Made by a program: the position numbers and the translations under genes | From: an uncultured Gammaproteobacteria bacterium | Lineage (GTDB): Bacteria; Patescibacteriota; Patescibacteriia; Veblenbacterales; UBA10138 | Direction: 5' to 3' | Assembly: GCA_964453605.1 (NCBI GenBank) | Contig: CAYVOI010000001.1 | Coordinates: forward strand, 102,276-166,275 | Length of the DNA: 64,000 nt | In this document: positions 1 through 64,000 of the stretch, piece after piece | Layout of the letters: each line of letters opens with the position of its first letter | How positions within the stretch are numbered: position 1 is the first letter of the stretch | Notes under the pieces: generated by a model | Databases searched by the model: none | The model's input: the letters and a program-made list of their open reading frames with translations, nothing else | What the model was told of the DNA's origin: nothing

Positions 1-14
1 CGGCTAGCCTCGCC

Positions 15-1379
15 GTGCAGGTACTAGTGCAGCGCTATGACACAGCATATTCGGCAGCTCAGGTTAAACGGGCCGGTATTGAGGAGGCGAGTTTTATTGA
101 TCAGCAGCGTCTCCCCAGCGACGCCAGGGCGATAGCCCGTACGGTGCTCGCGTTCTACGACTACGTAGTCTACAGCGGAACGGTGATGCTATCGGAGCAG
201 GAGCGGCAGCTGGTAGTGGCGAAGACGACAGAGGTTGATGAGGGCGCAGAGCTAGGGGAACCTACCGCCTCGGCCAGTCAGCCCCCTCCTCCGCTGCCGC
301 CCACGGTTCAATTGTCTCCGCCCCCAGCCACACCCAGGGCCGTAGTACCTACACCAAGCGCAGTTCGGCCACAGCCGCGTACCGTCAGCTCGGCTAGCGG
401 CACACCACTGCCACCAGGTGTACCCGACGTACTTAAGATGGGCGAACCAGCTTTTTTCTTTGACCTTAGTGATGAGCGCGAGGCTGACCAGTTCCGCCAG
501 GCTAGCCCCCCGTGGGGGACCGCAGGTAACCTTGAGCAGCAGCTCAGGGCGTTGGCTGACCAGGTTATCACGGCCAATAAGTTCAGCTTCAAGGAAGAGG
601 TTTCGAAGCGGCGGTTCGTGAACCTATTTGTGTCGCGCCTCAAAGACGTGCGCAGCGTGGTGGATGCCCGTGAGCTACTCTTGAAGCCGGTAGCCTCGGG
701 CGGGTTAGGACTAGCGCCTGACAAAGCTGAGCAGGTGATTACAATCATCGAGCGTGCCAAGCAAGAGTTGGCAGCCCACCCCCTGCCCGCCACCCCGTTG
801 GCTAGCCTGCCGGTGGTGGTCCCGCCAGCTCCCGCTGCGCTGCCGGCTGGCCCAGTCATGCCAAGGTCAGAGGTGCCTGGTAGCCCGTCGGGTGCTGTGT
901 CACCCGCGACGTTGTCAGACTGGCGTACTGAGATGCTGGAGGAAATAGCGCGGTTAGCTCCTGAGGTGCCGCCAGCTACGGCCGGTAAACGTGAGTTGCC
1001 GCCCAGGCCCCAGGCCGAGCGCCCCCAGGTTATGGACGTCAAAGCTCCACCCCGAACTCTCGGACCCCTGGAGGAGCTTAAGACCTTAAGCCTCACCGAT
1101 TTTCGCCGACTCGACCCCTCGCCCGTGGAAGCGCTGGCGCACATACGCGCCAAAATAGATTTGATTGGTGAGGCCTCGGTTACCAGGCGCCTGCAAGCTA
1201 TCCGCGCCTGGCAGGCGGCGCCGCTGTACCAGCTCTACCTTATGGTCGGGCGTGAGTGCATCGAGCAGGGGAAGGTGGTAGCCCAGGTGGCGGCTGACCG
1301 TGAGGCGCGCGGCGAGCCAACGCTGAGCGAGGCTGAGTTCGATGCCATTGTCGATTTCAACACTAAGCTACGCTTCTAG
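15..1379 (+). CDS. proline-rich hypothetical protein, probably 5'-partial; first gene of the T4SS-like block
   Basis: The frame is open to the window edge and starts with GTG. There are long Pro/Ala-rich linkers (PPPPLPPTVQLSPPPATP) and a C-terminal globular segment. No recognisable catalytic motif. Confidence 0.45.
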   Translation: MQVLVQRYDTAYSAAQVKRAGIEEASFIDQQRLPSDARAIARTVLAFYDYVVYSGTVMLSEQERQLVVAKTTEVDEGAELGEPTASASQPPPPLPPTVQLSPPPATPRAVVPTPSAVRPQPRTVSSASGTPLPPGVPDVLKMGEPAFFFDLSDEREADQFRQASPPWGTAGNLEQQLRALADQVITANKFSFKEEVSKRRFVNLFVSRLKDVRSVVDARELLLKPVASGGLGLAPDKAEQVITIIERAKQELAAHPLPATPLASLPVVVPPAPAALPAGPVMPRSEVPGSPSGAVSPATLSDWRTEMLEEIARLAPEVPPATAGKRELPPRPQAERPQVMDVKAPPRTLGPLEELKTLSLTDFRRLDPSPVEALAHIRAKIDLIGEASVTRRLQAIRAWQAAPLYQLYLMVGRECIEQGKVVAQVAADREARGEPTLSEAEFDAIVDFNTKLRF

Positions 1380-1382
1380 TGT

Positions 1383-1826
1383 ATGGAGCAGTTCGTGGTA
1401 CCACAGTTTATAGATGTAGAGGATAAAATCATCGGACCTCTAACGGTGCGGCAGTTTATCATTATTATGGTGGTAGGCTTCTTCGTCTTCCTCGAGTTTC
1501 GGCTGGCCACGCTGGGTTTCTTTATTGTGGAAGCTGTGCTGAGCCTAGCAATTGGTGGGCTGTTCGCTTTTGGTAAGTTCAACGGCATGCCGTTCCACTA
1601 CTTTTTAGTGAACCTAGTGCAAACGCTCCGACGCCCTAAGCTGAGGGTGTGGCAACGCACTATTAGTACCTCGGACGTTGAGGAAGCGGTGCACCCGCCG
1701 GCTGAACTCGTGCGCGCCACGCCGCCGGCGCCAGCTAAGCCACTGCTCCAGGAGTCACGACTGCAGCAGCTGACGCTACAAGTTGATACCGGTGGTTCCT
1801 ACCACCCCGAAGAAGAGCCTAAGTAA
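1383..1826 (+). CDS. PrgI/VirB3-like small membrane protein of type IV secretion systems
   Basis: 147 aa, directly upstream of VirB4. N-terminal segment PQFIDVEDKIIGPLTVRQF is followed by a two-helix hydrophobic hairpin (IIIMVVGFFVFLEF...FFIVEAVLSLAIGGLFAF). This is typical of PrgI/VirB3-family proteins. Confidence 0.5.
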   Translation: MEQFVVPQFIDVEDKIIGPLTVRQFIIIMVVGFFVFLEFRLATLGFFIVEAVLSLAIGGLFAFGKFNGMPFHYFLVNLVQTLRRPKLRVWQRTISTSDVEEAVHPPAELVRATPPAPAKPLLQESRLQQLTLQVDTGGSYHPEEEPK

Positions 1827-1902
1827 ATTACCCCACTACCAAACGCCCGTAGTAACGCTGCGGCGTGGTATACTTACCCGGTAGCCTCCTCACCTCGTTC
1901 TC

Positions 1903-2595
1903 ATGGCAAAAAAAGGTAAAGCCAAACCCAAGAAACCAAAGGCCGGTCCGCCCACCAGCTCGTACCTCGAGATTGCTGAAATTCACGATAACTGCGTGGT
2001 CATGAAAGACGGCACGCTCAGGGCCCTGTTCTTGTGCTCGTCGGTGAACTTTGCCCTGAAGAGCGAGGACGAGCAGAACGCCACCATTCAGGCCTACGTG
2101 AGCTTTTTGAACTCACTCGATGCCCCGCTCCAAATTGTGGTGCAATCGCGCAAGCTTAACATCGACGGCTACCTCAGTAAGCTCGAAGCTATGGAGAAGA
2201 GCCAGGTGAACGAGCTCCTGCGAGTGCAAACCTCGGAGTACCTGGCCTACATTCGTGAGCTCATTAGCTTAGGCGACATCATGACCAAGCGGTTCTACGT
2301 CGTCGTGACCTACGACCACCGGTCAGACAAGCGCCGTAGCTTCTGGCGCCGCTTGCTCTCTGTTTTCACGGCGGCAGCCAGCATCAAACTGTCGCGCGAC
2401 GAGTTTGCCCGCTACGCCGAGGCGCTGGAGCGCCGCGCCGGCTACATCGTGTCTGGCCTGACCTCCATGGGCCTCAAAGTTGCCAGGCTCGACACCCAAG
2501 GCCTGATAGAGCTCTACTACACTACCTACAACCCCGAGCTTAGGGAGCGCCAGAAGCTGGTTGAGCTCGACAAGCTCCAGGTAGGTGCCAGCTAA
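1903..2595 (+). CDS. VirB4/TrbE N-terminal domain, encoded as a separate ORF (split gene or frameshift)
   Basis: The motif VVMKDGTLRALFLCSSVNFALKSEDEQ matches the conserved start of VirB4-family ATPases (vl.kDGsl.a.f.l.G.dfe..sdee). The ORF stops at TAA 2593-2595, overlapping the next ORF's start at 2585 in the +1 frame. Confidence 0.55.
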   Translation: MAKKGKAKPKKPKAGPPTSSYLEIAEIHDNCVVMKDGTLRALFLCSSVNFALKSEDEQNATIQAYVSFLNSLDAPLQIVVQSRKLNIDGYLSKLEAMEKSQVNELLRVQTSEYLAYIRELISLGDIMTKRFYVVVTYDHRSDKRRSFWRRLLSVFTAAASIKLSRDEFARYAEALERRAGYIVSGLTSMGLKVARLDTQGLIELYYTTYNPELRERQKLVELDKLQVGAS

Positions 2596-4483
2596 GCGTA
2601 CCGTACGTATGGCCATTACTGCCCGACAAGCTAGCGCTGAGCTGCAGCGTCCGGTGAGCACCCTGCCCCAGCCGGAAGAGCTTCCGCCCGCCAGCGAAAA
2701 AGAACTGCTGGAGGCCGAGCGCCTGCTCCGCGAAGGTTCGGTCAGGGTTCGTGATATCATCGCCCCCGCCAGCTTAAAGGTTACCCCCGATCACCTTGAG
2801 CTCAATGGGCTCTGGCTCCGGACGCTCTTCGTTATGACCTACCCCCGTTACATTTCGGTGGGCTGGTTTGCGCCCATTATCAACCTCAACGCCACCTTAG
2901 ACGTCAGTATGTTCTTCTACATGGTACCGTCGGAGATAATTTTGAAGCAGCTCAGGAACCGGGTGGGTGGCATTGAGGCGCAAATTGTAGCCGACCACGA
3001 AAAGGGTGCCCCCCGTGACCCTATTCGCGAAACCGCGCTTCGTGACATCGAGCAGCTCAGGGATTCGCTCACCCAGGGCACCGAGCGCTTTTTCCAGGTG
3101 GCCCTCTACGTCACGCTCTACGCTAAGGACAAGACCGAGCTCGACAAGCTGACGGAGGAGGTGGAGTCTATCTTCGGCTCCAAGCTGGTGTACTCCCGCC
3201 GGGCGCTCTGGCAAACTGAACAAGGGTTCAACTCCACGCTACCGCAAGCCACCGACGACCTGCAGATCTACTTCAACATGAACACCAGCCCGGCGGCTTC
3301 GAGCTTCCCCTTTATTTCCTCCGAGCTCACCTCGGACAGCGGCATTCTCTACGGCATCAACCGGCACAACAACTCACTCATTCTGTTTGACCGTTTTAGC
3401 TTGCAGAACGCCAACATGAGCGTGTTCGCCACGAGTGGCGCCGGTAAGAGCTACGCTGTGAAGCTCGAGGTGCTCAGGAGCCTCATGATGGGGACCGACG
3501 TTATCATCATCGACCCTGAAATGGAGTACAAGCACCTCAGTGAGGCGGTCGGAGGTGCTTACGTTAACATCTCGTTGAATTCAGAGTCTAAGATAAATCC
3601 GTTTGACCTGCCGCGACCAGTGGGTGACGTGAACACTGGTGACATTATCCGCTCGGCTGTGATAACCCTGAAAGGCCTGATGCGCTTAATGCTCGGGAGC
3701 TTAACCCACGTAGAGGATTCGCTTATCGACCGGGCACTCCTTGAAACCTACGCCAAGAAAGACATTACCCCGGCATCGGACCTCTCTAAAGTTGAAGCGC
3801 CGGTGATGGCCGACTTCCAGGAAGTGTTAGGTGGTATGCAGGGCGGTGAAGATTTGGCGCTCCGTTTGAAAAAGTACACCGAGGGTACGTTCGCTGGCCT
3901 CTTCAACAGCCCTACGAATGTTGACGTCAAAAACCAGTTGGTGGTGTTCTCAGTCAGGGACTTGGAAGATGAGCTCAGGCCCATCGCTATCTACACCATT
4001 GTGAACTACATTTGGAACGTGGTGCGGAGTGAGCTCAAGAAACGCTTACTCGTTATTGATGAGGCGTGGTGGCTGATGCAGAACGAGGACAGCGCTAAGT
4101 TCATTTTCGCGCTCGTGAAGCGCTGCCGTAAGTACTACCTCGGGGTGACCACCATTACGCAAGACGTTAACGACTTCTTAACCAGCCCTTATGGCCAGGC
4201 TATTGTGAACAACTCGGCGTTGCAGCTCTTGCTCAAGCAGTCACCCGCTGGCATAGACCTGGTGGTAAAAACGTTCCTCCTCACCGAGGGCGAAAAGTAC
4301 TTGCTCCTCGAGTGCGGCGTAGGTGAGGGCATTTTCTTTGCCGGCTCCAAGCACGCGGCTATTAAGGTGGTGGCCTCCTACACCGAGGACCAGCTCATAA
4401 CGAGCGACCCCCGGCAGCTCCTCGAAATTGAACAGGCCAAGAAAGAGTTTGAGGCCAGCCTCAAAGAACCGGACATTGGTTAA
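2585..4483 (+). CDS. virB4: VirB4/TrbE/CagE-family type IV secretion ATPase (core and C-terminal part)
   Basis: Walker A FATSGAGKSYAVK and Walker B LLVIDEAWWLM, where DEAW is the VirB4 hallmark. Also IIIDPEMEY and TITQDVNDF. With the upstream fragment the total is about 860 aa, typical for VirB4. Confidence 0.85.
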   Translation: MPAKRTVRMAITARQASAELQRPVSTLPQPEELPPASEKELLEAERLLREGSVRVRDIIAPASLKVTPDHLELNGLWLRTLFVMTYPRYISVGWFAPIINLNATLDVSMFFYMVPSEIILKQLRNRVGGIEAQIVADHEKGAPRDPIRETALRDIEQLRDSLTQGTERFFQVALYVTLYAKDKTELDKLTEEVESIFGSKLVYSRRALWQTEQGFNSTLPQATDDLQIYFNMNTSPAASSFPFISSELTSDSGILYGINRHNNSLILFDRFSLQNANMSVFATSGAGKSYAVKLEVLRSLMMGTDVIIIDPEMEYKHLSEAVGGAYVNISLNSESKINPFDLPRPVGDVNTGDIIRSAVITLKGLMRLMLGSLTHVEDSLIDRALLETYAKKDITPASDLSKVEAPVMADFQEVLGGMQGGEDLALRLKKYTEGTFAGLFNSPTNVDVKNQLVVFSVRDLEDELRPIAIYTIVNYIWNVVRSELKKRLLVIDEAWWLMQNEDSAKFIFALVKRCRKYYLGVTTITQDVNDFLTSPYGQAIVNNSALQLLLKQSPAGIDLVVKTFLLTEGEKYLLLECGVGEGIFFAGSKHAAIKVVASYTEDQLITSDPRQLLEIEQAKKEFEASLKEPDIG

Positions 4484-4503
4484 CGTAATTTCCCCCGTAC
4501 CCT

Positions 4504-5064
4504 ATGTGGCGAAAGATAGTGCCCCTAGCCGTTGGTGTACTCGTGGTGGCCGCGGCCGCCTGGTACTGGTTTGTGTACCTGGCGCCTGCTCCGGTGCAGC
4601 CTACAAATCCAGGCACAGCCAGCCAGGCCGTGAACCAACCAGGCCCTACACCTAGTACTAACCAGCCAGCCCAGGTTCAACCCGAACCGGTTGATCCAAC
4701 CTTAGGGTGGCGTGTGCTAGCTCAGAACTTTGCTGAGCGCTACGGCAGCTACTCTACCGATCTGCCGTTCCAGAACCTTAAGACCTTGAGCTCGCTGGTC
4801 ACACCCGCCTTTCAAGAACGTCTCAGCGCTCAGGTGGCAGGCGGTTCCACGGGCCCAGGGTTTTACAGCGTAACTACGCGAGCACTCATGGCAGAGAACC
4901 AAGCAGGTGGTACTGAGGGTATGACGGTAAACGTTTCCACCCAGCGCAGCGAACGCTTTAGCCGTGACGGTGCACCGCAGGTTTCGTACGCTGTGCTCCA
5001 GGTAGAGCTCAAACAGGTCAGCGGTACCTGGTTGGTAGATTCAGCTGCTTGGCAGAAGAAGTAA
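4504..5064 (+). CDS. bitopic membrane protein with Pro/Gln-rich linker and small C-terminal beta-rich domain (possibly VirB8-like, NTF2-like)
   Basis: N-terminal TM helix IVPLAVGVLVVAAAAWYWFVYL. The C-terminal domain is about 110 aa and ends YAVLQVELKQVSGTWLVDSAAW. Its position after VirB4 fits a VirB8 analogue. The assignment is by architecture only. Confidence 0.35.
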   Translation: MWRKIVPLAVGVLVVAAAAWYWFVYLAPAPVQPTNPGTASQAVNQPGPTPSTNQPAQVQPEPVDPTLGWRVLAQNFAERYGSYSTDLPFQNLKTLSSLVTPAFQERLSAQVAGGSTGPGFYSVTTRALMAENQAGGTEGMTVNVSTQRSERFSRDGAPQVSYAVLQVELKQVSGTWLVDSAAWQKK

Positions 5065-5082
5065 CTATTTTTCTTAGGTTAT

Positions 5083-5112
5083 ATTCTAATATTCCTAGGA
5101 ACATTGGAGTAA
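5083..5112. promoter_or_regulatory. operator-like repeat copy 1 containing the perfect palindrome TTCCTAGGAA, overlapping the promoter of the ArsR-like gene
   Basis: ATTCTAATATTCCTAGGAACATTGGAGTAA. A TATACT -10 hexamer follows about 3 bp downstream (about 5115-5120) and the gene ATG is at 5128. Confidence 0.45.
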
Positions 5113-5127
5113 TGGTATACTGTATTT

Positions 5128-5397
5128 ATGCAGAGCTACCGAAGTCTTGAGCGTCTGGTGAGAGGGTTCGCCAGTCATCGTCGAATTGAGATTATGGTGC
5201 TGCTGGGACGTGGGCTGGCGCTTACGGTGTTCGATGTGGCCGATAGGCTACGTATCAATTTTCGTACTGCCTCGGAACACCTGCGCCGTTTGTACACCGC
5301 CGGATTAGTCGGCAAGCGTAATCGTGGCGCGGCGGTAGAACATACGCTCACCGAGCAGGGGAGAGTTATTCTAAAGTTCCTAAGAACATTGGAATAA
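5128..5397 (+). CDS. ArsR/SmtB-type winged-helix transcriptional regulator
   Basis: 89 aa. HRRIEIMVLLGRGLALTVFDVADRLRINFRTASEHLRRLYTAGLV matches the ArsR HTH pattern (H..R..IL..L...E..V.EL.......S.HL..L...G.V). Confidence 0.6.
   Translation: MQSYRSLERLVRGFASHRRIEIMVLLGRGLALTVFDVADRLRINFRTASEHLRRLYTAGLVGKRNRGAAVEHTLTEQGRVILKFLRTLE
5368..5397. promoter_or_regulatory. operator-like repeat copy 2 (26/30 identical to copy 1) at the 3' end of the regulator gene, 16 bp upstream of the next ORF
   Basis: ATTCTAAAGTTCCTAAGAACATTGGAATAA. It encodes the regulator C-terminus and its stop codon, and immediately precedes the ATG at 5413. Confidence 0.45.
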
Positions 5398-5412
5398 GGT
5401 TTTTGAGATTGT

Positions 5413-5940
5413 ATGGCTGAGCAGGTACAAGCAGACACAACTGAAGACCTGGTTGAGCAAGCGCCGGCAGAGAGCGTTGAGCAACGTAATGAGCGTGAGC
5501 TCACGGAAACCCGCGCTAAGGCCAGCGTATTAGAGCGCGCACTTAAACTTGAGACAACGGGCGTCGACTCGCTCGACCAAGCAGCTAATAAAACTTCGCA
5601 GCAGTGGCTTGATGACACCAAGCTGGCGCTGCTGCCGCTGTTCTACCTCTACCTGCCGCTCTTGGCCATTTTTGTGATAGTCGTGATTGAGCTCATGCTA
5701 CCACTGTGGCGCAGCTCGTGGACTCTCCCTCTCTGGCGCAAGGTGGTGTACTGGGTCTACATTGTACTGTTTGTATTCCTGACCATAACAATCCTCGGGG
5801 CCCTGGCCTACCTCTACAAGCACCCCGACAAGTTTTGCACCTTGGTGTTGGACGGTACGTGGTGGGGGGCCGTGCCTGGGGTTAAGCAGGCCGGGTGCAG
5901 TGTTTTTGGTTGGTTGTTCAATTTGTTCAAGCCCGGCTAG
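5413..5940 (+). CDS. membrane protein: acidic N-terminal region plus three or four TM helices
   Basis: Acidic or coiled N-terminus, then LALLPLFYLYLPLLAIFVIVVIELMLPLW and VVYWVYIVLFVFLTITILGALAYLY. No known motif. Confidence 0.45.
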   Translation: MAEQVQADTTEDLVEQAPAESVEQRNERELTETRAKASVLERALKLETTGVDSLDQAANKTSQQWLDDTKLALLPLFYLYLPLLAIFVIVVIELMLPLWRSSWTLPLWRKVVYWVYIVLFVFLTITILGALAYLYKHPDKFCTLVLDGTWWGAVPGVKQAGCSVFGWLFNLFKPG

Positions 5941-5972
5941 GAATTTTTGAGCTGAGCGGGTATGATTAAGCT

Positions 5973-7262
5973 ATGAGGCAACGTTTGAGCGCAGCTGTGG
6001 TCGGTAGCATAGCCCTGGGGCTGTTCTCGGCAGCACTCTTAGCACCAGCGCCGGCTGGCGCCGTTTCATGCCAGTGTTTTGAGGCAGCAGCAGATACCCA
6101 GAGTAACGTTGCGGTACCTATTAATGGTGGTAACCCCTACTGTGCCCAGGTTACCTCGATTACTGATTGTAGTCCGAAACATTTCGGTTTGCAGTCACAG
6201 CGGATTGAATCCACTAGCGATTTTGGCTTTGGTACTACCTATACGACCTCCTGTCTTAGCTACCGCGATAATGCCTGCAAAATACTGGTGGGGAGCGTCG
6301 CTGACCCCCGTTCAATATTCAACCCCTGTTGGACCAAAGACCAGTGCCAGGCTGCGGATGGTGATTTTGATGACAGTGGCAAAGACTCTCCGAGCTGTGA
6401 ACCGTTTGCGGGTCAGCCAACGGCCCGGTGCTTTGTGAAACCACCACTCATTAAACTGCAAATCCCTATCCCTGGGCTGGGGGACACGGTTCAGGGCGGG
6501 TTCCCTGAGTACCTAGCCGCGTTCTATAAGTTTTTTGTGGCTCTTCTCGCCGTAGCTTCTGTAGTCATGGTGATGTGGGGTGGGTTCAAGCGCATTATGG
6601 CCGTAGGCAGCCCGGAAAAAATAAAAGACGCCAACGACGCCATAGCCGGTGCTATCACCGGTTTGGTTCTCGTGCTCATTTCTTACTCACTGCTGGCGCT
6701 CCTTAACCCACGGCTGGTTACCTCTACCAGGCTTACCTTGGACAAGGTAAAAACGCAACTGTTCGGTAACTGGTGCCCCGCTACTGACCCGACAAACAAA
6801 AACATACAGTACCAGTGTGGCGATAAGGCTACCATAGAGGGTCAAGCCTGTGTGGGGAGCGCGTGTCCCATAAGCGGTACGGGCTGCTACAAGGTGAGTG
6901 ATTCCGGGGGAGTTGATAGTACGGGCCGCTTTACTGACTACCAGTGCTTAACGCCAGAAGACGCTTGCAATAGCGTACTACGAGGTACGGCGCTGAGAAT
7001 TCATGGTGCCAAAGATAACTATAGCGGCTACCAGGCGGTTTGCAGCAGCTTTAACCGCTCTATCGCAGGTCAGCAGTATTTGTGTCTATGGCAAGGTGGG
7101 GCGGAAAAATGCCAGTGGTATACACCTGCCAATATCGCGCAGGTGTGTGCTGATCATTCAGGTTGCTCGGCATTCAGTGCCGGTGGTAATTTGAAGGGTT
7201 TTTGTACATTTGATTTGTGTAATCGGGGCTGTAAGATTGATGGAGCTGCTTGTAAACCCTAG
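5973..7262 (+). CDS. secreted cysteine-rich protein with a central VirB2/TrbC-like hydrophobic hairpin module (paralog 1)
   Basis: Signal peptide MRQRLSAAVVGSIALGLFSAALLAPAPAGA. About 30 Cys residues flank a 65-aa module YKFFVALLAVASVVMVMWGGFKRIMAVGSPEKIKDANDAIAGAITGLVLVLISYSLLALLNPRL. This module is shared with the ORF at 9247. Confidence 0.55.
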   Translation: MRQRLSAAVVGSIALGLFSAALLAPAPAGAVSCQCFEAAADTQSNVAVPINGGNPYCAQVTSITDCSPKHFGLQSQRIESTSDFGFGTTYTTSCLSYRDNACKILVGSVADPRSIFNPCWTKDQCQAADGDFDDSGKDSPSCEPFAGQPTARCFVKPPLIKLQIPIPGLGDTVQGGFPEYLAAFYKFFVALLAVASVVMVMWGGFKRIMAVGSPEKIKDANDAIAGAITGLVLVLISYSLLALLNPRLVTSTRLTLDKVKTQLFGNWCPATDPTNKNIQYQCGDKATIEGQACVGSACPISGTGCYKVSDSGGVDSTGRFTDYQCLTPEDACNSVLRGTALRIHGAKDNYSGYQAVCSSFNRSIAGQQYLCLWQGGAEKCQWYTPANIAQVCADHSGCSAFSAGGNLKGFCTFDLCNRGCKIDGAACKP

Positions 7263-7265
7263 TCT

Positions 7266-8516
7266 ATGTTCGCAAACCTTGATCGCAAGAAAGTCTTGTT
7301 GGTAGCTGGCGTAGCGCTGGCGGTAGCAGTTCTGGTTTGGCTGGTGCTTAGGCTCTTAGCTAAACCACAACCCCCGCAGCCGCCCGTGAACCAGAACCTC
7401 AACCGCCCGGTGAACTTTCCGGTTGGTGTGAACGGCAACCTGAACGTTAGCCCAATCGGTGGCACCAACTTGCCGCTCGCTAACGGTAATGTGAATGTAC
7501 CTGGTGGACCTGGCGGTAGCCCGGTAGCTAGCGGCGGGCCTACGGCTACGGCGGCTATTACCTCCGGCCCGGCGCTGGCCCCCACCGCTGGCGCGGCTGG
7601 CTCCGTACGCTACTACAACCCCACCGATGGTAAGTTCTACGAACTTCTGGGCGGTACCGCGCATACCTTGAGCGACGCTTCGTACCCTGAGGCACAAAAC
7701 ATTACCTGGTCGCCACAGAAGAGCAGTGCTATTCTAGAGTTTCCCGATGGCGCTAAGGTGCTGTACGATTTTGACAAACACAAGCAGTTCACCTTACCCA
7801 AAGAAATGACCGAGTTTTCCTTTGCACCCGACGGACAGAAAATCGCTGGTAAGTACCTGGGTACCAACCCAGCTAACAACTGGATAACAACGGTGAACCC
7901 CGACGGCTCCGGCCTTACCGGGGTTGAGCCGATGGGAGAGAACGCCGACAAGGTGGAGGTAGCTTGGTCGCCCAATAACCAGGTGGTTGCCCTGTCGCGC
8001 ACCGGCGACCCGGCGGGCTTGTTCCAGCAGAACGTGCTCCTCATAGGGTTCCACGGCGAGAACTTTCGGCAGCTGACGGTCGACGGGCGTGGCTTTGACG
8101 CCCGCTGGACGCCCGATGGTAATCGGCTGCTGTACTCGGTTTACAGCGACACCACCAACTACCAGCCCACTCTCTACCTGGCCGATGCCAGTGCCGACCG
8201 CGTGGGGGCCAACAAGCAGGCGCTCCAGCTTAATACCTGGGTGGATAAGTGCACAGTTGAGGGCGGTGTGGCGTACTGTGCTGTGCCAACACAGCTGCCC
8301 CAGGGTGCCGCGTTCAGCCGCGAGCTAGCAGCCGGCACGCCCGATTACATTTACCGCATAGACCTGGCCACTGGCGGTACTACCTTGGTGGCTCAGCCGC
8401 TGGGGCAAAACGGTGCTGGGCTCACCGCCAGTAACCTGACCGTGGCTGGCGATGGCAGTATGCTCTACTTTACCGATAGCCAGGGAACCTTGCGGAGCGT
8501 GAAGCTAAAGCCGTAG
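7266..8516 (+). CDS. membrane-anchored TolB-like beta-propeller (PD40/WD40-like repeats) protein
   Basis: N-terminal TM anchor and a Pro/Asn-rich linker. Repeated units of the form W(S/T)PDG...(L/I)...: ITWSPQKSSAILEF, FSFAPDGQKIAGKY, VAWSPNNQVVALSR, ARWTPDGNRLLYSV. Confidence 0.55.
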   Translation: MFANLDRKKVLLVAGVALAVAVLVWLVLRLLAKPQPPQPPVNQNLNRPVNFPVGVNGNLNVSPIGGTNLPLANGNVNVPGGPGGSPVASGGPTATAAITSGPALAPTAGAAGSVRYYNPTDGKFYELLGGTAHTLSDASYPEAQNITWSPQKSSAILEFPDGAKVLYDFDKHKQFTLPKEMTEFSFAPDGQKIAGKYLGTNPANNWITTVNPDGSGLTGVEPMGENADKVEVAWSPNNQVVALSRTGDPAGLFQQNVLLIGFHGENFRQLTVDGRGFDARWTPDGNRLLYSVYSDTTNYQPTLYLADASADRVGANKQALQLNTWVDKCTVEGGVAYCAVPTQLPQGAAFSRELAAGTPDYIYRIDLATGGTTLVAQPLGQNGAGLTASNLTVAGDGSMLYFTDSQGTLRSVKLKP

Positions 8517-8579
8517 GTGGGCTGAAGCACTACCCGGTCTGTGTTCAGGCTCGGGCTGGTTTAGTGATATGATAGAGCT

Positions 8580-9227
8580 ATGGTGACTACCAGCTCTATG
8601 CTCCGCGTAATGCTGCTCGGTGTTGCGGTGGTGCTAGTGGTGGCGGTGTGGCAGCTCCGCCGAGAGAGTGCTCGCCTGAGCTACCAGCCAGCGCCGAGCG
8701 AGCAGGCTCAGCCCACCAAGCTGCCATCGCAAGTTACCGTTCTGCCGGCTGACCCGGTGCGGGGGGCGGCCACTGCACCACAAACGGTAGTGCTGTTTAG
8801 CGATTTCCAGTGTCCCTACTGTGCTGAGGTGGCACCCATCCTGGCTCAGGCCGTGGCCCAGAACGGTGGCAGGTGGAAGCTGGTGTGGAAAGACTTTCCT
8901 CTGCCCTCACACCCCGAGGCTCTGGCGGCGGCGGAGGCGGCCCAGTGCGCTGGTAGCCAAGGTCGGTTTTGGGAATACCACGACCAGCTGTTCCAGCGGC
9001 AAGCTACGCTCGGGCCCCAGCTCTACCAAGCTCTGGCGCTTGAGTTGAACCTCAGCCCCGAGCCATTCCAGCGCTGTCTGGCGCAGCACACCTTTAAGCC
9101 GTTCATTGAACACAGCCTGGCTGAGGGCGCAGCTATTGGCGTTGATGCCACTCCTTTTTTGGTGGTAGGTAGCAAGGTCTACCGTGGTACGTTTACGGCC
9201 GAGGAGCTAGCCCAGTTTTTGGAGTAA
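8580..9227 (+). CDS. DsbA-family thiol:disulfide oxidoreductase (thioredoxin fold, CPYC active site), membrane-anchored
   Basis: TM anchor MLLGVAVVLVVAVW. Active-site block VVLFSDFQCPYCAEVAP. C-terminal ATPFLVVGSKVYRGTFTAEELAQFL, typical of DsbA/DsbG-like proteins. Confidence 0.7.
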   Translation: MVTTSSMLRVMLLGVAVVLVVAVWQLRRESARLSYQPAPSEQAQPTKLPSQVTVLPADPVRGAATAPQTVVLFSDFQCPYCAEVAPILAQAVAQNGGRWKLVWKDFPLPSHPEALAAAEAAQCAGSQGRFWEYHDQLFQRQATLGPQLYQALALELNLSPEPFQRCLAQHTFKPFIEHSLAEGAAIGVDATPFLVVGSKVYRGTFTAEELAQFLE

Positions 9228-9246
9228 GCAGGGAGTTTATTGACCT

Positions 9247-10431
9247 ATGCAGGCTAACGTAAAGTTACTGGTTGCTCGCAGCGTCCTCTGTGTAGCCGCA
9301 CTGGGGTGGAGCGTGGCACCGTTGCTCCCGGTGTGGGCGGCTGTGCCCTGTTCACCTAAAGACGTGTGGCAGGTAAACGATTGTACGGGGATTACGTGCT
9401 GTGATGTCGGCTACGTTTGCCGAGCGCAGGATTATAAAAACGGCCGGGAGGGGACATTGTCGCAGCATATCTGTGAAGTGGCCCCACCAGCGGAACAAGA
9501 AGGTAGCAGCTCGGCCACTACCCCCCTGGAGTTCCAGCCCCAGGTAACCATCCCCGGTACCATTACCGTGGGGGGGCAGCAGGTTTCGTTCCGGCAAGGG
9601 CAGGGACTTGCCGTGACGGGTGATACCATTGCGCAGTACCTCGGGGTGTTCTATAAGTTTTTCATAGCCATGCTGGCCGTGGCCGCAGTTGTTATGGTGA
9701 TGTGGGGCGGGTTCAAGCGCATTATGGCGGTAGGTTCCCCGGAGAAGATTGCTGACGCTAACGATGCTATTGTCAGTGCCCTTACTGGTTTAGTGCTGGT
9801 GCTTATTTCCTATTCGCTCCTCAACCTCATTAACCCTAAGCTGACGAGCTTTAAAACCTTAGCCCTGACACCGGTGACGAGGATAGAGTTTGAAGATGTA
9901 GAGGCAGAGCAGATTGTAGCAGCGGCCACCCAGCCTAGCAGCGTGCCGCAGGTGGCTATTATCAGCGGCGCTAACATCAGCAACCCGGGTAACAAAATAG
10001 CCACCCTCCCGCTCATTACTGCCCTACAAGCTGCCGCGGCTGAGTTAGCTAAGCAGAACGTGTATGTGATTGTGACCTCTGGTACCAGAACAGTCGCCGA
10101 GCAAACCGCGCTCATCTTGAAGAACTGTATAAATCCACCAGGGTCTACTAGCTGCCATCCTAAACCCGGCGGGGTGGAGACGTGTCCACTGCCGGGGAAC
10201 AACCCCTTAAGCTGTCCCCACACCTCGGGCCAAGCGGTGGACGTGTGGGCGGCGCAGGGCAACAGCACGCCGATTTCGCAAAAGGCCTGCCAGGCTAATA
10301 AGCCCGCCTGCGAGCAAGACCCGGCCATGGCCGCACTCATTGCGGCTATGCGAGCACAGGGGTTTTGTAAGCTCGACAGCGAACCCTGGCACTTTGAACA
10401 GCCAGTGGTGTCGGCTGGCCGTTGTCACTAA
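9247..10431 (+). CDS. secreted cysteine-rich VirB2/TrbC-like hairpin protein fused to a C-terminal LAS/peptidase M15 (VanY-like zinc D,D- or L,D-peptidase) domain (paralog 2)
   Basis: Signal peptide. Module YKFFIAMLAVAAVVMVMWGGFKRIMAVGSPEKIADANDAIVSALTGLVLVLISYSLLNLINPKL. All three M15 signature blocks are present: SGTRTVAEQ (SGxRxxxxQ), HTSGQAVD (HxxxxxxD zinc ligands) and EPWHFE (EPWHF). Confidence 0.6.
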   Translation: MQANVKLLVARSVLCVAALGWSVAPLLPVWAAVPCSPKDVWQVNDCTGITCCDVGYVCRAQDYKNGREGTLSQHICEVAPPAEQEGSSSATTPLEFQPQVTIPGTITVGGQQVSFRQGQGLAVTGDTIAQYLGVFYKFFIAMLAVAAVVMVMWGGFKRIMAVGSPEKIADANDAIVSALTGLVLVLISYSLLNLINPKLTSFKTLALTPVTRIEFEDVEAEQIVAAATQPSSVPQVAIISGANISNPGNKIATLPLITALQAAAAELAKQNVYVIVTSGTRTVAEQTALILKNCINPPGSTSCHPKPGGVETCPLPGNNPLSCPHTSGQAVDVWAAQGNSTPISQKACQANKPACEQDPAMAALIAAMRAQGFCKLDSEPWHFEQPVVSAGRCH

Positions 10432-11786
10432 CTCCTATGTCACCACGTCTCAGCGCCGTGTACACCTGTTCGAACTGCGACGCCCAGTACCCCAAGTGGG
10501 TGGGGCGCTGTAGCCAGTGCGGCAAGTTTGGCACCGTGGCCACCGACCCCCAGGTAGTGGCGCGAGCTGCACCGCAAGCTGCAGGTTCTGCGCCAGCGGC
10601 CACCGTGTCACTCGGTAATTTGACGAATACGTACCACGGTAAACGTCAGGGTACGGGTTATGCCGAGGTGGACCGTGTGTTGGGCGGCGGGTTCGTGCCC
10701 GGCAGCGTAACACTTCTCAGTGGTGAGCCAGGGGTAGGCAAGTCCACACTCCTGCTTGCACTCGCCGAACGGTTACAAGCCCCCGTGCTTTACGCTTCAG
10801 GTGAGGAATCGGCCGAGCAGGTATCAGGCAGGCTTAAACGCTTGGGACTTGCCGGTTCTAAGCTCTCGTTTACTACCGAAACCAATGTGGGGAGCCTGAG
10901 CGCCACTGTCCGCCAGCTTAAACCAGCTCTACTGGTGATGGACTCGCTCCAAGCCGCGAGCTTGCCAGAGGAAACAGGGACCTCGGGTTCCCCTGCCCTG
11001 GTACGCGCTGCCCTGAGCGAACTGGTAACGTTGGCCAAAGGTACTAACGTGCCGGTGGTAGTGGTGGGGCACGTGACCAAGGCCGGGGTGGCAGCTGGGC
11101 CCAAGGCCATAGAGCACCTAGTCGATGTGGTACTGACCTTAGAGGGCGCGGAGCACCAGCCCTTACGGTTCCTGCGTGCCAGCAAGAACCGTTTTGGCGC
11201 TACTGACGAGGTGGGTGTGTTTGAAATGGGAGAGCAGGGGCTGGTAGAGGTTCAAAACCCCTCGGCACTATTCTTAAGTGAACGGCACCAGGGTGCAGGC
11301 TCTTGCATAACCGCGCTGCTTGAAGGTTCGCGGAGCTTGCTCTGCGAGGTGCAAGCGCTGGTTACACACTCACGTCAGAGCTACCCCAAGCGTGCCACCA
11401 CCGGGTTCGACGCTAACCGGCTGGAAGTGTTACTGGCTGTGCTCGGGGAGCGGGCGGGCGTGAAGCTGAACTATAGTGACGTGTATATAAACCTAGCCGG
11501 CGGTTTCCGCTCACGTGAGCCAGCGTTGGACCTGGCAGTTTGTATAGCGGTGGCTTCAGCTGCTACCAAGCGCCCGCTCCCTAAAGATTTAGTGGTGTTT
11601 GGTGAGGTTGGTTTAGGTGGCGAAGTGCGGCCGGTGGTGGGGGCCGAGCGCCGTCTGCAAGAGGCAGCGCGGTTAGGGTTTGTGCAGGCCCTGGTGCCGC
11701 AGGGGCTTAATGTTGAGCGACTACCCTCTGACCTAGCGCTCGTGCCGGTGAAAACCGTGAGTGAAGCCGTGGAGTGGATACGCTAG
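10422..11786 (+). CDS. radA: DNA repair protein RadA/Sms
   Basis: Zinc finger CSNCDAQYPKWVGRCSQCGKFG. Walker A GEPGVGKST. KNRFG motif. C-terminal Lon-protease-like domain. TTG start, with an alternative ATG at about 10437. Confidence 0.9.
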   Translation: MSLTPMSPRLSAVYTCSNCDAQYPKWVGRCSQCGKFGTVATDPQVVARAAPQAAGSAPAATVSLGNLTNTYHGKRQGTGYAEVDRVLGGGFVPGSVTLLSGEPGVGKSTLLLALAERLQAPVLYASGEESAEQVSGRLKRLGLAGSKLSFTTETNVGSLSATVRQLKPALLVMDSLQAASLPEETGTSGSPALVRAALSELVTLAKGTNVPVVVVGHVTKAGVAAGPKAIEHLVDVVLTLEGAEHQPLRFLRASKNRFGATDEVGVFEMGEQGLVEVQNPSALFLSERHQGAGSCITALLEGSRSLLCEVQALVTHSRQSYPKRATTGFDANRLEVLLAVLGERAGVKLNYSDVYINLAGGFRSREPALDLAVCIAVASAATKRPLPKDLVVFGEVGLGGEVRPVVGAERRLQEAARLGFVQALVPQGLNVERLPSDLALVPVKTVSEAVEWIR

Positions 11787-11789
11787 CGC

Positions 11790-12341
11790 ATGCGGTTACC
11801 TCGTAGTTTTTTTGCGCGCCCCACGCTCCGTGTAGCTCGTAGTTTGCTCGGGTGTGTGCTGTCGGTACGGCAGGGTGGCAGACTGCGGCGCGCTGTTATT
11901 GTGGAAACCGAGGCCTACGTTGGGCCAGGTGACCTAGCCTCGCACGCTTCGCGCGGACGCACCAAGCGTACTGAGGTTATGTTTGGCCGTCCGGGGTGCC
12001 TCTACGTCTACCTCATCTATGGTATGTACCACTGCGTGAACGTGGTTACCGAGCGGGTAGGTTACCCGGCCGCTGTGCTCATTCGGGCGGTTATACCGCT
12101 GCCGCGTCGAACGCAACCCAAGGTAGTGGCAGGCCCTGGTCGAGTCTGCCGGTACTTTGGTATTGATCGCCGTTTCAATACCGAGGACACAGCGACTAGC
12201 CGACGTGGTTGGTTCAGCCGCGGTCTGCGCCTACCGCCAGGCCAGGTGACGGCTCGAACACGAGTAGGGGTTGACTACGCCGGGCCGTGGCAGCACAAGC
12301 TGTGGCGGTTTGCACTCACGCCCGATGGTGTACGTAGGTAG
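11790..12341 (+). CDS. mpg: DNA-3-methyladenine glycosylase (Mpg/AAG family)
   Basis: IVETEAYVGPGDLASHASRGRTKRTEVMFGRPGCLYVYLIYGMYHCVNVV matches the AAG family core (ETEAY...D.ASH...G.T.R...MFG..G..YVY..YG...C.NVV). Confidence 0.8.
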   Translation: MRLPRSFFARPTLRVARSLLGCVLSVRQGGRLRRAVIVETEAYVGPGDLASHASRGRTKRTEVMFGRPGCLYVYLIYGMYHCVNVVTERVGYPAAVLIRAVIPLPRRTQPKVVAGPGRVCRYFGIDRRFNTEDTATSRRGWFSRGLRLPPGQVTARTRVGVDYAGPWQHKLWRFALTPDGVRR

Positions 12342-12396
12342 TGCCTGATCAGGCACTATGAAATGCCCCTGCCAAGAACAAATACCTTGGCAGGGG
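12341..12396. terminator. two stem-loops between convergent genes (bidirectional terminator region)
   Basis: Perfect 16-bp palindrome GTGCCTGATCAGGCAC. It is followed by an 11-bp stem hairpin CCCCTGCCAAG-aacaaatac-CTTGGCAGGGG. Confidence 0.5.
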
Positions 12397-12419
12397 TGAA
12401 TCTTTGGGGAAGGGGTGGG

Positions 12420-12818
12420 TTAGTGTCGGCCGTTGTGGCCGTTCGTGCAGTATGCGCGGGCGTCATCAAGAAGACAATCGAGTTCTGTGCGGATTTCGTG
12501 GTCTTCGTCGGATTTGCCAGCCGGTTTTTCCCGCGCAATCGCGTGGGTCATGGCGTTCAGGAACCGCCCACGATTTTCTATCTCAATCACGTCAGCGTAC
12601 TTGCTGAGCCTGATTCTGTCCTTGGCCAGGGCAGCGGCGACAATTTGTTCTTCGATCTCTGTTTTCACCTGCAGCTTCAGCAGGTGACCACATTGGTGGA
12701 GCGTTGCTCCGAGTGTGCCGACCTTGCGACGGCCGACGTACAGTTCTGAGGTGCCGGTGTGTAGCTCGACAACTTGAGCGCCGTAGCTACCCACCTTGCG
12801 GATTTCAGGTTCGTTCAT
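12420..12818 (-). CDS. hypothetical protein, weakly PRC-barrel-like
   Basis: 132 aa with a strong SD (AGGAGG) before the ATG. Segment IRKVGSYGAQVVELHTGTSELYVGRRKVGTLGATL resembles PRC-barrel G..V....G..VG.. repeats. The assignment is weak. Confidence 0.35.
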   Translation of the reverse strand: MNEPEIRKVGSYGAQVVELHTGTSELYVGRRKVGTLGATLHQCGHLLKLQVKTEIEEQIVAAALAKDRIRLSKYADVIEIENRGRFLNAMTHAIAREKPAGKSDEDHEIRTELDCLLDDARAYCTNGHNGRH

Positions 12819-13093
12819 GATAGTCCTCCGTATGACGTTGAATGGGTTGGGGGGTTCAGTCAGCTATCAGTACCCAGGAGACTATACGGTGGCTAACTTG
12901 AGTTTAGTTTCATCTCAAACTCTCCTATAATGTTATTTTGGTTTGTGGGGTTGTGCCGGGTGAATTACGTGCTTTATGACGCTGTTAAGGTTCTTTGAGG
13001 AGGCCCGGGCCGGCAATCAATTAGGCCCCCACATGCTTGTATATTAGGCAATAGTAAACCTGTAGCGGTCAGCCGTCAAGTACCCACGGTGGA

Positions 13094-15199
13094 TTACTCA
13101 GGGTGAAAGGCGAGCTTAGCTATGCGGTTTTTAAGTTCTGGCCAGGGTTTTAGAGTTGAGTCCTGTTTGAGCACCAGATCAGTAGCCTGCTGGACTGTCT
13201 TCAGTAACCCCTGGTCAGCCAGTGAGGCAAAACGTAGGCTGCTCCAGCCAGACTGTAGTTCTCCCACAATATCACCCGGGCCCCGCTGTTTCAGGTCAAA
13301 TTCCGCTAGGTCAAAGCCACTATGGTGCCTTACCAAGGCATCAAGGCGTGCCAAGCTCTTCGGGTCGGTGGATTCGGTGAGGAGTAGGCAGTAGCTCTGC
13401 AGGTTTGACCTGCCCACGCGACCACGGAACTGGTGCAGCTGCGCCAGGCCAAAACGCTCGGCGCTCTCAATGGCTATAACCGTGGCTTGGGGAACATCTA
13501 CTCCAACCTCGATAACAGACGTGGTGACAAGTATGGGCGTATGTCCATCGACAAACTGTTTCATAGCGCTAGCTTTGGCGCGGGCAGGTAGTTTGCCGTG
13601 CAGCAGCCCTAAGGTAAGTTCAGGGAACACCTCGCGGCTTAGGCGTTCGTGCTCAAGTGTCACCGCGCGGACGCCTAAAACATCGGACTCCTCAATAGTT
13701 GGGCAGACAATGAACACGCGGTGGCCGCGTGCAACCTCTTGCCGCATGAAGTCGTACGCCCTAGTGCGCTCATTTGGTTGTACCATTCGGGTGGTAATGA
13801 GTTTCCGACCAGCCGGTAGGTGGTTTATGGTTGAAAGTTTGAGGTTACCATAGAGGGTAAGCGCCAGGGAACGGGGAATAGGAGTAGCCGAGAGGGAAAG
13901 GAAGTGGGGAATAGCGCGTTGGTCGCGGTGTAGCAGCTGGCGCTGCTCTACCCCAAAACGGTGCTGTTCGTCTACCACAATCAGCCCAAGCTGCTTGAAG
14001 CGGACCGACGCCTGCAGGACAGCGTGGGTGCCGATGAGTATATCAACTTGTCCTTGCTTGAGTTTGATTTTTAGTGACTTATCAGATACCACTACGCCCT
14101 GGTTCGCCACACACTGTTTGGAAGCCGTGAGGAGCCCTAAGGTAACGTGGGGCAGATTAGTAAACAGCCGGCTAAGGGTAGCAGCGTGCTGGTCAGCCAG
14201 AATCTCGGTGGGGGCAATAAGTACAACCTGCCAGCCAGCCGCTGCGGCGTTCAAGGCGGCTAACCCCGCCACAATAGTTTTGCCTGACCCTACATCGCCT
14301 TGGAGCAGCCGGTACATGGGCTCGGAGTTCCCTAGGTCTTTGATAATTTCCCAAGCCGCCACTCTCTGATCGTCAGTTAGCCGCCAGGGTAATGTATCCA
14401 CGAACTGTTTTAGGCCTGACCAGAGTAGAATGGCAGGTGCCTTAGTGCCTGCCGCAGGCAGGTGAGCCAGTTTTAGTTTCAGGCTCATCAGGAACAGCTC
14501 GTCAAAGCCTAGGCGGCGGCGAGCTGGAGCAATGTCGGGCCAACCTTTGGGTTGGTGCAGGTGCTCAAGGGCTGTGGGGAGGCTGGGGAGTTTTGTTTGT
14601 TGCAGGACTTCAGCTGGCAGGTAGTCGGTGACCTGCTCACAGAGCGGCAGGAGTCGGGAGATAGTGCTGCGCAGCTTGGTTTGGGTGAGCTGGGCAGTGG
14701 AGGGGTAAATAGGTACCAAGCGGCCGGTGTGCACACCACCGCGGGCGACCGGCTCCCAGGTCGGGTGTTCGAGTTGCAGCCCGTAGCTTGAGTCAGTGAG
14801 ATGGCCACTGAGGTACACTTCATCGCCCACTCGGAGGCTGTCTTTGAGGTAGGGCTGGTTAAACCACACGGCTTTGATAGTGCCCGTGCCATCGGTAAAA
14901 AGCACCTCGGTTACCTGAAGTTTGCGCCGAAAGCTCCGGCGTGAACTTACGAGCTGTACCTTGGCTCGGAGTGTGACCTGTTCACCTACCTTAAGGTTTT
15001 TGATGGCTACGGTTTTTGAGAAATCGTCGTACCGTGTGGGTACGTGGTGTAGCAGGTCTGCTATCGTGGCAAGCCCCAGGCGCTTGAGGCGCGCCGCGGT
15101 AGAAGGGCCAATACCGGGTACGTGGGTTACGGGACTCTGTGGGGAGAGCATAGTAATTGGTACTTCACCATTATGCCGCGCCTGGTAGCAAAAAACCAC
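13094..15199 (-). CDS. recG: ATP-dependent DNA helicase RecG
   Basis: Wedge/OB N-terminus. Helicase motif I LLQGDVGSGKT, motif II VVDEQHRFGV, and GTHAV. Confidence 0.9.
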   Translation of the reverse strand: MVFCYQARHNGEVPITMLSPQSPVTHVPGIGPSTAARLKRLGLATIADLLHHVPTRYDDFSKTVAIKNLKVGEQVTLRAKVQLVSSRRSFRRKLQVTEVLFTDGTGTIKAVWFNQPYLKDSLRVGDEVYLSGHLTDSSYGLQLEHPTWEPVARGGVHTGRLVPIYPSTAQLTQTKLRSTISRLLPLCEQVTDYLPAEVLQQTKLPSLPTALEHLHQPKGWPDIAPARRRLGFDELFLMSLKLKLAHLPAAGTKAPAILLWSGLKQFVDTLPWRLTDDQRVAAWEIIKDLGNSEPMYRLLQGDVGSGKTIVAGLAALNAAAAGWQVVLIAPTEILADQHAATLSRLFTNLPHVTLGLLTASKQCVANQGVVVSDKSLKIKLKQGQVDILIGTHAVLQASVRFKQLGLIVVDEQHRFGVEQRQLLHRDQRAIPHFLSLSATPIPRSLALTLYGNLKLSTINHLPAGRKLITTRMVQPNERTRAYDFMRQEVARGHRVFIVCPTIEESDVLGVRAVTLEHERLSREVFPELTLGLLHGKLPARAKASAMKQFVDGHTPILVTTSVIEVGVDVPQATVIAIESAERFGLAQLHQFRGRVGRSNLQSYCLLLTESTDPKSLARLDALVRHHSGFDLAEFDLKQRGPGDIVGELQSGWSSLRFASLADQGLLKTVQQATDLVLKQDSTLKPWPELKNRIAKLAFHPE

Positions 15200-15284
15200 C
15201 CCGTCCCGATAGGGGGTCAGGGGTTCTGGTGTAGTATTAATTAGTCCGAACGCATTTCGCCGTCGCAGGCGGCAAAGAGTTTCC

Positions 15285-15322
15285 CCCGCGAAAATTCGGA
15301 AAGGCGGCGGACCGCGCCGCTA
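15285..15322 (-). terminator. GC-rich hairpin plus T-run downstream of the low-GC islet gene (minus strand)
   Basis: Stem GCGGCG...CGCCGC, followed on the minus strand by TTTCCGAATTTT. Confidence 0.35.
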
Positions 15323-15363
15323 ACAATTTCAAGTTTTTCTTTGGTGGCATTAAATTATGAAAT

Positions 15364-16077
15364 TTATGTTAAATCAAAATCAATCAAAATCTTTTTTTCC
15401 ATATCATAAAATGAACGCGCAAAAAGATTATCCTGTTTGTTGGAAAAAGTTTTTTTGGCTAGTAAATCATTTCTATAAGTGTAAATTAGAGAACTTATCG
15501 GTGCACCGGGGTAGCAAATCAATCGCCAACCATTATCAGAAGCTAGGGTGTGTGGTAATGGTATTTCTTTTTGCGTAAGTAAATGAGTTACAACAATTTC
15601 TTCAATCAAAAAATTTATGTTAGTATCGGAGGTTTCTCTCCCCTGATTTTTAAGATCACTTTGCAAACACATATTAAAATGCTTATCATTTTTTGCCGCC
15701 CCAAGTAATTTATTTTTTCTTTCATGGAAGTTATCAGCGTTCAGAATTGCATAGTCCCAGGGCAAAAAGTGAAAAGCTTGTGGGACATATTTTCTTTCTT
15801 TGAGTAAGAGGTTCGTAAATTCTCCTTTATGGCCCAACATTTGATTCAAAGAGCGTTTGCGAATCTCGACTGCCCTGTCATCGCTATTCAAATAAAGATC
15901 GTTTGTATAAAGAAAAATACAGTCTATCGAAATATATTTCACTTTGCTCTCGAAAAATACCAAGAAATCATAAATATCCTGACCAGATTGAGAGTTGGCC
16001 AGTCTGCTCATAGAAAGTGGGAAAATCAAATAACCGTCTTTGGGAACACTAGAAATGTCAAAATTGTCCTTCTTCAT
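15364..16077 (-). CDS. hypothetical protein in a low-GC (about 33%) islet; motif pattern reminiscent of XYP-subfamily cyclodipeptide synthases (tentative)
   Basis: 237 aa and AT-rich, in strong contrast to the flanks. The ordered motifs are LIFPLSMSRLANSQS near the N-terminus (compare the CDPS G-I-S-x-x-N-S pocket), NFLIEEI at about residue 156-160 (compare Y-x-x-x-E), and RLICYPGAP at about 186-192 (compare LCYH in the NYH subfamily and YP in the XYP subfamily). Matching size and spacing cannot be confirmed without a search. Confidence 0.5.
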   Translation of the reverse strand: MKKDNFDISSVPKDGYLIFPLSMSRLANSQSGQDIYDFLVFFESKVKYISIDCIFLYTNDLYLNSDDRAVEIRKRSLNQMLGHKGEFTNLLLKERKYVPQAFHFLPWDYAILNADNFHERKNKLLGAAKNDKHFNMCLQSDLKNQGRETSDTNINFLIEEIVVTHLLTQKEIPLPHTLASDNGWRLICYPGAPISSLIYTYRNDLLAKKTFSNKQDNLFARSFYDMEKKILIDFDLT

Positions 16078-16125
16078 AATATGATTAAAAAATTTTCTGG
16101 CCCCAACTCTTTGAGTTTTCCTTTC

Positions 16126-16200
16126 TGGTGCCCTCGGTAGGAATCGAACCTACATTACAAGCTCCGCAAGCTCGCGTTCTATCCATTGAACTACGAGGGC
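16126..16200 (-). tRNA. tRNA-Arg (anticodon GCG)
   Basis: Reverse complement GCCCTCG-TA-GTTC-AATGGATA-GAAC-G-CGAGC-TTGCGGA-GCTTG-TAAT-GTAGG-TTCGATT-CCTAC-CGAGGGC-A-CCA. It is a clean cloverleaf with the CCA encoded. Anticodon loop TTGCGGA. Confidence 0.8.
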
Positions 16201-16256
16201 CTAAGGTATGAAACAGAGCTAAACCAGTATAGGGTAGCTTTTAGCCTGTGGCAAGG

Positions 16257-16766
16257 CTACTGTAGTTTCAAGAGCCTAGAGAGCGCCTCAGAAGTTGGCA
16301 TGTCTTCGCGTTCCAGGTCCTCAGCAATGTACTTCTTGAGCTGTGTGCGTACGGTAAGGGGACTTGTTTTACCTAAAGGCACTGTGAGTCGTGGGGTCAG
16401 AGCGTTCTTAGGTACCAGGTAAAGGCAGCTCACTTCTGGTGGGTGGTAGGCTATCCAGAAGTTGGCTAGTTCTGACCAGCGCCAGAACTTTTTCCCGACG
16501 GCTACGCCTAACGTGGTCAGCTGGAACTCGATGTGCCTGGGGTTACGGCGCGTCTCGTTCACAAAAATAATAGCCCCCATAAGCAGGATGAGCGCGAACA
16601 AGAAGTTGCCTGTGAATGCCGCCCAAGCTACCATGGCCAAGGTGACGAGCCCGGCCCACACCCACCACGAGGTTGGACGGTTGACATGGCGAAACTCGCG
16701 GAAGGTCCAGCGCAACGTTGCCTTGCCGATGTTGGCGTTTGGTTCTAGGTTCAGGTTTATGGCCAT
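16257..16766 (-). CDS. membrane protein (2 TM), hypothetical
   Basis: TSWWVWAGLVTLAMVAWAAFTGNFLFALILLMGAIIF. No catalytic motif. Confidence 0.45.
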   Translation of the reverse strand: MAINLNLEPNANIGKATLRWTFREFRHVNRPTSWWVWAGLVTLAMVAWAAFTGNFLFALILLMGAIIFVNETRRNPRHIEFQLTTLGVAVGKKFWRWSELANFWIAYHPPEVSCLYLVPKNALTPRLTVPLGKTSPLTVRTQLKKYIAEDLEREDMPTSEALSRLLKLQ

Positions 16767-16863
16767 AGGTTTACGCTTTCAGTATACGTTTTCCGTGCTC
16801 ACCTGACAATTATGTTAACCGTTTATTGCTCGCATGAGTAGTCCGCGGTATAGTTGAATAGTT

Positions 16864-17442
16864 ATGGAGATAACCACTTACCTCAGGGAGCTCCGCCGTA
16901 CCTACCAAGCCACTGCCCAAGCTCGGCGGAAGCTGGTGGACCTTTCGGCGCAAGCTCAGCACCTCAGCAAGCAAGCTATTTTTACTGCCCAGCGCGGTGA
17001 GCTTAAGCAGGCTCAGGAGTTGCTAGCGGCGGCCGTAGCGCTGCTCAAGCAAGGCCAAGCCCTTTGCCGCCAGGTCGGCGAACTTGAGTACTTAGGTAGC
17101 TACCGTGCTGCGCTTGAAGAGTTTGTGGAAGCAGATCTCTTTACCACCTACCTCAAGCGCGGGGGAGTGGGGCGTGTATCAAAAGTGAAGGTGGCACCGG
17201 AGGTGTACCTCGGTGGGTTGTCAGATATGCTCGGCGAACTGGTGCGCTACGCTGTAAAACTTGCTACTGAGGGCAAACCTACTGAGGTGGACAAGCTAGC
17301 TAAATTCGTAACGCAGGTGGTGGGGGAGCTGGCGGCTATGAACCTCACGGGCAGCCTGCGGAACAAGTTCGACCAGGCCAAGCAGCACCTGCGGCGGCTG
17401 GAGGACATCCGCTACGACTTGAGCATCCGTCGCCATGCCTAA
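16864..17442 (+). CDS. translin-family protein
   Basis: All-helical, 192 aa. The C-terminus SLRNKFDQAKQHLRRLEDIRYDLSIRR aligns with the translin C-terminal signature SLRKRYDGLKYDVKKVEEVVYDLSIRG. The upstream YLGGLSDMLGELVRYAV aligns with YLEGAIHAANELSRLAV. Confidence 0.6.
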   Translation: MEITTYLRELRRTYQATAQARRKLVDLSAQAQHLSKQAIFTAQRGELKQAQELLAAAVALLKQGQALCRQVGELEYLGSYRAALEEFVEADLFTTYLKRGGVGRVSKVKVAPEVYLGGLSDMLGELVRYAVKLATEGKPTEVDKLAKFVTQVVGELAAMNLTGSLRNKFDQAKQHLRRLEDIRYDLSIRRHA

Positions 17443-17809
17443 GGTGTCTGGGCTAGTGATTCCCGGTGAAGGTTTGGGGCGTACCACGGGCTACCCCACG
17501 GCTAACCTTAAGCTTGAGGCTGGTAGCTTTCGTCCTAACCCAGGTGTGTACCTGGCTTGGGTTGATGGTTTAGCCGAGCCTCGCCAGCCAGCACTGCTCG
17601 TTTCTGGGGTGGCTTGGGAGCAGGCCGGTGTGCCTCGTGTTGAGGTGTACGTGCTGGATGTGGAGCTTGACCTCTACGGCAAAGTCTTAACCGTAGAGCT
17701 TGGGCAGCGCTTGCGTGATGTCACACGGTTCGCAACTACCGAGGCACTGGTACAGCAAATAGCCGCCGATGTGGCCGCGGCGCGTAAGCTTAACGAGTGG
17801 TTGGCTTAG
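17435..17809 (+). CDS. riboflavin kinase (stand-alone flavokinase domain)
   Basis: GEGLGRTTGYPTANL (G.G.G..G.PTAN). VYVLDVELDLYGKVLTVELGQRLRDVTRFATTEALVQQIAADV (E.hl.DF..DLYG....V.F...lR.e.kF.s.e.L..QI..D). Confidence 0.7.
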   Translation: MPKVSGLVIPGEGLGRTTGYPTANLKLEAGSFRPNPGVYLAWVDGLAEPRQPALLVSGVAWEQAGVPRVEVYVLDVELDLYGKVLTVELGQRLRDVTRFATTEALVQQIAADVAAARKLNEWLA

Positions 17810-18630
17810 GCTTGGTGCTGTTTCTGGTAGAGTTCGTACACGTTCCAGAGCAGCATCGCCACAGTCATAGGCCCTACGCCACCAGGTACGGGGGTGAGGT
17901 AAATAGCTCGCTCAGCTAGTTCGGGCGCAGCGTCGCCCATGACCCGCCCCTCAATTTTGGTAGTGCCCACGTCAATCACAATGGCGCCGTCTTTCACGTA
18001 CTCGCTCTGGAGTGCGCCAGGCTTGCCCACGGCAACAATAATAATGTCGGCCGTTTTAAGTTCCAATCCAGTTTCGCTAGCTACCGTTGTGTGTACGCCC
18101 TGGCCATCAAGTAGTTTCATAAGTGGCTGAGCAAATTCCTGACTGTTCACTATCAGCGCCGCGGTTTTACCACGCAGTGGTTGCTTGGCTAGTTCGATCA
18201 GTTTCATTATCCCGTTCGTAAGGCCAGGTGTTACGGCTTCGCGTCCAGCTAAGAATGCGCTCAGGTTCTGCGGGTGGAAACCGTCCGCGTCTTTTTTTGG
18301 GTCCATGAGCGCCACCACCTCGTACTCGTTCAGGTGTTTCGGGACCGGCAGTTGTATTAAAATGGCAGTTACGTCCTCGCGTTCATTAAACGTTTTGATG
18401 TGCTGAGCTACGGTAGCAAATGGTGCATGTTCAGGTAGCACAATTTTTTCTACTTTGATGCCAACTTCAGCCGCTGCTTTTTCCTTGAGCCCGACGTAGA
18501 GGTGCGAGGCCGGGTCGCCGCCAACCAAAATAACGCCCAAGGTGGGTGTATTAGGCAGCGCAGCAATTTTTACCTTGAGCGCTTGCCTCAGCTCTGTCGC
18601 CAGCGCCCTACCATCAAGGGTGAACGCCAT
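17806..18630 (-). CDS. folD: bifunctional methylenetetrahydrofolate dehydrogenase/cyclohydrolase FolD
   Basis: LDGRALA...TLGVILVGGDPASHLYVGLKEKAA, NAD(P) site, and C-terminal PVPGGVGPMTVAML. Confidence 0.9.
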   Translation of the reverse strand: MAFTLDGRALATELRQALKVKIAALPNTPTLGVILVGGDPASHLYVGLKEKAAAEVGIKVEKIVLPEHAPFATVAQHIKTFNEREDVTAILIQLPVPKHLNEYEVVALMDPKKDADGFHPQNLSAFLAGREAVTPGLTNGIMKLIELAKQPLRGKTAALIVNSQEFAQPLMKLLDGQGVHTTVASETGLELKTADIIIVAVGKPGALQSEYVKDGAIVIDVGTTKIEGRVMGDAAPELAERAIYLTPVPGGVGPMTVAMLLWNVYELYQKQHQA

Positions 18631-18633
18631 AGC

Positions 18634-19941
18634 TCAGGTGAGTTCGGGGTAGAGCGGGTGGGCAGTAGTAAGGCCTCGCACCTTTTTGCGTATGTCGTTT
18701 AGTACTGCGTCGTCTCCTGGGTGTTTTAGTGCTCCGATAATCAACTCACCAACCTCGGACATGTTTTGTTCCGTGAATCCACGGGTGGTGAGCGCTGGCG
18801 TGCCCAGACGAATGCCTGACGGATCAAATGGTTTGCGAGGATCGAACGGGATGGTGTTTTTATTCACAGTGATCTCAACTTGTCCCAGTAATTCTTCAGC
18901 TTGTTTGCCAGTCAAGCCAAGTGGCGTCACATCAGCCAGAATAAGGTGATTGTCAGTACCGCCGGTAATAAGCCGTAGGCCGCCAGTAGTCAAAACTTCA
19001 GCCAGCCGTTTTGCGTTTTTTACTATTTGCTGGCCGTACATTTTAAATTCAGGTGTAGCTGCTTCTCTGAGCGCTACCGCAATGGCAGCGGTTTGGTGGT
19101 TGTGTGGCCCACCCTGCAAGCCAGGTATAATGGCTCTGTCGATTAAGGTGGGTAAATTCTCTCGTGACCGCTCCATAGCTTTAAGCGGATTAGAAGGATT
19201 ACCGCTGCACAGGATGAGTGCTCCGCGTGGTCCACGTAGAGTTTTGTGAGTGGTTGTGGTAATTACATCGGCAATACCAGCGGGCGATGGATGAGCTCCT
19301 GCTACGATGAGCCCTGCGATGTGAGAAATGTCTGCCACTAGAAAGGCACTACAGATATCGGCAATGGTCCGGAGCTTTTGCCAGTCAAAAATGCGGGGGT
19401 AGGCCGTGGCCCCAACAAAAATAAGCTTTGGTTTGTGCTGACGTACGAGCTCGGCCATTGCTTCGTAATCGAGGTAGCCGTCCTGATCAGTGCGATACTG
19501 TACCGAGTTGAACCACTTGCCGGAAAAATTTACCTTGAGCCCGTGGGTCATGTGACCACCGTAGTACAGTTCGAGCCCCATCACCGTGTCGCCCGGGTCA
19601 ACTAGTGCGTAGTACACGGCTAGGTTAGCCGGACTGCCAGAATAGGCTTGCACGTTGGCATGTGATACACCAAAGAGCGTTTTAGCCCGCTCGCGGGCAA
19701 TATCTTCAATTTGATCAACGAATTCGCACCCCCCATAGTACCGTTTTCCAGGGTAGCCCTCAGAGTACTTGTCAGTGAGGCGGGACCCCAAGGCTTCCAG
19801 AACCGCTGGGGAGGTAAAGTTTTCGCTTGGGATCATTTCCAAGCCATCCCGTTGGCGGGCAACTTCAGCCTCGATTAGCTGAGCAATTTCGGGGTCCTGT
19901 GCCTTTATGTGTTCGAACATAGCGTTTACTATGGTAGCCAT
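18634..19941 (-). CDS. glyA: serine hydroxymethyltransferase
   Basis: SGSPANLAVYYALVDPGDTVMGLELYYGGHMTHG and the PLP lysine block TTTTHKTLRGPRGALI. Confidence 0.9.
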   Translation of the reverse strand: MATIVNAMFEHIKAQDPEIAQLIEAEVARQRDGLEMIPSENFTSPAVLEALGSRLTDKYSEGYPGKRYYGGCEFVDQIEDIARERAKTLFGVSHANVQAYSGSPANLAVYYALVDPGDTVMGLELYYGGHMTHGLKVNFSGKWFNSVQYRTDQDGYLDYEAMAELVRQHKPKLIFVGATAYPRIFDWQKLRTIADICSAFLVADISHIAGLIVAGAHPSPAGIADVITTTTHKTLRGPRGALILCSGNPSNPLKAMERSRENLPTLIDRAIIPGLQGGPHNHQTAAIAVALREAATPEFKMYGQQIVKNAKRLAEVLTTGGLRLITGGTDNHLILADVTPLGLTGKQAEELLGQVEITVNKNTIPFDPRKPFDPSGIRLGTPALTTRGFTEQNMSEVGELIIGALKHPGDDAVLNDIRKKVRGLTTAHPLYPELT

Positions 19942-20093
19942 TGCCGCCCGGTTTGTCTATGTAGTGAGGTGAAAAACGCCGGGGCATTGGTCATGCAATA
20001 ATGCTTTTGTTTCCCATGCCTGTCATTTTTATCTTGTTGAGACGCCTGACGCAGGCTATACTACCTATAGTCTTTTAGCTAACAAGTTGTACT

Positions 20094-21209
20094 ATGCGAC
20101 GAGTTCAGTTTTCATGTTTGACCCTTGGTTTGCTCTCGACAGTTCTTATGCCAGGGAGTTTAGCGGCTGCTACACAACCCGATGTACCTAGCATTCCCAC
20201 GACCACTAACTACTACGCGGCAGGAGAGACTGTGGTGGTAAAAGATGATGTGGAGAGTGATGTACTGGTGGCCGGGGGCAACGTAACCGTGACTGGCCAA
20301 GTTGGGGGTGACGTGTTGGTTATTGGCGGTAACGTCCAGGTGGCAGGCCAGGTTATTGGTAACGTGCGGGTGCTTGGGGGTAATGTCGAACTTGCTGGTT
20401 CGGTCGGGCACAATGTTTCGGTGGTTGGGGGTACGTTGGTGCTTGGCAAGAGCTCGCGGGTTGGGGGGCACGTCAGTGCTGCGGTTGGCTCGCTGAAGCT
20501 CGAGGGTACCGTTGAGGGGAGCGTGCAGGCTGCGGCAGGTGATGCGGTGGTGGCCGGTGAAGTTAAGGGCCCTGTTGAGGTATGGCTTGGGCGCGATGGT
20601 CAACTTGAAGTTGCGAGCACCGCTGTAACCGGTGCTGGGTTTACCTACCACGCCTCCCGACCGGCTACCGTAGGTGCTGGGGCTAAGTTGGCACAAGTGC
20701 CAGAGCTTAAACCGTTTGTACTAACCAGAGACCAGGGCCATGTGGGCTGGCTCATTTCGCTATTTGGAAGTTTAGCTCTAGCCCTTGTGCTGGTGCGGTT
20801 ACTGCCTAAAAAGTTAATGGAAGTAGCCAGCGAAGCGTTGGCACACCCTTGGAGTTCTTTGGGTAAGGGGGCGCTCTGGGCGGTGGTAGTGCCCTTGGCT
20901 GTAATTGTTATGCTACTTACGTTGATTGGTCTGCCCATTGCGCTAGTACTCGGTGCTGTTTACGTAGTTGGTGTACTCGTTAGTAAGGTGGTGGCTGGAG
21001 CGGCCGTGGGGTGGTGGCTCAAGCAGCGACCCCAGCTCAAGTTTATGCAGAGCTGGTCCACGCTGTGGCTGGTACTGTTTGGTGTAACCTTGTTCCGACT
21101 CGTGACGTTTATTCCTATCCCCGGCACTTTGGTTGGTTTGGTTGCCATGCTCTGGGCCTGGGGAGCACTCATCGAGGTGCAGCGGCGTACTCTAGCTTCA
21201 TTCCGGTAA
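20094..21209 (+). CDS. signal-peptide protein with bactofilin-like beta-helix repeats and a C-terminal polytopic membrane domain
   Basis: Signal peptide with AAATQP. Repeats VLVAGGNVTVTGQVGGDVLVIGGNVQVAGQVIGNVRVLGGNVELAGSVGHNVSVVGGTLVLG. Then four or more TM helices (WLISLFGSLALALVLVRLL, ALWAVVVPLAVIVMLLTLIGLPIALVLGAVYVVGVLV, and others). Confidence 0.5.
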   Translation: MRRVQFSCLTLGLLSTVLMPGSLAAATQPDVPSIPTTTNYYAAGETVVVKDDVESDVLVAGGNVTVTGQVGGDVLVIGGNVQVAGQVIGNVRVLGGNVELAGSVGHNVSVVGGTLVLGKSSRVGGHVSAAVGSLKLEGTVEGSVQAAAGDAVVAGEVKGPVEVWLGRDGQLEVASTAVTGAGFTYHASRPATVGAGAKLAQVPELKPFVLTRDQGHVGWLISLFGSLALALVLVRLLPKKLMEVASEALAHPWSSLGKGALWAVVVPLAVIVMLLTLIGLPIALVLGAVYVVGVLVSKVVAGAAVGWWLKQRPQLKFMQSWSTLWLVLFGVTLFRLVTFIPIPGTLVGLVAMLWAWGALIEVQRRTLASFR

Positions 21210-21212
21210 GCT

Positions 21213-22541
21213 GTGCCATTCTCCGATGCCATCTTTAAAGCTTACGATATCCGCGGGGTATACCCCGCGGAGCTTAATGAAGAGGCAGCGGAGGCTGTGG
21301 GTCGCGCGGTAGCTAAGCTTGTTCAGGGTGGCCGCGTGGTGGTGGGCAGGGACATGCGCTTGTCGTCACCCCAGCTCCACCAGGCACTCATTACGGGCCT
21401 CAGGCAGGGTGGCTGCGCGGTTGATGACATGGACCTGGTCCCTATAGACGCGGTGTACTTTGCCGTGGGGAAGTTTGGGTACGACGCCGGTGTTATGGTA
21501 ACTGCCTCGCACAACCCGCCGGAGTACAATGGGTTTAAAATTATGCGTAAAGGCACGCAGTGGGTGAGGGGGAGCGAGCTTAAGGAGCTCGTGGGGACCT
21601 TTAACGCACAGGCTCCAGTTGCTGGTTCGCTGTCGGAGTTTGATATCTGGCCCTCTTACCTTGAGCACGTGCGTTCATTCGTTCACCCCGAAATGTTGAA
21701 ACCACTTAAGGTCGTGGTAGATGCTGGTAACGGCATGGCTGGTAAAGTTATACCAGCGCTCTTTACAGGGTTACCGTTTAAGCTTACGCCGCTCTTTTTT
21801 GAACTCGACGGCTCGTTCCCCAACCGGCAGTCTAACCCCCTACTCCCAGGTTCTTCTGAGGCCGCTGCCGCTAAAGTGAAAGCAGTAGGAGCCGATGTCG
21901 GCGTGATGTTCGACGGCGACACTGATCGCGTGTTCTTTCTTGATGAGCAAGGTACATTTGTACCAGCCGATGTCACCATGCTCCTCTTGGCTCGCGAGTT
22001 CCTAAACCGTGAACCCGGTGTAGCTATTGGCTATAACCTTATCTGTTCTCGTGCAGTACCGGAGTTTATTACCCGATGGGGTGGTAAGCCTATTCGCACG
22101 GCCGTAGGTTACGTGAATGTGAGTCAGGCTATTTTAAAGCAGGGTGCCGTTATGGGTGGCGAACTCTCAGCACATTATAGTTTTCGTGATAACTATGCCG
22201 CCGACTCAGGCATGATTGCACTTCTCCTAGTATTGGAGCTTCTTTCGCGCGAGGGCAAACCTTTGTCAGAACTCGTTCACGAGTTTAGCCTTTACACTAA
22301 GGCCCCGGAGTTAAACTTGAAAGTCGCCGACAAAGATAAGGTGCTCGCCGCAGTTAAGGCTCGCTATGCTGATGCGCAGGTAGATGAGCTCGATGGTGTA
22401 ACCGTAAGCTACCCCGACTGGTGGGTGAATGTTCGCCCCTCGAACACTGAGCCACTACTTCGCGTGACGGTGGAGGCAAAAGACGGTGCACTACTCCAGC
22501 AAAAGCAGGAGGAGATTAAACGTTTGGTGGAACAGGTATGA
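21213..22541 (+). CDS. phosphomannomutase/phosphoglucomutase (alpha-D-phosphohexomutase)
   Basis: Active-site loop VTASHNPPEYNGFK. Metal-binding FDGDTDR. Sugar-binding GGELSAHY. Ends in TGA. Confidence 0.8.
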   Translation: MPFSDAIFKAYDIRGVYPAELNEEAAEAVGRAVAKLVQGGRVVVGRDMRLSSPQLHQALITGLRQGGCAVDDMDLVPIDAVYFAVGKFGYDAGVMVTASHNPPEYNGFKIMRKGTQWVRGSELKELVGTFNAQAPVAGSLSEFDIWPSYLEHVRSFVHPEMLKPLKVVVDAGNGMAGKVIPALFTGLPFKLTPLFFELDGSFPNRQSNPLLPGSSEAAAAKVKAVGADVGVMFDGDTDRVFFLDEQGTFVPADVTMLLLAREFLNREPGVAIGYNLICSRAVPEFITRWGGKPIRTAVGYVNVSQAILKQGAVMGGELSAHYSFRDNYAADSGMIALLLVLELLSREGKPLSELVHEFSLYTKAPELNLKVADKDKVLAAVKARYADAQVDELDGVTVSYPDWWVNVRPSNTEPLLRVTVEAKDGALLQQKQEEIKRLVEQV

Positions 22542-23317
22542 TAGGCTTGTTTGATTCCGGTGTAGGGGGGCTTACGGTGGTAAAAGAGGTGCAGCGTCGG
22601 CTGCCCAAAGTGCAGCTGACCTACTTTGGTGACACGGCGCGTACGCCCTACGGTAACAAATCGGCTGAAGTTATTGAGCAGTACGGTTTGGAAGCTGCTA
22701 AGTTTTTAGTTGAGCAGGGGGCCCAGGTGCTGGTGGTGGCTTGTAACACTGTTTCGGCCTTAGGGCTTGAGGCCATAAAAAAAGCTTACCCCACACTGCC
22801 GGTGTTCGACGTAATAACGCCTGCCGTGGTGCGGGTTATTGCAGACAAGGTAGCCCGGGTTGGGGTTATGGGTACACGTGCTCTGGTAGGGAGCGGCATT
22901 TACCAGCGCTTGCTTAAAACTGCACCTGGAGTCACCGTTACTGCTAGCGCCGCGCCCCTCCTGGTGCCGCTCGTCGAGGAGAACTGGCTCGACAAACCAG
23001 AAACTAAACGGATAGTTAAACACTACCTCACGCCGTTCAAGCAAGCTCAAGTTGAGGCGGTGGTGTTGGCCTGCACACACTACCCACTGCTTAAGAAACT
23101 CATTTCCGCGCGCGTGGGTAAGAGTGTACAGGTAATTGACCCAGCTGAGGCCACGGCCGAGGCACTAGTCGAGTGGCTGAAGCAAAATCCGCCCGTGACC
23201 CAGAGCCTAACTCATGGCCCGAGCCACTTCTACGTGTCTGACCTTACCCCGCAAGCCCAAGCTATTGCTCAACGCTGGCTCGGGAGTAGTATTACCTTAG
23301 AGAAAGCTCACCTCTAA
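22538..23317 (+). CDS. murI: glutamate racemase
   Basis: GLFDSGVGGLTVV, YFGDTARTPYGNKS, VVACNT and ACTHYPLL catalytic cysteine blocks. Confidence 0.85.
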   Translation: MIGLFDSGVGGLTVVKEVQRRLPKVQLTYFGDTARTPYGNKSAEVIEQYGLEAAKFLVEQGAQVLVVACNTVSALGLEAIKKAYPTLPVFDVITPAVVRVIADKVARVGVMGTRALVGSGIYQRLLKTAPGVTVTASAAPLLVPLVEENWLDKPETKRIVKHYLTPFKQAQVEAVVLACTHYPLLKKLISARVGKSVQVIDPAEATAEALVEWLKQNPPVTQSLTHGPSHFYVSDLTPQAQAIAQRWLGSSITLEKAHL

Positions 23318-23321
23318 GTTT

Positions 23322-24329
23322 ATGGCTGAAATTGTTTTTACGGAACTCGAAGGTTGGGAGGAGGACTACCTCCGAGATAAGCTGCCCGGGCATAAACTCA
23401 CGTTTATTCGCCGACCCCTACAGCCGCAGGATTTTGATGGCTTGAAGCGCGCCCAGGTGCTTTCGCCCTTCATTTACACGCCGGTTACCGCCGAGGTACT
23501 AGAGAAACTGCCCGAGCTTAAGCTAGTAGCTACCCGCTCCACGGGGTTTGACCATGTGGATCTGAAAGTGTGTGCTGAACGCGGCATTATCGTTTGTAAT
23601 GTGCCATACTACGGCGAGAACACCGTAGCTGAACACACTTGGGCTTTAATCCTGGCCCTGTCCAGAAAAATTTTTCAGTCGTACGAGCGCACGGAGAAGG
23701 GTGACTTTACTACCACGGGACTTCAGGGCTTTGATCTCAAGGGTAAAACGTTGGGGGTGGTAGGCTGCGGACACATAGGTCAACACATGGTGCGGTATGC
23801 CAAGGCGTTCGAGATGAACGTGCTTGTTTATGATGCGCGACCGAACCAGGAGCTCGCCAACGCGCTAGGGTTTACGTATGTATCCTTGGACGCCCTGCTT
23901 AAAGAGGCAGACGTTATAACGCTCCATGCGCCGTACAATGAGAAAACTCACCACCTTTTGAATTTGGACAACATGAAACTTATTAAAAAGGGTGCTGTGC
24001 TGGTGAACACAGCTCGTGGCGGGTTAATAGATACCGCAGCACTCGTGGCAGCGCTCGAAGACGGCACCCTCTGTGGTGCCGGGTTAGATGTGCTGGAAGA
24101 GGAGTGTTTTATAAAAGAAGAGAGCGAGCTGCTCTCTCCAGAGTTTCACAAGAAGTGCGACCTCAAAACGCTAATCGCCAACCACGTGCTCCTCAAACGC
24201 GACGACGTTATTATTACCCCGCACAATGCGTTCAACAGTGCGGAGGCACTCTACCGCATCTTGGACACCACCATTGAGAACATCCTAGGGTTTTTGGAGG
24301 GCAGAGTTGTGAACCAGGTTAACATGTAG
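23322..24329 (+). CDS. D-isomer-specific 2-hydroxyacid dehydrogenase (D-LDH/PGDH family)
   Basis: NAD-binding GVVGCGHIGQHMVRYAKAFEMNVLVYD. Catalytic R/E/H blocks LVNTARGGLID and ITPHNAF. Confidence 0.8.
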   Translation: MAEIVFTELEGWEEDYLRDKLPGHKLTFIRRPLQPQDFDGLKRAQVLSPFIYTPVTAEVLEKLPELKLVATRSTGFDHVDLKVCAERGIIVCNVPYYGENTVAEHTWALILALSRKIFQSYERTEKGDFTTTGLQGFDLKGKTLGVVGCGHIGQHMVRYAKAFEMNVLVYDARPNQELANALGFTYVSLDALLKEADVITLHAPYNEKTHHLLNLDNMKLIKKGAVLVNTARGGLIDTAALVAALEDGTLCGAGLDVLEEECFIKEESELLSPEFHKKCDLKTLIANHVLLKRDDVIITPHNAFNSAEALYRILDTTIENILGFLEGRVVNQVNM

Positions 24330-24366
24330 TTGGCTTGGGTAAGAGAACAGCCCGTGTCTTTTCTCA

Positions 24367-24401
24367 GACACGGGCTGTTTTGCTATAGCCCTGGCTGTTG
24401 A
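24367..24401. terminator. rho-independent terminator between convergent genes
   Basis: ACAGCCCGTGTCT-tttctc-AGACACGGGCTGT followed by TTTT. Confidence 0.7.
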
Positions 24402-24415
24402 GTTTACAGCTCGTT

Positions 24416-24865
24416 CTACATTAGTGGCATCAGCATGCTTCCTACCACGAAGCATGTGATAGTGCTGCAGGATTGGCGTAAGAGGCCGTCGAACTTATCA
24501 TGCCAAACAGCGGCCCAGGTAGCCGGCGGCACAAGGAACGCAGCGTAAAAGACGAATACCCCATCGGGGTTGTAGCCCCTCATTGCAAATGGTGCGGCCG
24601 CTACTATCCCGCCGAGGAAGAATGCAAGCGCCAGTTCCTTTGCTTGTGGCGTAATTAGCCAGGCCCAGCGGGGGCCGAGCATACTTAGCAGTCCGCCGAG
24701 CGAGAGTGCTAGTAGTACCGCGGTAATTACTGCCGCGTGGTAGTCGGTTGGCTTGCCGGGAGTCCATTGTTCACTGGGTACTAACTTGAAGTGCCAGGCG
24801 ATGAGCGCTGCGGCCGTCAGTACACCGGTTACAATGTTTAATTTTATGAAAGCACGTTTTTCCAT
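24416..24865 (-). CDS. polytopic membrane protein, hypothetical
   Basis: 149 aa with four predicted TM helices. No motif. Confidence 0.45.
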   Translation of the reverse strand: MEKRAFIKLNIVTGVLTAAALIAWHFKLVPSEQWTPGKPTDYHAAVITAVLLALSLGGLLSMLGPRWAWLITPQAKELALAFFLGGIVAAAPFAMRGYNPDGVFVFYAAFLVPPATWAAVWHDKFDGLLRQSCSTITCFVVGSMLMPLM

Positions 24866-24947
24866 TGCTAGTCTCCTGTTGTTATTGCATGATGTTGATT
24901 TAATTTGTTAGTATTGTAACAGCTTATGGTAGCCTATTGTGTAATGT

Positions 24948-25694
24948 ATGTCAAGGTTTAGCAGGGGTATTGAGGGCGCCGGGAAATTTTTTGGCGAACA
25001 TGTGGCCAAACACGCACTTGAGTTTGCTCGCCGCCAAGTTGAACGTTTCGAAGTTGATGTGGCTGGTCTTGAAAATCTACAAGAGCTAGCCAACCGCCCC
25101 TACCTGTTAGCGGCCAACCACGTAAAGCCCGAAGGTAAGACAGCGCAGCAATCTGCCTTGGCGCCCGATGCTTTGGTGTTGGAGCACATCGTGCACGAGG
25201 CAACGAATCGTGAGTTGAAAATTATTGCTAAATCTGACGATGGTTGGTGGTCAGAAAATTTATGGCGTCGCTTTCTGCAGCGGCAGAGCCAACCCTTCGG
25301 CAAGGGTATGCACGAAGCCCTAGGGTTTATTCCTATTAAGAAAAATTCAGGCAGCTTTAATAGGGATTTTGTTCAGCTGGTTGAGCGAGCCGTGGCCGAT
25401 GGCAACCCCCTGCTCATGTTTCCTGAAGGCGTTTGGAAAGATACGTTTGACCCTAACGCCAGGCTTGAGGACGGCGTAGCATTTATTGCGCAAAAGCATG
25501 GTTTGCCAATTGTGCCCGCGTACCTTGAGGGTGCTACCAGCTGGGAACCAGGTACAGAGGTCAGGGTTGCTTTTGGGCCTCGCCTAGAGGCTGACCGTTT
25601 TCAAACGCGAGAGGAGCTACTAGCAGCGCTCAGGCAGAGCCTGGGGGTTCTGCAAGCTGAGTCAGAGATTGCAGACAAAAACACCTTGAGTTAA
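24948..25694 (+). CDS. putative acyltransferase (lysophospholipid/PlsC-like family)
   Basis: LLAANHVKPEGK (H-block variant) and LLMFPEGVWKDT (FPEGTR-like block). Moderate similarity only. Confidence 0.4.
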   Translation: MSRFSRGIEGAGKFFGEHVAKHALEFARRQVERFEVDVAGLENLQELANRPYLLAANHVKPEGKTAQQSALAPDALVLEHIVHEATNRELKIIAKSDDGWWSENLWRRFLQRQSQPFGKGMHEALGFIPIKKNSGSFNRDFVQLVERAVADGNPLLMFPEGVWKDTFDPNARLEDGVAFIAQKHGLPIVPAYLEGATSWEPGTEVRVAFGPRLEADRFQTREELLAALRQSLGVLQAESEIADKNTLS

Positions 25695-25712
25695 ATTTTG
25701 ATTTTTATGAAA

Positions 25713-25743
25713 GCGGCTCGAACCTGTGGCAGGTTCGAGCCGC
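25713..25743. terminator. bidirectional rho-independent terminator
   Basis: GCGGCTCGAACCT-gtggc-AGGTTCGAGCCGC. Perfect 13-bp stem between convergent genes. Confidence 0.7.
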
Positions 25744-25753
25744 TGATATTTCT

Positions 25754-26299
25754 TCATAGCCTTTCTACCAGACTCTGGTAGAAAGGGTTTCTGCTCAGGG
25801 CAGCAATGGAGGCGGCACGATCGCCACTCAGCCAACGCATTTTGACGGCAACTGCCAAGCAGACAGCCTCATCGCAGAGGCCATAGAGCCCAGAGAAGGA
25901 CAGAATGACATCATCAGCTCGGAACACACCGTCCTGCTCCGTTTGCTCGGCACGTTCTGCCTTGATGCTTTCCTCTTCTTCGGCGCGAATAGCACCTGGC
26001 CACTCGTCGAGCTCGGGGTGCTGCGACTGGAAACTGCTCATGTGCTCGGGGTGAGCGAGCAGTCTGAACGCTTTTTCCTGTGACAGCCGGAAGTACTTCT
26101 CCATTTTTTCTTCTGGCATTTCGCTGATAGGTATAATAAGGGCCGGTTGTTTGGCCTCGAGGTCGATGACCGTGAGGTAGCCACCCCTGCTTTCTGGTCT
26201 GGGGTTGCCGGGGAGTTTGGCGCTCAACTCAACCGCCCGTTCAACGTAGTGGATGAGCATTTCTCTCGTCCGTGTAACTAGTCCAGGCATGATGTTCAT
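25754..26299 (-). CDS. hypothetical cytoplasmic protein (start placed at MNIMPGL, good SD)
   Basis: The ORF track gives 25754..26365. An internal ATG with the GGAGAAATAGC spacer is preferred. No recognisable motif. Confidence 0.4.
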   Translation of the reverse strand: MNIMPGLVTRTREMLIHYVERAVELSAKLPGNPRPESRGGYLTVIDLEAKQPALIIPISEMPEEKMEKYFRLSQEKAFRLLAHPEHMSSFQSQHPELDEWPGAIRAEEEESIKAERAEQTEQDGVFRADDVILSFSGLYGLCDEAVCLAVAVKMRWLSGDRAASIAALSRNPFYQSLVERL

Positions 26300-26452
26300 G
26301 CTATTTCTCCTTTGTTGTAGGTTTTTGTGGTTTATGATTTTCCGTCGGGCGCAAGCATTTCCCAAGAGAGAAGCATAAACATTGTAAATGAGCTTTTTCG
26401 TAACACCTTACTGTAATTTAAAAACCGTCATTCTGTCAAGGTTTACTAAAAA

Positions 26453-26480
26453 ACCGAGGCGCGTATGAGCCTCGGTTGTG
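26453..26480 (-). terminator. terminator downstream of trpS
   Basis: Minus strand reads AACCGAGGCTCATACGCGCCTCGGTTTTTT. Confidence 0.6.
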
Positions 26481-26492
26481 TACAGTAGAATC

Positions 26493-27482
26493 TTAAGCTA
26501 ACCCCATCCGTTCCTTTACATCTTGCAGCGTTTTCTGCGCGATAAGGCGAGCTTGGTCGCGACCGGCCCGTAAGATGCGCGTTACCTCCTGTGGCTTGGC
26601 CGCCAGCTCAGCCCGGCGCGCCTGAATAGGCTTCAGGGTTTTGATAATAGCTTCAGCTAGGAGCGGCTTGAACTCACTGTACTTAAGCTCGCCTGCGCGG
26701 TACTGTTCCTCCAAGCTTTGCTTGGTGGGTTTGTCGTCCGAGAGCACCTTAAACAGGTCCAGCAGGTTCCTGCCACCTGTGACGGCGCCTTGGTCAGAGC
26801 CCTGGTCGGTGACCGCTTTGGCTATCTTTTTCCGAATAGTGTCAGGGGAGTCGCTCAGAGCGATGTAGTGCCCACTGCCAGAAGACTTGGCCATTTTTCT
26901 AGCGGGCTCTAAGAGCGACATGACCCGCGGCACGGTGGCTTCATACGCTTTGGGCTCTTTGAAGTACTCACCAAAGGTGCTGTTGAACTTGCGCACCAAG
27001 GTGCGGGTGAGCTCGAGGTGCTGGTACTGGTCTTCGCCCACGGGTACCAGGTCAGGGTGGTAGAGCAGAATATCAGCCGCCATGAGCACGGGGTAGTTGA
27101 GGAGCCCGGCGTTCACCGGTTCGTGCTGCTCCCGTGCTTTTTCTTTGTACTGCGTCATGCGTTCCAGTTCCCCTAAGGGGGTGATGGTGTTGAGCAGCCA
27201 GGCGAGCTCGGCGTGTTCAGGGATTTGCGACTGAACAAAGATGACACACTGTTCTGGGTTCAACCCGGCCGCGAGGTAGTCCAGCGCAATTTCATGCACC
27301 TGACCGGGCATGGCTTTGGGGTCGTAGGGTACGGTGATAGCGTGCAGGTCTACAATGCAGAAAAAGCAGCGGTTGTCTGCTTGCAGGTGCACCCAGTTCT
27401 TTAAGGCACCGAGGTAGTTACCAAGGTGAAGCTCGCCTGATGGCTTTATGCCCGAGAGTATTACCTTACCTTTGGGGAACAT
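26493..27482 (-). CDS. trpS: tryptophanyl-tRNA synthetase
   Basis: HIGH-type block GIKPSGELHLGNYLGAL and KMSKS block KMAKSSG. 329 aa, class I. Confidence 0.9.
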   Translation of the reverse strand: MFPKGKVILSGIKPSGELHLGNYLGALKNWVHLQADNRCFFCIVDLHAITVPYDPKAMPGQVHEIALDYLAAGLNPEQCVIFVQSQIPEHAELAWLLNTITPLGELERMTQYKEKAREQHEPVNAGLLNYPVLMAADILLYHPDLVPVGEDQYQHLELTRTLVRKFNSTFGEYFKEPKAYEATVPRVMSLLEPARKMAKSSGSGHYIALSDSPDTIRKKIAKAVTDQGSDQGAVTGGRNLLDLFKVLSDDKPTKQSLEEQYRAGELKYSEFKPLLAEAIIKTLKPIQARRAELAAKPQEVTRILRAGRDQARLIAQKTLQDVKERMGLA

Positions 27483-27569
27483 AGTTGTGAGTTGATAGTT
27501 CGTAGTCGTTAGTTCTTAGTATAGAGCAGCGGGTGGTACTTTAGGAACTATAGACTATCACCTAAGAAC

Positions 27570-29375
27570 TTAAACTTCAATTACCACCGGGAGTATCATG
27601 GGCCGGCGCTCTATTTTCTGGAACAGGAACTGGCCTAGGTCGTTGCGGAGTTTGTCTTTGAGGTAGGCTTCATCGGGTCTGCCCTTGTCGCCGTCGCCAT
27701 GGAGAATGTGCTTGACCTTGGTGCGCATTTCTTCAATCAAGCGTCGGTTGTCTTTCATGTACACAAACCCACGTGAGATAATGTCGGGACTCCCAACCAC
27801 CTTGCCGGTTTTGCCATCCACTGTTGCCACCACCACCACCATGCCGTCGGTAGCCAGGGCTTGCCGGTCCCTGAGCACGACGTGGGAAACGTCGCCCACT
27901 CCCAGGCCGTCCACAAACACGTACTCAATGGGGATTTTTTGTGCCAGCACCTTAACGCCAGTGCGCGAGGCTTCCGCCACACTGCCGTTGTCGAGGTAGA
28001 GAATGTTTTGCGGTGGGAAGCCTATGGACATAGCTACCTTGCCCGCCTCCTTCAACATATAGTGGTTGGCGTAGACGGGGATGAGGTATTTAGGTTTTAC
28101 CTGGCGAATGAGGAGCTTAATATCCTCAATAAAGGCGTGGCCACCACCGTGCACGTCCATAAGCTCTTTGTGAATGACGTTGTCGCACTGCCGGTAGAGC
28201 GTATCTTTGAGACGCTGAATCGTACGTTCGTTACCAGGGATGACCGACGAGGAGAAGATTATAGTATCTTTGCGCTGTATTTTTATTGAGCGGTGTTCGC
28301 CTGAAGCGATGCGGTTTAAGACCGCGCGGTCTTCACCCTGGGCGCCGGTACAGACGACGATAACCTTGTTCTCGGGGTAGTCATGAATACGCTTAACGTC
28401 AATGACCGTCTGTGGGCGGAACTTGAGGTAGCCAACCTTTTTGGCGATTTCGACGTTCATTTTCATGGAGTAGCCGTCGAGCGCCACCTTTTTCCCAAGC
28501 TGCTCGGCAATCGAGATGAGCCAGCCCACCCGCTCCACCATGGAGGCGAAAGTAGCGATGATAACCCTGCCGGGTGCGTGCTCAATAATGCGCTTAATGG
28601 TGCGGAACACCTCAACCTCGGGGATTTGTGAACCTTCTTTGGTAGAACCTAGGGATTCCATCATGAGAACGGATGGCGTGGTGCGTGTGTTCCAGCGTGC
28701 CAGGTGTGAGAAGTCAGTTGGTTTGCCAGTCACCGGGGAGAGGTCATAGCGCCAGTCACCGGGGTGAATAACGTTCGCCACTGGCGTTTGAACAATAACG
28801 CCAAAGGCATCCATGATGGAGTGCGTGACGTCGAAAAAGCCTACGCGAATGCTCCCTAGGGTAATTTGCTCGTTGGCAGACTTAATTTCATAAGCTTTGA
28901 GGAAGCGTTGGAGGTTGGTTTCCTCTAAGCGCCGGCGGACCAAGGCCAGTGTCATTTTACTGGCGTAGACTGGCGGCCACCCCAGCTGGGGCAGAATGTG
29001 CGGCAGGGCGCCAATGTGGTCCAAGTGGCCGTGCGAAAGCACTAGCCCTCGAATGTTACGCTCTTTGCCCCTGAGGTAGCGAATGTCGGGGACAATGTAG
29101 TCTATGCCCGGCATGTCCTCTTCAGGGAACTGGAGACCGGCGTCGAGTATCATAATATCGCTGCCATACTCGAATACGGTCATGTTGCGGCCCACTTCCT
29201 CTTGGCCCCCGAGGGGGATAATGCGCAAGCGCGGCTCACCGCTCGGGGCAGGTTGAAGCATGTCGCCTGGTTTTTGTCCGGGTAGTGTGCCGCCCGGGTG
29301 CGGCGCACCAAACCCTCGGCGCATAGGTGGCCGTGCATTTCGGTGCTTAAAACGGTTGAATCGTTCATTAGTCAT
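27570..29375 (-). CDS. rnj: ribonuclease J (metallo-beta-lactamase/beta-CASP)
   Basis: LSHGHLDHIGALP zinc motif, beta-CASP region, about 600 aa. Confidence 0.85.
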   Translation of the reverse strand: MTNERFNRFKHRNARPPMRRGFGAPHPGGTLPGQKPGDMLQPAPSGEPRLRIIPLGGQEEVGRNMTVFEYGSDIMILDAGLQFPEEDMPGIDYIVPDIRYLRGKERNIRGLVLSHGHLDHIGALPHILPQLGWPPVYASKMTLALVRRRLEETNLQRFLKAYEIKSANEQITLGSIRVGFFDVTHSIMDAFGVIVQTPVANVIHPGDWRYDLSPVTGKPTDFSHLARWNTRTTPSVLMMESLGSTKEGSQIPEVEVFRTIKRIIEHAPGRVIIATFASMVERVGWLISIAEQLGKKVALDGYSMKMNVEIAKKVGYLKFRPQTVIDVKRIHDYPENKVIVVCTGAQGEDRAVLNRIASGEHRSIKIQRKDTIIFSSSVIPGNERTIQRLKDTLYRQCDNVIHKELMDVHGGGHAFIEDIKLLIRQVKPKYLIPVYANHYMLKEAGKVAMSIGFPPQNILYLDNGSVAEASRTGVKVLAQKIPIEYVFVDGLGVGDVSHVVLRDRQALATDGMVVVVATVDGKTGKVVGSPDIISRGFVYMKDNRRLIEEMRTKVKHILHGDGDKGRPDEAYLKDKLRNDLGQFLFQKIERRPMILPVVIEV

Positions 29376-29511
29376 ATCTGTGTAGGGCTAGCAGAGCTAG
29401 CGGTTGTTAGTTATAGAATTCAGTAGTTAGGCTATCCTCGTGCAGTTGGTGGGCAAGCCCTGAAGTAGAACCCCGTTCACTTCAGGGTAAAGGCTCTAGT
29501 TTCTGTACATG

Positions 29512-29598
29512 TGGTGGGCGAGGAGGGAGTCGAACCCTCAATCCCTTGCGGGCACTAGCTCCTGAAGCTAGCGCGTATGCCAGTTCCGCCACTCGCCC
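29512..29598 (-). tRNA. tRNA-Leu (anticodon CAG), type II with long variable arm
   Basis: Reverse complement GGGCGAG-TG-GCG-GAACTGGCATA-CGC-G-CTAGC-TTCAGGA-GCTAG-TGCCCGCAAGGGATT-GAGGG-TTCGACT-CCCTC-CTCGCCC-A-CCA. Confidence 0.85.
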
Positions 29599-29734
29599 AG
29601 CACATGTATAGAAGTATTTCGGTTGGCTCTGCAATGAACCGTAGGTTCTACTGCAGGGTTCCGCCCCTGCCCCGTAGCGACCTTCGGGTCTGCTGCGGGG
29701 ACTTGCCCCCCAAGTGCACGTGATAGCTAGTGAG

Positions 29735-31528
29735 TTAATGGTTCCAGTGGCGGGTAGTTTTCCGGTACCACTGGTTAAGGTTGGTAAAGCGATCGGCGGG
29801 CTGCCCTATAACCTCCGGTACCGTGGCAGAAATATCTTTCGCCAGGGCGTAGTGGTAGGTTTCGCTGTAGAGGAAGGTGGCTGGGCTGTCGTCGTTGAGA
29901 ATTTGCGCCAGACGCTGGTAGTTCGTTTGCCGGAGTGTAGCGTCACTGCTCTGGCGAACTTCCGTTAAGAGCCGGTCCGCTTCACGGTTCTGGAAGCCCG
30001 ATAGGTTCAGGCCAGGCGCAGCCACTTGCGAGGAGTGCCAGAACGGGTACAGGTCTGAGGTTGCCCCCACAATTTCCCGGAGCAGCAGTACCTGGAAGCT
30101 CCGGGGAGTGATAACCTCATCGAGGAGCTGTGCGCCTGGCACCAGGTTAAGCTTCACGCTCACCCCAGCCGCTTCCCACTGCTGCTTGATGGCTCCAGCC
30201 ACCTCGAGCAGCGTGCCCTGGTCAGTGGTAGTCAGGGTTACCTCGAGCGGTGTGCTGCCGTTCTGGTACACACCACTGCCGCTGCGCTTGAACCCGGCTT
30301 GCTCGAGGAGCTGTGCCGCAGTAGCAGGGTCAAAGCGTACGGGTGTAGCTGGCCGCAGCTCGGGGCGTGTGAATGGCCCGGCGGTTGGGCTAGCTCCTGC
30401 TTCCACGGTCTGCTGTATGAGCTCAGTACGGTTGATAGCGTAGCCCAGGGCTTGGCGCACCGCGCGAGACTTCAGGAGCGGGTCGCGTTCGTTGTAGAAA
30501 AGCGCGGTGTACTGAGGTAGCTGCAACTCGTGGCTGGCAAACTTGCTGACGCTGATAGCGGCTTCAACATCGGGGTTGTTGCCCCCCACACCATCAACCG
30601 CACCTTGGCGCAGGTCGTCTATTAAGCTCGGGGCATCGGGGTAGAACCGGAGTATAATTCTGGTGAGGAACGGTTTGGTAGTGTGGGTGAACGCGTTGGG
30701 TACTAGGGTGTAGGTGCTAAGGTTACCAACCTCATCGCGGGTTAAACTCTGAAACCGCCAGGGGCCTGTGCCAACCGCTTGTAGGTTAGCGGGTGCGGCT
30801 GGCCAGTCAGCCACGGCCACCTTGGACCACACGTGCTCGGGCAGTAAGCCCAAGGTTAGGTTCTCCAGAAAATTGGGGTAGGGTGTAGGCAAGCTGAAGC
30901 TTACGGTGGCTACGCCCTGCTGTGCTATCTTCACACCCGCAAAGCTCTGGCGGAGCGGGCTCCTGAGGTCAGGGTTTTGTAGGGTTTGAAAGGTGAACGT
31001 AACATCGTTAGCGTTTAGGGGGTAGCCGTCGGACCACTGCAGGTTTGGTTTCAGGGTTACCAGGTAGGTTTTGTGGTCGGTGCTCGCGCTCCAGTCTTGT
31101 GCCAAGTCGGGTACCACCTGGCCGTTGGCGTCGTGTTGGAACAGGCCGCGGTAAGTAAGTTTACCTAGGTCAAGCTCAGCGCCGCTTTGGGCCAGGAGTG
31201 GGTTAGCGGTGGCTGGAGTACCGATTATGCCCTCGGTGTACTCATCACCAACTTTTGCTACGGGCGTGGTGTGCTTTAGGTACCACCGGCTGCCGATGAG
31301 CCCTAGGCTCAAGAGGCACAGGGCTAGCAGCCCTAGGCCAATGCGCCGTTCAGTTTCAGACAGGGTACGAGGTAAGAGCTTGAGCTGGTTTAAACTCGGT
31401 GCGGTTCGGGCCGTTACTCGGCGGAGCGTATCGTGGGCGGCACTTTCGCTCGGGCCGTAGAAGAGTTTTACAACTGCACGCCCGAAGCGGCTCGCCCGTT
31501 CGCGGAACGTGCTCGTGAATAGAGGCAA
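29735..31528 (-). CDS. membrane-anchored ABC transporter substrate-binding protein (family 5, peptide/nickel type)
   Basis: N-terminal TM anchor IGLGLLALCLLSLGLIGSRWYL. About 550-aa periplasmic domain with the family-5 SBP character. No permease genes are adjacent. Confidence 0.5.
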   Translation of the reverse strand: MPLFTSTFRERASRFGRAVVKLFYGPSESAAHDTLRRVTARTAPSLNQLKLLPRTLSETERRIGLGLLALCLLSLGLIGSRWYLKHTTPVAKVGDEYTEGIIGTPATANPLLAQSGAELDLGKLTYRGLFQHDANGQVVPDLAQDWSASTDHKTYLVTLKPNLQWSDGYPLNANDVTFTFQTLQNPDLRSPLRQSFAGVKIAQQGVATVSFSLPTPYPNFLENLTLGLLPEHVWSKVAVADWPAAPANLQAVGTGPWRFQSLTRDEVGNLSTYTLVPNAFTHTTKPFLTRIILRFYPDAPSLIDDLRQGAVDGVGGNNPDVEAAISVSKFASHELQLPQYTALFYNERDPLLKSRAVRQALGYAINRTELIQQTVEAGASPTAGPFTRPELRPATPVRFDPATAAQLLEQAGFKRSGSGVYQNGSTPLEVTLTTTDQGTLLEVAGAIKQQWEAAGVSVKLNLVPGAQLLDEVITPRSFQVLLLREIVGATSDLYPFWHSSQVAAPGLNLSGFQNREADRLLTEVRQSSDATLRQTNYQRLAQILNDDSPATFLYSETYHYALAKDISATVPEVIGQPADRFTNLNQWYRKTTRHWNH

Positions 31529-31550
31529 CGTAGAGATAGCGGGTTGATGA

Positions 31551-31778
31551 CTACTGACCGAGGAAGTTCCAGGCCCCCAGGCCTAAGAAAGCCGCAGCCA
31601 GTACAATAGTAGCAATGAAGAGTACCTTTTCTACTCCACGCTTGGTGCGGTAGACGTTACCTTCACCACCAAAAATTCCACCTAAGCCTGCACCTCGGTT
31701 CTGGAGTAGAATAGCCAAAATGAGCAGTAAGCTTACTACCAGGACAGCAATTTGGACGTAACTAGACATTTCAGTCAA
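31551..31778 (-). CDS. secG: preprotein translocase subunit SecG
   Basis: 75 aa. LLQNRGAGLGGIFGG...RGVEKVLFIATIVLAAAF matches SecG (LLQ..kg.G.g..FGG). Confidence 0.7.
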   Translation of the reverse strand: MTEMSSYVQIAVLVVSLLLILAILLQNRGAGLGGIFGGEGNVYRTKRGVEKVLFIATIVLAAAFLGLGAWNFLGQ

Positions 31779-31930
31779 AATAAAAAAGCCAAGTGGCGTA
31801 TCAAGTTCGTGCTCAGCATACCACAGTGCAGTATTTCTGTCAATCCCGTGATAATAAATACCAGCGGCTCAATTGCGGAGTCGCTGGTAAATGGTACTGG
31901 TGTACGATGGTGGTCCAGGTGAGTCTAACC

Positions 31931-32542
31931 TTAGGCTCGCTTATCAGATTGGCTGCCTTGTTCCAGTACTGCTTCTGCGGTTTCCTTGGCGTGCAGCCTG
32001 CCTCGGTACTCGGTAAGGTCGGGCATCTTGAAGCCAAACGCGGCAGCAAGGGCATCAACGCGCTGGAACTGTTTCAGCGCTCGTTTTGCATCGTAGAAGA
32101 GTGAGTCTTCAGCTACATTGAGCTGCTCGTAGCGGGCATTGCTTTCGTTAGTGGTTTTGTGCAACTCCAGCTCTCTGTCGCTCCTGACCTTGGTGTACAG
32201 GTGATCAGCGGTGTCGTACATGGCCGCGTACCAGGCGAGTCTCATGTCAACCAGGGAGCTGAGAGCAGTTTTGGCGTACTCTTGCTTGGTCCGCGGCGGC
32301 TCGCACCTGAACTCGGTGCGGAATCGGTGTTCGCTGAAACGGATCATAGTCAACAGTACAATGCTCGCCAGGACGGCGGTTGATAACAGCACGGTGTACT
32401 TTATCATCGACGGATCGAAGAAGGTGATATTTTCTTCGAGTACGATACCCGCTCCGAGGGCGATGAACATTATAGTGGTACCCAGTAACACTGGGGCAAC
32501 CTCTTCCCGTTCTTGGCATAGCAACGCTCGAAATTTACTCAT
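31931..32542 (-). CDS. two-TM membrane protein with helical cytoplasmic tail, hypothetical
   Basis: Start placed at MSKFRALL (SD AAGGAG). TM1 VLLGTTIMFIALGAGIVL and TM2 YTVLLSTAVLASIVLLTMI. The architecture resembles SLATT-type effector domains, but that is speculation. Confidence 0.4.
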   Translation of the reverse strand: MSKFRALLCQEREEVAPVLLGTTIMFIALGAGIVLEENITFFDPSMIKYTVLLSTAVLASIVLLTMIRFSEHRFRTEFRCEPPRTKQEYAKTALSSLVDMRLAWYAAMYDTADHLYTKVRSDRELELHKTTNESNARYEQLNVAEDSLFYDAKRALKQFQRVDALAAAFGFKMPDLTEYRGRLHAKETAEAVLEQGSQSDKRA

Positions 32543-32634
32543 TGTATTTCTCCTTAATTTTGTGTTTGTGTTATGGTTTATGGGTGCTGCTAAGTAACGT
32601 TTTTGTGCTTTACTTTTAGTACTATTAGGAAAGT

Positions 32635-34722
32635 TTGTCAATACCCCTCCCTATGTCGCCCCACGACTTTTTAGCCGGTCTTAATGAACCACAACAGCAA
32701 GCCGTTACCACTACCGAAGGCCCAGTGCTTGTACTGGCCGGGGCCGGTAGCGGTAAAACGCGCACGTTGGTGCACCGTTTAGCCTACCTTATCTCGGTCC
32801 GCAAGGTACCAGCCCGGAGCGTATTGGCCGTAACCTTTACCAATAAAGCGGCTCAGGCCATGCGAGCCCGGGTGGCTGCTCTCCTGCGGCGGCCACTTAC
32901 CCAAGCGGGGCCTACCGTGGGTACGTTTCATGCGGTGTCGTGCCGGTTCCTCAGGGCTGAAGCCAAACACCTTGGCTACCCAGCCCACTTTTCTATTTAC
33001 GATGAGGATGATCAAAAGTCGTTGATCAAAGAAGCGTTTAGGGATCTTAATTTTAGCGTTAAGAGTTTGCAGCCAGGTGCGGTACTTAATGCCATTTCAC
33101 GTGCTAAGGCGGAGCTTATCAACCCTGAGGCCTATGCTCGGGAGGTGGCGGATGATTACTTTAGTGAAAAAGTAGCGCGTGTGTATGTGCGCTACCAGGA
33201 GCTCCTTAGACAGAACAAGGCGTACGACTTTGACGACCTGATTGGCGAAACCGTGCGCTTGTGGCAAGAGTACCCTGAGGTGTTAGCGCGCTACCAAGAC
33301 ACCTTCCGCTACCTTTTGGTTGACGAGTATCAGGATGTTAACCGCGCTCAGTACGTGTGGACTAAGCTGTTAGCCCAGAAGTATCAGAACCTGTGCGTGG
33401 TAGGGGATGATTGGCAATCTATCTACGGCTGGCGCGGTGCCGACTTTGGCAACATCCTGCGCTTTGCTGAAGACTACCCCAAGGCCAAGGTCATCAAGCT
33501 CGAACAAAACTACCGCTCCACCAAAGTCATCATCGCGGCCTCTAACGCCGTGATGGCGAAAGCCGAGCGCAAGGCCGACAAGCTGCTCTGGACCGAGAAC
33601 GCGCAAGGCGAACCTATTAGCGTAACCGAGGTGGAGGACGAGGTGGCCGAGGCTAGGTTTGTAGTGGAAGAGGTGATGAACCTAGCCCAAGGTAAGCATA
33701 CAGCAAACCCAGATAACGAGGTTGAGCTCTTGCCGGATCAGGAACTAGGTACTGATTCTGAGGGCGCGGCGCCACAGAAACTGCCTGACTACATGCAGGT
33801 GAAGCGTTACCAGGGTAACCGCGAGGTGTTGAAGCAGTTTGTGGTGCTTTACCGCACCAACGCTCAGAGCCGGGCGCTGGAAGAAGCCTGCTTGAGGGCC
33901 GGGCTGCCTTACCAACTAGTAGGTGCACTCAGGTTTTATGAACGCCGCGAGGTGAAAGACGTACTGGCCTACTTGAGGCTTATACTAAACCCAGCCGATG
34001 GGGTGAGTTTTGAGCGCGCTATTTTAAGTTCGCCTCGTGGTGTGGGGCTTACTACTGTGGAGCAAGTGCTGCAGTTGGCACAGAGTAAAAAGGTCACGCC
34101 GCTTGAAGCAGCCGAGTTTAGCGAACTTAAGCTAGCTCCGGCGCGTCAAGAACCGCTGCTGGGGTTTGCCCAGCTCATTCAAAACTTAAACAAAGGTTTG
34201 AGCATGCATACAGTCAGTGACCTTATAGATGCGGTGGCACAAGGTGGCGGGTTGGTCACGCACCTACGCGACGGCTCTGCTCAGGGCGAGGCGCGCTTAG
34301 AAAACATTGAAGAGCTAAAGACTGTGGCTGAGGAGCGAGCGCCGGGTAAGGGGCAGGCCGCACTCGAACGGTTTCTCACTGACGTTAGCCTATGGCAAGA
34401 CCAGGACACCTTTGACCAGGAAAAAGGCGGCCTCACGCTTATGACCGTGCATGCGGCTAAGGGGTTAGAATTCGACACCGTGTTCATTGTCGGTATGGAA
34501 GAGGGGTTGTTCCCGCACACTTCATCTTTAGACGACCCGCGGGAGCTTGAAGAGGAACGCCGTTTGGCTTACGTCGCTCTAACCCGCGCTCGGCACAAAG
34601 TGTACTGCATCTACGCCACCAATCGGCGTTTATTTGGAAGCCTAGTAGTTGGGTTACCATCACGGTTCTTGGGCGAGTTGCCGGAGGAGCTTACCACTTC
34701 ACAGGTAGTGAATCCGTTCTAG
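32635..34722 (+). CDS. uvrD: UvrD/PcrA-family ATP-dependent DNA helicase
   Basis: Motif I VLAGAGSGKTRTL, motif II LLVDEYQDVN, and VVGDDWQSIYGWRGA. Confidence 0.85.
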   Translation: MSIPLPMSPHDFLAGLNEPQQQAVTTTEGPVLVLAGAGSGKTRTLVHRLAYLISVRKVPARSVLAVTFTNKAAQAMRARVAALLRRPLTQAGPTVGTFHAVSCRFLRAEAKHLGYPAHFSIYDEDDQKSLIKEAFRDLNFSVKSLQPGAVLNAISRAKAELINPEAYAREVADDYFSEKVARVYVRYQELLRQNKAYDFDDLIGETVRLWQEYPEVLARYQDTFRYLLVDEYQDVNRAQYVWTKLLAQKYQNLCVVGDDWQSIYGWRGADFGNILRFAEDYPKAKVIKLEQNYRSTKVIIAASNAVMAKAERKADKLLWTENAQGEPISVTEVEDEVAEARFVVEEVMNLAQGKHTANPDNEVELLPDQELGTDSEGAAPQKLPDYMQVKRYQGNREVLKQFVVLYRTNAQSRALEEACLRAGLPYQLVGALRFYERREVKDVLAYLRLILNPADGVSFERAILSSPRGVGLTTVEQVLQLAQSKKVTPLEAAEFSELKLAPARQEPLLGFAQLIQNLNKGLSMHTVSDLIDAVAQGGGLVTHLRDGSAQGEARLENIEELKTVAEERAPGKGQAALERFLTDVSLWQDQDTFDQEKGGLTLMTVHAAKGLEFDTVFIVGMEEGLFPHTSSLDDPRELEEERRLAYVALTRARHKVYCIYATNRRLFGSLVVGLPSRFLGELPEELTTSQVVNPF

Positions 34723-34731
34723 AAAAAGCAA

Positions 34732-34755
34732 CGCACCGCGGTAAATTGCGGTGCG
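34732..34755. terminator. bidirectional terminator hairpin
   Basis: CGCACCGC-ggtaaatt-GCGGTGCG. Confidence 0.55.
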
Positions 34756-34784
34756 AGCGAGAAACTTGTTGTAGGGCGTCGCCT

Positions 34785-34967
34785 TTATTTGTGGAACGCG
34801 AGCTCTTCGTGTGGATCAAGCTCAATTAGCTCGTTGGGCTCGGGAATCTGTTTGGGTGTAGAGCGGACTTTGTGCATTGCGGCTATGACCACGCTGCCCA
34901 GTGCAGCGAACACAAATACAGTGACGATCTTTTTCATCATGTTGTCCTTTTGTGTTTTGTGATACAC
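34785..34967 (-). CDS. small membrane protein (60 aa), hypothetical
   Basis: One TM helix IVTVFVFAALGSVVIAAM. Weak support. Confidence 0.3.
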   Translation of the reverse strand: MYHKTQKDNMMKKIVTVFVFAALGSVVIAAMHKVRSTPKQIPEPNELIELDPHEELAFHK

Positions 34968-35024
34968 GGTTAATTAGCGAACAGAACATGATAGCACGTT
35001 GAGGTAAAATGTCAAGTCCTTAGG

Positions 35025-36779
35025 CTATCCACTCAGGTACTGCTTGATACCGCTGGCACGTTTGCTCCCCACAATGTTAGCTAGCTCTTCGCTCGAGGCG
35101 TTCCTAACTTTAGTGAGTGAGCCGAACTTGGCCTTGAGCTTACGTTTCAGTACTGGTCCAACGCCAGGCAGTTCATCCCAACCAGAACGCACGCTGACCT
35201 TACGGTGGCGCGAGCGGTAGAAGGTTATACCAAAACGATGTGCCTCATCTCTAAGTTCTTGTAAGATAAGTCGGGCCGGAGAATCAGCCGGTAGTTTAAC
35301 TGGTTCGGCACGGTTCGGGAGGTAAATAAGTTCTTCGCGTTTAGCGAGCGCGAGCAGGGGAACCCGTACCTCAACTTCTCTGAGAGTTCGGCTCACTATC
35401 GACAGCTGACCTGAGCCCCCATCGAGCATCACAAGGTCAGGCTTGGGCCAGTCATGATTCTTAGTAAAGCGGCGCTCGAGCATTTGCGCCAGCATAGCGA
35501 AGTCGTTGGGACCTTTGAGGCCAGTGATTTTAAACTTACGGTACTGTTTAGGGTCAGGTAGGCCGTGGGTTAAGACGACCATGGCACCAACCGCCGAGGT
35601 GCCTTGGATGTTGGAAATGTCGTAGCCCTCTATGCGGTTGGGGCGTTCAGGCAGACGAGCCAGCTCTTGCAGTTCTGCCAGGCCAAGCCGAGCTCGCGTC
35701 TGCCGCCGAGTAATGCTGGCCGCACTTTGGTCTAGGTAGTTTTGGGCTGCGGCTTCAGCCATTTTGAGCAGTGAGCGCTTTTGCCCGCGCTCCGGAACCT
35801 GTAGCGTGCTGTTAGGTAGGCGAACTTCACGGAGCGCCTGGCGGAGGTAGATGGTTTTTACGCGCTCAGTGTTTTGAGGGTAGTACTGTTCTACAAAGCC
35901 ACTTAGAATTTCCGCGTCAGTCAGTTTAGTTGTGTGGTCGAGCAGGAAGTGTTCAGCGTCCAACAGTACGCCGCGCCGTACCGGTAGCCTGGTAACGGCG
36001 GCACTATCACTCGTACGCCCCAGGCCCAGTACGTCGTAGCTCTCGCGCCGCGGCGAAAGTACGTTCTGTTTTACCGCCAGGCGCTCCAGGGCCCGCTTTT
36101 GGTCGCGGAGTTTAGCTGCCAGCTCAAACTGCCGTGTGGTGGCCGCCTGGGCCATGCTGTGCTCGAGTGAACCAACTAGTTCTCGTACTTCGCCTTTGAG
36201 TACCTGCTCAAGTGAGCGTAGCTGCTTGCGGTAGCGCTGTTTGCTGCCTGGACCAAGGTTGTGTCCCAGGCAACGCCCCAGGCGACTATCAAAGCAGGGT
36301 TTGTCGCTCGGGTTGGTGCACGTTCTGAGGGCGAGTACTTTTTTGAGAAACCTTAAGCTGTCGCGAGGAGTTGATGCCGCGGGGTAGGGGCCAAAGTACT
36401 TCACCCCACGCGTGGTTGGTCGGCGCTCCAAAAATACCCGCGGGTAGGCTTCGCGGTAGTCAATAGCAATGTACAGCCAGCTCTTATCATCCTTTAGTAC
36501 TACGTTGTAGGGCGGCTGGTGCTGCTTAATAAGGTTACCCTCGAGCAGCAAGGCTTCGGCCTCGTTCTTTACCACGGTCGTTTGCAGGTGGTGTACCTCA
36601 CCAACCATCACGCGTTTGGCTGGGCTGAGTTCAGCAGCCTTTTGGAAGTACGATCGTACCCGTGAGCGTAGGTTTTTGGCTTTGCCGACGTAGAGGAGTC
36701 TGTCTTGGCGGTTGAAAAACTCGTAAATACCTGGGCCGGCAGGAAGCCTCTGTAGTTGGCGACTGAGCACTTTGGGCAT
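35025..36779 (-). CDS. uvrC: excinuclease ABC subunit C
   Basis: GIY-YIG block GIYEFFNRQDRLLYVGKAKNLRSRVRSY, UvrBC-interaction region, and C-terminal RNaseH-like/HhH. Confidence 0.9.
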   Translation of the reverse strand: MPKVLSRQLQRLPAGPGIYEFFNRQDRLLYVGKAKNLRSRVRSYFQKAAELSPAKRVMVGEVHHLQTTVVKNEAEALLLEGNLIKQHQPPYNVVLKDDKSWLYIAIDYREAYPRVFLERRPTTRGVKYFGPYPAASTPRDSLRFLKKVLALRTCTNPSDKPCFDSRLGRCLGHNLGPGSKQRYRKQLRSLEQVLKGEVRELVGSLEHSMAQAATTRQFELAAKLRDQKRALERLAVKQNVLSPRRESYDVLGLGRTSDSAAVTRLPVRRGVLLDAEHFLLDHTTKLTDAEILSGFVEQYYPQNTERVKTIYLRQALREVRLPNSTLQVPERGQKRSLLKMAEAAAQNYLDQSAASITRRQTRARLGLAELQELARLPERPNRIEGYDISNIQGTSAVGAMVVLTHGLPDPKQYRKFKITGLKGPNDFAMLAQMLERRFTKNHDWPKPDLVMLDGGSGQLSIVSRTLREVEVRVPLLALAKREELIYLPNRAEPVKLPADSPARLILQELRDEAHRFGITFYRSRHRKVSVRSGWDELPGVGPVLKRKLKAKFGSLTKVRNASSEELANIVGSKRASGIKQYLSG

Positions 36780-36944
36780 ATACGTAAGTATAGTCTGGTA
36801 GTTGACAAAACTGCTACCCGCCGCTCCACCGAACTGGCGGAGCTCTTTAACTGGTCAAAGTGTTTGACAGTGGCCCCAAAAATTGTTAGGTTCACCTCAG
36901 TACCCCCCAAAAAGTCAACACCAACCTAAAATAGTTCTGAGGAG

Positions 36945-37355
36945 ATGAACATGAAAACCAAAAGAACGTTATTTTTAATTGTTATCTGTACGCTGGCGAT
37001 AGTAGTTTTCACTAGTCACCCGCTACAGCCACTGCGCCACCTTACCATTGCAAACATTCGCTGTTACTGTCCGGGTGACGAGGTCAGCAAGCAATTGTTG
37101 GGTACGTGTCGGGGTGAGCTTGAAACTCGGTTTAAAGCAGCCGGCGCGCAGTTTGCCGCCAGCGGCCTTCTGTTGAACGTAAGGTTCGACATGGTGCGTG
37201 GTTCGCTACAAGCCAGCACTTACTTTATCAGCGATAAATATCGTCTGTTTATCGTAGATGTGCCATTGGCACCGCAAGCCTCACCCACCGAGGCGACCAT
37301 GGCTGCCATTGCCGATGGTGTGCTAGATTATTTTACGCATGAGCATACTTTGTAG
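36945..37355 (+). CDS. secreted hypothetical protein
   Basis: Signal peptide MNMKTKRTLFLIVICTLAIVVFTS. Contains cysteines. No motif. Confidence 0.4.
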   Translation: MNMKTKRTLFLIVICTLAIVVFTSHPLQPLRHLTIANIRCYCPGDEVSKQLLGTCRGELETRFKAAGAQFAASGLLLNVRFDMVRGSLQASTYFISDKYRLFIVDVPLAPQASPTEATMAAIADGVLDYFTHEHTL

Positions 37356-37769
37356 GTACCACTTGGGCCGCCCCCTAAAATCGGGCGGCCTTTAATACCC
37401 AGCCAATATGGTACCTACCTGCATAACCCGCGCTTGACGACACTAAAGCTTTCCGCTAGGCTTACTGGTTATGAATGAATATTAACCACTAAATTAATAC
37501 TAACAAAAGCGGAGAAAGCCATGGAAAAAAGTAAATCAGTTTCCCCAGAGCCACAGTCCGCCAAACCGTCCACCCCACCCGCAGGGGAACATGTAAATCA
37601 ACATTAGGCCGAGGAGCTCGAGGCCATAGCACGAGCTGAACGTTTCCTTGCCGACCCCCAAAACATCCGGGAGTTGCGGGATTCCGACAGCAACTAACCC
37701 CTCAACACCCCCCTGTGCGCAGTAAACCCTGGTTATCCACCAGGGTTTTTTATCCGTTACCAGGGGTTC

Positions 37770-37798
37770 TTGACCGCGCTTGACACGGGGTGTATACT
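37770..37798 (+). promoter_or_regulatory. sigma70-like promoter of uvrA
   Basis: TTGACC, a 17-nt spacer, then TATACT, ending about 19 nt upstream of the likely uvrA ATG at 37818. Confidence 0.5.
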
Positions 37799-37817
37799 GA
37801 CCCCACTTTGCGCGCCT

Positions 37818-40706
37818 ATGCCGGTCAAACCATCAAAACCTAAAGTTTCTCCACTCCCGAACGGGGCCGACCGCATCACTATTCGTGGTGCCAGGGTGCA
37901 CAACCTCAAGAACATCTCCCTCGACATCCCCAGGGACAAGCTGGTGGTTCTGACTGGGCTTTCCGGCTCCGGCAAGTCGTCCCTCGCCTTCGACACTATC
38001 TACGCCGAGGGTCAACGCCGTTACATCGAATCGCTGTCGTCCTACGCGCGGCAGTTCTTGGGTATGATGGACAAGCCGGACGTAGACCAGATAGATGGTT
38101 TGAGCCCGGCCATTTCCATTGACCAAAAGTCCACCTCCCATAACCCCCGCTCTACCGTAGGTACGGTCACCGAGATCTACGACTACCTCAGGCTCTTGTT
38201 TGCTCGTGTCGGCATGCCTCACTGTCCGCAGTGCGGCCGGGCGGTAGCTAAGCAGTCAGTGGATCAAATTGTAGCCCGCCTCGGGGAGCTACCAGTGGGC
38301 ACCAGCTTAGAGCTTTTAGCCCCCGTAGTCCGTGACCAAAAGGGCGAGCACAAGAACACCGTGGCCGAGCTTAAAAAGGCAGGTTACGTCCGCCTCAAGT
38401 TCGATGGCAACCTCATGTCTATGGAAGAGGCGGAGGATTTACGTGTCGACAAGCAGAAGCGCCATACCGTTGAGGTGGTGGTAGATAAGGTTAAGGTCTC
38501 GAAAGATCCAGACGATATCACCCGGCTGCACGACTCACTCACCACCGCGCTCGACCTTGGTGACGGACTCATTAAGGTGGCCCGGCCCGAAGGCGGACCA
38601 GACATGCTTTTCAGTGAGCACTTTTCCTGTCCGCACTGTGGTATCGACCTGCCGAATATAGAACCCCGCAGCTTCTCCTTTAACTCGCCCCACGGTGCTT
38701 GTGCCGAGTGTACGGGCCTAGGGACTAAGCTTGAAATAGACCCCGATTTAGTTATACCGAACAAGCGCCTAACCATTTCCGAGGGCGCCATTCGGCCGTG
38801 GTCCAGGACTTCCGCTAACCAAACTTGGTACTACCGCGTGCTCGAGGCTGTAGCTCGTGACCACAAGTTCTCGCTCGATGTACCGGTGTCTAAGCTAACC
38901 CGCGACCAGCTCAAGCTGGTGCTCTACGGCACCGGTGCTAAGAACTACAACGTCAACGCCGCTGACGGGCAAATGGGCAAGGTTCGGGAGTTCTACACTA
39001 CGTTTGAAGGCGTGATCCCAAACTTGGAGCGCCGGTACCGTGAAACCGAGTCCGATTACATGCGTAGCGAAATCGAGCGCTACATGCGCGTGTGGCCCTG
39101 TCCTACGTGTAAAGGTAAGCGGTTGAAGCCCGAAGTTTTGGCCGTTACGGTGCTTGAGAAGAGCATTGCCGATATTGCCACCCTGTCGGTAGCGGCCGCA
39201 CGGCAGTTCTTTAGTGGGTTCGAGGCTAAGCTGTCGGAGCGTGAGCTCAAGATTGCTCGGCAGGTAGTTAAAGAAATTCGTGAGCGGCTCTCGTTTCTTT
39301 CGGACGTTGGTCTTGATTACCTGACCCTCGACCGCGCTGCCGCAACACTCTCGGGTGGTGAAGCTCAGCGCATCAGGCTGGCCACGCAGATTGGTTCTTC
39401 GCTCGTCGGGGTCATCTACATTTTAGACGAGCCTTCCATTGGTTTGCACCAGCGTGACAACGACAAGCTCATTGTTACCTTAAAGCGCCTGCGGGACCTC
39501 GGGAACACGGTCATTGTGGTGGAGCACGACCACGAGACCATGATGGCCGCCGACCAGCTCATCGACATTGGCCCAGGCGCTGGCAAGCACGGTGGCGAGG
39601 TGGTGGCACAGGGCACGCCGGCCGAGGTTGCCAAAACCAAAACGTCCCTCACTGGCCAGTACCTTTCAGGCAAGCTTGCTATTACGCCGCCAGCCAAGCT
39701 CCACGCTGGCAACGGCAAAAAGCTCGCCATTCTTGGTGCGCAGGAGTTCAATTTGAAGAACATCGACGTAGACATTCCTTTGGGTAAGCTGGTTTGCATC
39801 ACCGGTGTGTCAGGCTCTGGCAAGAGCACCTTGATGACCGAAATTTTAGCCAAGGCTTTGTCGCAGCACTTCTACAACTCTAAAGACTTGCCTGGTAAGC
39901 ACAAGGCTATCAAAGGTTTGGAGCACATCGACAAGGTTATCGACATCGATCAAAGCCCCATTGGCCGTACTCCCAGGAGCAACCCCGCTACCTACACGGG
40001 CGTATTCACCCCTATTCGCGACCTGTTCTCACAACTGCCGGAGGCCAAAATCCGCGGCTACGACCCAGGCAAGTTCAGCTTCAATGTTAAGGGTGGCCGC
40101 TGTGAGGCTTGCGAGGGTGACGGTTTGGTGCGCATAGAAATGCACTTCTTGCCGGACGTGTACGTGGAGTGCGAGGAATGCCACGGCAAACGCTACAATC
40201 AGCAAGCTCTGGAAATTCACTACAAAGGCAAGAACATTTCCGACGTGCTGGAAATGACAGCCGAGGAAGCCATGAACTTTTTTGAGAACGTACCCGTGAT
40301 CCACGACAAATTACAAGTTCTTTGTGAGGTGGGCTTGGGGTACATACACCTTGGCCAGAGTGCGACCACGCTTTCGGGCGGTGAGGCGCAGCGCATTAAG
40401 CTCGCCACAGAACTCAGCCGCCGTTCTACTGGCCGCACGCTGTACATTCTGGACGAACCTACCACCGGGCTGCACTTTGATGATGTGAAACGTTTGCTCC
40501 ACGTGCTGAATCAACTCGTAGACCGCGGCAACACCGTCCTCGTTATAGAGCACAACCTGGACATTATAAAATCAGCCGACTGGATTGTAGACCTGGGGCC
40601 TGAGGGCGGGGACAAAGGCGGTGAGCTAGTGGCCGCTGGCACACCCAAGGACGTAGTCAAGGTTAAGCGCAGCTACACTGGCCAGTGGCTTAAGAAAGTT
40701 TTGTAG
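37818..40706 (+). CDS. uvrA: excinuclease ABC subunit A
   Basis: [12 protein letters not shown], two ABC modules ([10 protein letters not shown] and [10 protein letters not shown]), LSGGEAQR signatures and zinc fingers. The start is moved from the track's 37770 to the conserved MPVKPS. Confidence 0.9.
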
Positions 40707-40730
40707 AGTTTAGTTTTTTAAAAAAGAAAA

Positions 40731-40756
40731 GCGTCTACGAGGGTAGGCGCTTTTTT
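40731..40756 (+). terminator. rho-independent terminator after uvrA
   Basis: GCGTCTAC-gagg-GTAGGCGC followed by TTTTTT. Confidence 0.65.
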
Positions 40757-40779
40757 GTTCATTCACACTGGCAAATGTT

Positions 40780-41175
40780 CTAATTCATGTTTGGGGTTGT
40801 GTCGAGTTTGGCTTCTCCGCGTCGTATAAGCAGGTTCCCCACCTCGTGGTCAAACAGATAGGGTGTTTGGTAGACAACCCCCTCTCCAACACCAACCCAG
40901 CCAATATAGGCATGTTCTCCGACTTTGAATGGTCGGTTGTAAAGAGTCAAAGCGGATACTGTTCCTTGAGCGAATTTAACCCTGTAGTGAGGGCTATGGA
41001 AAGTGCTGGGCGAGTCAATGCCCACCACCAACGCTTCGGTTAATACTGCGGGGCCGTTACCATCGTAACTTTTGGGCCATGGTTTGGCTGGTCCTGGGGG
41101 GAGTAAAAAAGCAACGCCGATGACTACTAATGCTATGGAAGCAAACGTCACGCTGACTTTATGCGCCATTCTCAT
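40780..41175 (-). CDS. secreted hypothetical protein
   Basis: Signal peptide MRMAHKVSVTFASIALVVIGVAFLL. 131 aa. Confidence 0.4.
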   Translation of the reverse strand: MRMAHKVSVTFASIALVVIGVAFLLPPGPAKPWPKSYDGNGPAVLTEALVVGIDSPSTFHSPHYRVKFAQGTVSALTLYNRPFKVGEHAYIGWVGVGEGVVYQTPYLFDHEVGNLLIRRGEAKLDTTPNMN

Positions 41176-41693
41176 ATTAATACCTCTTTGGTTTTTAGTG
41201 ATTGGTATTTGTTTAGTTTTTATATAGCTTTTTTACACCTAGAATACCCGTTTGTCAATATGCTCTGATAGGGCAATTGGGAGTACCGGCGGGTTAGCTT
41301 ATATGGTTGGAATCTTTTACTCATGCTGCCGGTGCTGGCAAGTTGACCAGTTATAGCTGAGGCTATCAGCGCTTGGTTCCAGAAGGTGCTGTAATTTTTT
41401 TCCAACCATTTACCCTTTCGCGCGAAAGGGTAAATGACTAAAGTATAAAAAATCGGCGAGGCTTACAATTTGAGCCTCACCGCGTGGTTGTTTGGAAGCG
41501 GATACTTTTCTACCAGTGCCAGTAAGCGGTGCCTATTATAATAAGTGTGCCTATGGCAACGATGATGGCAAGTACCATGCTCAGAATTTTGCTGGGGTCG
41601 GGTGACTTTTTTGTTGTGGTAAATATAGTGTGTAAGGCATTATGAACTCCTTTTTGTTTTTCTACTGCTGGACGTTAACAGGATACCGGGTGC

Positions 41694-43028
41694 TTGTCAA
41701 TCCTTGAGGTAGAGGTAGATAATGGTCTCATGCCTCTGATGTCTAGGTTCCGCTTATGGGTCTTCTACTTTTTAGTTTTTTTCCTCCCCTGGCAAACGAG
41801 GTGGATTATTCGCGATACCTATATCCGTGGTGGTGTGTGGGAGTACGGACGGGTGAGCCTGTACGGCTGGGACGTTCTGCTTATACTGTTGGTGCTTGTA
41901 AGTTGGCCGGCTACAGCCGAGGTTATTAAAACTTGGCCTAGGCTGCCGCGTGGTCAGCGGTTGCGTGCTACAGTGTTCAGTAATCCGTTGGTACTGTACT
42001 GTGCCTTTTTGGCGTACGCTTTTTTTAGTACGCTCTGGGCGCCAGATTCAGTTCTCGTTTTGTATTGGGGTTTGCGCTTGGGCGAAGTGGGCCTACTGTG
42101 GCTGCTCATCAGAGTTCTTAAGCCAAAGCTCGCAGGCATTTGGCTCAGCTTGTGCGCCGCGGGTACGGTGCAGGCCTTGTGGGCAGTATGGCAGTTCCTC
42201 AACCAGAGTACGTTTGCTAGTAAGTGGCTTGGCGTAGCCACTCATTCTCTGAGCTCGCCAGGTACGTCAGTGGTGCTTACCTCAACCGGCCGCTGGCTCA
42301 GGGCCTACGGCGGGCAGGTGCACCCTAACGTGCTCGGCGGGTTGCTCGTTGTTACGTGCCTCGCTACGGTGTGGCTGTACCTTAGGGTCCGAGAGCGCAA
42401 CTTACGCGTAGCTCGTCTATTAACCTTGATTGCCATTGCGGTACAAGCAGCTGGTTTGTTTTTCTCATTTTCTCGTGGAGCCTGGGTCGCACTTGTTGCA
42501 GGTTTAGTTCTGTGGTGGTTACTCCATAACGCTTCCCGCCGCGCACTGTTGCTGCCTACGTTAGCTGCTCTAGGCACGCTGGTGGTTTTAGGCGCGGTCT
42601 GCTGGCAGCCCACCGCCGGCCGCCTCTTTGGCGGCAGCCGCTTGGAGCAGCAATCGCTCGATGACCGAGTGGGCGAGGCGGGGGAGAGCAAGGCGTTACT
42701 CCGTACGCACTGGTTTGCTGGGGTGGGTTTAGGTAACTACACCCGCGCGCTCTATGACGCTGAGCCCAACCGGCCAAGCTACCTCTACCAGCCCGTACAT
42801 AACCTCTTTGTGCTCGTGCTCACCGAGCTGGGAGTGGTGGGGTTAGGCTTACTGCTCTGGCTGCTGTGGGTCTACCTGAGCAGCCCTACCTTGCGCTACG
42901 ACCTTATATTCTTAACCCCCGTGCTTACCGTGGCCCTACTCGACCACTACTGGTGGACGTCCGGCTCCATGCTATTGTTAGGCAGCTTGGTGTTAAGCCT
43001 ACCAGAGCAATCCACAGCCACCCCTTGA
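41694..43028 (+). CDS. O-antigen ligase/polymerase-like polytopic membrane protein (Wzy_C family)
   Basis: About 12 TM helices. Block FSFSRGAWVALVAG and a periplasmic loop are typical of O-antigen ligase-like proteins. Confidence 0.5.
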   Translation: MSILEVEVDNGLMPLMSRFRLWVFYFLVFFLPWQTRWIIRDTYIRGGVWEYGRVSLYGWDVLLILLVLVSWPATAEVIKTWPRLPRGQRLRATVFSNPLVLYCAFLAYAFFSTLWAPDSVLVLYWGLRLGEVGLLWLLIRVLKPKLAGIWLSLCAAGTVQALWAVWQFLNQSTFASKWLGVATHSLSSPGTSVVLTSTGRWLRAYGGQVHPNVLGGLLVVTCLATVWLYLRVRERNLRVARLLTLIAIAVQAAGLFFSFSRGAWVALVAGLVLWWLLHNASRRALLLPTLAALGTLVVLGAVCWQPTAGRLFGGSRLEQQSLDDRVGEAGESKALLRTHWFAGVGLGNYTRALYDAEPNRPSYLYQPVHNLFVLVLTELGVVGLGLLLWLLWVYLSSPTLRYDLIFLTPVLTVALLDHYWWTSGSMLLLGSLVLSLPEQSTATP

Positions 43029-43224
43029 CACATAGTGCTGATTGATCTATCGTTATTTGGCTGGAGTGAGGACGTAATCTTTGAAGTTCCTCCGGGTTCC
43101 AGCACCCCGCCGCCGGTCGGGTAATAAAACCGGTAAACAAAGCAACACGGAAGGCCCCGCCATTAGTGGGGTATATATAGTTAGTTAACTTAGACGCCCC
43201 TGTGTACACAGAGGCGTCTTTTCC
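43025..43224 (+). ncRNA. candidate small RNA unit 1: promoter-like TTGACA-N17-TATCGT, about 150-nt body, strong terminator
   Basis: Promoter module TTGACACATAGTGCTGATTGATCTATCGTTATTTGG. Terminator AGACGCCCCTGTGTACACAGAGGCGTCT plus TTTT at about 43191-43224. No ATG-initiated ORF. Confidence 0.35.
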
Positions 43225-43235
43225 TTATCTTCGTT

Positions 43236-43373
43236 TTGACAAATAGTGCTAATTGATCTATCATTAATTTCACTGGCGAACTGGCGACCCTCCAGGACCC
43301 AATACCGGCGGGTAATAGTCGGTAGAAACAAGGTGAGGCCCCTCGACGTGGACCGAGGGGCCCGTTTATTTTC
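43236..43373 (+). ncRNA. candidate small RNA unit 2 (paralog of unit 1): TTGACA-N17-TATCAT promoter, about 95-nt body, terminator
   Basis: Promoter module TTGACAAATAGTGCTAATTGATCTATCATTAATTTC, 31/36 identical to unit 1. Body shares CCGGYGGGTAATA..CGGTARAAACAAG with unit 1. Terminator AGGCCCCTCG-acgtggac-CGAGGGGCC plus TTTATTTT. Confidence 0.35.
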
Positions 43374-43379
43374 TTTGTC

Positions 43380-43408
43380 TTGACACAGCTAAAGTCAGCC
43401 TTTATACT
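43380..43408 (+). promoter_or_regulatory. groESL promoter
   Basis: TTGACA, a 17-nt spacer, then TATACT. Confidence 0.6.
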
Positions 43409-43423
43409 GGTAATGCTGTTGAA

Positions 43424-43450
43424 TTAGCACTCTTGAAGTCAGAGTGCTAA
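43424..43450 (+). promoter_or_regulatory. CIRCE element (HrcA operator)
   Basis: TTAGCACTC-ttgaagtca-GAGTGCTAA is a perfect match to the CIRCE consensus TTAGCACTC-N9-GAGTGCTAA. It sits between the promoter and groES. Confidence 0.85.
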
Positions 43451-43484
43451 TTCATACTCTAATCCATTTAATTTGTGGGTGTTT

Positions 43485-45433
<1,949 letters not shown>

Positions 45434-45517
45434 CCCCGGCAACCAGAGAGGTGGTACCTCTAACCACCCCCGTCGGGGGTGGTTTTGTTATCGCTGGTAT
45501 CGTATACTTAAAGCGTT

Positions 45518-45961
45518 ATGGCTAAACTAACCTCCGGTGTACTTGGTCAGCCCGTTCGCTTCTACGTTGAGGCGGCGGAGCTGCCGTGGCTGCTCCTCAG
45601 CGGGGCGGTGGTAGCCGTGTACGTGCTAAGCTACTGGCTCAGCGCGCTTGACATTATAGCTCTGTCGCCGCTGGTGCTCGTGCTCCAGGTGCTGGGCGCA
45701 GCGCTGGGTGCCTACTTGGTGGGTGTTAAGCAGGGCAGTTCCTGGAGCCAAACCGTCGTAGTGTGCTGTATGGTGGGAGCAGCGGCGGGTGTAGTGTCGG
45801 CCGTGCTGGCGCTGTTTAGGTTTTGGTACCTCTGGCTGGTGTTCAACCTGGTGGTAGAGCCGGTGTGGAGTGGGGTGCTTGGCGCGGTGGTTGGTTTAGT
45901 TACCCTAGGTTTTTTCCACTTACCCGTAGTCATTAAACGTTTTCAAGCCTTTACTAGCTAA
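45518..45961 (+). CDS. polytopic membrane protein, hypothetical
   Basis: Four TM helices. No motif. Confidence 0.4.
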   Translation: MAKLTSGVLGQPVRFYVEAAELPWLLLSGAVVAVYVLSYWLSALDIIALSPLVLVLQVLGAALGAYLVGVKQGSSWSQTVVVCCMVGAAAGVVSAVLALFRFWYLWLVFNLVVEPVWSGVLGAVVGLVTLGFFHLPVVIKRFQAFTS

Positions 45962-45972
45962 CCGTACTACGT

Positions 45973-46296
45973 ATGGAGAACACTCCTTCGAGTATTAGCC
46001 AAGAAGACAAAGTTTACGCGGCGCTGTCCTACGTGTGGATTTTGGTGTTCATACCACTGTTCTTAAAGCGCCAGAGCGGGTTTGTGCAGTTCCATGTGCG
46101 CCAAGGGTTGGCGCTGCTCATAGCAGAAGTGATTCTGTGGATTATTGGCCTAGTACCTATTTTGGGTTGGCTGATAGCGTTTATTGGGCACATTGTGGTT
46201 GCTATTCTGGCAGTTCTTGGAATCGTAGCAGCGCTCGTTGGTCGTTACTGGGAAATGCCGTTCCTCAGTGAGTACGCTAAGAAGTTAAACATCTAG
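45973..46296 (+). CDS. small membrane protein (DUF4870-like two or three TM)
   Basis: YAALSYVWILVFIPLFLKRQSGFVQFHVRQGLALLIAEVILWIIG pattern. Confidence 0.4.
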   Translation: MENTPSSISQEDKVYAALSYVWILVFIPLFLKRQSGFVQFHVRQGLALLIAEVILWIIGLVPILGWLIAFIGHIVVAILAVLGIVAALVGRYWEMPFLSEYAKKLNI

Positions 46297-46299
46297 AGT

Positions 46300-46686
46300 A
46301 TGGAAGCACTGCCCCCTTCGCTCTACGAAGTTGAACACAACGCCACGGAGCTTCTGGAGGAGCGGGTCAGGGCTTTGCAGCAGCAATTTATTGACCGGCG
46401 GCAGGCGGCGCGTAAGGCAGACCAGGAGCGGAAAGCCTCAGGCTACAACGCGCACTACGTCGATGTGCCAGACCAAGCTATAGCGCTCATCGATCAGGCT
46501 GACCTGCGCATGCTTGAAGACATTCAGCACATCGCGAGCCCCGAGGAGCTGCAGCAGGTGAAGTCTGAGTTTGATGAATACTTTTTGCGGCTGGAACAGC
46601 CAAAGAAAATGATCGCCGTCATTCTCTACCACGAGCTGCTTCAGCAAGTAAAGTTTATGAAGAAACGAGCTAAAGCTAAGTTGTAA
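46300..46686 (+). CDS. hypothetical helical protein
   Basis: 128 aa, charged and helical. No motif. Confidence 0.4.
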   Translation: MEALPPSLYEVEHNATELLEERVRALQQQFIDRRQAARKADQERKASGYNAHYVDVPDQAIALIDQADLRMLEDIQHIASPEELQQVKSEFDEYFLRLEQPKKMIAVILYHELLQQVKFMKKRAKAKL

Positions 46687-46697
46687 CTCTCTTACCC

Positions 46698-49109
46698 ATG
46701 TCAAAACCCAGTCGCACCAAAGCCTTTGTTCTACCCTTCGGAAGCCTGACCATTAAAGACGTTCCCCTGGTGGGCGGCAAAACCGCCTCTTTGGGGGAAA
46801 TGTACCAAAAGCTCACGCCGAAAGGCGTCAGGGTGCCACCCGGGTTTGCCGTTACTGCCTACGCTTATCGATATCTCTTAAAGAAGGCGGGTTTGGAAAA
46901 GGGCATTCGCAAGCTTTTGAAAGGGCTCAACACTAATAACCTGAAAGACTTGGCTGCCAGGGGGCAAGCGGTGAGGAGTTTGATTCTGCACTCCACCTTC
47001 CCACCCGAGCTGTCGCGCGCTATTATTGCTGACTACCGTAAGTTGTCTAAACAGTACCGGGTGAAGGCAGTGGATGTGGCTGTGCGCTCCTCCGCTACCG
47101 CTGAGGACCTGCCCGACGCCTCGTTCGCTGGTCAGCAGGAAAGCTACCTCAATATTGTGGGCGAAAGCGCCTTGCTCGAGGCGTGCAAAGAGTGTTTTGC
47201 CTCGCTCTTTACTGACCGCGCCATTTCCTACCGCGTAGACAAGCACTTTGACCACTTTAAAATCGGCCTCTCTATTGCTGTGCAGAAAATGGTCCGCTCA
47301 GATAAGGCTTGTTCAGGGGTCATGTTCACCATCGACACCGAGTCGGGGTTCCGGGACGTTGTACTCATTAACGGCAGTTGGGGTTTGGGCGAGTACATTG
47401 TAAAAGGCGCGGTGAACCCAGACGAGTTTGTAGTGTTTAAACCTACTTTCAAGCAGGGGTTCCCGGCTATTGTGAGCCAGCGCTTGGGGAGCAAGCAGAG
47501 AAAGTTAATTTACGCTGGTAGCGGTGTGCGGCCGACTAAAAATCAGATGGTGTCGCCCGCTGATCAAAACCGTTTTGTGCTGAAGCCTAAAGAGGTGCTG
47601 CAGCTCGCGGCGTGGGGTATGCAGATTGAAGAGCACTACCAGCGCCCCATGGATATGGAGTGGGCTAAGGACGGCAAGAGTGGCGAGCTCTATATTGTGC
47701 AAGCCAGGCCTGAGACAGTACAGAGTGGCAAGTCTAGGCAGGTGCTAGAAAAGTACCGCCTTAAAAAAACCAGCAAGGTGCTGGTCACCGGTACTGCTGT
47801 GGGCGCGAAGATTGGCCAAGGTACGGTGAATGTTATCAAAGACGTTAAAGAGATAAGCAAGTTTAAGCCCGGGAGTGTGTTGGTGACCGAAATGACTGAC
47901 CCTGACTGGGAACCAGTTATGAAGCAGGCGGCGGCCATAGTCACCAACTCTGGTGGCCGCACCTGCCACGCCGCTATTGTTTCCCGCGAGCTGGGCATTC
48001 CTTGCATTGTGGGTACCACCATAGGCACCAAAGTTTTAAAGAACGGCGACAAGGTCACGGTTTCATGCGCCGAGGGTGAGGTGGGGAAGGTGTACCAAGG
48101 TTTGCTGAAGTTTGAAGTTACTCACACCAGCCTGAAAGGCCTAAAGCGCCCCAAGACCAAGGTGATGATGAACGTAGGTGAGCCGCAGCAAGCCTTTGGC
48201 CTGTCGTTTATCCCTAATGACGGTGTGGGTTTGGCGCGTGAAGAGTTTATTATCAACGATGCCATCAAAATTCACCCGCTGGCGCTCATCCACTTCAGCA
48301 AGCTTAAGGACAAGCGCGCCAAAGCAAAAATCGCCGAGCTCACTGCCGGCTACCCTGACAAGCCCAAGTACTTTGTGGACAAACTGGCCCAGGGCATTGG
48401 TACACTCGGTGCCGCCTTTTACCCTAAAGATGTCATAGTTCGCCTGAGCGACTTCAAGAGCAACGAGTACGCAGGGCTCATTGGCGGTAAGCAGTTTGAG
48501 CCTAAGGAGGACAACCCCATGCTCGGCTGGCGTGGCGCGAGCCGCTACTACGACCCTAAGTTTGAACCCGCCTTCCGTTTAGAGTGCAAGGCGTTCAAGC
48601 AGGCGAGGGAAAAGTTCGGCCTTATCAACATCAAAGTACTGGTGCCCTTTTGCCGTACAGTGGAGGAGGGTAAGCGTGTACTCGACATTATGGCCAGCGA
48701 AGGGCTGAAGCGTGGGAAAAACGGTTTGGAGGTGTACGTGATGTGTGAAATTCCAACCAACGTCATTCTGGCAGACGAGTTTGCCAAGGAGTTCGACGGG
48801 TTCTCCATTGGCTCTAACGACCTTACCCAGCTCACCTTAGGCATAGACCGCGACTCCGGAATCTTAAAAATCGCTGGCGCTGGCAACGAGAAGAACGAAT
48901 CGGTGAAGGCGTTGGTGGCCGAGGTTATTAAGAAGGCTAAAGCGGCCAAGCGTAAGATAGGCATCTGCGGCCAAGCGCCGTCTGACTTTCCAGACTTTGC
49001 GGAGTTCTTGGTGCGCGAGGGCATAAACAGTATATCGCTTAACCCCGACACCGTGCTCCAAACTACACTCCGCATTTTGAAGACCGAGCAGCACCTAAAA
49101 CGTAAGTAG
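46698..49109 (+). CDS. ppsA: phosphoenolpyruvate synthase (pyruvate, water dikinase)
   Basis: PPDK N-terminal ATP-grasp. Phospho-His domain GGRTCHAAIVSRELGIPCIVG. C-terminal PEP-utilising TIM barrel. Confidence 0.85.
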   Translation: MSKPSRTKAFVLPFGSLTIKDVPLVGGKTASLGEMYQKLTPKGVRVPPGFAVTAYAYRYLLKKAGLEKGIRKLLKGLNTNNLKDLAARGQAVRSLILHSTFPPELSRAIIADYRKLSKQYRVKAVDVAVRSSATAEDLPDASFAGQQESYLNIVGESALLEACKECFASLFTDRAISYRVDKHFDHFKIGLSIAVQKMVRSDKACSGVMFTIDTESGFRDVVLINGSWGLGEYIVKGAVNPDEFVVFKPTFKQGFPAIVSQRLGSKQRKLIYAGSGVRPTKNQMVSPADQNRFVLKPKEVLQLAAWGMQIEEHYQRPMDMEWAKDGKSGELYIVQARPETVQSGKSRQVLEKYRLKKTSKVLVTGTAVGAKIGQGTVNVIKDVKEISKFKPGSVLVTEMTDPDWEPVMKQAAAIVTNSGGRTCHAAIVSRELGIPCIVGTTIGTKVLKNGDKVTVSCAEGEVGKVYQGLLKFEVTHTSLKGLKRPKTKVMMNVGEPQQAFGLSFIPNDGVGLAREEFIINDAIKIHPLALIHFSKLKDKRAKAKIAELTAGYPDKPKYFVDKLAQGIGTLGAAFYPKDVIVRLSDFKSNEYAGLIGGKQFEPKEDNPMLGWRGASRYYDPKFEPAFRLECKAFKQAREKFGLINIKVLVPFCRTVEEGKRVLDIMASEGLKRGKNGLEVYVMCEIPTNVILADEFAKEFDGFSIGSNDLTQLTLGIDRDSGILKIAGAGNEKNESVKALVAEVIKKAKAAKRKIGICGQAPSDFPDFAEFLVREGINSISLNPDTVLQTTLRILKTEQHLKRK

Positions 49110-49117
49110 AGTACTCA

Positions 49118-49147
49118 AAGCCCCACCCTAGGTGGGGCTTTCGTTTT
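49118..49147 (+). terminator. rho-independent terminator after ppsA
   Basis: AAAGCCCCACC-cta-GGTGGGGCTTT followed by T-run. Confidence 0.7.
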
Positions 49148-49230
49148 AGCCCTGTTTGTGTTAATGTAAAGTACGCTCTAAATTACAAGGAGAGGTCTTG
49201 TAACAGGCTTACATATAACGTTTCCCGAGC

Positions 49231-49315
49231 GGAGGGATCGCATAGTGGTCTAGTGCGCACGCTTGGAAAGCGTGTGTACCGAAAGGTACCGAGGGTTCGA
49301 ATCCCTCTCCCTCCG
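49231..49315 (+). tRNA. tRNA-Ser (anticodon GGA), type II
   Basis: GGAGGGA-TC-GCAT-AGTGGTCTA-GTGC-G-CACGC-TTGGAAA-GCGTG-TGTACCGAAAGGTACC-GAGGG-TTCGAAT-CCCTC-TCCCTCC-G. CCA is not encoded. A terminator-like hairpin CCCCAAAGT...ACTTTGGGG lies downstream. Confidence 0.8.
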
Positions 49316-49362
49316 CTCGAGAAGGGTTAGAATCTTTACCCCAAAGTGAGCTATGCTCTACT

Positions 49363-49917
49363 TTGGGGCCTTCCTCTCCGCCATCAGTCCTTATGCAAGG
49401 AAAATTAGAAGAGTACTCGTCAGAATGGTTGAAGAAATATGAGCTCGAGGCTAACAAGATACAAGCTAGTTTAGGTAGTGCTATAAAAGATATTCAGCAT
49501 ATTGGGAGTACATCTATTCCGGGCGCTATTGCTAAACCGTTAATAGACATTGGCGTGCTAGTTGATTCGATAGATGATATTGACCTGTTCGTAAATAAAC
49601 TAGAATCGCTCGGATATTCATATAAGCCAGACATGTCTTCGGTTGAGCGAATTTTCCTTCGAAAGGGTAAACCCGTTGAGTATCATTTATCCATCGCTTG
49701 TCCTAAGCATACATTTTGGAGGCGCCAAATTTCTTTTAGAGATTACCTAAGATTACGCCCGGAATTTGTTGAAGAATATAATAAGTTAAAGCTAAAAAAT
49801 TTTGATGCAACGTCGCCAGATGATTTTACAGATCTCTCAAAAAGTAAAACCTATAACCAAGGGAAGGGGGGATTCGTTGAGAAAATCTTAAAACTTGCCA
49901 AGGCAGATCGTATGTAA
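49363..49917 (+). CDS. GrpB-family (UPF0157, nucleotidyltransferase-like) protein in a low-GC islet
   Basis: IQHIGSTSIPGAIAKPLIDIGVLV matches the GrpB core (HIGSTS.PG..AKP.IDI). Lower GC than the flanks. Probable start at MQGKLEEY (about 49393). Confidence 0.65.
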   Translation: MGPSSPPSVLMQGKLEEYSSEWLKKYELEANKIQASLGSAIKDIQHIGSTSIPGAIAKPLIDIGVLVDSIDDIDLFVNKLESLGYSYKPDMSSVERIFLRKGKPVEYHLSIACPKHTFWRRQISFRDYLRLRPEFVEEYNKLKLKNFDATSPDDFTDLSKSKTYNQGKGGFVEKILKLAKADRM

Positions 49918-49972
49918 ACAAGGTCCGACTTGGCTTATCCGAGTTGTCTGAAGATGTATAGCAATAAACAAT

Positions 49973-50383
49973 ATGAAATTTTTTGAGAGAAACTTTTGGC
50001 GGGGAGAGGATGAAACCGGGGTAAGAGAATTACATCGGGATTTTAAAATTCACGACGGTTCTTGGTACCACAATCGTTATTACGACTCCTTTGTTGATAA
50101 AGGAACAGCCATGAAAATCAGGTTCTCTTTCGACGACCCGTCGCTTTTGGATAATTGCCCATTTATTGCAAAAATAGGATTGAACGGGGATTCTAATGTT
50201 GGTGGTAAGTACATAGGTTTTGCTTATGGCCGAAACACTGATCAAGAAGCATTAATGTTGTGGGCTCAAAAATTCAATTTTGCAGAGCTAATAGTCGGAC
50301 TCGATGAGAACGCTGTTTCGACTCCTGATAGTAAAGTAATTCCGATAAAACAAAAGAACGCTGAAGAAGGGAAACACCCATGA
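49973..50383 (+). CDS. hypothetical protein (low-GC islet, second gene)
   Basis: 136 aa and AT-rich. No motif. Confidence 0.4.
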   Translation: MKFFERNFWRGEDETGVRELHRDFKIHDGSWYHNRYYDSFVDKGTAMKIRFSFDDPSLLDNCPFIAKIGLNGDSNVGGKYIGFAYGRNTDQEALMLWAQKFNFAELIVGLDENAVSTPDSKVIPIKQKNAEEGKHP

Positions 50384-50400
50384 TCCATGATTAAAAGCCT

Positions 50401-52182
50401 ATGTCAAATGAAGTAGACCAAATTAAGGCCCGGCTCGACGTGGTGGATGTTATAGGTGAGTATGTGAAACTGAAGCAGGCCGGCGTTAACTGGAAGGGCA
50501 TGTGCCCGTTCCACCACGAAAAGAGCCCGAGCTTCATGGTGCACCGTGAAAAGCAGATTTGGCACTGCTTTGGCTGCGGCGAGGGTGGCGATGTGTTTTC
50601 ATTTGTGCAGAAAATTGAGCACATAGAATTTCCAGAAGCACTGGAACTGTTAGCGCGTAAGGCGCACGTGGAGTTGGTACGCTCCGGCCGACCAGGCGAG
50701 TCGAACCAGCGCATGAGGTTGTTCCAGCTCGTTGACCTTGCCCGTACTTTTTTCACTGAGCAGCTGCAAAAAAATCCCGTGGCCGCCAAAGCGCGAGACT
50801 ACCTTAAACAGCGCAGTGTAACAACCGAGAGTGTTGCCACCTTCAACATTGGTTACTCCTTGCCAGAGTGGGACAAGTTTATTGTGCTGGCGCGTTCAAA
50901 GGGTTACTCAGTGGAGGAGTTGGTGGCAGCGGGGCTTGCCATAAAGAGTGACCGGGGCCCAGGAGCCTATGACCGCTTCCGCGACCGGCTTATGTTCCCC
51001 ATTTCCGACGCTCAAGGACGAAGTTTAGGTTTTGGTGGGCGCACCTTAGACGCCGAAGCGAAGGAAGCCAAGTATATTAACTCACCCCAGAGCCCCATTT
51101 ACAACAAGAGCATGGTGGTCTACAACCTGGACCGCGCCAAGCAGTTTATAAAAGACGCTGGCCATGTTGTTTTGGTGGAAGGGTACATGGACGTAGTGGG
51201 GAGCTGGCAGGCGGGAGTAAAAAATGTGGTGGCCACCTCGGGCACCGCGCTCACCTTGGACCAGCTCAAACTGTTAAAGCGCTACACTAATGAGCTCCGG
51301 CTGGCGTTTGACGCAGACTTAGCTGGCCGCTCCGCTTCGGAGCGCGGCATAGACCTAGCACTCGGGCTGGAGTTTGAGGTTAAGGTTATAGTGCTGCCCT
51401 TTGGTAAAGACCCCGACGAGTGCGCGCGCCAAGACGCGGCTGCGTACCGTAAGGCAGTTGAGCAAGCACTCCCCTTGGGTGATTACGCGTTCCAAAGTGT
51501 CGCCCGCGAAGTTGACTTTGGCACGCGTGAGGGGAAAAAGGTAGCGGCGCGCAAGCTCCTTACTGCCATAGCGAAACTGCCTGACCCGGTAGAAAGGGAC
51601 TACTACGTTAAACGGTTAGCCCAAGAGCTCTCGGTAGACGAACGTTCTCTGCGCGAGCGCCTAGCAGGTGTGGCCACGGTTCCTGTACCTACACCAGAGG
51701 CACCGTCAAGCCAAACTGCTGCCCCAAGCCCAGACCGGCACCAGGTACTTTCGCACCGGCTGCTCTCGCTGCTGCTTCACTACCCAGCTTTTTTGGCTGA
51801 GCTCAGCCCGGAACTCTTGCCCGAAGCCCTCAGTGAGGGGCACCCGCGTAACCTTTACAAGCAAATGCTCGTCTATTATAATGAGAGCCATCGTGTTGAC
51901 TTCGATGAATTAAAGGCCGAGCTGAATACTGATCAGTCGTTAGCTCATTTCTTAGATCAGGTATTCCTCGATTTTGACCAGACAGGTAGCGACTTTACAC
52001 CCGACCAAGCCAAGGGTGAGCTTGCCAGTCTGGTGCACCAGCTTAAGCACCGCTTCCTCAGCCTAGAGCTGCAGCAGCTGAGCAGCTTAATTGTAGCCGC
52101 CGAGGCGGCCGGTAGGGCCGAGGAGCTTGCTGAACTACTCCAGCGGTTTACCGAGGTTGGCCGTGCACTTGCTCGCTTGTAA
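50401..52182 (+). CDS. dnaG: DNA primase
   Basis: CHC2 zinc finger [47 protein letters not shown]-terminal helicase-interaction domain. Confidence 0.9.
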
Positions 52183-52198
52183 GTTGATTTTCTCAACC

Positions 52199-53401
52199 AT
52201 GCCTAAAAAATCAGTTCGCAAAAAGCCAAAAGCTACTTCTGCTCGGCGTTTGAGTAAACGGGCCAAGGCGAAACCTGCCCGACGGGCAGCCAAGAAGGGC
52301 AAGGTACAAACTCACCTACCCGACCTTGCCGAGGTGCAGAAGCTTATACAGAAGGGGCGCACCCGCGGCTTCATAACCGAAGACGAGGTTTTGGGTGTGT
52401 TTGTAGACGTTGAAGAGTACCCCGTAGCCTACGACGAGTTTTTGGACACCTTGGACCAGAACGGCATCCAAGTTTTGGAGACCGACGGTGGCATTTTAGA
52501 CGTGGGCGCCAAGCGTGACGAAATTTTTGAACGCGTGGGCTTGCCGACCGAGAAAAAACCCTACGATCTCTCCGAAATTTCCACCGACTCCATACAAATG
52601 TACCTTCGCGAAATTGGTAAGGTGCCGCTCTTGAAGGCCGAGGAGGAGGTAGCGCTCGCTAAGCGCAAAGAGAAGGGCGATGCCGAGGCCAAGCGCCGTT
52701 TGATTGAGGCCAACCTGAGGCTGGTGGTTTCCATTGCCAAGAAGTTCACGGGCAAGTCGCTCTCGCTCCTTGACCTTATACAAGAGGGCAACATCGGCAT
52801 GTTCCGCGCCGTGGAGAAGTTTGACTACCGCAAGGGTTACAAGTTTTCTACCTACGCCACCTGGTGGATTCGCCAAGCCATAACCCGCGCCCTGGCTGAC
52901 CAGAGCCGCACCATTCGCATTCCCGTGCACATGGTGGAGACCATCAACCGCTTCCAGCAGGTGGAGCGTCAGCTCATTCAGGACTTGGGCCGGGAGCCGC
53001 TACCCGAGGAAATAGCCGCCGAAATGGGTGAAACGGTGGAAAAAATTCACCACATTATAAAAATCAGTCAAGAAACTATCAGCCTTGAAACTTCAGTGGG
53101 TGAGGATGACGAAGACTCAACCCTGGGGGACTTTATTGAGGACATTAAAACCGTTAGCCCTGACCGCGTGGCCGCCATGCAGTTACTCCGCGATCACGTG
53201 AAAGAGATTGTAGCTGAGCTTACACCCCGGGAGCAGAAGATACTAGAAATGCGTTTTGGCCTACACGACGGCGTCTCCCATACTTTGGAAGAGGTAGGGC
53301 AGGAGTTCGGGGTTACCCGCGAGCGCATTCGCCAGATAGAGGCCAAGGCCCTGGAGCGTATTAAGGCGCACCTTGGCATGCGCAAGTTGCAAGATTACTA
53401 A
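52199..53401 (+). CDS. rpoD: RNA polymerase sigma factor RpoD (primary sigma70)
   Basis: Region 2 [40 protein letters not shown]. Region 4 [27 protein letters not shown]. Start placed at MPKKSV. Confidence 0.9.
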
Positions 53402-53407
53402 GGTTGG

Positions 53408-54307
53408 ATGTCGTACGAAAAAGAGCTTAAACTCGCACTCAGGCTCGCCCGACAGGCGAGCCGTTTGACTCTGAAATTCCGGGCTAAGAAATACCGTGTA
53501 CAGTATAAACAAGGTCATTCTCCAGTAACGGTAGCAGACCGCGCCGTAGAGTCTTTGTACGTACGGGGGATTAGGGCAGAGTTCCCCCATGACCGTATAC
53601 TTGGTGAAGAGCACGGTAATCAAAAAGGTAAACCCGGCCGATTTTGGAGTGTAGACCCTATAGACGGCACGGCCGAGTTTATTAGGCCGGGTGGTCATTT
53701 TTCAACGATGATCGCGCTTGTGGTGAGTGGTAAACCAGTACTAGGTGTGATAGCAGCCCCTACCTCTGGTAAGGTTTACTATGCCGTTCGAGGTGAAGGC
53801 GCGTACTTCATTTCGGGTTCTCGCCGCCGCAAGTTAAGCGTACGGCGTAGTGCCAAAAGTATTCACGTTGCTGTGTTCAATAGATCGGTGCATCAAGCTA
53901 CTCAGTCGGAGTACGTGGCTAAAATTCGTGCCCTGGTAGGGCCAAAGCGTACTGTGCCCATAAGTGGCGCTGGACTCATTTTGTGCGCTGTGGCTGAAGG
54001 AAAACTTGATGCAGGTTTAATACCCTACCTTAACATGGGTATTTGGGATGTACTCCCCGGCGAGGTTATTGTTTCTGAAGCCGGAGGTGTTGTGAGAAAT
54101 TGTTTGGGTGGTGTATATAAGCCCCGCTGGGGAGCCTCAGCTGTTCGCTTGGGTGTGGTAGTGGCAAACAAGGTGCTCCTAACAAAAATAGTATCTGAGC
54201 TCCGGCGAGGGGGAGTAGTAAAGCTGCTGCATCAAGAGGCTGAACGCCGCCGTAGGACCATCGAGCTAACTGACAAACACCTTGCCAGGCGTGTCAGGAT
54301 AGTTTAG
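53408..54307 (+). CDS. inositol monophosphatase/CysQ-family phosphatase
   Basis: Metal-binding blocks ILGEEHG and WSVDPIDGTAEFI, and the C-terminal WD motif GIWDV. Confidence 0.7.
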   Translation: MSYEKELKLALRLARQASRLTLKFRAKKYRVQYKQGHSPVTVADRAVESLYVRGIRAEFPHDRILGEEHGNQKGKPGRFWSVDPIDGTAEFIRPGGHFSTMIALVVSGKPVLGVIAAPTSGKVYYAVRGEGAYFISGSRRRKLSVRRSAKSIHVAVFNRSVHQATQSEYVAKIRALVGPKRTVPISGAGLILCAVAEGKLDAGLIPYLNMGIWDVLPGEVIVSEAGGVVRNCLGGVYKPRWGASAVRLGVVVANKVLLTKIVSELRRGGVVKLLHQEAERRRRTIELTDKHLARRVRIV

Positions 54308-54343
54308 GATACGAGAGCGTTCCTAGGGGAACGTCCTTTGATA

Positions 54344-54359
54344 ATCCGGGGTAGTCCGC
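54344..54359. terminator. palindromic GC hairpin after the phosphatase gene
   Basis: GTCCGCCGCGGCGGAC is a perfect palindrome. The downstream T-richness is weak. Confidence 0.4.
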
Positions 54360-54381
54360 CGCGGCGGACAGTGGACTGTTT

Positions 54382-54627
54382 ATGTATTTTGTTTACGTTT
54401 TACGAAGTAAATTTGGTAAACTTTATATTGGCCACACGAATAATTTAGAGCGCCGGGTGGCCGAGCATAACCTAGGATTCTCGCGGTATACTTCGAGAGT
54501 CGCAGGCCCGTGGGCATTGGTCTATAAGGAGCCATTTAATACCAGAAGTGGGGCTATGAAACGTGAACGTGAGTTGAAAACTGGTAAGGGTAGAGATTAC
54601 TTGAAAAATTTTTTACACATATGTTAA
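54382..54627 (+). CDS. GIY-YIG nuclease-family small protein
   Basis: MYFVYVLRSKFGKLYIGHTNNLERRVAEHN matches the GIY-x10-YIG...R...H core. 81 aa. Confidence 0.65.
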   Translation: MYFVYVLRSKFGKLYIGHTNNLERRVAEHNLGFSRYTSRVAGPWALVYKEPFNTRSGAMKRERELKTGKGRDYLKNFLHIC

Positions 54628-54639
54628 CCCCAGCACTGC

Positions 54640-54711
54640 TCCGGGGTAGCTCAGTGGTAGAGCAATCGGCTGTTAACCGATTGGCCGTGGGTTCGAATCC
54701 CACCCCCGGAG
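54640..54711 (+). tRNA. tRNA-Asn (anticodon GTT)
   Basis: TCCGGGG-TA-GCTC-AGTGGTA-GAGC-A-ATCGG-CTGTTAA-CCGAT-TGGCC-GTGGG-TTCGAAT-CCCAC-CCCCGGA-G. U1-A72 and G73 as in enterobacterial tRNA-Asn. The flanks extend the acceptor stem into a perfect 19-bp inverted repeat. Confidence 0.85.
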
Positions 54712-54757
54712 CAGTGCTGGGGTTGTTGACCTCAGGGTAGAGTCCGCCATAGGCGGA

Positions 54758-56395
54758 TTAATCCATTGGTCGTGGGTTCGAATCCCACCCCCGGAGCCAT
54801 CGTGTACGAACCGCGTTGAGAGACGCGGTTTGTGCTTTATTTATCGGCGTTTTCGCCGGTTCTAACCTCTTGTACTCAAACTCGAGCTTAGGATAGCGTT
54901 TTTCGATTGGTGCTAGCAGTTCATTGGCTGTAATCGCGAATTTTCCATCCTTTAGCGTTGGGTTCGAACCTAATAGCAGCAGTATCTCGCGCTTCTTACG
55001 CAGGTCATCGCCCTCAAACTCGCGCTTCGCACTGGCTGCGAAGTTGAAGGTTTGCTCGCACACGCTGAGCCACTTGTCCGCTCGGTCTTCAGTGGAATTA
55101 GCTAATGCCTTGAACTTTTCAATCTCGGTATTCAGGCGATCTCGCTCTTTTAGGTACTCTTCGTCCGAGAGCAGGCCCTTGCAGCGCAGGCGCACCAGCT
55201 CGTCGCGCTGCTGATAGGCCGAGGCCAGGGCTTTCTGCTGCGAGTCGTAGATTTTCTTGCGTTCTTCCGTTTCCTGGCCGTGGTTTTTATGTATGGCCTC
55301 AATAGCCCAATCCCCGAACTCCGGCAGAATGGTGTATTTTGCCAACTCGTCCGCGATTTGCTCCTCTAGTTTATCTTGCGTAATACACTGGTGTTGTGAG
55401 CAGGGTGGTTCGATTTTCCTCCAGGTGCAGTGGTAGTAGGTGTAGGATTTGAGCTGGCCGGTGGCCTTGATGTGTTTTGTCTTGGTTTCGGCCGTAATCA
55501 AGCAGCCGCACTCACCGCAGCGGATAATGCCGGTAAAAGGGAACTCATGCCGGTGCGGCCGGGCTTGTGACGGTCGTCCGAGGATGCGCTGGGCTTCATA
55601 GAACTCACCTTCAGTCACCATAGGCTTGTGTTTGCCTGGGTACCGCTTGCCGTTGACCTCCAGCACGCCCATATAGAAACTGTTACTGAAGATGCGGTAT
55701 AGTCCGCTCAGCGACAGCGGCCGGTTGCCGACCTTATGCCGCTGTTGCGTCCTGAACCCCCACTGGTTGTTTGCCATGCCGAGTATCTGTTTAGGCGAGT
55801 GCGCGCCCGTTAGTAACAAGTCCCACATCTTACGTACCAATGGAAACCGCTCTGGGTCGATGTCGATAGTCTTCTGGCCCTTCTGTTGGTCGGTGCGGTT
55901 CAGGTACCCTATGTTGGCCACGCCGGGCTTCCAGCCCATGGATAGCTTTTTATCAAGCCCTCGCTTCACGTCCTTGCTGAGTTTGGCCGAGGAGTACTGC
56001 GACTGCGACAGCGCCAGCTGCAGCATCATGATGCCCTCAGGCGAGTTATCAAAATGGTACGAGGCGAACTTGAGATCCTTGAGGTGGCCCGTGCGCAGCA
56101 TGTAGGTGATAGTGGCTGCCTCTATCTCATTACGAGACAATCGATCCGGGTGCCACGCTACGATGCCTTGTGCCTCGCCTTTGTTGATCCGTTCAATCAT
56201 AGCGGCGAACACCGGCCGGTTGTGGGGCGTAAAGGCACTGCGGCTTTCCTCCAGCACGTCTACTATCTCTAGGTTGCCGAACAGCTTTTCGGCCTGGTCT
56301 TTTTGCGACTCGATTGATAACACCTGCCGTTCCGCCTCCTCAGAGGACTTACGGGCGTACAGGAAGTATTTAACCATTGGTTCGCTCATACTCAT
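54758..56395 (-). CDS. large serine recombinase (resolvase/invertase N-terminal domain, recombinase domain, zinc ribbon, coiled coil)
   Basis: Catalytic YARKSSEEAERQVLSIESQ, WHPDRLSRN, and zinc ribbon CGECGC...YYHC. The C-terminal 14 codons read through the tRNA-fragment repeat (…GWDSNPRP). Confidence 0.8.
   Translation of the reverse strand: MSMSEPMVKYFLYARKSSEEAERQVLSIESQKDQAEKLFGNLEIVDVLEESRSAFTPHNRPVFAAMIERINKGEAQGIVAWHPDRLSRNEIEAATITYMLRTGHLKDLKFASYHFDNSPEGIMMLQLALSQSQYSSAKLSKDVKRGLDKKLSMGWKPGVANIGYLNRTDQQKGQKTIDIDPERFPLVRKMWDLLLTGAHSPKQILGMANNQWGFRTQQRHKVGNRPLSLSGLYRIFSNSFYMGVLEVNGKRYPGKHKPMVTEGEFYEAQRILGRPSQARPHRHEFPFTGIIRCGECGCLITAETKTKHIKATGQLKSYTYYHCTWRKIEPPCSQHQCITQDKLEEQIADELAKYTILPEFGDWAIEAIHKNHGQETEERKKIYDSQQKALASAYQQRDELVRLRCKGLLSDEEYLKERDRLNTEIEKFKALANSTEDRADKWLSVCEQTFNFAASAKREFEGDDLRKKREILLLLGSNPTLKDGKFAITANELLAPIEKRYPKLEFEYKRLEPAKTPINKAQTASLNAVRTRWLRGWDSNPRPMD
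54766..54799 (+). repeat. duplicated 3' fragment of tRNA-Asn (variable region through CCA); no 5' acceptor strand; candidate att remnant
   Basis: TGGTCGTGGGTTCGAATCCCACCCCCGGAGCCA compared with the tRNA's TGGCCGTGGGTTCGAATCCCACCCCCGGAGCAG. The upstream sequence cannot form D or anticodon arms. Confidence 0.5.
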
Positions 56396-56553
56396 GTCGG
56401 TTAATAATCAAAAGGGACGGCTCTGTGGTTGACCCAACGCACATCCCAGAGGAATGCTCTGTTGGCACAGAGACCGCCCCTTTCGAGGCAACAGAGCGCA
56501 AAAAACTCTGGGACATAGTTATGCGGAGGGTCAACATGGGTATTATAGTATGG

Positions 56554-56790
56554 TTAGACTAAGTTGACGAGCCGACCGGCTGCGACCCTGTGTTTATCTC
56601 GTATCGGTAGGATTATCACTCCGAGCCCACTGAGTGCTATGTCTGCCCCTAGGGTCTCAAGGCTCGGGTAGCTCTTCGTGCCTGCCAAGTAGAGCCCACT
56701 AGTTTTGTCGAACAGGACGACGCCAACGTCAGCGTCATTGCTGCCAACGAGGCCTTCGAGCTTTTTCAGCTTTAGCTTAGTAACTGACAT
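56554..56790 (-). CDS. hypothetical small protein
   Basis: 78 aa, same strand as the neighbours. No motif. Confidence 0.3.
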   Translation of the reverse strand: MSVTKLKLKKLEGLVGSNDADVGVVLFDKTSGLYLAGTKSYPSLETLGADIALSGLGVIILPIRDKHRVAAGRLVNLV

Positions 56791-56793
56791 ATG

Positions 56794-57162
56794 TTATTGC
56801 CTGAGTTTAAGAATCTTCTGCTCCAGGGCGTCGAAACGCTCCTCGAGCTCTGACAGCTCCAACGCTTTCAGGAGGTGTCCAGACAGGAATCCAATGGAGT
56901 TTGCCACCCTGAGGTCGAGGCTGCCCATCCGCACGCGGTTTACCGTATCCTCCAGCAGTTGTACCACGTCGCCGGACTTGTTGGCCGTGATAGGTGGCAG
57001 CGGCTCCTTCACCCTGGCACGGTTAGCTTGGCCGCCCTTAACATGAGCCGCATGTTTCATTTCCACCGATACGGCTGGGTTGTGGTAGAAGCAGTAGTCA
57101 CTCCCCGTCATGGGACTGGCACCACACGGCTCACCATCGTCTTTTAGCTGTTTACACGTCAT
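56794..57162 (-). CDS. hypothetical protein with N-terminal Cys4-like zinc-ribbon
   Basis: CKQLKDDGEPCGASPMTGSDYCFYHNP. Confidence 0.35.
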   Translation of the reverse strand: MTCKQLKDDGEPCGASPMTGSDYCFYHNPAVSVEMKHAAHVKGGQANRARVKEPLPPITANKSGDVVQLLEDTVNRVRMGSLDLRVANSIGFLSGHLLKALELSELEERFDALEQKILKLRQ

Positions 57163-57171
57163 AGTGTTGAC

Positions 57172-58524
57172 CTAGTTAGCTTGGGGTACACCCACTTTAC
57201 CTTTGTACCCCCAAAAAGGCAGTCCGTTAGCTGAATCGGCGGTTTGCCCAGCTTCGTTTGACTCAGTTGGAGTTGCTACCCCACCCTCGCCACCACTATT
57301 GTTTTCTGGCGTAGATATAGTGGTTGGCACAGTGGGGTAAATGAGCCTTTTGCGCTTGTCGGTGGGGTCGTCTTCCTGGGTGATAAGCCCGGCCGTCTCC
57401 AGCATGGGTATGATTTGCTGTCTGAGCTGCTGGCTGTCGAGCATCCGGCCGTACACCCCGTGGTGCTTCTCCAGCACCTCCTGGCGGGTGAGGCCCTGGT
57501 TTTCCACCCCGGGAGCCTGCTTCGCTTCCCAGGCCACGAGGATGACTTCGCGGTACAGCTGGTACACGTAGGGCGGCAGGTTGAGTTCCTGGCTTTCTGA
57601 AATGCTGTCCCAGATGCGAAAGCCGTCAGCCACGTCTTGCTCGCTGGCCGTAATGGTGAACTCCGAGCGTTCCCGCCACCACAGGTTCAGGAGGGCCAAA
57701 GCCTTGATAATCGAGATGAGCCGGCTAATGTCGCGCTGGTGCCTAGGTTTTAGCATCCTGGCTTGCCCCATGAACCGCTCGGCTATAACTTCAGGCAACT
57801 TCAGCTTGATTTCCTCTATGCCAGCGTCCCTGATGGCTTGTATGCGCTCCTGTAGCAGCTTACGGGCCGGGTCAGCCGCGAGCCAGGCTAGGTAGGCGTC
57901 GCGGTCGGCCTCTTTGCGCACCTTTTCGCTGATGCCCTGCCTGAGCTTGTCCTGGTTCACCTCTGGGCTTAAGAGCAGGAACCGGGTGGCCTCCTGTTCG
58001 TCGATTTTGAGCCCGGCGGTGCAGAATATCACGGCCGGGTACCCCTTCAGGACCACGTTCTTGGTCCTTAGGCCGTACTTTTGGTTCTTGTCCGTGATTT
58101 TGAGGCGCACCTCCTTCTTGTCGTGCGACAGGAGCGGTCGCAGACGCTCCAGCAGTTGGGTGTGGGGCTGGTCAAGGAAAATGAGCACCTTGCGCGACAG
58201 GTCAACCACGTACCCACCTAGTTCTTTGTTGTACTCCCCCGTGTCGTGGAAAAAAGCCGTGGGTGAACAGTACCCTATCTCCTTAACGTCCTCAGCTGGG
58301 AACAGCCGGGCGACCTCGGTTGGGATGTACGATTTACCTGTTGAGGAAGGGGCGTTATAGCTGATGTTGAACTGGGCATTATCGGTATACGCCGACAGCT
58401 CGCACAGGAACGTTACCACCTTGTTCTGCTCATCCTGCTTAATGGTGAGGCCGAGGATTTGAGCCAGCTCTTCAACGCTCAAGGGCTGGAACTGGTTAGT
58501 CTGTTCGTCGGTTGTCATACTCAT
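57172..58524 (-). CDS. P-loop NTPase, putative replication initiator/helicase-like protein of the element
   Basis: Walker A YNAPSSTGKSY. Walker B-like VLIFLDQP. C-terminal winged-helix-like region. Architecture similar to plasmid/phage replication NTPases. Family not resolved. Confidence 0.4.
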   Translation of the reverse strand: MSMTTDEQTNQFQPLSVEELAQILGLTIKQDEQNKVVTFLCELSAYTDNAQFNISYNAPSSTGKSYIPTEVARLFPAEDVKEIGYCSPTAFFHDTGEYNKELGGYVVDLSRKVLIFLDQPHTQLLERLRPLLSHDKKEVRLKITDKNQKYGLRTKNVVLKGYPAVIFCTAGLKIDEQEATRFLLLSPEVNQDKLRQGISEKVRKEADRDAYLAWLAADPARKLLQERIQAIRDAGIEEIKLKLPEVIAERFMGQARMLKPRHQRDISRLISIIKALALLNLWWRERSEFTITASEQDVADGFRIWDSISESQELNLPPYVYQLYREVILVAWEAKQAPGVENQGLTRQEVLEKHHGVYGRMLDSQQLRQQIIPMLETAGLITQEDDPTDKRKRLIYPTVPTTISTPENNSGGEGGVATPTESNEAGQTADSANGLPFWGYKGKVGVPQAN

Positions 58525-58705
58525 TTTGGTTAATGGTTTTGAACTTAAGGTGGTGTTCGAACTCCTTCTGCAGCAGCCTGAAGCGGTTCTGCGCCTCGGC
58601 CAACTGCCACCTCAGGTCGCTGATGTGGTCGAGCACGGCGTTGATGTCATCGGCTATTTGGCTAGCTTTACGCATGAGGTTGGGGTGATAATGGTAATTG
58701 GGCAA
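58496..58705 (-). CDS. small hypothetical protein
   Basis: 69 aa, overlaps neighbours by a few codons. Confidence 0.3.
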   Translation of the reverse strand: MPNYHYHPNLMRKASQIADDINAVLDHISDLRWQLAEAQNRFRLLQKEFEHHLKFKTINQNEYDNRRTD

Positions 58706-58856
58706 GGTCGGCTTCGGTAATAGGCTGGTATATGAGCTGCATCAAACGAACCAGCTTAGTGCCCTGCTCCAACGCCTGTTCACGGCTAATCTCACGGCCG
58801 AAGCGGGCGTGGTATAACTTTTGAAAAGCGGCGATTTGTTCGTCCGATAGGTGCAT
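58668..58856 (-). CDS. small hypothetical protein (possible regulator)
   Basis: 62 aa and helical. Preceded by a bidirectional hairpin. Confidence 0.3.
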   Translation of the reverse strand: MHLSDEQIAAFQKLYHARFGREISREQALEQGTKLVRLMQLIYQPITEADLAQLPLSPQPHA

Positions 58857-59482
58857 AAAAAAATCCCCTCTGATGAAGGGGGTTTATTTACTGACGACAA
58901 CAGAAAACAACCCCACTTGGGCTATTCTCCGTTTGCGACCTCGGAAGGGCTAAGCTCGGCCCTCAGAAAGCAGACAACAGTTCACGTGCTGCCTTAATGC
59001 GACAAGATGTAGTGCCGGTCATTTCCCTCCGATGCCCACTGAGTGAACCAGTGACCATACCCACGGTATGGTATCCGCGCTAAAGAAGCGTGAACGTACC
59101 GGATAAGGCACTACTACCGCGTACGCGACAGGCCAGGTATGTAAGGGCCCGGCTCGCCGTACTGCATTATAGGGTTAATAAAGGAACTCTAGTGGTTGGA
59201 TTCGTTTACTAAACTTAGTCATACCACAGTTTCCGAAAGTACCCAAGGTAACCTTTATCCACACCTACCAAGATACCTATCAAGAAATAAATTGAGCTTG
59301 AATTTTGCTGTAACTTCTGGTAAAATTTTACATGCAAGTATACAAGTATAATAGCCTAAACCTAGGTAGCCCTAGGCATGGCTCAAAAACTCATGGTAGA
59401 TACTGAACCTCACGTTCAGCAGCTCTACCATGAGTCATGTCCCGAAAGGGGTATGGGCCGCAAGGCCAGCTGACGTGGGGTT

Positions 59483-59731
59483 TTGTGTACCCCACACCTA
59501 AGCCTTAATTACCTCCCTATGAGTCTCAAAACCTGGATTGGGCAGCTCTACAGTACACCACTGAACCTACTACTGGCCGTGGCTGCGCTGCTCGTCATTC
59601 TTTACTACGGCACTCATCTCTATGACTGGTTCCGACCGCAGACATACCAGGAGAAGTACATGCACTGTCTGGAACTTGGTAGTGATGCGCGGGCTGGAGC
59701 ATGCGTGAAGCTCCTTAAGGGTCAAAACTAA
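59483..59731 (+). CDS. small membrane protein, hypothetical
   Basis: 82 aa, one TM helix. Confidence 0.35.
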   Translation: MCTPHLSLNYLPMSLKTWIGQLYSTPLNLLLAVAALLVILYYGTHLYDWFRPQTYQEKYMHCLELGSDARAGACVKLLKGQN

Positions 59732-59743
59732 GTCTCAACCACT

Positions 59744-60433
59744 ATGCTTAAGAAGATTCTTCAGTTTTTGGGCGGCGCTGGTGTGGCAATAGGCATGATT
59801 TTGCTCCTGGCCATCCCTTTTTTCCTGGCGGGTTGGTACGAAAATCACTTTGACAGCTTCTACCCTTGGTTCGTTGCCATCCCTGGCATAGGCATTTGGG
59901 TGGTCATTTTCAGCATAGTGGCATCACTCGTCCCTCGGTTCAGAAAGTTCACGGGTTCGACTCTAGTGTTCTGTTCATGGGCATTTGGTGCCGCACTCTG
60001 GCTTGTTAATCTGTATGTATCACTAGTCACCCTCGGTCGAGTGTGGACGATAGTTGGTATCTTCTGTATGGGTATTGGTGTGTTTGTTACTGCTAGCATT
60101 GGTCTATTCCTAAGCGATAGGTCAACCGATGTCTGGCTCATGCTCTTCTACCTGGCTATTATTTACGGCCTGCGGATGTTTGGGTTGTTCATTGCTAGTA
60201 AGTACCGCTCCACAAAAAAATCAACTCGACCTCCACAGACTATGGGCCTTAATGTAAGAGAATCCGAGCACGTTGCGGACAGAAAGTTGATTGCCCTCAT
60301 CTCAACGAAAGGCAAAACCGCTGAGAAAGTATCAGCTGATACAATGGGAGCTATACAAAAATACTATGATACTATCTCTAGTCCACAAAAATCCTCGTCC
60401 AGCCCACGAAAAGGTACTGAAGACCAAAACTAG
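59744..60433 (+). CDS. polytopic membrane protein, hypothetical
   Basis: Five TM helices and a Ser/Lys-rich C-terminal tail. Confidence 0.45.
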   Translation: MLKKILQFLGGAGVAIGMILLLAIPFFLAGWYENHFDSFYPWFVAIPGIGIWVVIFSIVASLVPRFRKFTGSTLVFCSWAFGAALWLVNLYVSLVTLGRVWTIVGIFCMGIGVFVTASIGLFLSDRSTDVWLMLFYLAIIYGLRMFGLFIASKYRSTKKSTRPPQTMGLNVRESEHVADRKLIALISTKGKTAEKVSADTMGAIQKYYDTISSPQKSSSSPRKGTEDQN

Positions 60434-61128
60434 CCTCTCGGGCTATTTTGGGGTATACTTATCCACAGTCTCTCAAATACCCCCTCTCAGCTACATGCCT
60501 AAGGGTTGACAAAAAACCATAATCCACCTAAGGTACCGTAGCCATTGGGCATTTTGGATTTACTTCATAAAGAAAAGCTCCGTCGCTTTTCTGAGACAAC
60601 GAAGCTTTTCTCGTGAAAACTAGAGGTCGTCTTTACAGGCGACTTCTTTGTTTTTCCTGCGCTCCCAGTAATCTGGGATAGCTGGAAAACAGAAGGCCCG
60701 TTTGCCAACCTCTCGGGCATACAACCTCCGTCCGTTACGGAGCGTAATGTATGGCCGACAAACAATGTTTGTCATTGTTTTTGCGGTTAACCCATTTAGC
60801 TAGCTACATCGACCATCACTAGCTAGGGCTTCAGGGTAATTTAGCTCCTAGGGGAAGTTAATATGTAAACCTCTCCCCAATAGCCAAATGAAAAACCTGC
60901 ACCGAGTTCTGGCGTAGTGCGAGTTCCCTTTTCAGGGAATACGCACGAGGCGTATTGGTACTTTTGGTAACACTACGCCAGGACTCAACACAGGTTTTGC
61001 CTGTGGGAACTCTTTAGAACTTAACGGGGTACCAGCCCGTGCTTTGGAAAGAACTACTATAATAATAGCACGGGCTTAGAAGCCATGCAAATAGGATTGC
61101 TTAGCTTCAAATTACTTTTAGGGCTATA

Positions 61129-61743
61129 GTGATGTATATGCTCAAGAGTGGCACAAAGCGCAGCTGGGGCGTAGCTGAGGCAATGCCCTATATATACATA
61201 TTTGGTGGGGCCGTGGCTCTAGTTTTTTCGTTCCTCATTACTAACGAAAAAATCGAGCTACTCAAAAACCCTGACTACGTTCCACCCTGCAACATCAACC
61301 CCTTCATCAGCTGTGGCACGGTCATGGCTACGCCTCAAGCTTCTGTATTCGGGTTTCCTAATTCACTCCTTGGTATTGCCGGCTTTGCTGCGCTCATCAC
61401 CATTGGTGTGGTGCTGCTAACAGGCACCAAGCTGCCTCGCTGGTTTTGGCTGTGGTTGCAGGCAGGCACAACGCTCGCTGCGGCCTTTGTGTACTGGCTC
61501 TTTTTTGAAAGCGTCTATCGCATTGGAGCACTGTGCCCCTACTGCATGGTAGTGTGGGCTATGACATTACCAATTTTCTGGTACACCGCGGTGTACAACT
61601 TGCGTGAAGGACACCTAACAGGCACGAATTTGAACCTTAACCCGGGCCAGCACGTACTGGGCATGGTGGCGCTCTACGGTATTATTATTGTCGCCATACT
61701 TGTACACTATTGGAGCTACTGGGAACGGTTCCTCCACCAGTAA
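61129..61743 (+). CDS. vitamin K epoxide reductase (VKOR)-family disulfide-generating membrane protein
   Basis: Loop cysteine pair CNINPFISC and in-membrane CPYC active site (IGALCPYCMVVWAM). Four or five TM helices. Confidence 0.7.
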   Translation: MMYMLKSGTKRSWGVAEAMPYIYIFGGAVALVFSFLITNEKIELLKNPDYVPPCNINPFISCGTVMATPQASVFGFPNSLLGIAGFAALITIGVVLLTGTKLPRWFWLWLQAGTTLAAAFVYWLFFESVYRIGALCPYCMVVWAMTLPIFWYTAVYNLREGHLTGTNLNLNPGQHVLGMVALYGIIIVAILVHYWSYWERFLHQ

Positions 61744-61760
61744 ATATGATATCAAGCACT

Positions 61761-62291
61761 ATGTCCCTACGACGTACCAGCTACGTAGCTACCTTCCTCA
61801 GCCTGCTGCTAGTAAGCTGGTCGCCGGCCTTGGCCCATGGCGGCGTATCAAAAAACATCGGCCACGCTGTGGTGTACCTCAACCAAGAACCCCTGTCGCC
61901 CCTGGTGGGCGAGCGAGTAAAGTTCTCTTTTGCTCTGCAAGACACCAAGGGTGCAGCACTCGTGAACCTACCCGTGCAGCTTACGCTCACCGATACCTAC
62001 TATGGGGATGAAAGCAAGGATAAGGTTATACTCACCCAGCCGGTAATCAGCGACGTAAATGGTGATTTCGAATTTGCCTACACGTTCACTAAACAAAACT
62101 ACTTTGACCTGGATTTAGACTTCGCCGACCCTATCACGAAGGCAACCCTCAACACGGGCTTCTTGGTGCAACCCAGAACGGCGCCACCGGGTGCGCCCGC
62201 CACGGCACCACTACCTCTGGTGGCAGGGGCTATTGTGCTCGGAGTACTTTTGACACTCGGTGTAAAAACTTTAGTCAAACGTCTCTTCTAG
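61761..62291 (+). CDS. signal-peptide protein with beta-sandwich-like domain and C-terminal TM anchor
   Basis: Signal peptide MSLRRTSYVATFLSLLLVSWSPALAHG. C-terminal anchor LPLVAGAIVLGVLLTLGV. The start was moved from the track's 61710. Confidence 0.45.
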   Translation: MSLRRTSYVATFLSLLLVSWSPALAHGGVSKNIGHAVVYLNQEPLSPLVGERVKFSFALQDTKGAALVNLPVQLTLTDTYYGDESKDKVILTQPVISDVNGDFEFAYTFTKQNYFDLDLDFADPITKATLNTGFLVQPRTAPPGAPATAPLPLVAGAIVLGVLLTLGVKTLVKRLF

Positions 62292-62398
62292 GTATATTCG
62301 GTCTGAGTTTAGCACTAAATCGTAACAGGTAAGAGACGATTGAATACCCTACATTAGCGTGGTACCATTAGCTTTATCGTTAGCTCATTTTTGATATC

Positions 62399-63643
62399 AT
62401 GAAACAAGCTTTTATTAAGTTTTGTTTAGGAGTTGGAATCGTAGCGTGCTTGGTGCTGGTGCTCGCACCCGTGGCGAGTGCTGTCAGTAGCATTAAGGCA
62501 GCGCCAAATCAAAACAATGTACCGACCGATTTTGGTAACGCTGGCAATTTCAACCCCGATTTCACTTCGCCCCAGGGCGACCAGCAGCCAGCCATAGTTC
62601 CTGATCAGTACTATCGTGCTGTAGTAGAGAAGATACTTGAGGAAGGCACGTTTAACCTTGGTGGCGCTTACAAGCAACCGTACCAAAAGGTACGTGTGAA
62701 ACTACTCACGGGGCCTCAGGCCGGTCAGGAGGTAGATATCGACTACGGAAAGGATTCCGAGATCAGGGAGTCGCAAAAAGTTAAAGTTGGCGATACCATC
62801 GTCGTGCTCCAAAGCCACGCCCTGGAGGGGGCGACGCAGTACTTCATAGCAGATCGATACCGACTACCGGCGGTTCTAGTCATGGTGGCCATTTTTTTGC
62901 TTGTAACCGTGTTTTTCGGCAGGCTCAAAGGACTTACCTCTATTCTTGGTTTGGCACTGAGCATTGGGGTACTCATATGGTTCGTCATACCGAGGATAGT
63001 CGCGGGAGCTAACCCCTTATGGACCTGTGTGCTGGGAGCAATCATGATCGTGCTGGTATCTCTGTACCTAGCCCACGGCTTCAACAAGCGGACGTCGATA
63101 GCCTTACTTAGCACTCTGTTGACCCTTGGAGTTTCGGTTGGGCTAGCCAGCTTGGCAGTTCAGTTTGCTAAGCTCTCAGGTATGGGTAGTGAAGACGCGT
63201 TTTACCTACAAACGGATTTTCTCCATGGTCTTGATCTGCGCGGGCTTTTACTAGGGGGCATCATAATTGGCGCACTTGGCGTGTTGGATGACGTTACTAC
63301 CGGCCAAGCTGCGGCCGTAGACGAAATCCATAACGCTGACCCCAAGCTGCCATTCACGGAGCTGTATAAGCGGGGCTTATCTGTCGGCAAAGAGCACATC
63401 GCATCTCTGGTAAACACCCTAGCCCTCGCTTATGTTGGCGCCTCGTTCCCGCTCCTGCTCTTGTTCGCGACTAATCATGATCAACCACTCTGGTTCGTGG
63501 TAAACGGTGAGTTAGTGATGGAGGAGGTGGTGCGAACCTTAGTTGGCAGCATGGCGCTACTTATAGCGGTACCGCTCACTACACTACTTACGGCTCGTTT
63601 CTTGGTACCTAGAGCGGAACGGCGTAAACGGGTTTTACCGTAA
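62399..63643 (+). CDS. YibE/F-family membrane protein
   Basis: N-terminal extracytoplasmic domain plus a seven-or-so TM bundle. GIIIGALGVLDDVTTGQAAAVDEI block is typical of YibE/F. Confidence 0.5.
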   Translation: MKQAFIKFCLGVGIVACLVLVLAPVASAVSSIKAAPNQNNVPTDFGNAGNFNPDFTSPQGDQQPAIVPDQYYRAVVEKILEEGTFNLGGAYKQPYQKVRVKLLTGPQAGQEVDIDYGKDSEIRESQKVKVGDTIVVLQSHALEGATQYFIADRYRLPAVLVMVAIFLLVTVFFGRLKGLTSILGLALSIGVLIWFVIPRIVAGANPLWTCVLGAIMIVLVSLYLAHGFNKRTSIALLSTLLTLGVSVGLASLAVQFAKLSGMGSEDAFYLQTDFLHGLDLRGLLLGGIIIGALGVLDDVTTGQAAAVDEIHNADPKLPFTELYKRGLSVGKEHIASLVNTLALAYVGASFPLLLLFATNHDQPLWFVVNGELVMEEVVRTLVGSMALLIAVPLTTLLTARFLVPRAERRKRVLP

Positions 63644-63855
63644 AGCTAGTTCTTTAGCCAAACCGAGGGTTCTAATCTCCTCCACCACCCGGAGCCATGA
63701 TAAAAACCATCAGCCTAAAAGGTTGGTGGTTTTTATCATAACGCCCTATGGCGTGGCGGGATTCGAAGGGTAGTTCAAAAACGTAAACTGCTTTACGTTT
63801 TTGAACACCCGGGCTGTGAAGGAGGAGCGCGAGTCTTCGAGCGCGACAGGTGAGC

Positions 63856-63876
63856 AGGAATCCCACCCCCGCAGTT
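63856..63876 (+). repeat. direct repeat of the tRNA-Asn 3' T-arm/acceptor segment (candidate attR core)
   Basis: GAATCCCACCCCCGCAG compared with GAATCCCACCCCCGGAGCAG in tRNA-Asn. Nearby are an inverted GGGATTCGAA fragment (about 63757) and a 15-bp stem hairpin (63773-63805). Confidence 0.3.
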
Positions 63877-64000
63877 CCCACAATTAAAACTCTCCTTGCG
63901 GGCGTTTTTGATTTGAAGTAGCATAGGAATATGAAAACCTCTTATAAGTTCGCACTCGTAGCGATTCCGCTTGCCGTCGCAGCGTTTTTGTTAGGTCGTA

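Follow-up and report, generated by a model that had tools for sequence, protein, structure and literature searches.

What is the single AT-rich gene that stands between a tRNA-Arg gene and recG in a reduced bacterial genome, how did it arrive there, and what might its product do? The question arises from a 64,000-nucleotide stretch of DNA (hereafter, the window), in which a sequence-only reading had pointed to a 237-aa product with motifs reminiscent of the XYP-type cyclodipeptide synthases (CDPSs). No other enzymes are known to channel aminoacyl-tRNAs into natural products of the diketopiperazine class. The explanation that we favour, with a probability of about 60%, is that a foreign single-gene insert at tRNA-Arg encodes a deep-branching enzyme of the CDPS superfamily, for which tRNA-dependent cyclodipeptide chemistry is predicted.

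A foreign single-gene segment follows tRNA-Arg

All of the features considered here lie on the minus strand. The open reading frame (ORF) is intact (15364..16077) and starts 48 bp 3' of a tRNA-Arg(GCG) gene that encodes its own CCA end (16126..16200; ARAGORN, and Rfam at 69.6 bits), with recG (13094..15199) directly downstream. The interval 15335-16134 is the lowest-GC 800-bp stretch of the window, with a GC fraction of 0.34 against a mean of 0.537 (sd 0.042, z = -4.6), and the GC3 of the ORF is 0.33 versus 0.52-0.68 for the neighbouring genes. The low-GC islet previously perceived between tRNA-Arg and recG is therefore borne out. Its neighbours comprise RecG, a 132-aa unknown protein, a DNA glycosylase and RadA on one side, and a small membrane protein, a Translin-family protein, riboflavin kinase, FolD and SHMT on the other; as the sequence-only reading had it, none of these is a tailoring enzyme. 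The same proteins are also present on an 876,493-bp NCBI contig, which agrees with the reduced genome that had been supposed.

The ancestral arrangement can be read from relatives. In related metagenome contigs, tRNA-Arg lies 0-150 bp from recG. The CDPS-like gene is missing from all 80 loci that encode RecG relatives. A same-strand tRNA-Arg stands upstream of recG in 49 of these loci, within 150 bp in 34 of those. The order in the closest relatives is a 169-aa protein, tRNA-Arg(GCG), 61 bp of spacer and recG, compared with a gap of 974 bp between the tRNA gene and recG in the window. Both flanks, as well as the tRNA gene itself, are native: the window tRNA-Arg is almost identical to the one directly upstream of recG in relatives, which recG there abuts, and the 169-aa membrane-like protein upstream (16257..16766), whose synteny with tRNA-Arg and recG extends to relatives, is 58-61% identical to its counterparts in four loci (L051-L054). 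Since the relatives keep the two genes within 0-150 bp of each other and lack the gene between them, a foreign, AT-rich, single-gene segment of approximately 0.9 kb has been inserted directly after the CCA end of tRNA-Arg(GCG), splitting the ancestral tRNA-Arg-recG arrangement. The empty sites substantiate the tRNA-adjacent acquisition that had been proposed from composition.

The insert, of about 891 bp with a single ORF inside, is flanked by an 8-nt direct repeat, CACCAGAA. The proximal copy (16123..16130), made up of the discriminator base, CCA and GAA, marks the left boundary, where the insert begins at the tRNA 3' end. The distal copy (15224..15231), which is followed by CCCCTGACC, marks the right boundary, and this distal sequence as a whole is similar to the ancestral post-tRNA spacer of the relatives, CACCAGACTGACC. 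A match of 8 nt was reached in 217 of 5000 shuffles (p about 0.04). Within the insert, an AT-rich leader (16078..16122, GC 0.31) precedes the ORF and a 3' tail (15232..15363, GC 0.48) follows it. The tail holds a GC-rich hairpin, GCGGCG-CGGUC-CGCCGC, which is possibly a terminator; as a structured RNA the tail was discarded, its overall fold being no better than that of shuffles (z = -0.4). A promoter-like site upstream of tRNA-Arg (16226..16254) was recognized by consensus match only, at 10 of 12 positions. No other minus-strand site upstream of the ORF is a good candidate, and the ORF may therefore be co-transcribed with tRNA-Arg by read-through from the tRNA promoter.

The insert resembles the genomic islands associated with tRNA genes in that it starts at a tRNA 3' end, has foreign composition, finds its empty site in relatives and is bordered by a short direct repeat that includes the tRNA 3' end. 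It is unlike them in its small size and single gene, in the absence of an integrase gene from the insert and in the shortness of its repeat; a repeat search found none longer than 8 nt. A classical att site, which would bring a long direct repeat and an integrase, is thus rejected. A further difference is that members of the CDPS-like family adjoin genes for tRNA Arg, Phe, Gly, His, Ile, Leu, Ala and Met, and no single att site can therefore serve them all. Because the family adjoins at least eight different tRNA species, we also reject the suggestion that the neighbouring tRNA-Arg supplies the substrate of the enzyme; a preference in insertion site is the better explanation.

Fold and profile homology to cyclodipeptide synthases

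When the AF2 model of the protein (pLDDT 92.8, pTM 0.90) was searched against three structure libraries, CDPSs ranked first and class-Ic aminoacyl-tRNA synthetases (aaRSs) second in each, as expected if the fold had been correctly anticipated. All 43 Foldseek matches in the PDB at E <= 1e-3 are CDPS chains, and the viral structure library gave two significant matches only, both to viral CDPSs. Profile comparison reaches the same enzymes. Aligned by hhalign, the family matches XYP CDPSs with a probability of 96.6-97.0% (E = 6e-10 to 8e-11; 8.4e-11 at 97.0%) over approximately 165 columns, and NYH CDPSs with a probability of 43%; in the control, XYP against NYH gave 97.8-98.5% (E = 2.2e-15 at 98.5%). 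The protein is a very divergent relative of the CDPS superfamily.

The extent of that divergence is considerable. The window protein shares as little as 8-16% identity with known CDPSs, and it scores 11.6 bits against an XYP hidden Markov model (HMM) and -2.7 bits against one of NYH. Median scores of the family on the XYP HMM are 8-11 bits, with a maximum of 33, below those of the NYH enzymes (median 25-35 bits), while XYP clades left out in a leave-one-clade-out test still score 57-206 bits. A January 2026 review divides the CDPSs into two subfamilies, NYH and XYP (PMC12945691). Judged by these scores, the family appears to be a separate, deep-branching and previously unannotated clade of the superfamily, nearest to XYP but outside both. 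The original interpretation is accordingly supported, with one qualification: the CDPS fold, the profile homology and the XYP signature are all there, but the protein falls outside the regular XYP enzymes, in a separate, deeper clade.

Sequence databases return little. Single-sequence and per-member scans of Pfam, NCBIfam, PADLOC, PHROGs and PDB sequences gave no matches, and weak profile matches in the PDB (the A chain of mistletoe lectin, at an E-value of about 0.4) were set aside as noise. A broad family profile run against 5.8 billion proteins recovered no Pfam-annotated CDPS and added only a few distant members. The Pfam model PF16715 matches none of 47 family members. This was dropped as a sign of novelty, since the model is biased towards NYH and misses true XYP enzymes in control scans: Cglo-CDPS gives no match and Fdum-CDPS reaches 20.4 bits (cut-off 27), compared with 233 bits for AlbC. 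Surveys of CDPSs that rely on Pfam therefore undercount the family.

Catalytic residues are conserved, with one substitution

Three blocks had drawn attention in the protein, LSMSRLANSQS (residues 21-31), NFLIEEI (155-161) and RLICYPGAP (185-193). All are present, they are the most conserved blocks among more than 100 homologues, and hhalign places them in register with the Ser loop, the Y/F-x-x-E-E helix and the XYP Y-P-G loop of the CDPSs, respectively. The equivalents of the catalytic Ser and Glu, on which the proposal depended, are in place and nearly invariant. Ser22 (codon 16012-16014) aligns with S37 of AlbC, at the end of the first Rossmann strand, and with the Ser of the GIS motif of Cglo-CDPS, and 57 of the 61 sequences retain it; Glu160 (15598-15600) aligns with AlbC E182 and is kept in 58, and the preceding Glu159 (15601-15603), as in the YxxEE of XYP enzymes, in 60. 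Tyr189 (15511-15513) occupies the position of the cyclization residue Y202 of AlbC in 59 of the 61, and is followed by Pro190 (15508-15510; P203, 51/61) and Gly191 (15505-15507; G204, 48/61). At position 40, Arg25 is a non-Asn residue (R or K in 49/61). The protein thereby carries the XYP signature (non-Asn 40, Tyr202, Pro203) and not that of NYH (Asn40, His203). A candidate for the basic patch with which CDPSs bind the tRNA acceptor arm on helix alpha4 is a long helix (residues 69-94) that bears R73 (R or K in 52/61), K74, R75, K84 and K94, with R96 and K97 directly after it. The Ser, Glu-Glu and Tyr-Pro-Gly residues remain near-invariant down to 20% identity and across two domains of life, which indicates purifying selection on the active site.

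One of the four canonical catalytic residues, the Tyr at AlbC position 178, is replaced. The window protein has Phe156 (15610-15612) there; across the family, 56 of 61 sequences share the Phe and a single one has Tyr. In AlbC, the Tyr178 hydroxyl, which positions the aminoacyl group, has been described as essential, the Y178F variant being poorly active and forming less acyl-enzyme (PMC3105412). Among XYP enzymes, CDPS32 (Phe at 178) and CDPS34 (Cys at 178) are inactive in E. coli, but CDPS31 of Rickettsiella grylli, also with Phe at 178, is active and makes cAG and cAA. The substitution thus weakens the case for CDPS membership without excluding it, because an active enzyme shares it. At position 35, where Gly is canonical, the protein has Pro20 (Pro in 51/61), as does the active XYP enzyme Fdum-CDPS in its MPIS motif.

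Comparison with individual XYP enzymes (Cglo-CDPS, 6Y4B; Fdum-CDPS, 5OCD; Nbra-CDPS, 5MLQ; Rgry-CDPS, 5MLP; and CDPS31) brings out a similar size, a Ser loop PLS22M against GIS37M and a helix NFLIEE against KYLLEE in Cglo-CDPS, the Y-P-G loop, the non-Asn residue at 40, and carriers that are often host-dependent or intracellular in both groups. The differences are that Phe178 is the rule in the CDPS-like family and the exception in XYP, and that the XYP block D-x-x-x-R-H-N after strand beta4 gives way to (N/D)-x-L-Y-x-N. Compared with the NYH enzymes AlbC, Rv2275 and YvmC, Asn40 is Arg and His203 is Pro. Class-Ic aaRS catalytic domains (TyrRS, TrpRS) match less well than the CDPSs do; unlike them, the window protein, at about 237 aa, lacks an anticodon-binding domain and, in common with the CDPSs, the HIGH and KMSKS motifs, and its sequence contains no nucleotide-binding signature. 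Porphyromonas gingivalis has a putative CDPS (PDB 9GUN, released 2026) that is 10% identical to the window protein; the family profile did not detect it among PDB sequences at E <= 10, and a search of one literature library found no paper on it.

A family of mostly solitary genes in host-dependent microbes

The CDPS-like family comprises 111 homologues and 148 clusters at 50% identity, with lengths of 230-260 aa; its named members are all labelled hypothetical protein. The nearest homologue of the window protein is 85% identical. Carriers include CPR bacteria, DPANN archaea and bacteria of the Legionellales, Coxiellaceae and Bdellovibrionales types. The tree does not separate bacterial from archaeal sequences but mixes them, a topology that points to cross-domain exchange of the gene among ultra-small, host-dependent microbes. 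The genes mostly stand alone, have a GC content below that of the flanking DNA and adjoin tRNA genes about ten times more frequently than expected. No protein-coding neighbour is conserved, the largest neighbour cluster occurring in 5 of 48 loci. The tRNA-gene enrichment, together with the insertion described above, illustrates how tiny genomes gain single-gene cargo.

If correctly placed, the roughly 150 clusters would add a third, deeper CDPS lineage with Phe at 178, widening the sequence space for genome mining and providing a natural test of Tyr178 function. Because its carriers live in dependence on hosts, the biological role of the enzyme is likely to be an interaction with host or partner cells; such a role is also suggested by the retention of a secondary-metabolite-type enzyme in genomes of very little biosynthetic capacity.

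Predicted mechanism and alternative explanations

In the predicted mechanism, the acceptor arm of an aminoacyl-tRNA would bind on the basic helix (residues 69-97), the aminoacyl group would be transferred to Ser22 in the manner of ping-pong chemistry while Glu160 positions the alpha-amino group of the substrate, and a cyclodipeptide would be released through Tyr189-assisted cyclization.

The alternatives depart from this scheme to different degrees. An aminoacyl-tRNA-dependent enzyme of the same fold could perform other chemistry, such as aminoacyl or dipeptidyl transfer to a small molecule, a peptide or a protein lysine, or the release of a linear dipeptide, with a SET-domain methyltransferase as partner in some lineages. 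We regard this as unlikely, though it draws on several observations: the family-wide Phe in place of Tyr178, the position outside both known subfamilies, a set of invariant residues over and above the CDPS hallmarks (Y57, Y62, H83 and Y224), and two independent fusions to SET domains (P0177 and P0201) along with one adjacent SET gene (locus L002). It must nevertheless accommodate the retention of every Ser, Glu and Tyr-Pro-Gly residue of cyclodipeptide formation, the activity of an XYP enzyme with Phe at 178, and the rarity of the SET link, seen in 3 of about 150 clusters and 1 of 49 loci, in a family with no conserved partner gene. An elaboration of the same idea, which we hold to be doubtful, is that a third lineage of the superfamily has departed from canonical cyclodipeptide synthesis to become an aminoacyl-tRNA-dependent transferase, moving as a single-gene cassette beside tRNA genes among episymbiotic or host-dependent bacteria and archaea. 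It would act in symbiont-host interaction, possibly on partner aminoacyl-tRNAs, and, in some lineages coupled to a SET-domain lysine methyltransferase, would either modify a Lys-containing product or aminoacylate a protein.

An Abi-like defence or toxin gene, carried as a small mobile islet and consuming or deacylating aminoacyl-tRNAs, would suit a solitary, low-GC, horizontally moving gene beside tRNA genes, and a Ser-acyl-enzyme could simply hydrolyse. This reading, the fallback of the original proposal, did not hold up well and is very improbable: there is no PADLOC match at E <= 10 and none in PHROGs, neither an adjacent antitoxin nor conserved neighbours are seen, and the cyclization residue Tyr189 is conserved along with pocket residues. 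IMG/VR contigs contain no relatives of the family, which speaks equally against a viral origin. A decaying or non-catalytic passenger, such as a protein that binds tRNA but catalyses nothing, might explain the loss of the canonical Tyr and has a parallel in natural XYP homologues that are inactive in E. coli; set against an intact ORF, a homologue at 85% identity and active-site residues preserved across two domains of life, it is scarcely credible. Just as hard to credit is a Rossmann-like (HUP class) nucleotide-binding enzyme that makes no use of aminoacyl-tRNAs and whose likeness to CDPSs reflects a shared fold only, considering that CDPSs outrank other folds in all three libraries, that the profile alignment brings CDPS-specific catalytic residues into register and that the sequence is devoid of the aaRS and nucleotide-binding motifs named above. 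A tRNA-dependent cyclodipeptide synthase of a deep-branching clade remains our preferred explanation for the insert.

The association with SET domains is in itself real but sparse, and is kept as a lead; the three SET domains are mutually 33-42% identical. NUDIX genes near the SET and CDPS-like genes in two loci (L002 and L131) were dismissed as a coincidence, as the two NUDIX proteins are unrelated.

Insertion of a CDPS-like gene after tRNA-Arg

The cyclodipeptide synthase (CDPS)-like ORF is intact, encodes 237 amino acids on the minus strand (15364-16077) and, by its coordinates and those of the same-strand tRNA-Arg(GCG) (16126-16200; ARAGORN, and Rfam at 69.6 bits), starts 48 bp past the encoded CCA of the tRNA; recG (13094-15199) is the next gene after it. 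Over the ORF the GC content falls from 0.55-0.58 to 0.34-0.38, and segment 15335-16134 (0.34; window mean 0.537; z = -4.6) is the lowest of the whole window. The GC3 of the ORF is 0.33, compared with 0.52-0.68 in the adjacent genes.

Empty sites were sought among 80 metagenome loci encoding RecG relatives (42-59% identity), none of which contained a relative of the CDPS-like ORF by tblastn. A same-strand tRNA-Arg lies upstream of recG in 49 of the 80, with anticodon GCG in 46 of these and with its end no more than 150 bp from recG in 34. The four closest relatives (L051-L054) share with the window a 169-aa protein upstream of the tRNA (58-61% identity) and display the order 169-aa protein, tRNA-Arg(GCG), 61-116 bp, recG; in the window, 974 bp separate the tRNA from the equivalent recG start. 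The aligned tRNAs of window and relatives are near-identical, and the spacer following the tRNA begins CACCAGACTGACC in the relatives. The window holds two copies of the 8-mer CACCAGAA, one at the tRNA 3' end (16130-16123) and one at 15231-15224, the latter followed by CCCCTGACC, from which it follows that the ancestral spacer resumes 899 bp downstream. As an insert boundary this direct repeat is suggestive, not proven, a match of 8 nt having been reached in 217 of 5000 shuffles. The insert, of approximately 891 bp, contains no integrase; in it the ORF is preceded by an AT-rich leader and followed by a tail of 132 nt in which there is a GC-rich hairpin. The one good promoter-like site on the minus strand is found upstream of tRNA-Arg, which makes read-through expression of the ORF plausible. 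The sequence-only reading had described a low-GC gene between tRNA-Arg and recG, acquired next to the tRNA, and both points are borne out: a fresh insertion carrying this one gene lies at the 3' end of the tRNA.

The arrangement of the 169-aa membrane-like protein, tRNA-Arg(GCG) and recG is kept over dozens of contigs (L051-L129), often preceded by a tRNA-Ser(TGA) and tRNA-Ser(GCT) pair. Nine of these loci (L055, L070, L079, L080, L081, L099, L112, L113 and L118) have tRNA-recG gaps of more than 600 bp, which may hold other inserted cargo.

Predicted fold and putative active site

Single-sequence scans of the window protein against Pfam, NCBIfam, PADLOC, PHROGs and PDB sequences returned no matches. 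Modelling with AlphaFold2 from an alignment of 47 sequences gave a structure of high confidence (pLDDT 92.8, pTM 0.90), and a Foldseek search of the PDB with this predicted structure gave 43 matches at E <= 1e-3, every one a CDPS chain (TM-scores 0.45-0.56). In a viral structure library the only significant matches were two viral CDPSs, with a megavirus TyrRS next.

Homology to the known enzymes was examined at the residue level using reference sequences taken from PDB alignments and from Gondry et al. 2018, Supplementary Data Set 1 (PMC5816076), that of the NYH-subfamily enzyme AlbC being checked against 3OQV. Over about 165 columns, hhalign paired 61 family sequences with the XYP subfamily (8 or 16 sequences) at a probability of 96.6-97.0% (E 6e-10 to 8e-11); the control, XYP against NYH, reached 97.8-98.5% (E 7e-13 to 2e-15), and the family against NYH 43% (E 2.5e-4). 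The register sets LIFPLS22M, FLYT58NDLY62, W107, NF156LIE159E160 and ICY189P190G191 of the family opposite IVIGIS37M, VVIT67DGLH, W119, KY178LLEE182 and MTY202P203G204 of the XYP enzyme Cglo-CDPS, the latter in AlbC numbering. Among the 61 sequences, with identities down to 20%, S22 is kept in 57, E159 in 60, E160 in 58, Y189 in 59, P190 in 51, G191 in 48 and P20 in 51. The literature lists S37, Y178, E182 and Y202 as the conserved catalytic residues of CDPSs and takes X40, Y202 and P203 to define XYP (PMC11580168); on this alignment, therefore, the family carries the XYP signature and, of the four catalytic residues, all but Tyr178, the F156 at that position being kept in 56 of 61 sequences and replaced by Tyr in one.

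The AlbC variant Y178F has low activity and forms less acyl-enzyme (PMC3105412; PMC5935735), and CDPS32 (Phe178) and CDPS34 (Cys178) were both inactive in E. coli. CDPS31 of Rickettsiella grylli, an XYP enzyme producing cyclo(Ala-Gly) and cyclo(Ala-Ala), reads RQF178LIEEC, its pocket residues agreeing with the published ILVAWVFI/SEYRGVT; Phe178 is thus compatible with activity in an XYP-type site. Pocket positions mapped via AlbC numbering are conserved in the close family (I/V18, P20, L56, T58, W107, V/I163, T/S164 and I/V/L187), which suggests that members of that group may share a specificity.

A lineage outside the XYP subfamily

The Pfam CDPS model PF16715 gives AlbC 233 bits, leaves the XYP enzyme Fdum-CDPS at 20.4 bits, under its cut-off of 27, and with the same tool does not match Cglo-CDPS or CDPS32. 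It is therefore no useful membership test and, because it fails on the experimentally validated Cglo-CDPS and Fdum-CDPS, CDPS censuses built on Pfam overlook much of the XYP subfamily. In a leave-one-clade-out test, with scoring against an HMM made from the XYP sequences left in, every left-out XYP clade scored 57-206 bits, NYH enzymes a median of 25-35 (maximum 40) and the CDPS-like family a median of 8-11 (maximum 33); the window protein scored 11.6 bits against the full XYP HMM. The family is thus further from XYP than NYH is, despite its XYP-like active-site signature. What had been proposed from sequence motifs as an XYP-type CDPS consequently keeps its predicted CDPS-like fold, its CDPS homology, the XYP signature and the catalytic Ser and Glu equivalents but falls outside XYP proper: the gene belongs to an unannotated, deeper CDPS-like lineage. 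The family motifs occur in no sequence of the portion of the 2017 census alignment that was compared, and a CDPS review of 2026 includes only the NYH and XYP subfamilies (PMC12945691). Full-text literature searches returned no CPR or DPANN family of this kind; other papers may describe one.

Distribution and mobility

The window protein has 111 homologues of 230-260 aa, none with an annotated domain; cluster representatives of the family at 50% identity number 148, and the name, where a source supplies one, is always 'hypothetical protein'. The 47 loci found in GTDB species genomes divide into Archaea, mostly DPANN (Woese-, Pace-, Nano- and Aenigmarchaeota; 22), CPR bacteria (14), other bacteria (Legionellales, Coxiellaceae, Gammaproteobacteria, Bdellovibrionales and others; 8) and unclassified bacteria (3). 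Bacterial and archaeal copies are intermixed in a neighbour-joining tree, the nearest neighbour coming from the other domain in 8 of 47 cases, and the window protein clusters with copies from Moraniibacteriota and Sungiibacteriota. In nearly every locus the flanks exceed the gene in GC, the difference reaching 5 points or more at 22 of 47 independent loci, and no conserved protein-coding neighbour was found among the family loci. This CDPS-like lineage spreads by horizontal transfer between ultra-small and host-dependent microbes in both domains.

Of 48 loci, 11 have a tRNA gene no more than 250 bp from the family gene, with 0.51 tRNA genes per kb nearby against 0.052 in the far flanks (binomial P between 1e-7 and 2e-4, according to the tRNA density assumed). 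These tRNAs are varied (Arg-GCG four times, plus Phe, Gly, His, Ile, Leu, Ala and Met), and in the Moraniibacteriota locus L002 (CP064989; 7501-10431) the gene sits within a tRNA array, after Leu-Val-Phe and before Met-Gly; these observations suggest that the gene inserts preferentially beside tRNAs, not that it is linked to them through its substrate.

In locus L003 (3901-4992), only 1 bp separates the corresponding tRNA-Phe and tRNA-Gly, and this resembles an empty site for the L002 array. In L017, the family gene is preceded at a distance of 82 bp by a tRNA called Ile (5846-5918), which has the unusual anticodon TAT. Some carriers (L013, L022, L025, L026, L029, L038 and L039) are labelled as Gammaproteobacteria, Verrucomicrobiota, Vicingus, Methanosarcinales or Euryarchaeota MAGs; in the tree, a number of their copies group tightly with DPANN or CPR copies, reflecting either very recent transfer or mis-binned contigs.

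Probable function

The best-supported reading of the family is a tRNA-dependent CDPS-type enzyme, for which fold, homology and residue conservation have been demonstrated and chemistry and product are inferred. In such a scheme, the acceptor arm of an aminoacyl-tRNA would dock on the basic helix of residues 69-97, the aminoacyl group would move to Ser22 with its amine positioned by Glu160, a second aminoacyl-tRNA would give rise to a dipeptidyl-enzyme, and Tyr189 would aid cyclization. The main rival, which we regard as unlikely, retains the dependence on aminoacyl-tRNA and assigns a different acceptor or product. It draws on the family-wide Phe178, a residue with which CDPS31 is nonetheless active, on family-specific invariant residues, and on a link to SET-domain methyltransferases that is specific, though sparse. 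This link consists of two fusions and one adjacent gene in L002, their SET domains being mutually 33-42% identical. In the natural fusion proteins P0177 (L130, 1477-2697) and P0201 (L131, 2160-3449), the CDPS-like domain is followed by a SET domain at the C terminus (PF00856; E = 1e-10 and 1e-9), and the genes of both equal their surroundings in GC. In L002 a SET-domain gene (9095-9619) follows the tRNA array, and after it come a NUDIX gene and another SET fragment (10213-10431). There is little support for a defence or toxin gene, an inactive passenger or a generic nucleotide-binding protein.

Other architectures are seen among distant members: P0163 (525 aa) is extended N-terminally by about 290 aa, a region with a weak winged-helix match, and P0223, P0246 and P0248 have C-terminal extensions, with a hydrophobic transmembrane-like segment in the latter two.

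Other features of the window

A second low-GC islet (49317-50400; GC about 0.38, the second-lowest stretch of the window) lies directly 3' of tRNA-Ser(GGA) (49231-49316, plus strand) and ahead of dnaG (50401-52182). It carries a GrpB-family ORF (49363-49917; Pfam 128.7 bits, also phrog_24971) and a 136-aa ORF without matches (49973-50383), and has the same architecture as the CDPS-like islet, with small cargo placed after a tRNA gene. Just upstream of the tRNA-Arg locus, a 192-aa protein of the Translin family (16864-17442, plus strand; PF01997, 80.5 bits) is encoded; Translin is mainly eukaryotic and archaeal and would be unusual in a small bacterial genome. The Rfam LOOT RNA (RF03000) is matched over its full length at 59353-59467 on the plus strand, scoring 88.2 bits where the gathering score is 46.4.

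Follow-up and report, generated by a model that had tools for sequence, protein, structure and literature searches.

Two tandem promoter-to-terminator units upstream of groES-groEL in a Patescibacteria genome, probably young small-RNA genes with promoters recycled from the chaperone promoter region

Two tandem units, of 211 and 144 bp, occupy positions 43025-43379 upstream of groES-groEL in the window, that is, the whole 64-kb stretch of DNA that was analysed, which comes from an ultra-small member of the Patescibacteria. Each consists of a TTGACA-17 nt-TATCRT promoter, whose spacer contains a AGTGCTRATTGAT box, followed by a body lacking ORFs and a strong intrinsic terminator. The order along the locus is unit 1, unit 2, the genuine groES promoter, and a perfect CIRCE, the last two closing the series as the initial annotation had described (43380-43408 and 43424-43450). 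The surrounding genes and the groES control region are as follows.

41694..43028, forward strand: gene of a Wzy_C/O-antigen-ligase-family membrane protein (ORF list; Pfam PF04932 on the identical protein P0121)
43380..43408, forward strand: genuine groES promoter, TTGACA-17-TATACT
43420..43454, forward strand: perfect CIRCE, TTAGCACTC-N9-GAGTGCTAA, arms extended to 14 nt
43485-43781, forward strand: groES
43799-45433, forward strand: groEL (groES and groEL together span 43485..45433)

The TGA stop codon of the Wzy_C gene (43026-43028) falls within the first TTGACA. The intergenic gap holding the units measures 456 nt, against a median gap of 82 nt in the genome, and the unit bodies have a G+C content of 52-60%, compared with 48% for intergenic DNA on average. 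Across 491 nt the region is reproduced with 100% identity in an independent Logan assembly of run SRR12313480 (L182), indicating that the two-unit region is not an artefact of the MAG assembly. With CIRCE defined as the inverted repeat given above, its core at 43424-43450 shows no mismatch and is the sole full CIRCE at the locus. The groES promoter is orthologous over its full length to that of the closest relative, L180.

The promoters and terminators of the two units were located at the following positions.

43025..43058, forward strand: unit 1 promoter repeat, with -35 box TTGACA (43025-30) and -10 box TATCGT (43048-53)
43032-43046, forward strand: unit 1 box resembling the CIRCE right arm, 12 of 15 positions matching the extended arm
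43192..43223, forward strand: terminator T1, an interrupted 11-bp stem (43192-43219), then UUUU
43236..43269, forward strand: unit 2 promoter repeat, with -35 box (43236-41) and -10 box TATCAT (43259-64)
43243-43257, forward strand: unit 2 box resembling the CIRCE right arm, 13 of 15 positions matching the extended arm
43337..43372, forward strand: terminator T2, a 9-bp G+C stem (43337-43362), CG, then UUUAUUUU

The direct repeat formed by 43025-43058 and 43236-43269 is identical at 30 of 34 positions; for two slightly longer segments, of 36 nt, the initial annotation had counted 31 identities, and the actual count is 30/36. Its reading of a TTGACA followed 17 nt later by a -10-like hexamer holds in both copies. 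The consensus of the repeat (27 nt) finds just two sites in the 64-kb window, both in the units, with 0 expected. Both predicted promoters combine TTGACA, a spacer within 17±1 nt, and a TATAAT-like -10 box, as sigma-70-type promoters do, with 10/12 consensus matches in unit 1 (TTGACA-17-TATCGT) and 11/12 in unit 2 (TTGACA-17-TATCAT), and both rank among the best sigma-70-like matches of the window. Among the 17 matches in the window at 10/12 or better, 12 are intergenic, though intergenic DNA makes up 13% of it. The 17-nt spacer is identical between the units at 15 positions. Another strong promoter lies at 35015 on the reverse strand; it was considered as a further unit and rejected, since it drives an ordinary small ORF. 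The strong intrinsic terminator proposed for the end of each unit was confirmed, both being stable G+C-rich hairpins with a U tract: T1 folds at -16.6 kcal/mol (z -4.9; outermost pair P 0.84, the next two >0.99), and T2, with its end 8 nt upstream of the groES -35 box, at -20.5 kcal/mol (z -3.0; pairs P>0.98).

Folding of the transcripts predicted from these signals gave the following elements.

43060..43226, forward strand: predicted RNA 1, ~165 nt
43060-43103, forward strand: 5' hairpin of RNA 1
43104-43134, forward strand: core of RNA 1, with S1 formed by ACCC (43104-07) and GGGU (43119-22), S2 by 43112-17 and 43129-34, and the loop GGGUAAUA
43135-42, forward strand: A-rich tail of RNA 1
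43154-72, forward strand: internal hairpin of RNA 1
43271..43372, forward strand: predicted RNA 2, ~100 nt
43272-87, forward strand: two copies of ACTGGCGA in RNA 2
43281-84 and 43292-95, forward strand: 5' hairpin of RNA 2, CUGG with CCAG
43297-43324, forward strand: core of RNA 2, with S1 formed by 43297-300 and 43310-13 and S2 by 43303-08 and 43319-24
43325-32, forward strand: A-rich tail of RNA 2

The two bodies have one order of elements in common, namely a 5' hairpin, a GC hairpin with GGGUAAUA, an A-rich tail, and a GGCCCC hairpin. The 6-7-bp G+C stem presenting GGGUAAUA is kept in both units, with differing stem sequences, and both have an upstream ACCC that could base-pair with GGGU in the loop. 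On this reading of the sequence, the GC hairpin may form an H-type pseudoknot in both RNAs; helix S1 of this pseudoknot comprises just 4 bp, and the fold, present in two copies only, is for that reason without statistical covariation support. The whole-unit folds are not significantly more stable than those of shuffled sequences (z -1.6 and -1.8). Outside the promoter, similarity between the bodies is modest and above chance, its score being reached by 2/300 dinucleotide and 5/500 mononucleotide shuffles. The original description of two paralogous promoter-to-terminator units lacking ORFs is supported. The body strings said to be common to both, AGTGCTAATTGA, CCGGYGGGTAATA, and CGGTARAAACAAG, are exact in unit 2, and in unit 1 they occur with one substitution or 1-nt indels. 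A tandem-repeat scan returned the 8-nt x2 microduplication in unit 2 and nothing else, and tRNA and tmRNA scans found nothing.

No match to Rfam 15 was obtained in the region at gathering thresholds, and searches at E<=10 with the window as a whole, with the 651-nt region, and with the bodies one by one returned chance-level matches only, with no aptamer among them. A descriptor search with limits loose enough to recover both known units found no convincing third copy in 543 kb, made up of the 64-kb window and ~479 kb of related loci. The exact body-motif pattern had 54 matches in viral contigs, visibly protein-coding DNA and about the chance expectation, and 38 in metagenomes, near the chance expectation and none like the units; requiring exact matches, these two scans would miss diverged homologues. 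BLAST against phage and plasmid collections gave no match. RNAduplex comparison with 55 start regions in the window produced unrealistically long duplexes and no common top target, groES ranking 44th, and was set aside as uninformative. Literature searches yielded no relevant report of half-CIRCE sites or of small RNAs from Patescibacteria.

The orthologous site is without the units in ~18 related genomes (L001-L012 and L174-L181), the closest relatives (GroES 94%, Wzy_C 67-68%) included. In the relatives, the stop codon of the upstream Wzy_C gene lies within the groES -35 box, and thus, judged from this comparison of sequences, the 355 bp that separate the Wzy_C gene from the groES promoter are a lineage-specific insertion or duplication. 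The insert is bounded by two copies of a direct repeat.

43024..43032, forward strand: left copy of the 9-nt direct repeat CTTGACACA, including the unit 1 -35 box
43379..43387, forward strand: right copy of the 9-nt direct repeat CTTGACACA, including the genuine groES -35 box

The conservation of body or terminators that the initial annotation had looked to in homologous intergenic regions is therefore not seen: the units are wholly absent from the ~18 relatives, and sequence and structure conserved in related genomes, a mark of small-RNA genes, were not found. When its -35 box is left out, the unit-2 promoter gives an alignment with the right arm of CIRCE and the groES leader in its own genome whose score is reached by 5/2000 shuffles, and one with those of relative L005 whose score is reached by 1/2000. 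These significant alignments support a recycling of the groE control region and bear out the proposal that the unit promoters are built from the groE promoter and a half-CIRCE. Similarity of the bodies to groES coding sequence, as a decayed copy, and to the groEL 3' end with its terminator is at chance level, and both origins were rejected. Some relatives (L174, L177, and L002) carry another structured element in the groES leader, and short strings common to this insertion and the bodies, CGGCGGGTA and CCCGCCA-TAGTGG, looked suggestive; homology between the two was rejected as not significant (18/300, 64/300, 52/300, and 169/300 shuffles).

Overall, the units are probably two young small-RNA genes with promoters recycled from the chaperone promoter region, seen in one genome only. 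The preferred explanation, held tentatively and with slightly less than even confidence, is that the insert contains two paralogous, independently transcribed, constitutively terminated predicted small non-coding RNA genes. In sequence, the new promoter joins the groES -35 box to the CIRCE right arm and groES leader, with the leader box TAATCAT now used as the -10 box (TATCAT/TATCGT). Recombination at the -35 box, within the 9-nt repeat CTTGACACA, may have been followed by tandem duplication and then by divergence, during which selection would have preserved the promoter together with a core RNA fold made up of the 5' hairpin, a compact H-type pseudoknot or hairpin showing GGGUAAUA, the A-rich tail AAACAA(A)G, and the GGCCCC hairpin. 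A target RNA or protein would then probably make contact through the exposed loop and the A-rich tail. Incidentally, T1 and T2 may also shield the HrcA-controlled groES promoter from read-through, while in the relatives transcription could pass directly from Wzy_C into groES.

The most serious rival, in our view possible and on balance unlikely, is a functionless relic: two decaying copies of rearranged DNA, produced by illegitimate recombination or by tandem duplication at the groES promoter. In these copies promoter-like and terminator-like sequences would have been kept by chance, and any transcripts would be noise. The confinement of the units to one lineage fits such a relic, as do the direct repeat at the borders, of a kind typical of microhomology-mediated rearrangement, the microduplication in unit 2, which points to continuing slippage, the lack of a match to known RNA families, the unremarkable fold z-scores, and the poor alignment of the bodies. 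However, neutral decay should wear promoter and body equally, whereas identity is 88% in the promoter (30/34) and 57% elsewhere (60/105 ungapped columns, with 73 gap columns besides; Fisher p = 0.0008), although the high promoter identity could also reflect gene conversion instead of selection. Two differing strong terminators have also been maintained, the order of three hairpins outlasts large indels, and a genome so compact (median gap 82 nt) tends to purge junk. A mobile or foreign origin of the 355 bp, for instance as a MITE-like insertion that duplicated 9 bp of its target, is very unlikely. The CTTGACACA direct repeat at both borders would suit this origin, but the combination of terminal inverted repeats, target-site duplication, and multiple copies that characterizes MITEs and insertion sequences is not found: terminal inverted repeats and other copies in the window are lacking, no phage or plasmid matches, the G+C content is not foreign, and homology links the internal promoter boxes to the groES leader nearby. 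That the units encode small proteins is the least probable reading of all. Both a 35-aa ORF (43081-43188) and a 45-aa ORF (43246-43383) appear in the ORF list, and the former has a TTG start with a Shine-Dalgarno-like GAGGA 8 nt upstream, but no ATG occurs between 43029 and 43412, and the latter begins within the promoter, upstream of any plausible transcription start. Furthermore, the DNA block common to both units lies in different reading frames (GGT AAT versus GTA ATA), the indels are not multiples of three, and the peptides are unrelated and of low complexity. As far as sequence can tell, each unit thus has its own promoter and terminator and no conserved ORF, as a small-RNA gene would.

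Two further explanations concern regulation. HrcA may co-regulate the small RNAs with groESL through the half-CIRCE boxes, or the boxes may be auxiliary operators looping to the full CIRCE; either is quite unlikely. The boxes agree with the extended right arm in 12 and 13 of 15 positions (7/9 and 8/9 of the core arm in units 1 and 2), they sit between the -35 and -10 boxes, where a bound protein would block RNA polymerase, and the three boxes of the locus are 211 and 198 bp apart, equal to 20.1 and 18.9 helical turns. The spacer, kept at 15/17 positions, is conserved beyond the need of a promoter alone. Against this, no left arm was found at spacings of 6 to 12 nt (best <=4/9), for which reason units 1 and 2 are not CIRCE elements; descent from the CIRCE arm and leader fully explains the resemblance, and the unit 1 box is already substituted within the core arm (GCTGA for GCTAA). 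HrcA binds the inverted repeat as a dimer. Since the units carry half an operator only, HrcA control of them is unlikely, and the HrcA or heat responsiveness suggested in the initial annotation is left without support. The idea that P1 and P2 transcripts reading through T1 and T2 add HrcA-independent groESL expression, with the terminators acting in cis as a riboswitch, attenuator, or thermosensor, is improbable. The units are co-oriented with groESL and directly upstream of it, the compact pseudoknot-like core and A-rich tail adjoin the T2 stem as in small pseudoknot aptamers, and a different structured element is present in the groES leader of some relatives. Yet the mutually exclusive terminator and antiterminator that define such switches were not seen: nascent-RNA folds revealed no antiterminator pairing, the terminator 5' arms being unpaired with the upstream body; the terminators form with P of about 0.84-1.0; and blocking them costs 11-18 kcal/mol without an alternative helix appearing. 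Moreover, 50 nt separate the unit 1 core from T1, groES is served by a complete promoter and operator of its own 8 nt past T2, and no Rfam aptamer scores even at E<=10.

To our knowledge, almost nothing is known of small regulatory RNAs in Patescibacteria, with their tiny genomes and few regulators. If expressed, the two predicted RNA genes would be a clean case of small-RNA gene birth, in which a promoter and operator were cut, fused, and tandem-duplicated, with many relatives still showing the state before these steps and one lineage showing the state after them. It is a rather long shot that a chaperone control region has been exapted into new small-RNA genes in a CPR bacterium of reduced genome, with a novel pseudoknot fold, and that the half-operators could still connect HrcA and heat stress with the RNAs, or, by DNA looping, with groESL. 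In practice the finding is of limited value, as the organism is uncultivated and the units are confined to one genome.

Tandem paralogous pairs of small-RNA genes are exemplified by PrrF1/PrrF2 of Pseudomonas and OmrA/OmrB of enterobacteria. As in those pairs, the predicted genes are adjacent and in the same orientation, have their own promoters with a near-identical regulatory segment, and are predicted to have their own intrinsic terminators and partly diverged bodies. PrrF1/PrrF2 and OmrA/OmrB are conserved across genera, with complete operator sites for Fur and OmpR, respectively, whereas the pair upstream of groES occurs in one genome, carries half an operator, and has no sequence relation to those RNAs. 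The preQ1, SAM-II, and fluoride riboswitch classes include small H-type pseudoknot aptamers, which the units resemble in architecture only, through a predicted ~30-nt pseudoknot whose junction is 1 nt long and whose third loop is A-rich, and an A-rich tail and terminator after the core. Unlike these riboswitches, the units show no antiterminator coupling and no conservation outside one genome, and each starts from a promoter of its own, with a further promoter, instead of a regulated ORF, coming next. With the CIRCE/HrcA promoter of groESL, the units have in common the -35 box and 12-13/15 nt of right arm and leader, identically ordered. They differ from it in that the box lies in the promoter spacer and not downstream of the -10 box, and in that they head ORF-less predicted RNAs rather than chaperone genes.

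The source genome belongs to the Patescibacteria (CPR), near Candidatus Veblenbacteria and Kuenenbacteria according to the labels on its GroES relatives in GTDB, and the window proteins were found in the protein collection on one 876,493-bp contig only. A 456-nt gap separates the Wzy_C-family gene from groES and holds both promoter-to-terminator units; because the median inter-ORF gap is only 82 nt, it is one of the longest in the window. The region is identical at all 491 aligned positions in an independent Logan assembly (run SRR12313480), which rules out an assembly artefact. The tandem pair that the initial annotation described upstream of groESL was confirmed, with both promoter-like segments and both terminators present, as was its placing of the authentic groES promoter and perfect CIRCE (the HrcA operator) last:

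41694-43028, Wzy_C/O-antigen-ligase-family gene, upstream of the groES gap
43112-17 / 43129-34, G+C stem of unit 1 presenting GGGUAAUA (6-7 bp in the two units)
43192-43219, T1, terminator of unit 1: strong hairpin and U tract (-16.6 kcal/mol, z -4.9)
43303-09 / 43318-24, corresponding G+C stem of unit 2, also presenting GGGUAAUA
43337-43362, T2, terminator of unit 2: strong hairpin and U tract (-20.5 kcal/mol, z -3.0)
both units, 5′ hairpin closed by CUGG(A)/(U)CCAG
both units, A-rich tail AAACAA(A)G
43380-43408, P3, genuine groES promoter, downstream of both units
43424-43450, perfect CIRCE, arms extendable to 14 nt, 3′ of P3
43485-43781, groES
43799-45433, groEL, directly after groES

The predicted promoters of the units, P1 and P2, lie in a direct repeat (43025-43058 and 43236-43269; 30/34 identical), both copies reading TTGACA-17 nt-hexamer, with TATCGT in one and TATCAT in the other. 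Taken as the 36-mers first proposed, the repeat is present with 30/36 rather than 31/36 identities, and the three accompanying strings are exact in unit 2 but not in unit 1. The 27-nt repeat consensus has no further occurrence in the window (0 expected). Promoter-like matches of this quality are concentrated in the intergenic 13% of the window (12 of 17), which suggests that the organism uses this consensus and makes P1 and P2 credible promoters. Folding gave pairing probabilities of 0.84-1.0 for T1 and T2, with the terminator form favoured by 11-18 kcal/mol and the 5′ arms unpaired in nascent RNA. Termination at both sites looks constitutive in these models, which, together with the free 5′ arms, speaks against transcripts reading through into groESL in the manner of a riboswitch. 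A near-consensus promoter (TTGACA-16-TATCAT with TG) was also observed in a compact, terminator-bearing small-gene unit between two convergent genes at 34732-35015 (-); its ORF of ~50 codons begins MMKKIVTVFVFAALG and probably encodes a membrane or secreted peptide.

The spacer box shares 12/15 positions (unit 1) or 13/15 (unit 2) with the right arm of the local CIRCE in its extended form, and the likeness runs on into the leader of groES. When its -35 box is left out, the promoter of unit 2 matches the CIRCE right arm plus leader of its own genome with a score reached by 5/2000 shuffles, and that of relative L005 with one reached by 1/2000; the new -10 hexamer TATCAT coincides with the leader box TAATCAT, conserved before groES in relatives. 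No left arm was found in the units at spacings of 6 to 12 nt (best 4/9), and the units thus fuse a -35 box, right arm, and leader. Judged by sequence, the promoter repeat derives from the control region of groE rather than being a second operator; the matches and shuffle tests bear out the half-CIRCE resemblance and groE derivation originally proposed. The accompanying suggestion of HrcA responsiveness is not supported, because each unit contains only half an operator. HrcA control is nevertheless retained as a minority possibility, with 15/17 spacer positions conserved between the units and the three AGTGCT(A/G)ATT boxes (43034, 43245, and 43443) being 211 and 198 bp apart, that is, ~20.1 and 18.9 helical turns, and therefore on roughly the same DNA face.

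The orthologous region was compared in 12 GTDB genomes (GroES 65-89% identical) and six further metagenomic relatives, the closest available being L180, L181, and L173 (GroES 94%, Wzy_C 68%) and L178 (GroES 86%, Wzy_C 67%). Conservation of bodies and terminators in homologous intergenic regions, a check named in the initial annotation, was not found, the units being absent from all relatives examined. Where Wzy_C lies upstream, its spacer to groES is short (78 nt in L178, 93 in L176, 98 in L180); L177 alone has a longer one, because a structured insertion sits after CIRCE. No terminator separates the two genes in relatives, and the groES -35 hexamer TTGACA contains the TGA that ends Wzy_C (L177:1942-1944; L178, L180); in the window, the stop (43026-43028) lies inside the TTGACA of P1 instead. 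This overlap of a Wzy_C-family stop with the next promoter is conserved across the clade. P3, orthologous over its whole length to the L180 groES promoter, sits 355 bp beyond P1. The 355-bp insert is flanked by a 9-nt direct repeat, CTTGACACA (43024 and 43379), and the unit ends resemble each other, with a T-rich tail followed by TTGACA. The simplest history would be that, in this lineage, recombination at the -35 box produced an insertion or duplication, and tandem duplication then gave units of 211 and 144 bp.

A structured insertion of ~150-170 nt separates CIRCE from the start codon of groES in L177 (1999-2153), L174 (185-335), and L002 (2832-3000), whose GroES are 89-91% identical. All three insertions contain AAGCTACGGCG; those of L174 and L177 give a strong alignment (score 106 vs 15 for shuffles) and have in common two G+C-rich helices, in which some changes are compensatory. 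The insertion has no Rfam match and may be an undescribed cis-regulatory groES leader in this clade. In L016, a more distant CPR relative (GroES 58% identical), the groES promoter is immediately preceded by a stretch unrelated in sequence to the units (~2590-2775). It carries another promoter-like TTGACA, ~150 ORF-less, hairpin-rich nt, and a T-run terminator; its sole Rfam match is a spurious microRNA. In the window itself, a clear LOOT RNA (RF03000; 88.2 bits vs gathering score 46.4) occupies 59353-59467 (+), within 1.2 kb that contain no long ORF (58525-59743).

Outside the promoter, the unit bodies are hard to align (60/105 ungapped columns identical, plus 73 gap columns), with similarity above chance (score reached by 5/500 mononucleotide and 2/300 dinucleotide shuffles). 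Both have the order 5′ hairpin, ACCC, G+C stem, A-rich tail, and GGCCCC... hairpin, the last being the terminator in unit 2 and internal (43154-72) in unit 1, where an extra 45 nt with T1 follow. The stem arms differ in sequence with pairing kept, and the loop GGGU can pair with the upstream ACCC in both units; this pairing, as read from the two copies only, would form an H-type pseudoknot of the classical sort, its junction 1 nt long and its third loop A-rich. RNA 2, the unit-2 transcript, has at its predicted 5′ end a perfect 8-nt tandem duplication (ACTGGCGA ×2, 43272-43287) that suggests recent replication slippage. Similarity of the bodies to groES coding sequence, to groEL with its terminator, or to the leader insertion was not significant. 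When a descriptor that recovers both units was run over the window and ~479 kb of related loci, it detected no additional copy. Viral and metagenomic contigs, scanned for exact patterns, gave only chance-like matches, about as many as expected, and phage and plasmid collections gave none.

The bodies are ORF-less, as initially described: 43029-43412 contains no ATG, and the block common to both units falls in different reading frames, with inter-unit indels that are not multiples of three, making protein coding very unlikely on sequence grounds. That the units are genuine, separately transcribed small RNAs is our preferred, if tentative, reading. Conservation is much higher in the promoter segment than in the remainder (Fisher p = 0.0008), two distinct strong terminators are both maintained, body G+C is 52-60% vs an intergenic mean of 48%, and the genome is compact. 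A functionless rearrangement relic, ranked lower and rather unlikely, is still a serious rival, since the units as wholes do not stand out by fold z-score (-1.6 and -1.8), they are restricted to one sampled lineage, and gene conversion could mimic promoter conservation. As small-RNA genes, the units would yield RNAs of ~165 and ~100 nt, whose functional surface probably comprises the A-rich tail and the exposed GGGUAAUA, as loop or pseudoknot; T1 and T2 would also keep transcription of the Wzy_C operon from running into the promoter under HrcA control, a barrier that relatives lack.

Among known classes, the units were ruled out as a CIRCE element (no left arm), an Rfam family member (no match, including searches with short segments at E<=10), an attenuator (constitutive-looking termination), and a MITE (no terminal inverted repeats and no further copies in the window). 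PrrF1/PrrF2 and OmrA/OmrB are tandem paralogous small-RNA genes. The window pair is similar to these in architecture, but without sequence relation or conservation. The pair is classified as predicted, unvalidated orphan small-RNA genes, whose apparent origin from the groE control region is unusually legible.

Follow-up and report, generated by a model that had tools for sequence, protein, structure and literature searches.

What does a perfect inverted repeat around a tRNA-Asn gene mean when the next features downstream are a partial second copy of that tRNA and the gene of a large serine recombinase (LSR)? The question arose from a 64,000-nt window (the whole stretch of DNA analysed; GCA_964453605.1 CAYVOI010000001.1:102276-166275), for which the earlier note had suggested an att site built on a tRNA, with the repeat as recombinase substrate and the partial copy as a duplication made by integration. 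We consider it likely that two unrelated selfish elements share one tRNA-Asn gene in the genome of an ultra-small CPR/Patescibacteria bacterium: an 8,898-bp serine-integrase element and a small GIY-YIG cassette. On comparative sequence analysis, the structure of the site, the boundaries of the element, the empty sites and the family-wide pattern are established.

The region left of and into the recombinase gene carries the following features.

54345 to 54354, plus strand: orphan 5′ piece of the original host tRNA-Asn (positions 1-10, TCCGGGGTAG), equal to positions 1-10 of the intact tRNA-Asn in L161-L171
54355 to 54368, plus strand: GC palindrome hp1, TCCGCCGCGGCGGA, 13 nt ahead of the GIY-YIG start codon
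54369 to 54380, plus strand: original tRNA-Asn positions 25-36, CAGTGGACTGTT, comprising the anticodon-stem 5′ strand and the loop to GTT; an exact 12-nt match to L161-L171
54382 to 54627, plus strand: GIY-YIG nuclease ORF, 81 aa, catalytic domain only (Pfam PF01541, E = 4.7e-16)
54626 to 54646, plus strand: left arm of the inverted repeat, 21 bp, perfect; 14 flanking bp plus the acceptor 5′ strand
54640 to 54712, plus strand: replacement tRNA-Asn(GTT), cassette-borne, no encoded CCA (ARAGORN and Rfam, 76.7 bits)
54704 to 54724, plus strand: right arm of the inverted repeat, overlapping with its distal 9 nt the acceptor 5′ strand, degenerate here, of the pseudo-tRNA that follows
54716 to 54757, plus strand: degenerate 5′ part of the pseudo-tRNA, with GCTGGGGTTG (like positions 1-10), CTCAGGGTAGAG (D-arm, 12/13) and hp2
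54743 to 54757, plus strand: palindrome hp2, TCCGCCATAGGCGGA, replacing the anticodon-stem 5′ strand
54758 to 54799, plus strand: 3′ part of the original host tRNA-Asn, reaching from TTAA of the anticodon loop to CCA and forming the B arm of attL

It is the integrase-proximal copy, not the repeat-flanked tRNA, that matches the canonical host tRNA-Asn: positions 54758-54799 agree at all 42 nt with the 3′ part of intact tRNA-Asn genes from 11 metagenome loci. The orphan 5′ piece starts 37 nt past the inositol-monophosphatase gene, the same place as the tRNA in the empty site L158, and ARAGORN called a tRNA-Asn(gtt) from the joined stretches 54345-54378 and 54758-54800. Remnants of the old gene lie at 54345-54354, 54369-54380, 54731-54742 and 54758-54799, and the pieces run in the order 1-10, hp1, 25-36, then 11-23, hp2, 35-76. 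The replacement tRNA differs from this split original in the anticodon stem (ATCGG/CCGAT versus GTGGA/TCCAT) and in the variable loop. Over 40 nt (54758-54797) the 3′ copy is 93% identical to it, and CA follows, giving CCA at 54797-54799; a 25-mer is exactly common to both, with 0 expected by chance. The partial copy and its encoded CCA had thus been recognized correctly, its length (34 nt) and its position (16 bp downstream) had not: it starts 45 nt after the tRNA, and far from having no 5′ half it is preceded by degenerate 5′ pieces at 54716-54742. Two Logan assemblies break exactly at 54758, which suggests that the 30-mer starting there has a second context in those samples.

We propose that the small GIY-YIG cassette disrupted the original tRNA-Asn, cutting its 3′ part from the 5′ part (54345-54380), and brought along a replacement tRNA-Asn of different sequence. 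The partial copy is therefore the severed 3′ part of the host gene and not a duplication made by integration, and the replacement tRNA at 54640-54712 is probably the functional copy. GIY-YIG cassettes adjoining tRNAs, with an orphan 5′ piece and a GC hairpin, were also found at L002, L008, L031, L034 and L051, and in seven of nine cases across loci a homologous small GIY-YIG ORF precedes a tRNA on the same strand by 6-52 nt. L031 carries the same palindrome at the same 13-nt spacing before both of its tandem GIY-YIG ORFs, and its cassette unit begins with the same design as the degenerate 5′ part of the pseudo-tRNA. Within the window the palindrome pattern occurs twice (0.01 expected); with two copies there and unrelated matches in L054 and L007, a genome-wide REP-like repeat was rejected. 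The inverted repeat and the partial copy track the GIY-YIG cassette, not the recombinase.

The cassette resembles free-standing or intron-borne GIY-YIG homing endonuclease genes in that a small ORF sits in a conserved essential gene whose target is duplicated or replaced while function is kept. It differs from them in that the 81-aa ORF consists of the catalytic domain alone, lacking a separate DNA-binding domain and a self-splicing intron, and in that the cassette appears to ride the tRNA transcript and leaves orphan tRNA pieces and a GC palindrome; homing is putative here. The ORF matched a group I intron endonuclease subfamily weakly, below the cut-off, and no group I intron was detected in 54000-64000 at E ≤ 1. 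A split tRNA hosting a group I intron was rejected on the grounds of no intron match, no terminal G and too little non-coding sequence.

The tRNA-Asn does lie in a perfect inverted repeat, although of 21 bp rather than the 19 bp (12 of them flanking) first described: 14 flanking bp extend the 7-bp acceptor stem, and the discriminator G of the tRNA pairs with the base immediately upstream of the gene. Among 133 tRNAs from the window and all fetched loci, a flank extension of more than 5 bp was seen only in this tRNA-Asn and in the same tRNA of L157, a Logan contig of the same genome as the window. As RNA, the repeat-flanked tRNA folds into a cloverleaf on a 21-bp stem (-67 kcal/mol, z = -8.8). 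The arms of the repeat stand 57 nt apart, and the LSR crossover core is found in the other tRNA copy, 85 nt downstream. A search of the window for further copies of the inverted repeat yielded none beyond chance, and on this count the arms were rejected as terminal repeats of a mobile mini-element. The repeat belongs to the replacement tRNA copy and is not a recombinase site.

We infer that the repeat most probably arose as a side effect of repair, by fold-back or template switching, that was primed on the acceptor stem, itself self-complementary; selection could equally keep the 21-bp stem perfect. A functional stem is a possible but less probable explanation, namely a processing helix (for example, an RNase III substrate), maintained by selection, that frees the replacement tRNA from a polycistronic transcript running through the orphan tRNA piece, the GIY-YIG mRNA, the tRNA, the pseudo-tRNA and a terminator. 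Co-transcription of cassette and tRNA is plausible because the sole terminator-like site on the plus strand (54804-54835) follows the pseudo-tRNA. The perfect pairing next to degenerate tRNA remnants, the highly stable fold (z = -8.8) and a replacement tRNA with neither an encoded CCA nor a terminator of its own all fit such a helix. Yet the repeat is known from one genome only and is absent at the other GIY-YIG-associated tRNAs (L002, L008, L031, L034 and L051), a test for selection has zero covarying homologs to draw on, and pairing of leader with trailer should hinder RNase P and RNase Z. Repair by fold-back or template switching is therefore the reading that we favor over a processing stem.

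The recombinase and its attachment sites are laid out as follows.

54758 to 56395, minus strand: LSR, 545 aa in the integrated form, with Resolvase, Recombinase and Zn_ribbon_recom domains
54790 to 54800, plus strand: attL core CCCGGAGCCAT, predicted to hold the crossover dinucleotide
54804 to 54845, plus strand: element-borne terminator-like hairpin and T-run for the tRNA, inside the integrase ORF (other strand)
63668 to 63687, plus strand: attR P arm GGTTCTAATCTCCTCCACCA; the excised form would encode the integrase tail (W)LRVVEEIRT
63688 to 63698, plus strand: attR core CCCGGAGCCAT
63697 to 63810, plus strand: host flank of the original tRNA-Asn, with a terminator-like hairpin, GGGATTCGAAGGGTA (63758-63772), a conserved hairpin

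The domain content bears out the identification of the enzyme as a large serine recombinase: the resolvase domain (PF00239, E = 6.9e-18) has the Ser nucleophile and the Arg residues, and it is accompanied by a C-terminal Recombinase domain (PF07508) and a four-Cys zinc ribbon (PF13408), with a further match to the PHROG 95 integrase (E = 2.7e-66). Y13, R15, S17, Q24, R85, R88, C293, C296, C323, C332 and W533 are invariant in a 35-sequence alignment of homologs, and the codon of W533, TGG, is the reverse complement of CCA.

The two cores bound an element of 8,898 bp. Spanning the acceptor 3′ strand, the discriminator and CCA, the 11-bp core is the sole sequence common to both ends; CGGAGCC occurs in 54700-63950 only there and at 63690. 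Relative to the tRNA T-loop GTTCGAAT, the GTTCTAAY of the element-side arms is shifted 5 bp away from the core: the distance from GTTC to A76 is 29 nt in the attR P arm versus 24 nt in the tRNA (the reference measured in the tRNAs of the window and L001). The 29-nt distance recurs wherever attR has CCA (the window, L001, L023 and the distal site of L071), and in L037 with an element-side A added. LSR half-sites abut a central dinucleotide, and the ZD motif lies 5 bp closer to the center in attB than in attP (Rutherford et al. 2013, PMC3783163); the offset found here matches that shift. The att sites are short, and the 5-bp offset is seen in the left half-sites only, the right half-sites (P′ and B′) having weak symmetry. 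The crossover probably lies within the 11-bp core, where estimates from dyad symmetry and from LI-integrase numbering fall ~3-4 bp apart. The predicted attP is GGTTCTAATCTCCTCCACCACCCGGAGCCATCGTGTACGAACCGCG (junction ...CCACCACCCGGAGCCATCGTGTACG...), and the predicted attB is ...GAATCCCACCCCCGGAGCCATGATAAAAACC. The host-side half-site would consist of the tRNA T-arm and acceptor, and the P arm would present the same GGTTC-AA motif 5 bp farther out. In the mechanism that we propose, the serine integrase inserted the element at the extreme 3′ end of tRNA-Asn by attP × attB integration, and the element supplies a new terminator for the tRNA; terminator hairpins equivalent to 54804-54845 in other loci have different stem sequences. 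Enzymes of the family recombine attP with attB through a crossover staggered by 2 bp and require a directionality factor for excision; catalysis by this integrase, and hence activity of the element, is likewise a prediction.

The empty sites agree with these boundaries. L158, L161 and L168 contain an intact tRNA-Asn followed directly by flank homologous to the window right of 63698, the search for unoccupied relatives thereby giving what the earlier note had anticipated for an integrated element. L158 was chosen as a distant syntenic site (dnaG-rpoD-IMPase-tRNA-Asn) and L161 and L168 by tRNA sequence; all come from distant relatives, the inositol-monophosphatase protein of L158 being 46% identical. 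A scan of the genome collection with the inositol-monophosphatase protein encoded upstream in the window found no relative, its homologs being at most 46% identical. None of the three recombinase-free sites has the inverted repeat or the partial copy, so the refuting condition set by the earlier note does not arise. With cores at both ends and empty sites in relatives, an att site built on tRNA-Asn and an integrated element are supported.

The same architecture is widespread among homologs. Of 80 homologous genome loci, 52 have a whole convergent tRNA gene that is overlapped by the LSR ORF; at least 71 of the 120 top homologs end in an antisense-tRNA tail, and the clade targets at least 14 different tRNA species; tails of the P type occur in homologs without a tRNA after the integrase gene. 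A BLAST search for a long direct tRNA repeat at the far end of the 52 loci returned almost nothing, as the identity block measures only ~10 bp and most elements are longer than the 10-kb flank. Anchoring the search on the motif instead revealed attR sites at L001, L023, L037, L051 and L071, 6-11.5 kb from attL and of one design: GTTCTAAY, a spacer of 12-13 nt and the final 7-9 nt of the target tRNA.

The C-terminus of the recombinase reads through the tRNA copy, as had been noticed earlier: its final 13 codons (WLRGWDSNPRPMD) are antisense to the copy, and the 12 residues after W533 in the integrated form (LRGWDSNPRPMD) are antisense host tRNA. Since attP and the 3′ end of the integrase gene overlap, excision would leave a gene for a 552-aa protein ending in WLRVVEEIRTLGLAKELALR, as reconstructed in silico, in place of the 545-aa protein ending in WLRGWDSNPRPMD. 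The element-side arm encodes its own tail and the tRNA arm another, so integration would swap the C-terminus of the integrase; at the protein level this exchange is a prediction. No alternative-tail integrase was found in the same protein cluster, whose second member differs only in the start codon. Tentatively, and with considerable doubt, we suggest that a CPR-wide clade of serine integrases reads the universal tRNA T-loop and acceptor as attB half-site and uses its own C-terminal coding sequence as attP half-site, so that integration and excision toggle two C-termini. These would be a conserved W-L-x-V-V-E/D-E/D-V/I-R-T tail and an antisense-tRNA tail, and with such a toggle the enzyme could have a directionality or expression switch built in. 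Farther inside the integrase gene, T-loop-like motifs ('LEP' at 54859, 'GSNP' at 54962) could be older captured antisense-tRNA segments.

Between the two cores the element contains the following.

56554 to 57162, minus strand: two small ORFs of 78 and 122 aa (p78, p122), candidate accessory or directionality factors; the 122-aa ORF is kept in L018 and L029
57172 to 58524, minus strand: p450, a P-loop protein corresponding to the helicase-like half of Toprim primase-helicase proteins
58668 to 58856, minus strand: p62, a small ORF of the element, conserved ahead of p450 in 10 related loci
59353 to 59467, plus strand: LOOT RNA (RF03000), 88.2 bits against a gathering score of 46.4; also in the related element at L010
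59744 to 63643, plus strand: cargo (Pfam), namely a 229-aa membrane protein, VKOR (61129-61743), a 193-aa protein and YibE/F (62399-63643)

No recognizable family matches were obtained for p78, p122 and p62, and p450 had zero matches in Pfam, PHROGs, NCBIfam and the PDB sequence search. More than 2,600 homologs of p450 (~68% identity) were found, many of them 720-745 aa long with an N-terminal Toprim; from these domain fusions, the sole basis for its function, p450 is probably the replication protein of the element, which would then be self-replicating. A text search for the LOOT motif produced nothing useful.

p62, p450 and the integrase are kept together in nine related loci, and p450 adjoins the integrase in 13. 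The cargo, which lies between attL and attR and has a GC content of 0.49 versus 0.55, is absent from 13 related p450-containing loci, bar one YibE/F match (L015). This raises the rather improbable alternative that the mobile element is only a conserved ~4-kb core (54801 to ~58890, integrase to p62), with VKOR, YibE/F and LOOT being host genes or the remnant of an older element and the attR at 63688 a leftover. Such a core would explain why p62, p450, p122 and the integrase alone recur, why the cargo GC is lower, and why L071 has two attR-like sites, from which it follows that tandem arrays occur. However, 54801-63687 contains no internal copy of the core or the P arm, LOOT is on the element side in L010 as well, and in the empty sites L158, L161 and L168 the flank directly adjoins tRNA-Asn, with neither VKOR nor YibE/F. 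The attR distances of 6-11.5 kb in other loci mean that 5-7 kb of additional DNA regularly accompanies a core of ~4 kb. We therefore retain the full 8,898-bp element; since its cargo half is unconserved and lower in GC, it may nevertheless be composite or of tandem origin, its internal junction having degraded.

The model in which the dyad around tRNA-Asn is itself the serine-recombinase site, the 34-nt copy an integration duplication and the element a segment from ~54712 to ~63876 is very improbable. Serine-recombinase sites do have dyad symmetry, the repeat is perfect and non-random, and 63858-63874 matches the tRNA 3′ part at 16 of 17 positions; but 57 nt separate the two arms, in contrast to LSR half-sites, which meet at the central dinucleotide, neither the repeat nor a tandem partial copy occurs at the 52 other LSR-occupied tRNA loci, and the canonical host tRNA is matched by the integrase-proximal copy, not by the tRNA inside the repeat. 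Sequence from 63697 on is host flank homologous to the empty sites, so that 63858-63874, 160 nt outside the element, was rejected as attR and the right end moves to the core at 63688-63698. An ordinary, partly decayed tandem duplication of a tRNA gene, unlinked to any mobile element, has as little to commend it: 2-3 tRNA-Asn-derived sequences do fall within 460 nt, but the pieces are interleaved with the GIY-YIG ORF and two palindrome copies that are cassette-specific and also present in L031, the complete copy and the fragments differ compensatorily in the anticodon stem, so the former is not a recent local duplicate, and empty sites have a single tRNA.

Phage large serine integrases (Listeria A118/LI, Bxb1 and phiC31) share with the present enzyme the Resolvase, Recombinase and Zn-ribbon/coiled-coil architecture (the coiled coil being putative here), short att sites, a brief attP/attB identity and a motif 5 bp nearer the center in attB. 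They differ in that here the last bases of a tRNA gene are the target, which is rare in the family, the integrase ORF contains attP in its 3′ end, and the proposed outer motif is the universal tRNA T-loop. A 2020 survey counted tRNA targets in 14 of 297 S-Int elements and called them not previously reported (PMC7192596). The islands and prophages that tyrosine integrases place in tRNA genes (Islander/Williams classes) likewise integrate at the tRNA 3′ end and restore it, have the integrase adjoining the tRNA, and form sub-clades specific for different tRNAs. Enzyme family and chemistry differ, and here the element supplies the tRNA terminator: no tyrosine recombinase stands beside the tRNA (no Pfam Phage_integrase domain in ten ORFs scanned, 53408-63643), and the restored 3′ end forms a direct repeat of 11 bp only. 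Because the identity block is only ~11 bp, the long direct repeat that marks the far end of such islands is missing.

Integrases of the Mx8 intP/intX and SSV1 types are tyrosine recombinases with attP in the integrase gene, so that integration changes the coding sequence; SSV1 splits its integrase gene, and in Mx8, where the target is likewise the 3′ end of a tRNA, a long stretch of the C-terminus is exchanged. In the present element, integration alters the coding sequence in silico by exchanging the last 19 residues for 12 antisense-tRNA residues. In gene content, the element is like the Prochlorococcus tycheposons, with a tRNA integrase, a replication gene (p450) and cargo between att sites. 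Tycheposons are described as small, cargo-carrying, self-replicating elements with primase/helicase genes and tRNA integration, mostly with tyrosine recombinases and with a large serine recombinase in 27 of 937 (bioRxiv 10.1101/2020.12.28.424599); they belong to another host phylum, and the text consulted describes no overlap of the integrase ORF with the tRNA. A literature search for integrase/tRNA overlap in CPR found no description.

Serine integrases, the main tools for the insertion of large DNA, were believed to spare tRNA genes. The present enzyme belongs to a large natural clade whose thousands of homologs (~3,300) are mostly from Patescibacteria and which, with one site design, seems to be directed at the final bases of many different tRNAs. 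The clade offers ready integrase/att pairs that point to conserved sites, a way to examine the 5-bp offset rule for attP and attB in natural systems, and possibly a state-dependent change of the enzyme's C-terminus. Small GIY-YIG cassettes carrying spare tRNA copies emerge as a second contender for tRNA genes in reduced genomes, and this bears on the annotation of tRNAs, pseudo-tRNAs and island borders in CPR genomes.

The minus-strand ORF at 54758–56395 encodes a 545-aa protein with Resolvase, Recombinase and Zn_ribbon_recom domains and a match to a phage integrase family. The reverse complement of a partial tRNA copy makes up its final 13 codons (WLRGWDSNPRPMD), confirming an earlier note on this DNA, which had the recombinase C-terminus reading through that copy. 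Homologs of the integrase number ~3,300, most of them from Patescibacteria/CPR. Alignment of 35 homologs showed the catalytic serine (S17), four zinc-ribbon cysteines and a tryptophan at position 533 to be invariant, and most of the aligned sequences ended in W-L-R-G-x-D-S-N-x-R-P. The reverse complement of CCA is TGG, encoding Trp, and that of the T-loop is GATTCGAAC, encoding D-S-N. Such an antisense-tRNA tail was present in at least 71 of the best 120 homologs. Among 80 loci from species-representative genomes, 52 had a complete opposite-strand tRNA gene overlapped by the recombinase ORF; the targets were tRNA-Asn (16 loci), tRNA-His (10), tRNA-Gln and tRNA-Trp (5 each), tRNA-Ser (3), tRNA-Asp, -Ile, -Tyr and -Leu (2 each), and tRNA-Phe, -Gly, -Glu, -Ala and -Lys (1 each). 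A terminator-like hairpin lies 3′ of each tRNA within the integrase ORF (54804–54835 in the window), its stem sequence varying by locus. Conservation of a tRNA in a fixed reading frame thus gives the conserved integrase "tail" as a by-product, and the overlap of integrase and tRNA is, judging from these comparisons, a family trait.

A further non-canonical case was found in the fetched locus L024 (11560–11810), where the integrase overlap is limited to a tRNA 3′ fragment: the integrase abuts the T-loop and acceptor fragment of a tRNA-Trp-like gene, ~85 nt from a complete tRNA-Gln.

BLAST searches for a long tRNA repeat on the far side of the tRNA-overlapping loci found none, and we therefore sought empty sites. 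In L158, a locus from a distant relative with the gene order dnaG–rpoD–inositol monophosphatase–tRNA-Asn, the tRNA-Asn is intact, ends in CCCCCGGAGCCA and is followed by a hairpin and then by aacgcc...GGGATTCGAAGGGT. The same flank lies in the window at 63697–63775, directly after TCCACCACCCGGAGCCAT at 63681–63698. Scanning metagenomes for the 3′ part of the "fragment-type" tRNA-Asn in intact form (48 nt) yielded 11 loci. In L161 and L168, rpoD and/or this downstream flank is present and a recombinase gene is absent; the one match in L161, of 41 aa, is to the antisense-tRNA tail. The closest empty sites are those of distant relatives. A related element occupies L163, with a 51% identical p450 (the 450-aa element protein) and a distant large serine recombinase overlapping the tRNA. 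The sole sequence common to attL, the element end at tRNA-Asn, and attR, the far end, is CCCGGAGCCAT (54790–54800 and 63688–63698), and CGGAGCC has no further occurrence between 54700 and 63950. By comparison of sequences, the evidence used throughout this analysis, the element is 8,898 bp long. The att site built on a tRNA that the earlier note had suggested is borne out by the core at the element end, which is the tRNA 3′ end, and by empty sites with an intact tRNA-Asn; its candidate right end at 63858–63874 lies in the host flank, the attR core being 63688–63698.

In the host lineage, tRNA-Asn is followed by a conserved stretch of non-coding sequence (63742–63810 in the window; L161, L168 and L158), consisting of GGGATTCGAAGGGTA and the hairpin caaaacgYaaactgctttRcgtttt. 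It matches the TD-2 RNA weakly and below threshold (34 bits, E = 0.04), and may represent a regulatory element or a small RNA, so far unannotated.

The attR core has GGTTCTAATCTCCTCCACCA on its left, and the distance from GTTC to the last A of CCA is 29 nt at attR versus 24 nt in the tRNA, counted from the T-loop GTTCGAAT. The same design, GTTCTAAY followed by 12–13 nt and the last 7–9 nt of the target tRNA, recurs in loci L001, L023, L037, L051 and L071 (twice in the last), at 6.3–11.5 kb from attL, so that 10-kb flanks usually missed attR. The spacing is 29 nt where attR has CCA (the window, L001, L023 and the distal L071 site) and in L037 once the element-side A is added; the 24 nt on the tRNA side was counted for the window and L001. 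In serine integrases, the zinc-ribbon-domain motif lies 5 bp farther out in attP than in attB (PMC3783163). Because the 5-bp outward shift matches this rule, we read the T-arm and acceptor as a putative B half-site; the corresponding P half-site would be the GGTTCTAAY arm. The crossover dinucleotide would fall somewhere within the 11-bp core; estimates from the dyad symmetry GGTTC...GAACC and from LI-integrase numbering differ by ~3–4 bp, and the right half-sites show weak symmetry.

In L071, a single tRNA-Asn attL has its two attR-like sites (GTTCTAAC...GCGGAGC, at ~3713 and ~122) at distances of 6.3 and 9.9 kb, which suggests tandem integrations at one tRNA. Separately, the strict T-loop-like motif GGTTC[GT]AA[CT]C occurs four times in 9.2 kb, against ~0.04 expected. 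Two copies are the att arms, and two lie in the integrase 3′ region (54859–54868 and 54962–54971), where they encode the conserved 'LEP' and 'GSNP'; 54947–54968 shares 77% identity with the T-arm region of the tRNA. The integrase-internal motifs could serve as accessory sites or derive from antisense tRNA captured long ago.

When attP was reconstituted in silico from the P arm and the element-side sequence, the integrase ORF became 552 aa long and ended in WLRVVEEIRTLGLAKELALR, as against 545 aa and WLRGWDSNPRPMD in the integrated form. The same pattern, W-x-x-x-V/L-x-E/D/G-V/I-R-T, is obtained on translating the P arms of L001, L023 and L037, and a P-type tail was found in ~16 of the best 120 homologs. 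Those inspected have no tRNA after the gene and lie on phage-like or small-element contigs, which fits elements that are not integrated. The tail may have been conserved for DNA recognition, and not for a function of the protein.

L175 (8996–10286) likewise encodes a serine integrase homolog ending in a P-type tail, and the contig additionally carries a tyrosine integrase and a reverse transcriptase/bAvd pair, the signature of a diversity-generating retroelement.

The partial copy (54758–54797) corresponds to the 3′ part of the tRNA from the anticodon-loop TTAA on, is 93% identical to tRNA-Asn over 40 nt and has its CCA end at 54797–54799. It starts 45 nt 3′ of the complete tRNA-Asn(GTT) at 54640–54712 (ARAGORN; Rfam tRNA, 76.7 bits). 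The earlier note had thus seen the copy and its CCA correctly and misjudged the spacing, and the 5′ half it took to be missing survives nearby in pieces, degenerate ones among them:

Pieces of the original tRNA-Asn and the palindromes lying between them
54345–54354: positions 1–10 (TCCGGGGTAG), at the tRNA start position in L158
54355–54368: palindrome TCCGCC-N2-3-GGCGGA, first copy
54369–54380: positions 25–36 (CAGTGGACTGTT), exact match to the canonical tRNA
54731–54742: D-arm piece CTCAGGGTAGAG, 12/13 match to the canonical tRNA
54743–54757: palindrome TCCGCC-N2-3-GGCGGA, second copy

The integrase ORF overlaps the whole tRNA in canonical loci and only positions 35–76 in the window. Joined, the split halves are called as tRNA-Asn by ARAGORN. 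Among the pieces sit an 81-aa GIY-YIG ORF and the repeat-flanked tRNA-Asn, whose anticodon stem and variable loop differ from those of the split gene by compensatory changes. The palindrome pattern occurs twice in the whole window; in the tandem GIY-YIG unit embedded in tRNA-Lys of L031, it lies 13 nt 5′ of the start codon in both copies. Across all loci, small GIY-YIG ORFs stand 6–52 nt upstream of a same-strand tRNA in seven of nine cases, and an orphan 5′ tRNA piece with a GC hairpin precedes the ORF in all five loci read (L002, L008, L031, L034 and L051). With split-gene pieces and cassette parts side by side, the sequence identifies the partial copy as the 3′ end of the old host tRNA-Asn, and the repeat-flanked tRNA-Asn as the replacement copy of the GIY-YIG cassette. 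As the old 3′ end retains a whole B half-site, excision of the element should still be possible in this split-tRNA context. The pseudo-tRNA at 54716–54799 looks like an L031-type unit whose ORF was lost by deletion between short direct repeats.

The L031 target is tRNA-Lys(CTT), which holds two tandem GIY-YIG units; in L001, a GIY-YIG ORF is inserted at an attR site, beside a duplicated tRNA 3′ end. Independent Logan assemblies of two sister samples (SRR12313480 and SRR12313479; contigs L156, L157 and L160) end exactly at 54758, and the SRR12313480 contigs ending there overlap by 30 nt (k−1). A second left context is therefore likely in those samples for the 30-mer TTAATCCATTGGTCGTGGGTTCGAATCCCA (54758–54787), e.g., an uninterrupted tRNA allele or the tRNA-Asn of another organism.

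The inverted repeat around tRNA-Asn is perfect over 21 bp (arms 54626–54646 and 54704–54724) and comprises the 7-bp acceptor stem and 14 flanking bp; the earlier note had found the perfect dyad and counted 2 bp too few in the flank. The window and all fetched loci together gave 133 called tRNAs; flanks extend the acceptor stem by 0–5 bp in all of them except this tRNA-Asn, in the window and again in L157 (a Logan contig of the same genome). The downstream pseudo-tRNA has a degenerate acceptor 5′ strand, and the right arm of the repeat overlaps it. The repeat is probably a local scar, and we infer as its simplest origin fold-back or template-switch synthesis, which, primed on the self-complementary acceptor stem, would make one flank the reverse complement of the other. 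A serious, if rather unlikely, alternative is a processing stem within a polycistronic transcript: the predicted transcript folds into a normal cloverleaf atop the 21-bp stem (−67 kcal/mol, z = −8.8), and 54804–54835 is the sole terminator-like site on the tRNA-Asn strand. The dyad as a recombinase substrate, proposed earlier, is rejected, as its arms are 57 nt apart, the core lies elsewhere and no other occupied locus has the repeat.

Elsewhere in the window, similar motifs, ctttaccc(c/t)(a/g)aagtga ... ctactt(c/t)(a/g)ggg(c), stand downstream of tRNA-Leu (minus strand, 29430–29510) and tRNA-Ser (49317–49400); a repeated hairpin or trailer element is one possibility.

The integrase is preceded upstream, on its own strand, by ORFs of 78, 122, 450 (p450) and 62 aa (p62). 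p450 adjoins the integrase in 13 genome loci regardless of target tRNA, with p62 upstream of it in nine of these. It carries a Walker-A motif, APSSTGKS, and its homologs at ~68% identity number more than 2,600, many of them 720–745 aa long with N-terminal Toprim primase domains and one with a Prim-Pol domain. The adjoining position and the primase-fused homologs point to a self-replicating integrative element. The remainder (LOOT RNA, membrane protein, VKOR, 193-aa protein and YibE/F) has lower GC and was not conserved at other loci, save one YibE/F match in L015; we treat it as cargo, a composite origin of the element being a minority alternative.

The LOOT RNA (RF03000) lies at 59353–59467 (plus strand) in the window and at 3025–3142 (minus strand) in L010, scoring 88 and 102 bits (gathering score, 46.4). 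It lies inside the integrative element on the strand opposite the integrase, and two of the eight related elements that were checked contain it. An association of this RNA with such elements is possible. The start regions of integrase and p450 are near-identical on the minus strand (ATTAACC(G/A)A(C/A)ATGAGTATGA, 56386–56405 and 58515–58534) and both proteins start MSM; the shared start region suggests that the two genes have a signal for translation initiation or regulation in common.

The tyrosine integrases of Mx8 and SSV1 have attP inside the integrase gene. Our literature search found no description of an integrase ORF/tRNA overlap, a T-loop half-site or the CPR clade. A 2020 survey called the use of tRNA genes by serine integrases unreported, with a figure of 14 of 297 elements (PMC7192596), and a minority of Prochlorococcus tycheposons have large serine recombinases (bioRxiv 10.1101/2020.12.28.424599). 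By domain and site comparisons, the window enzyme is a large serine integrase. Although its integrase is not of the tyrosine type that defines tRNA-targeting islands, the element would work like such an island.
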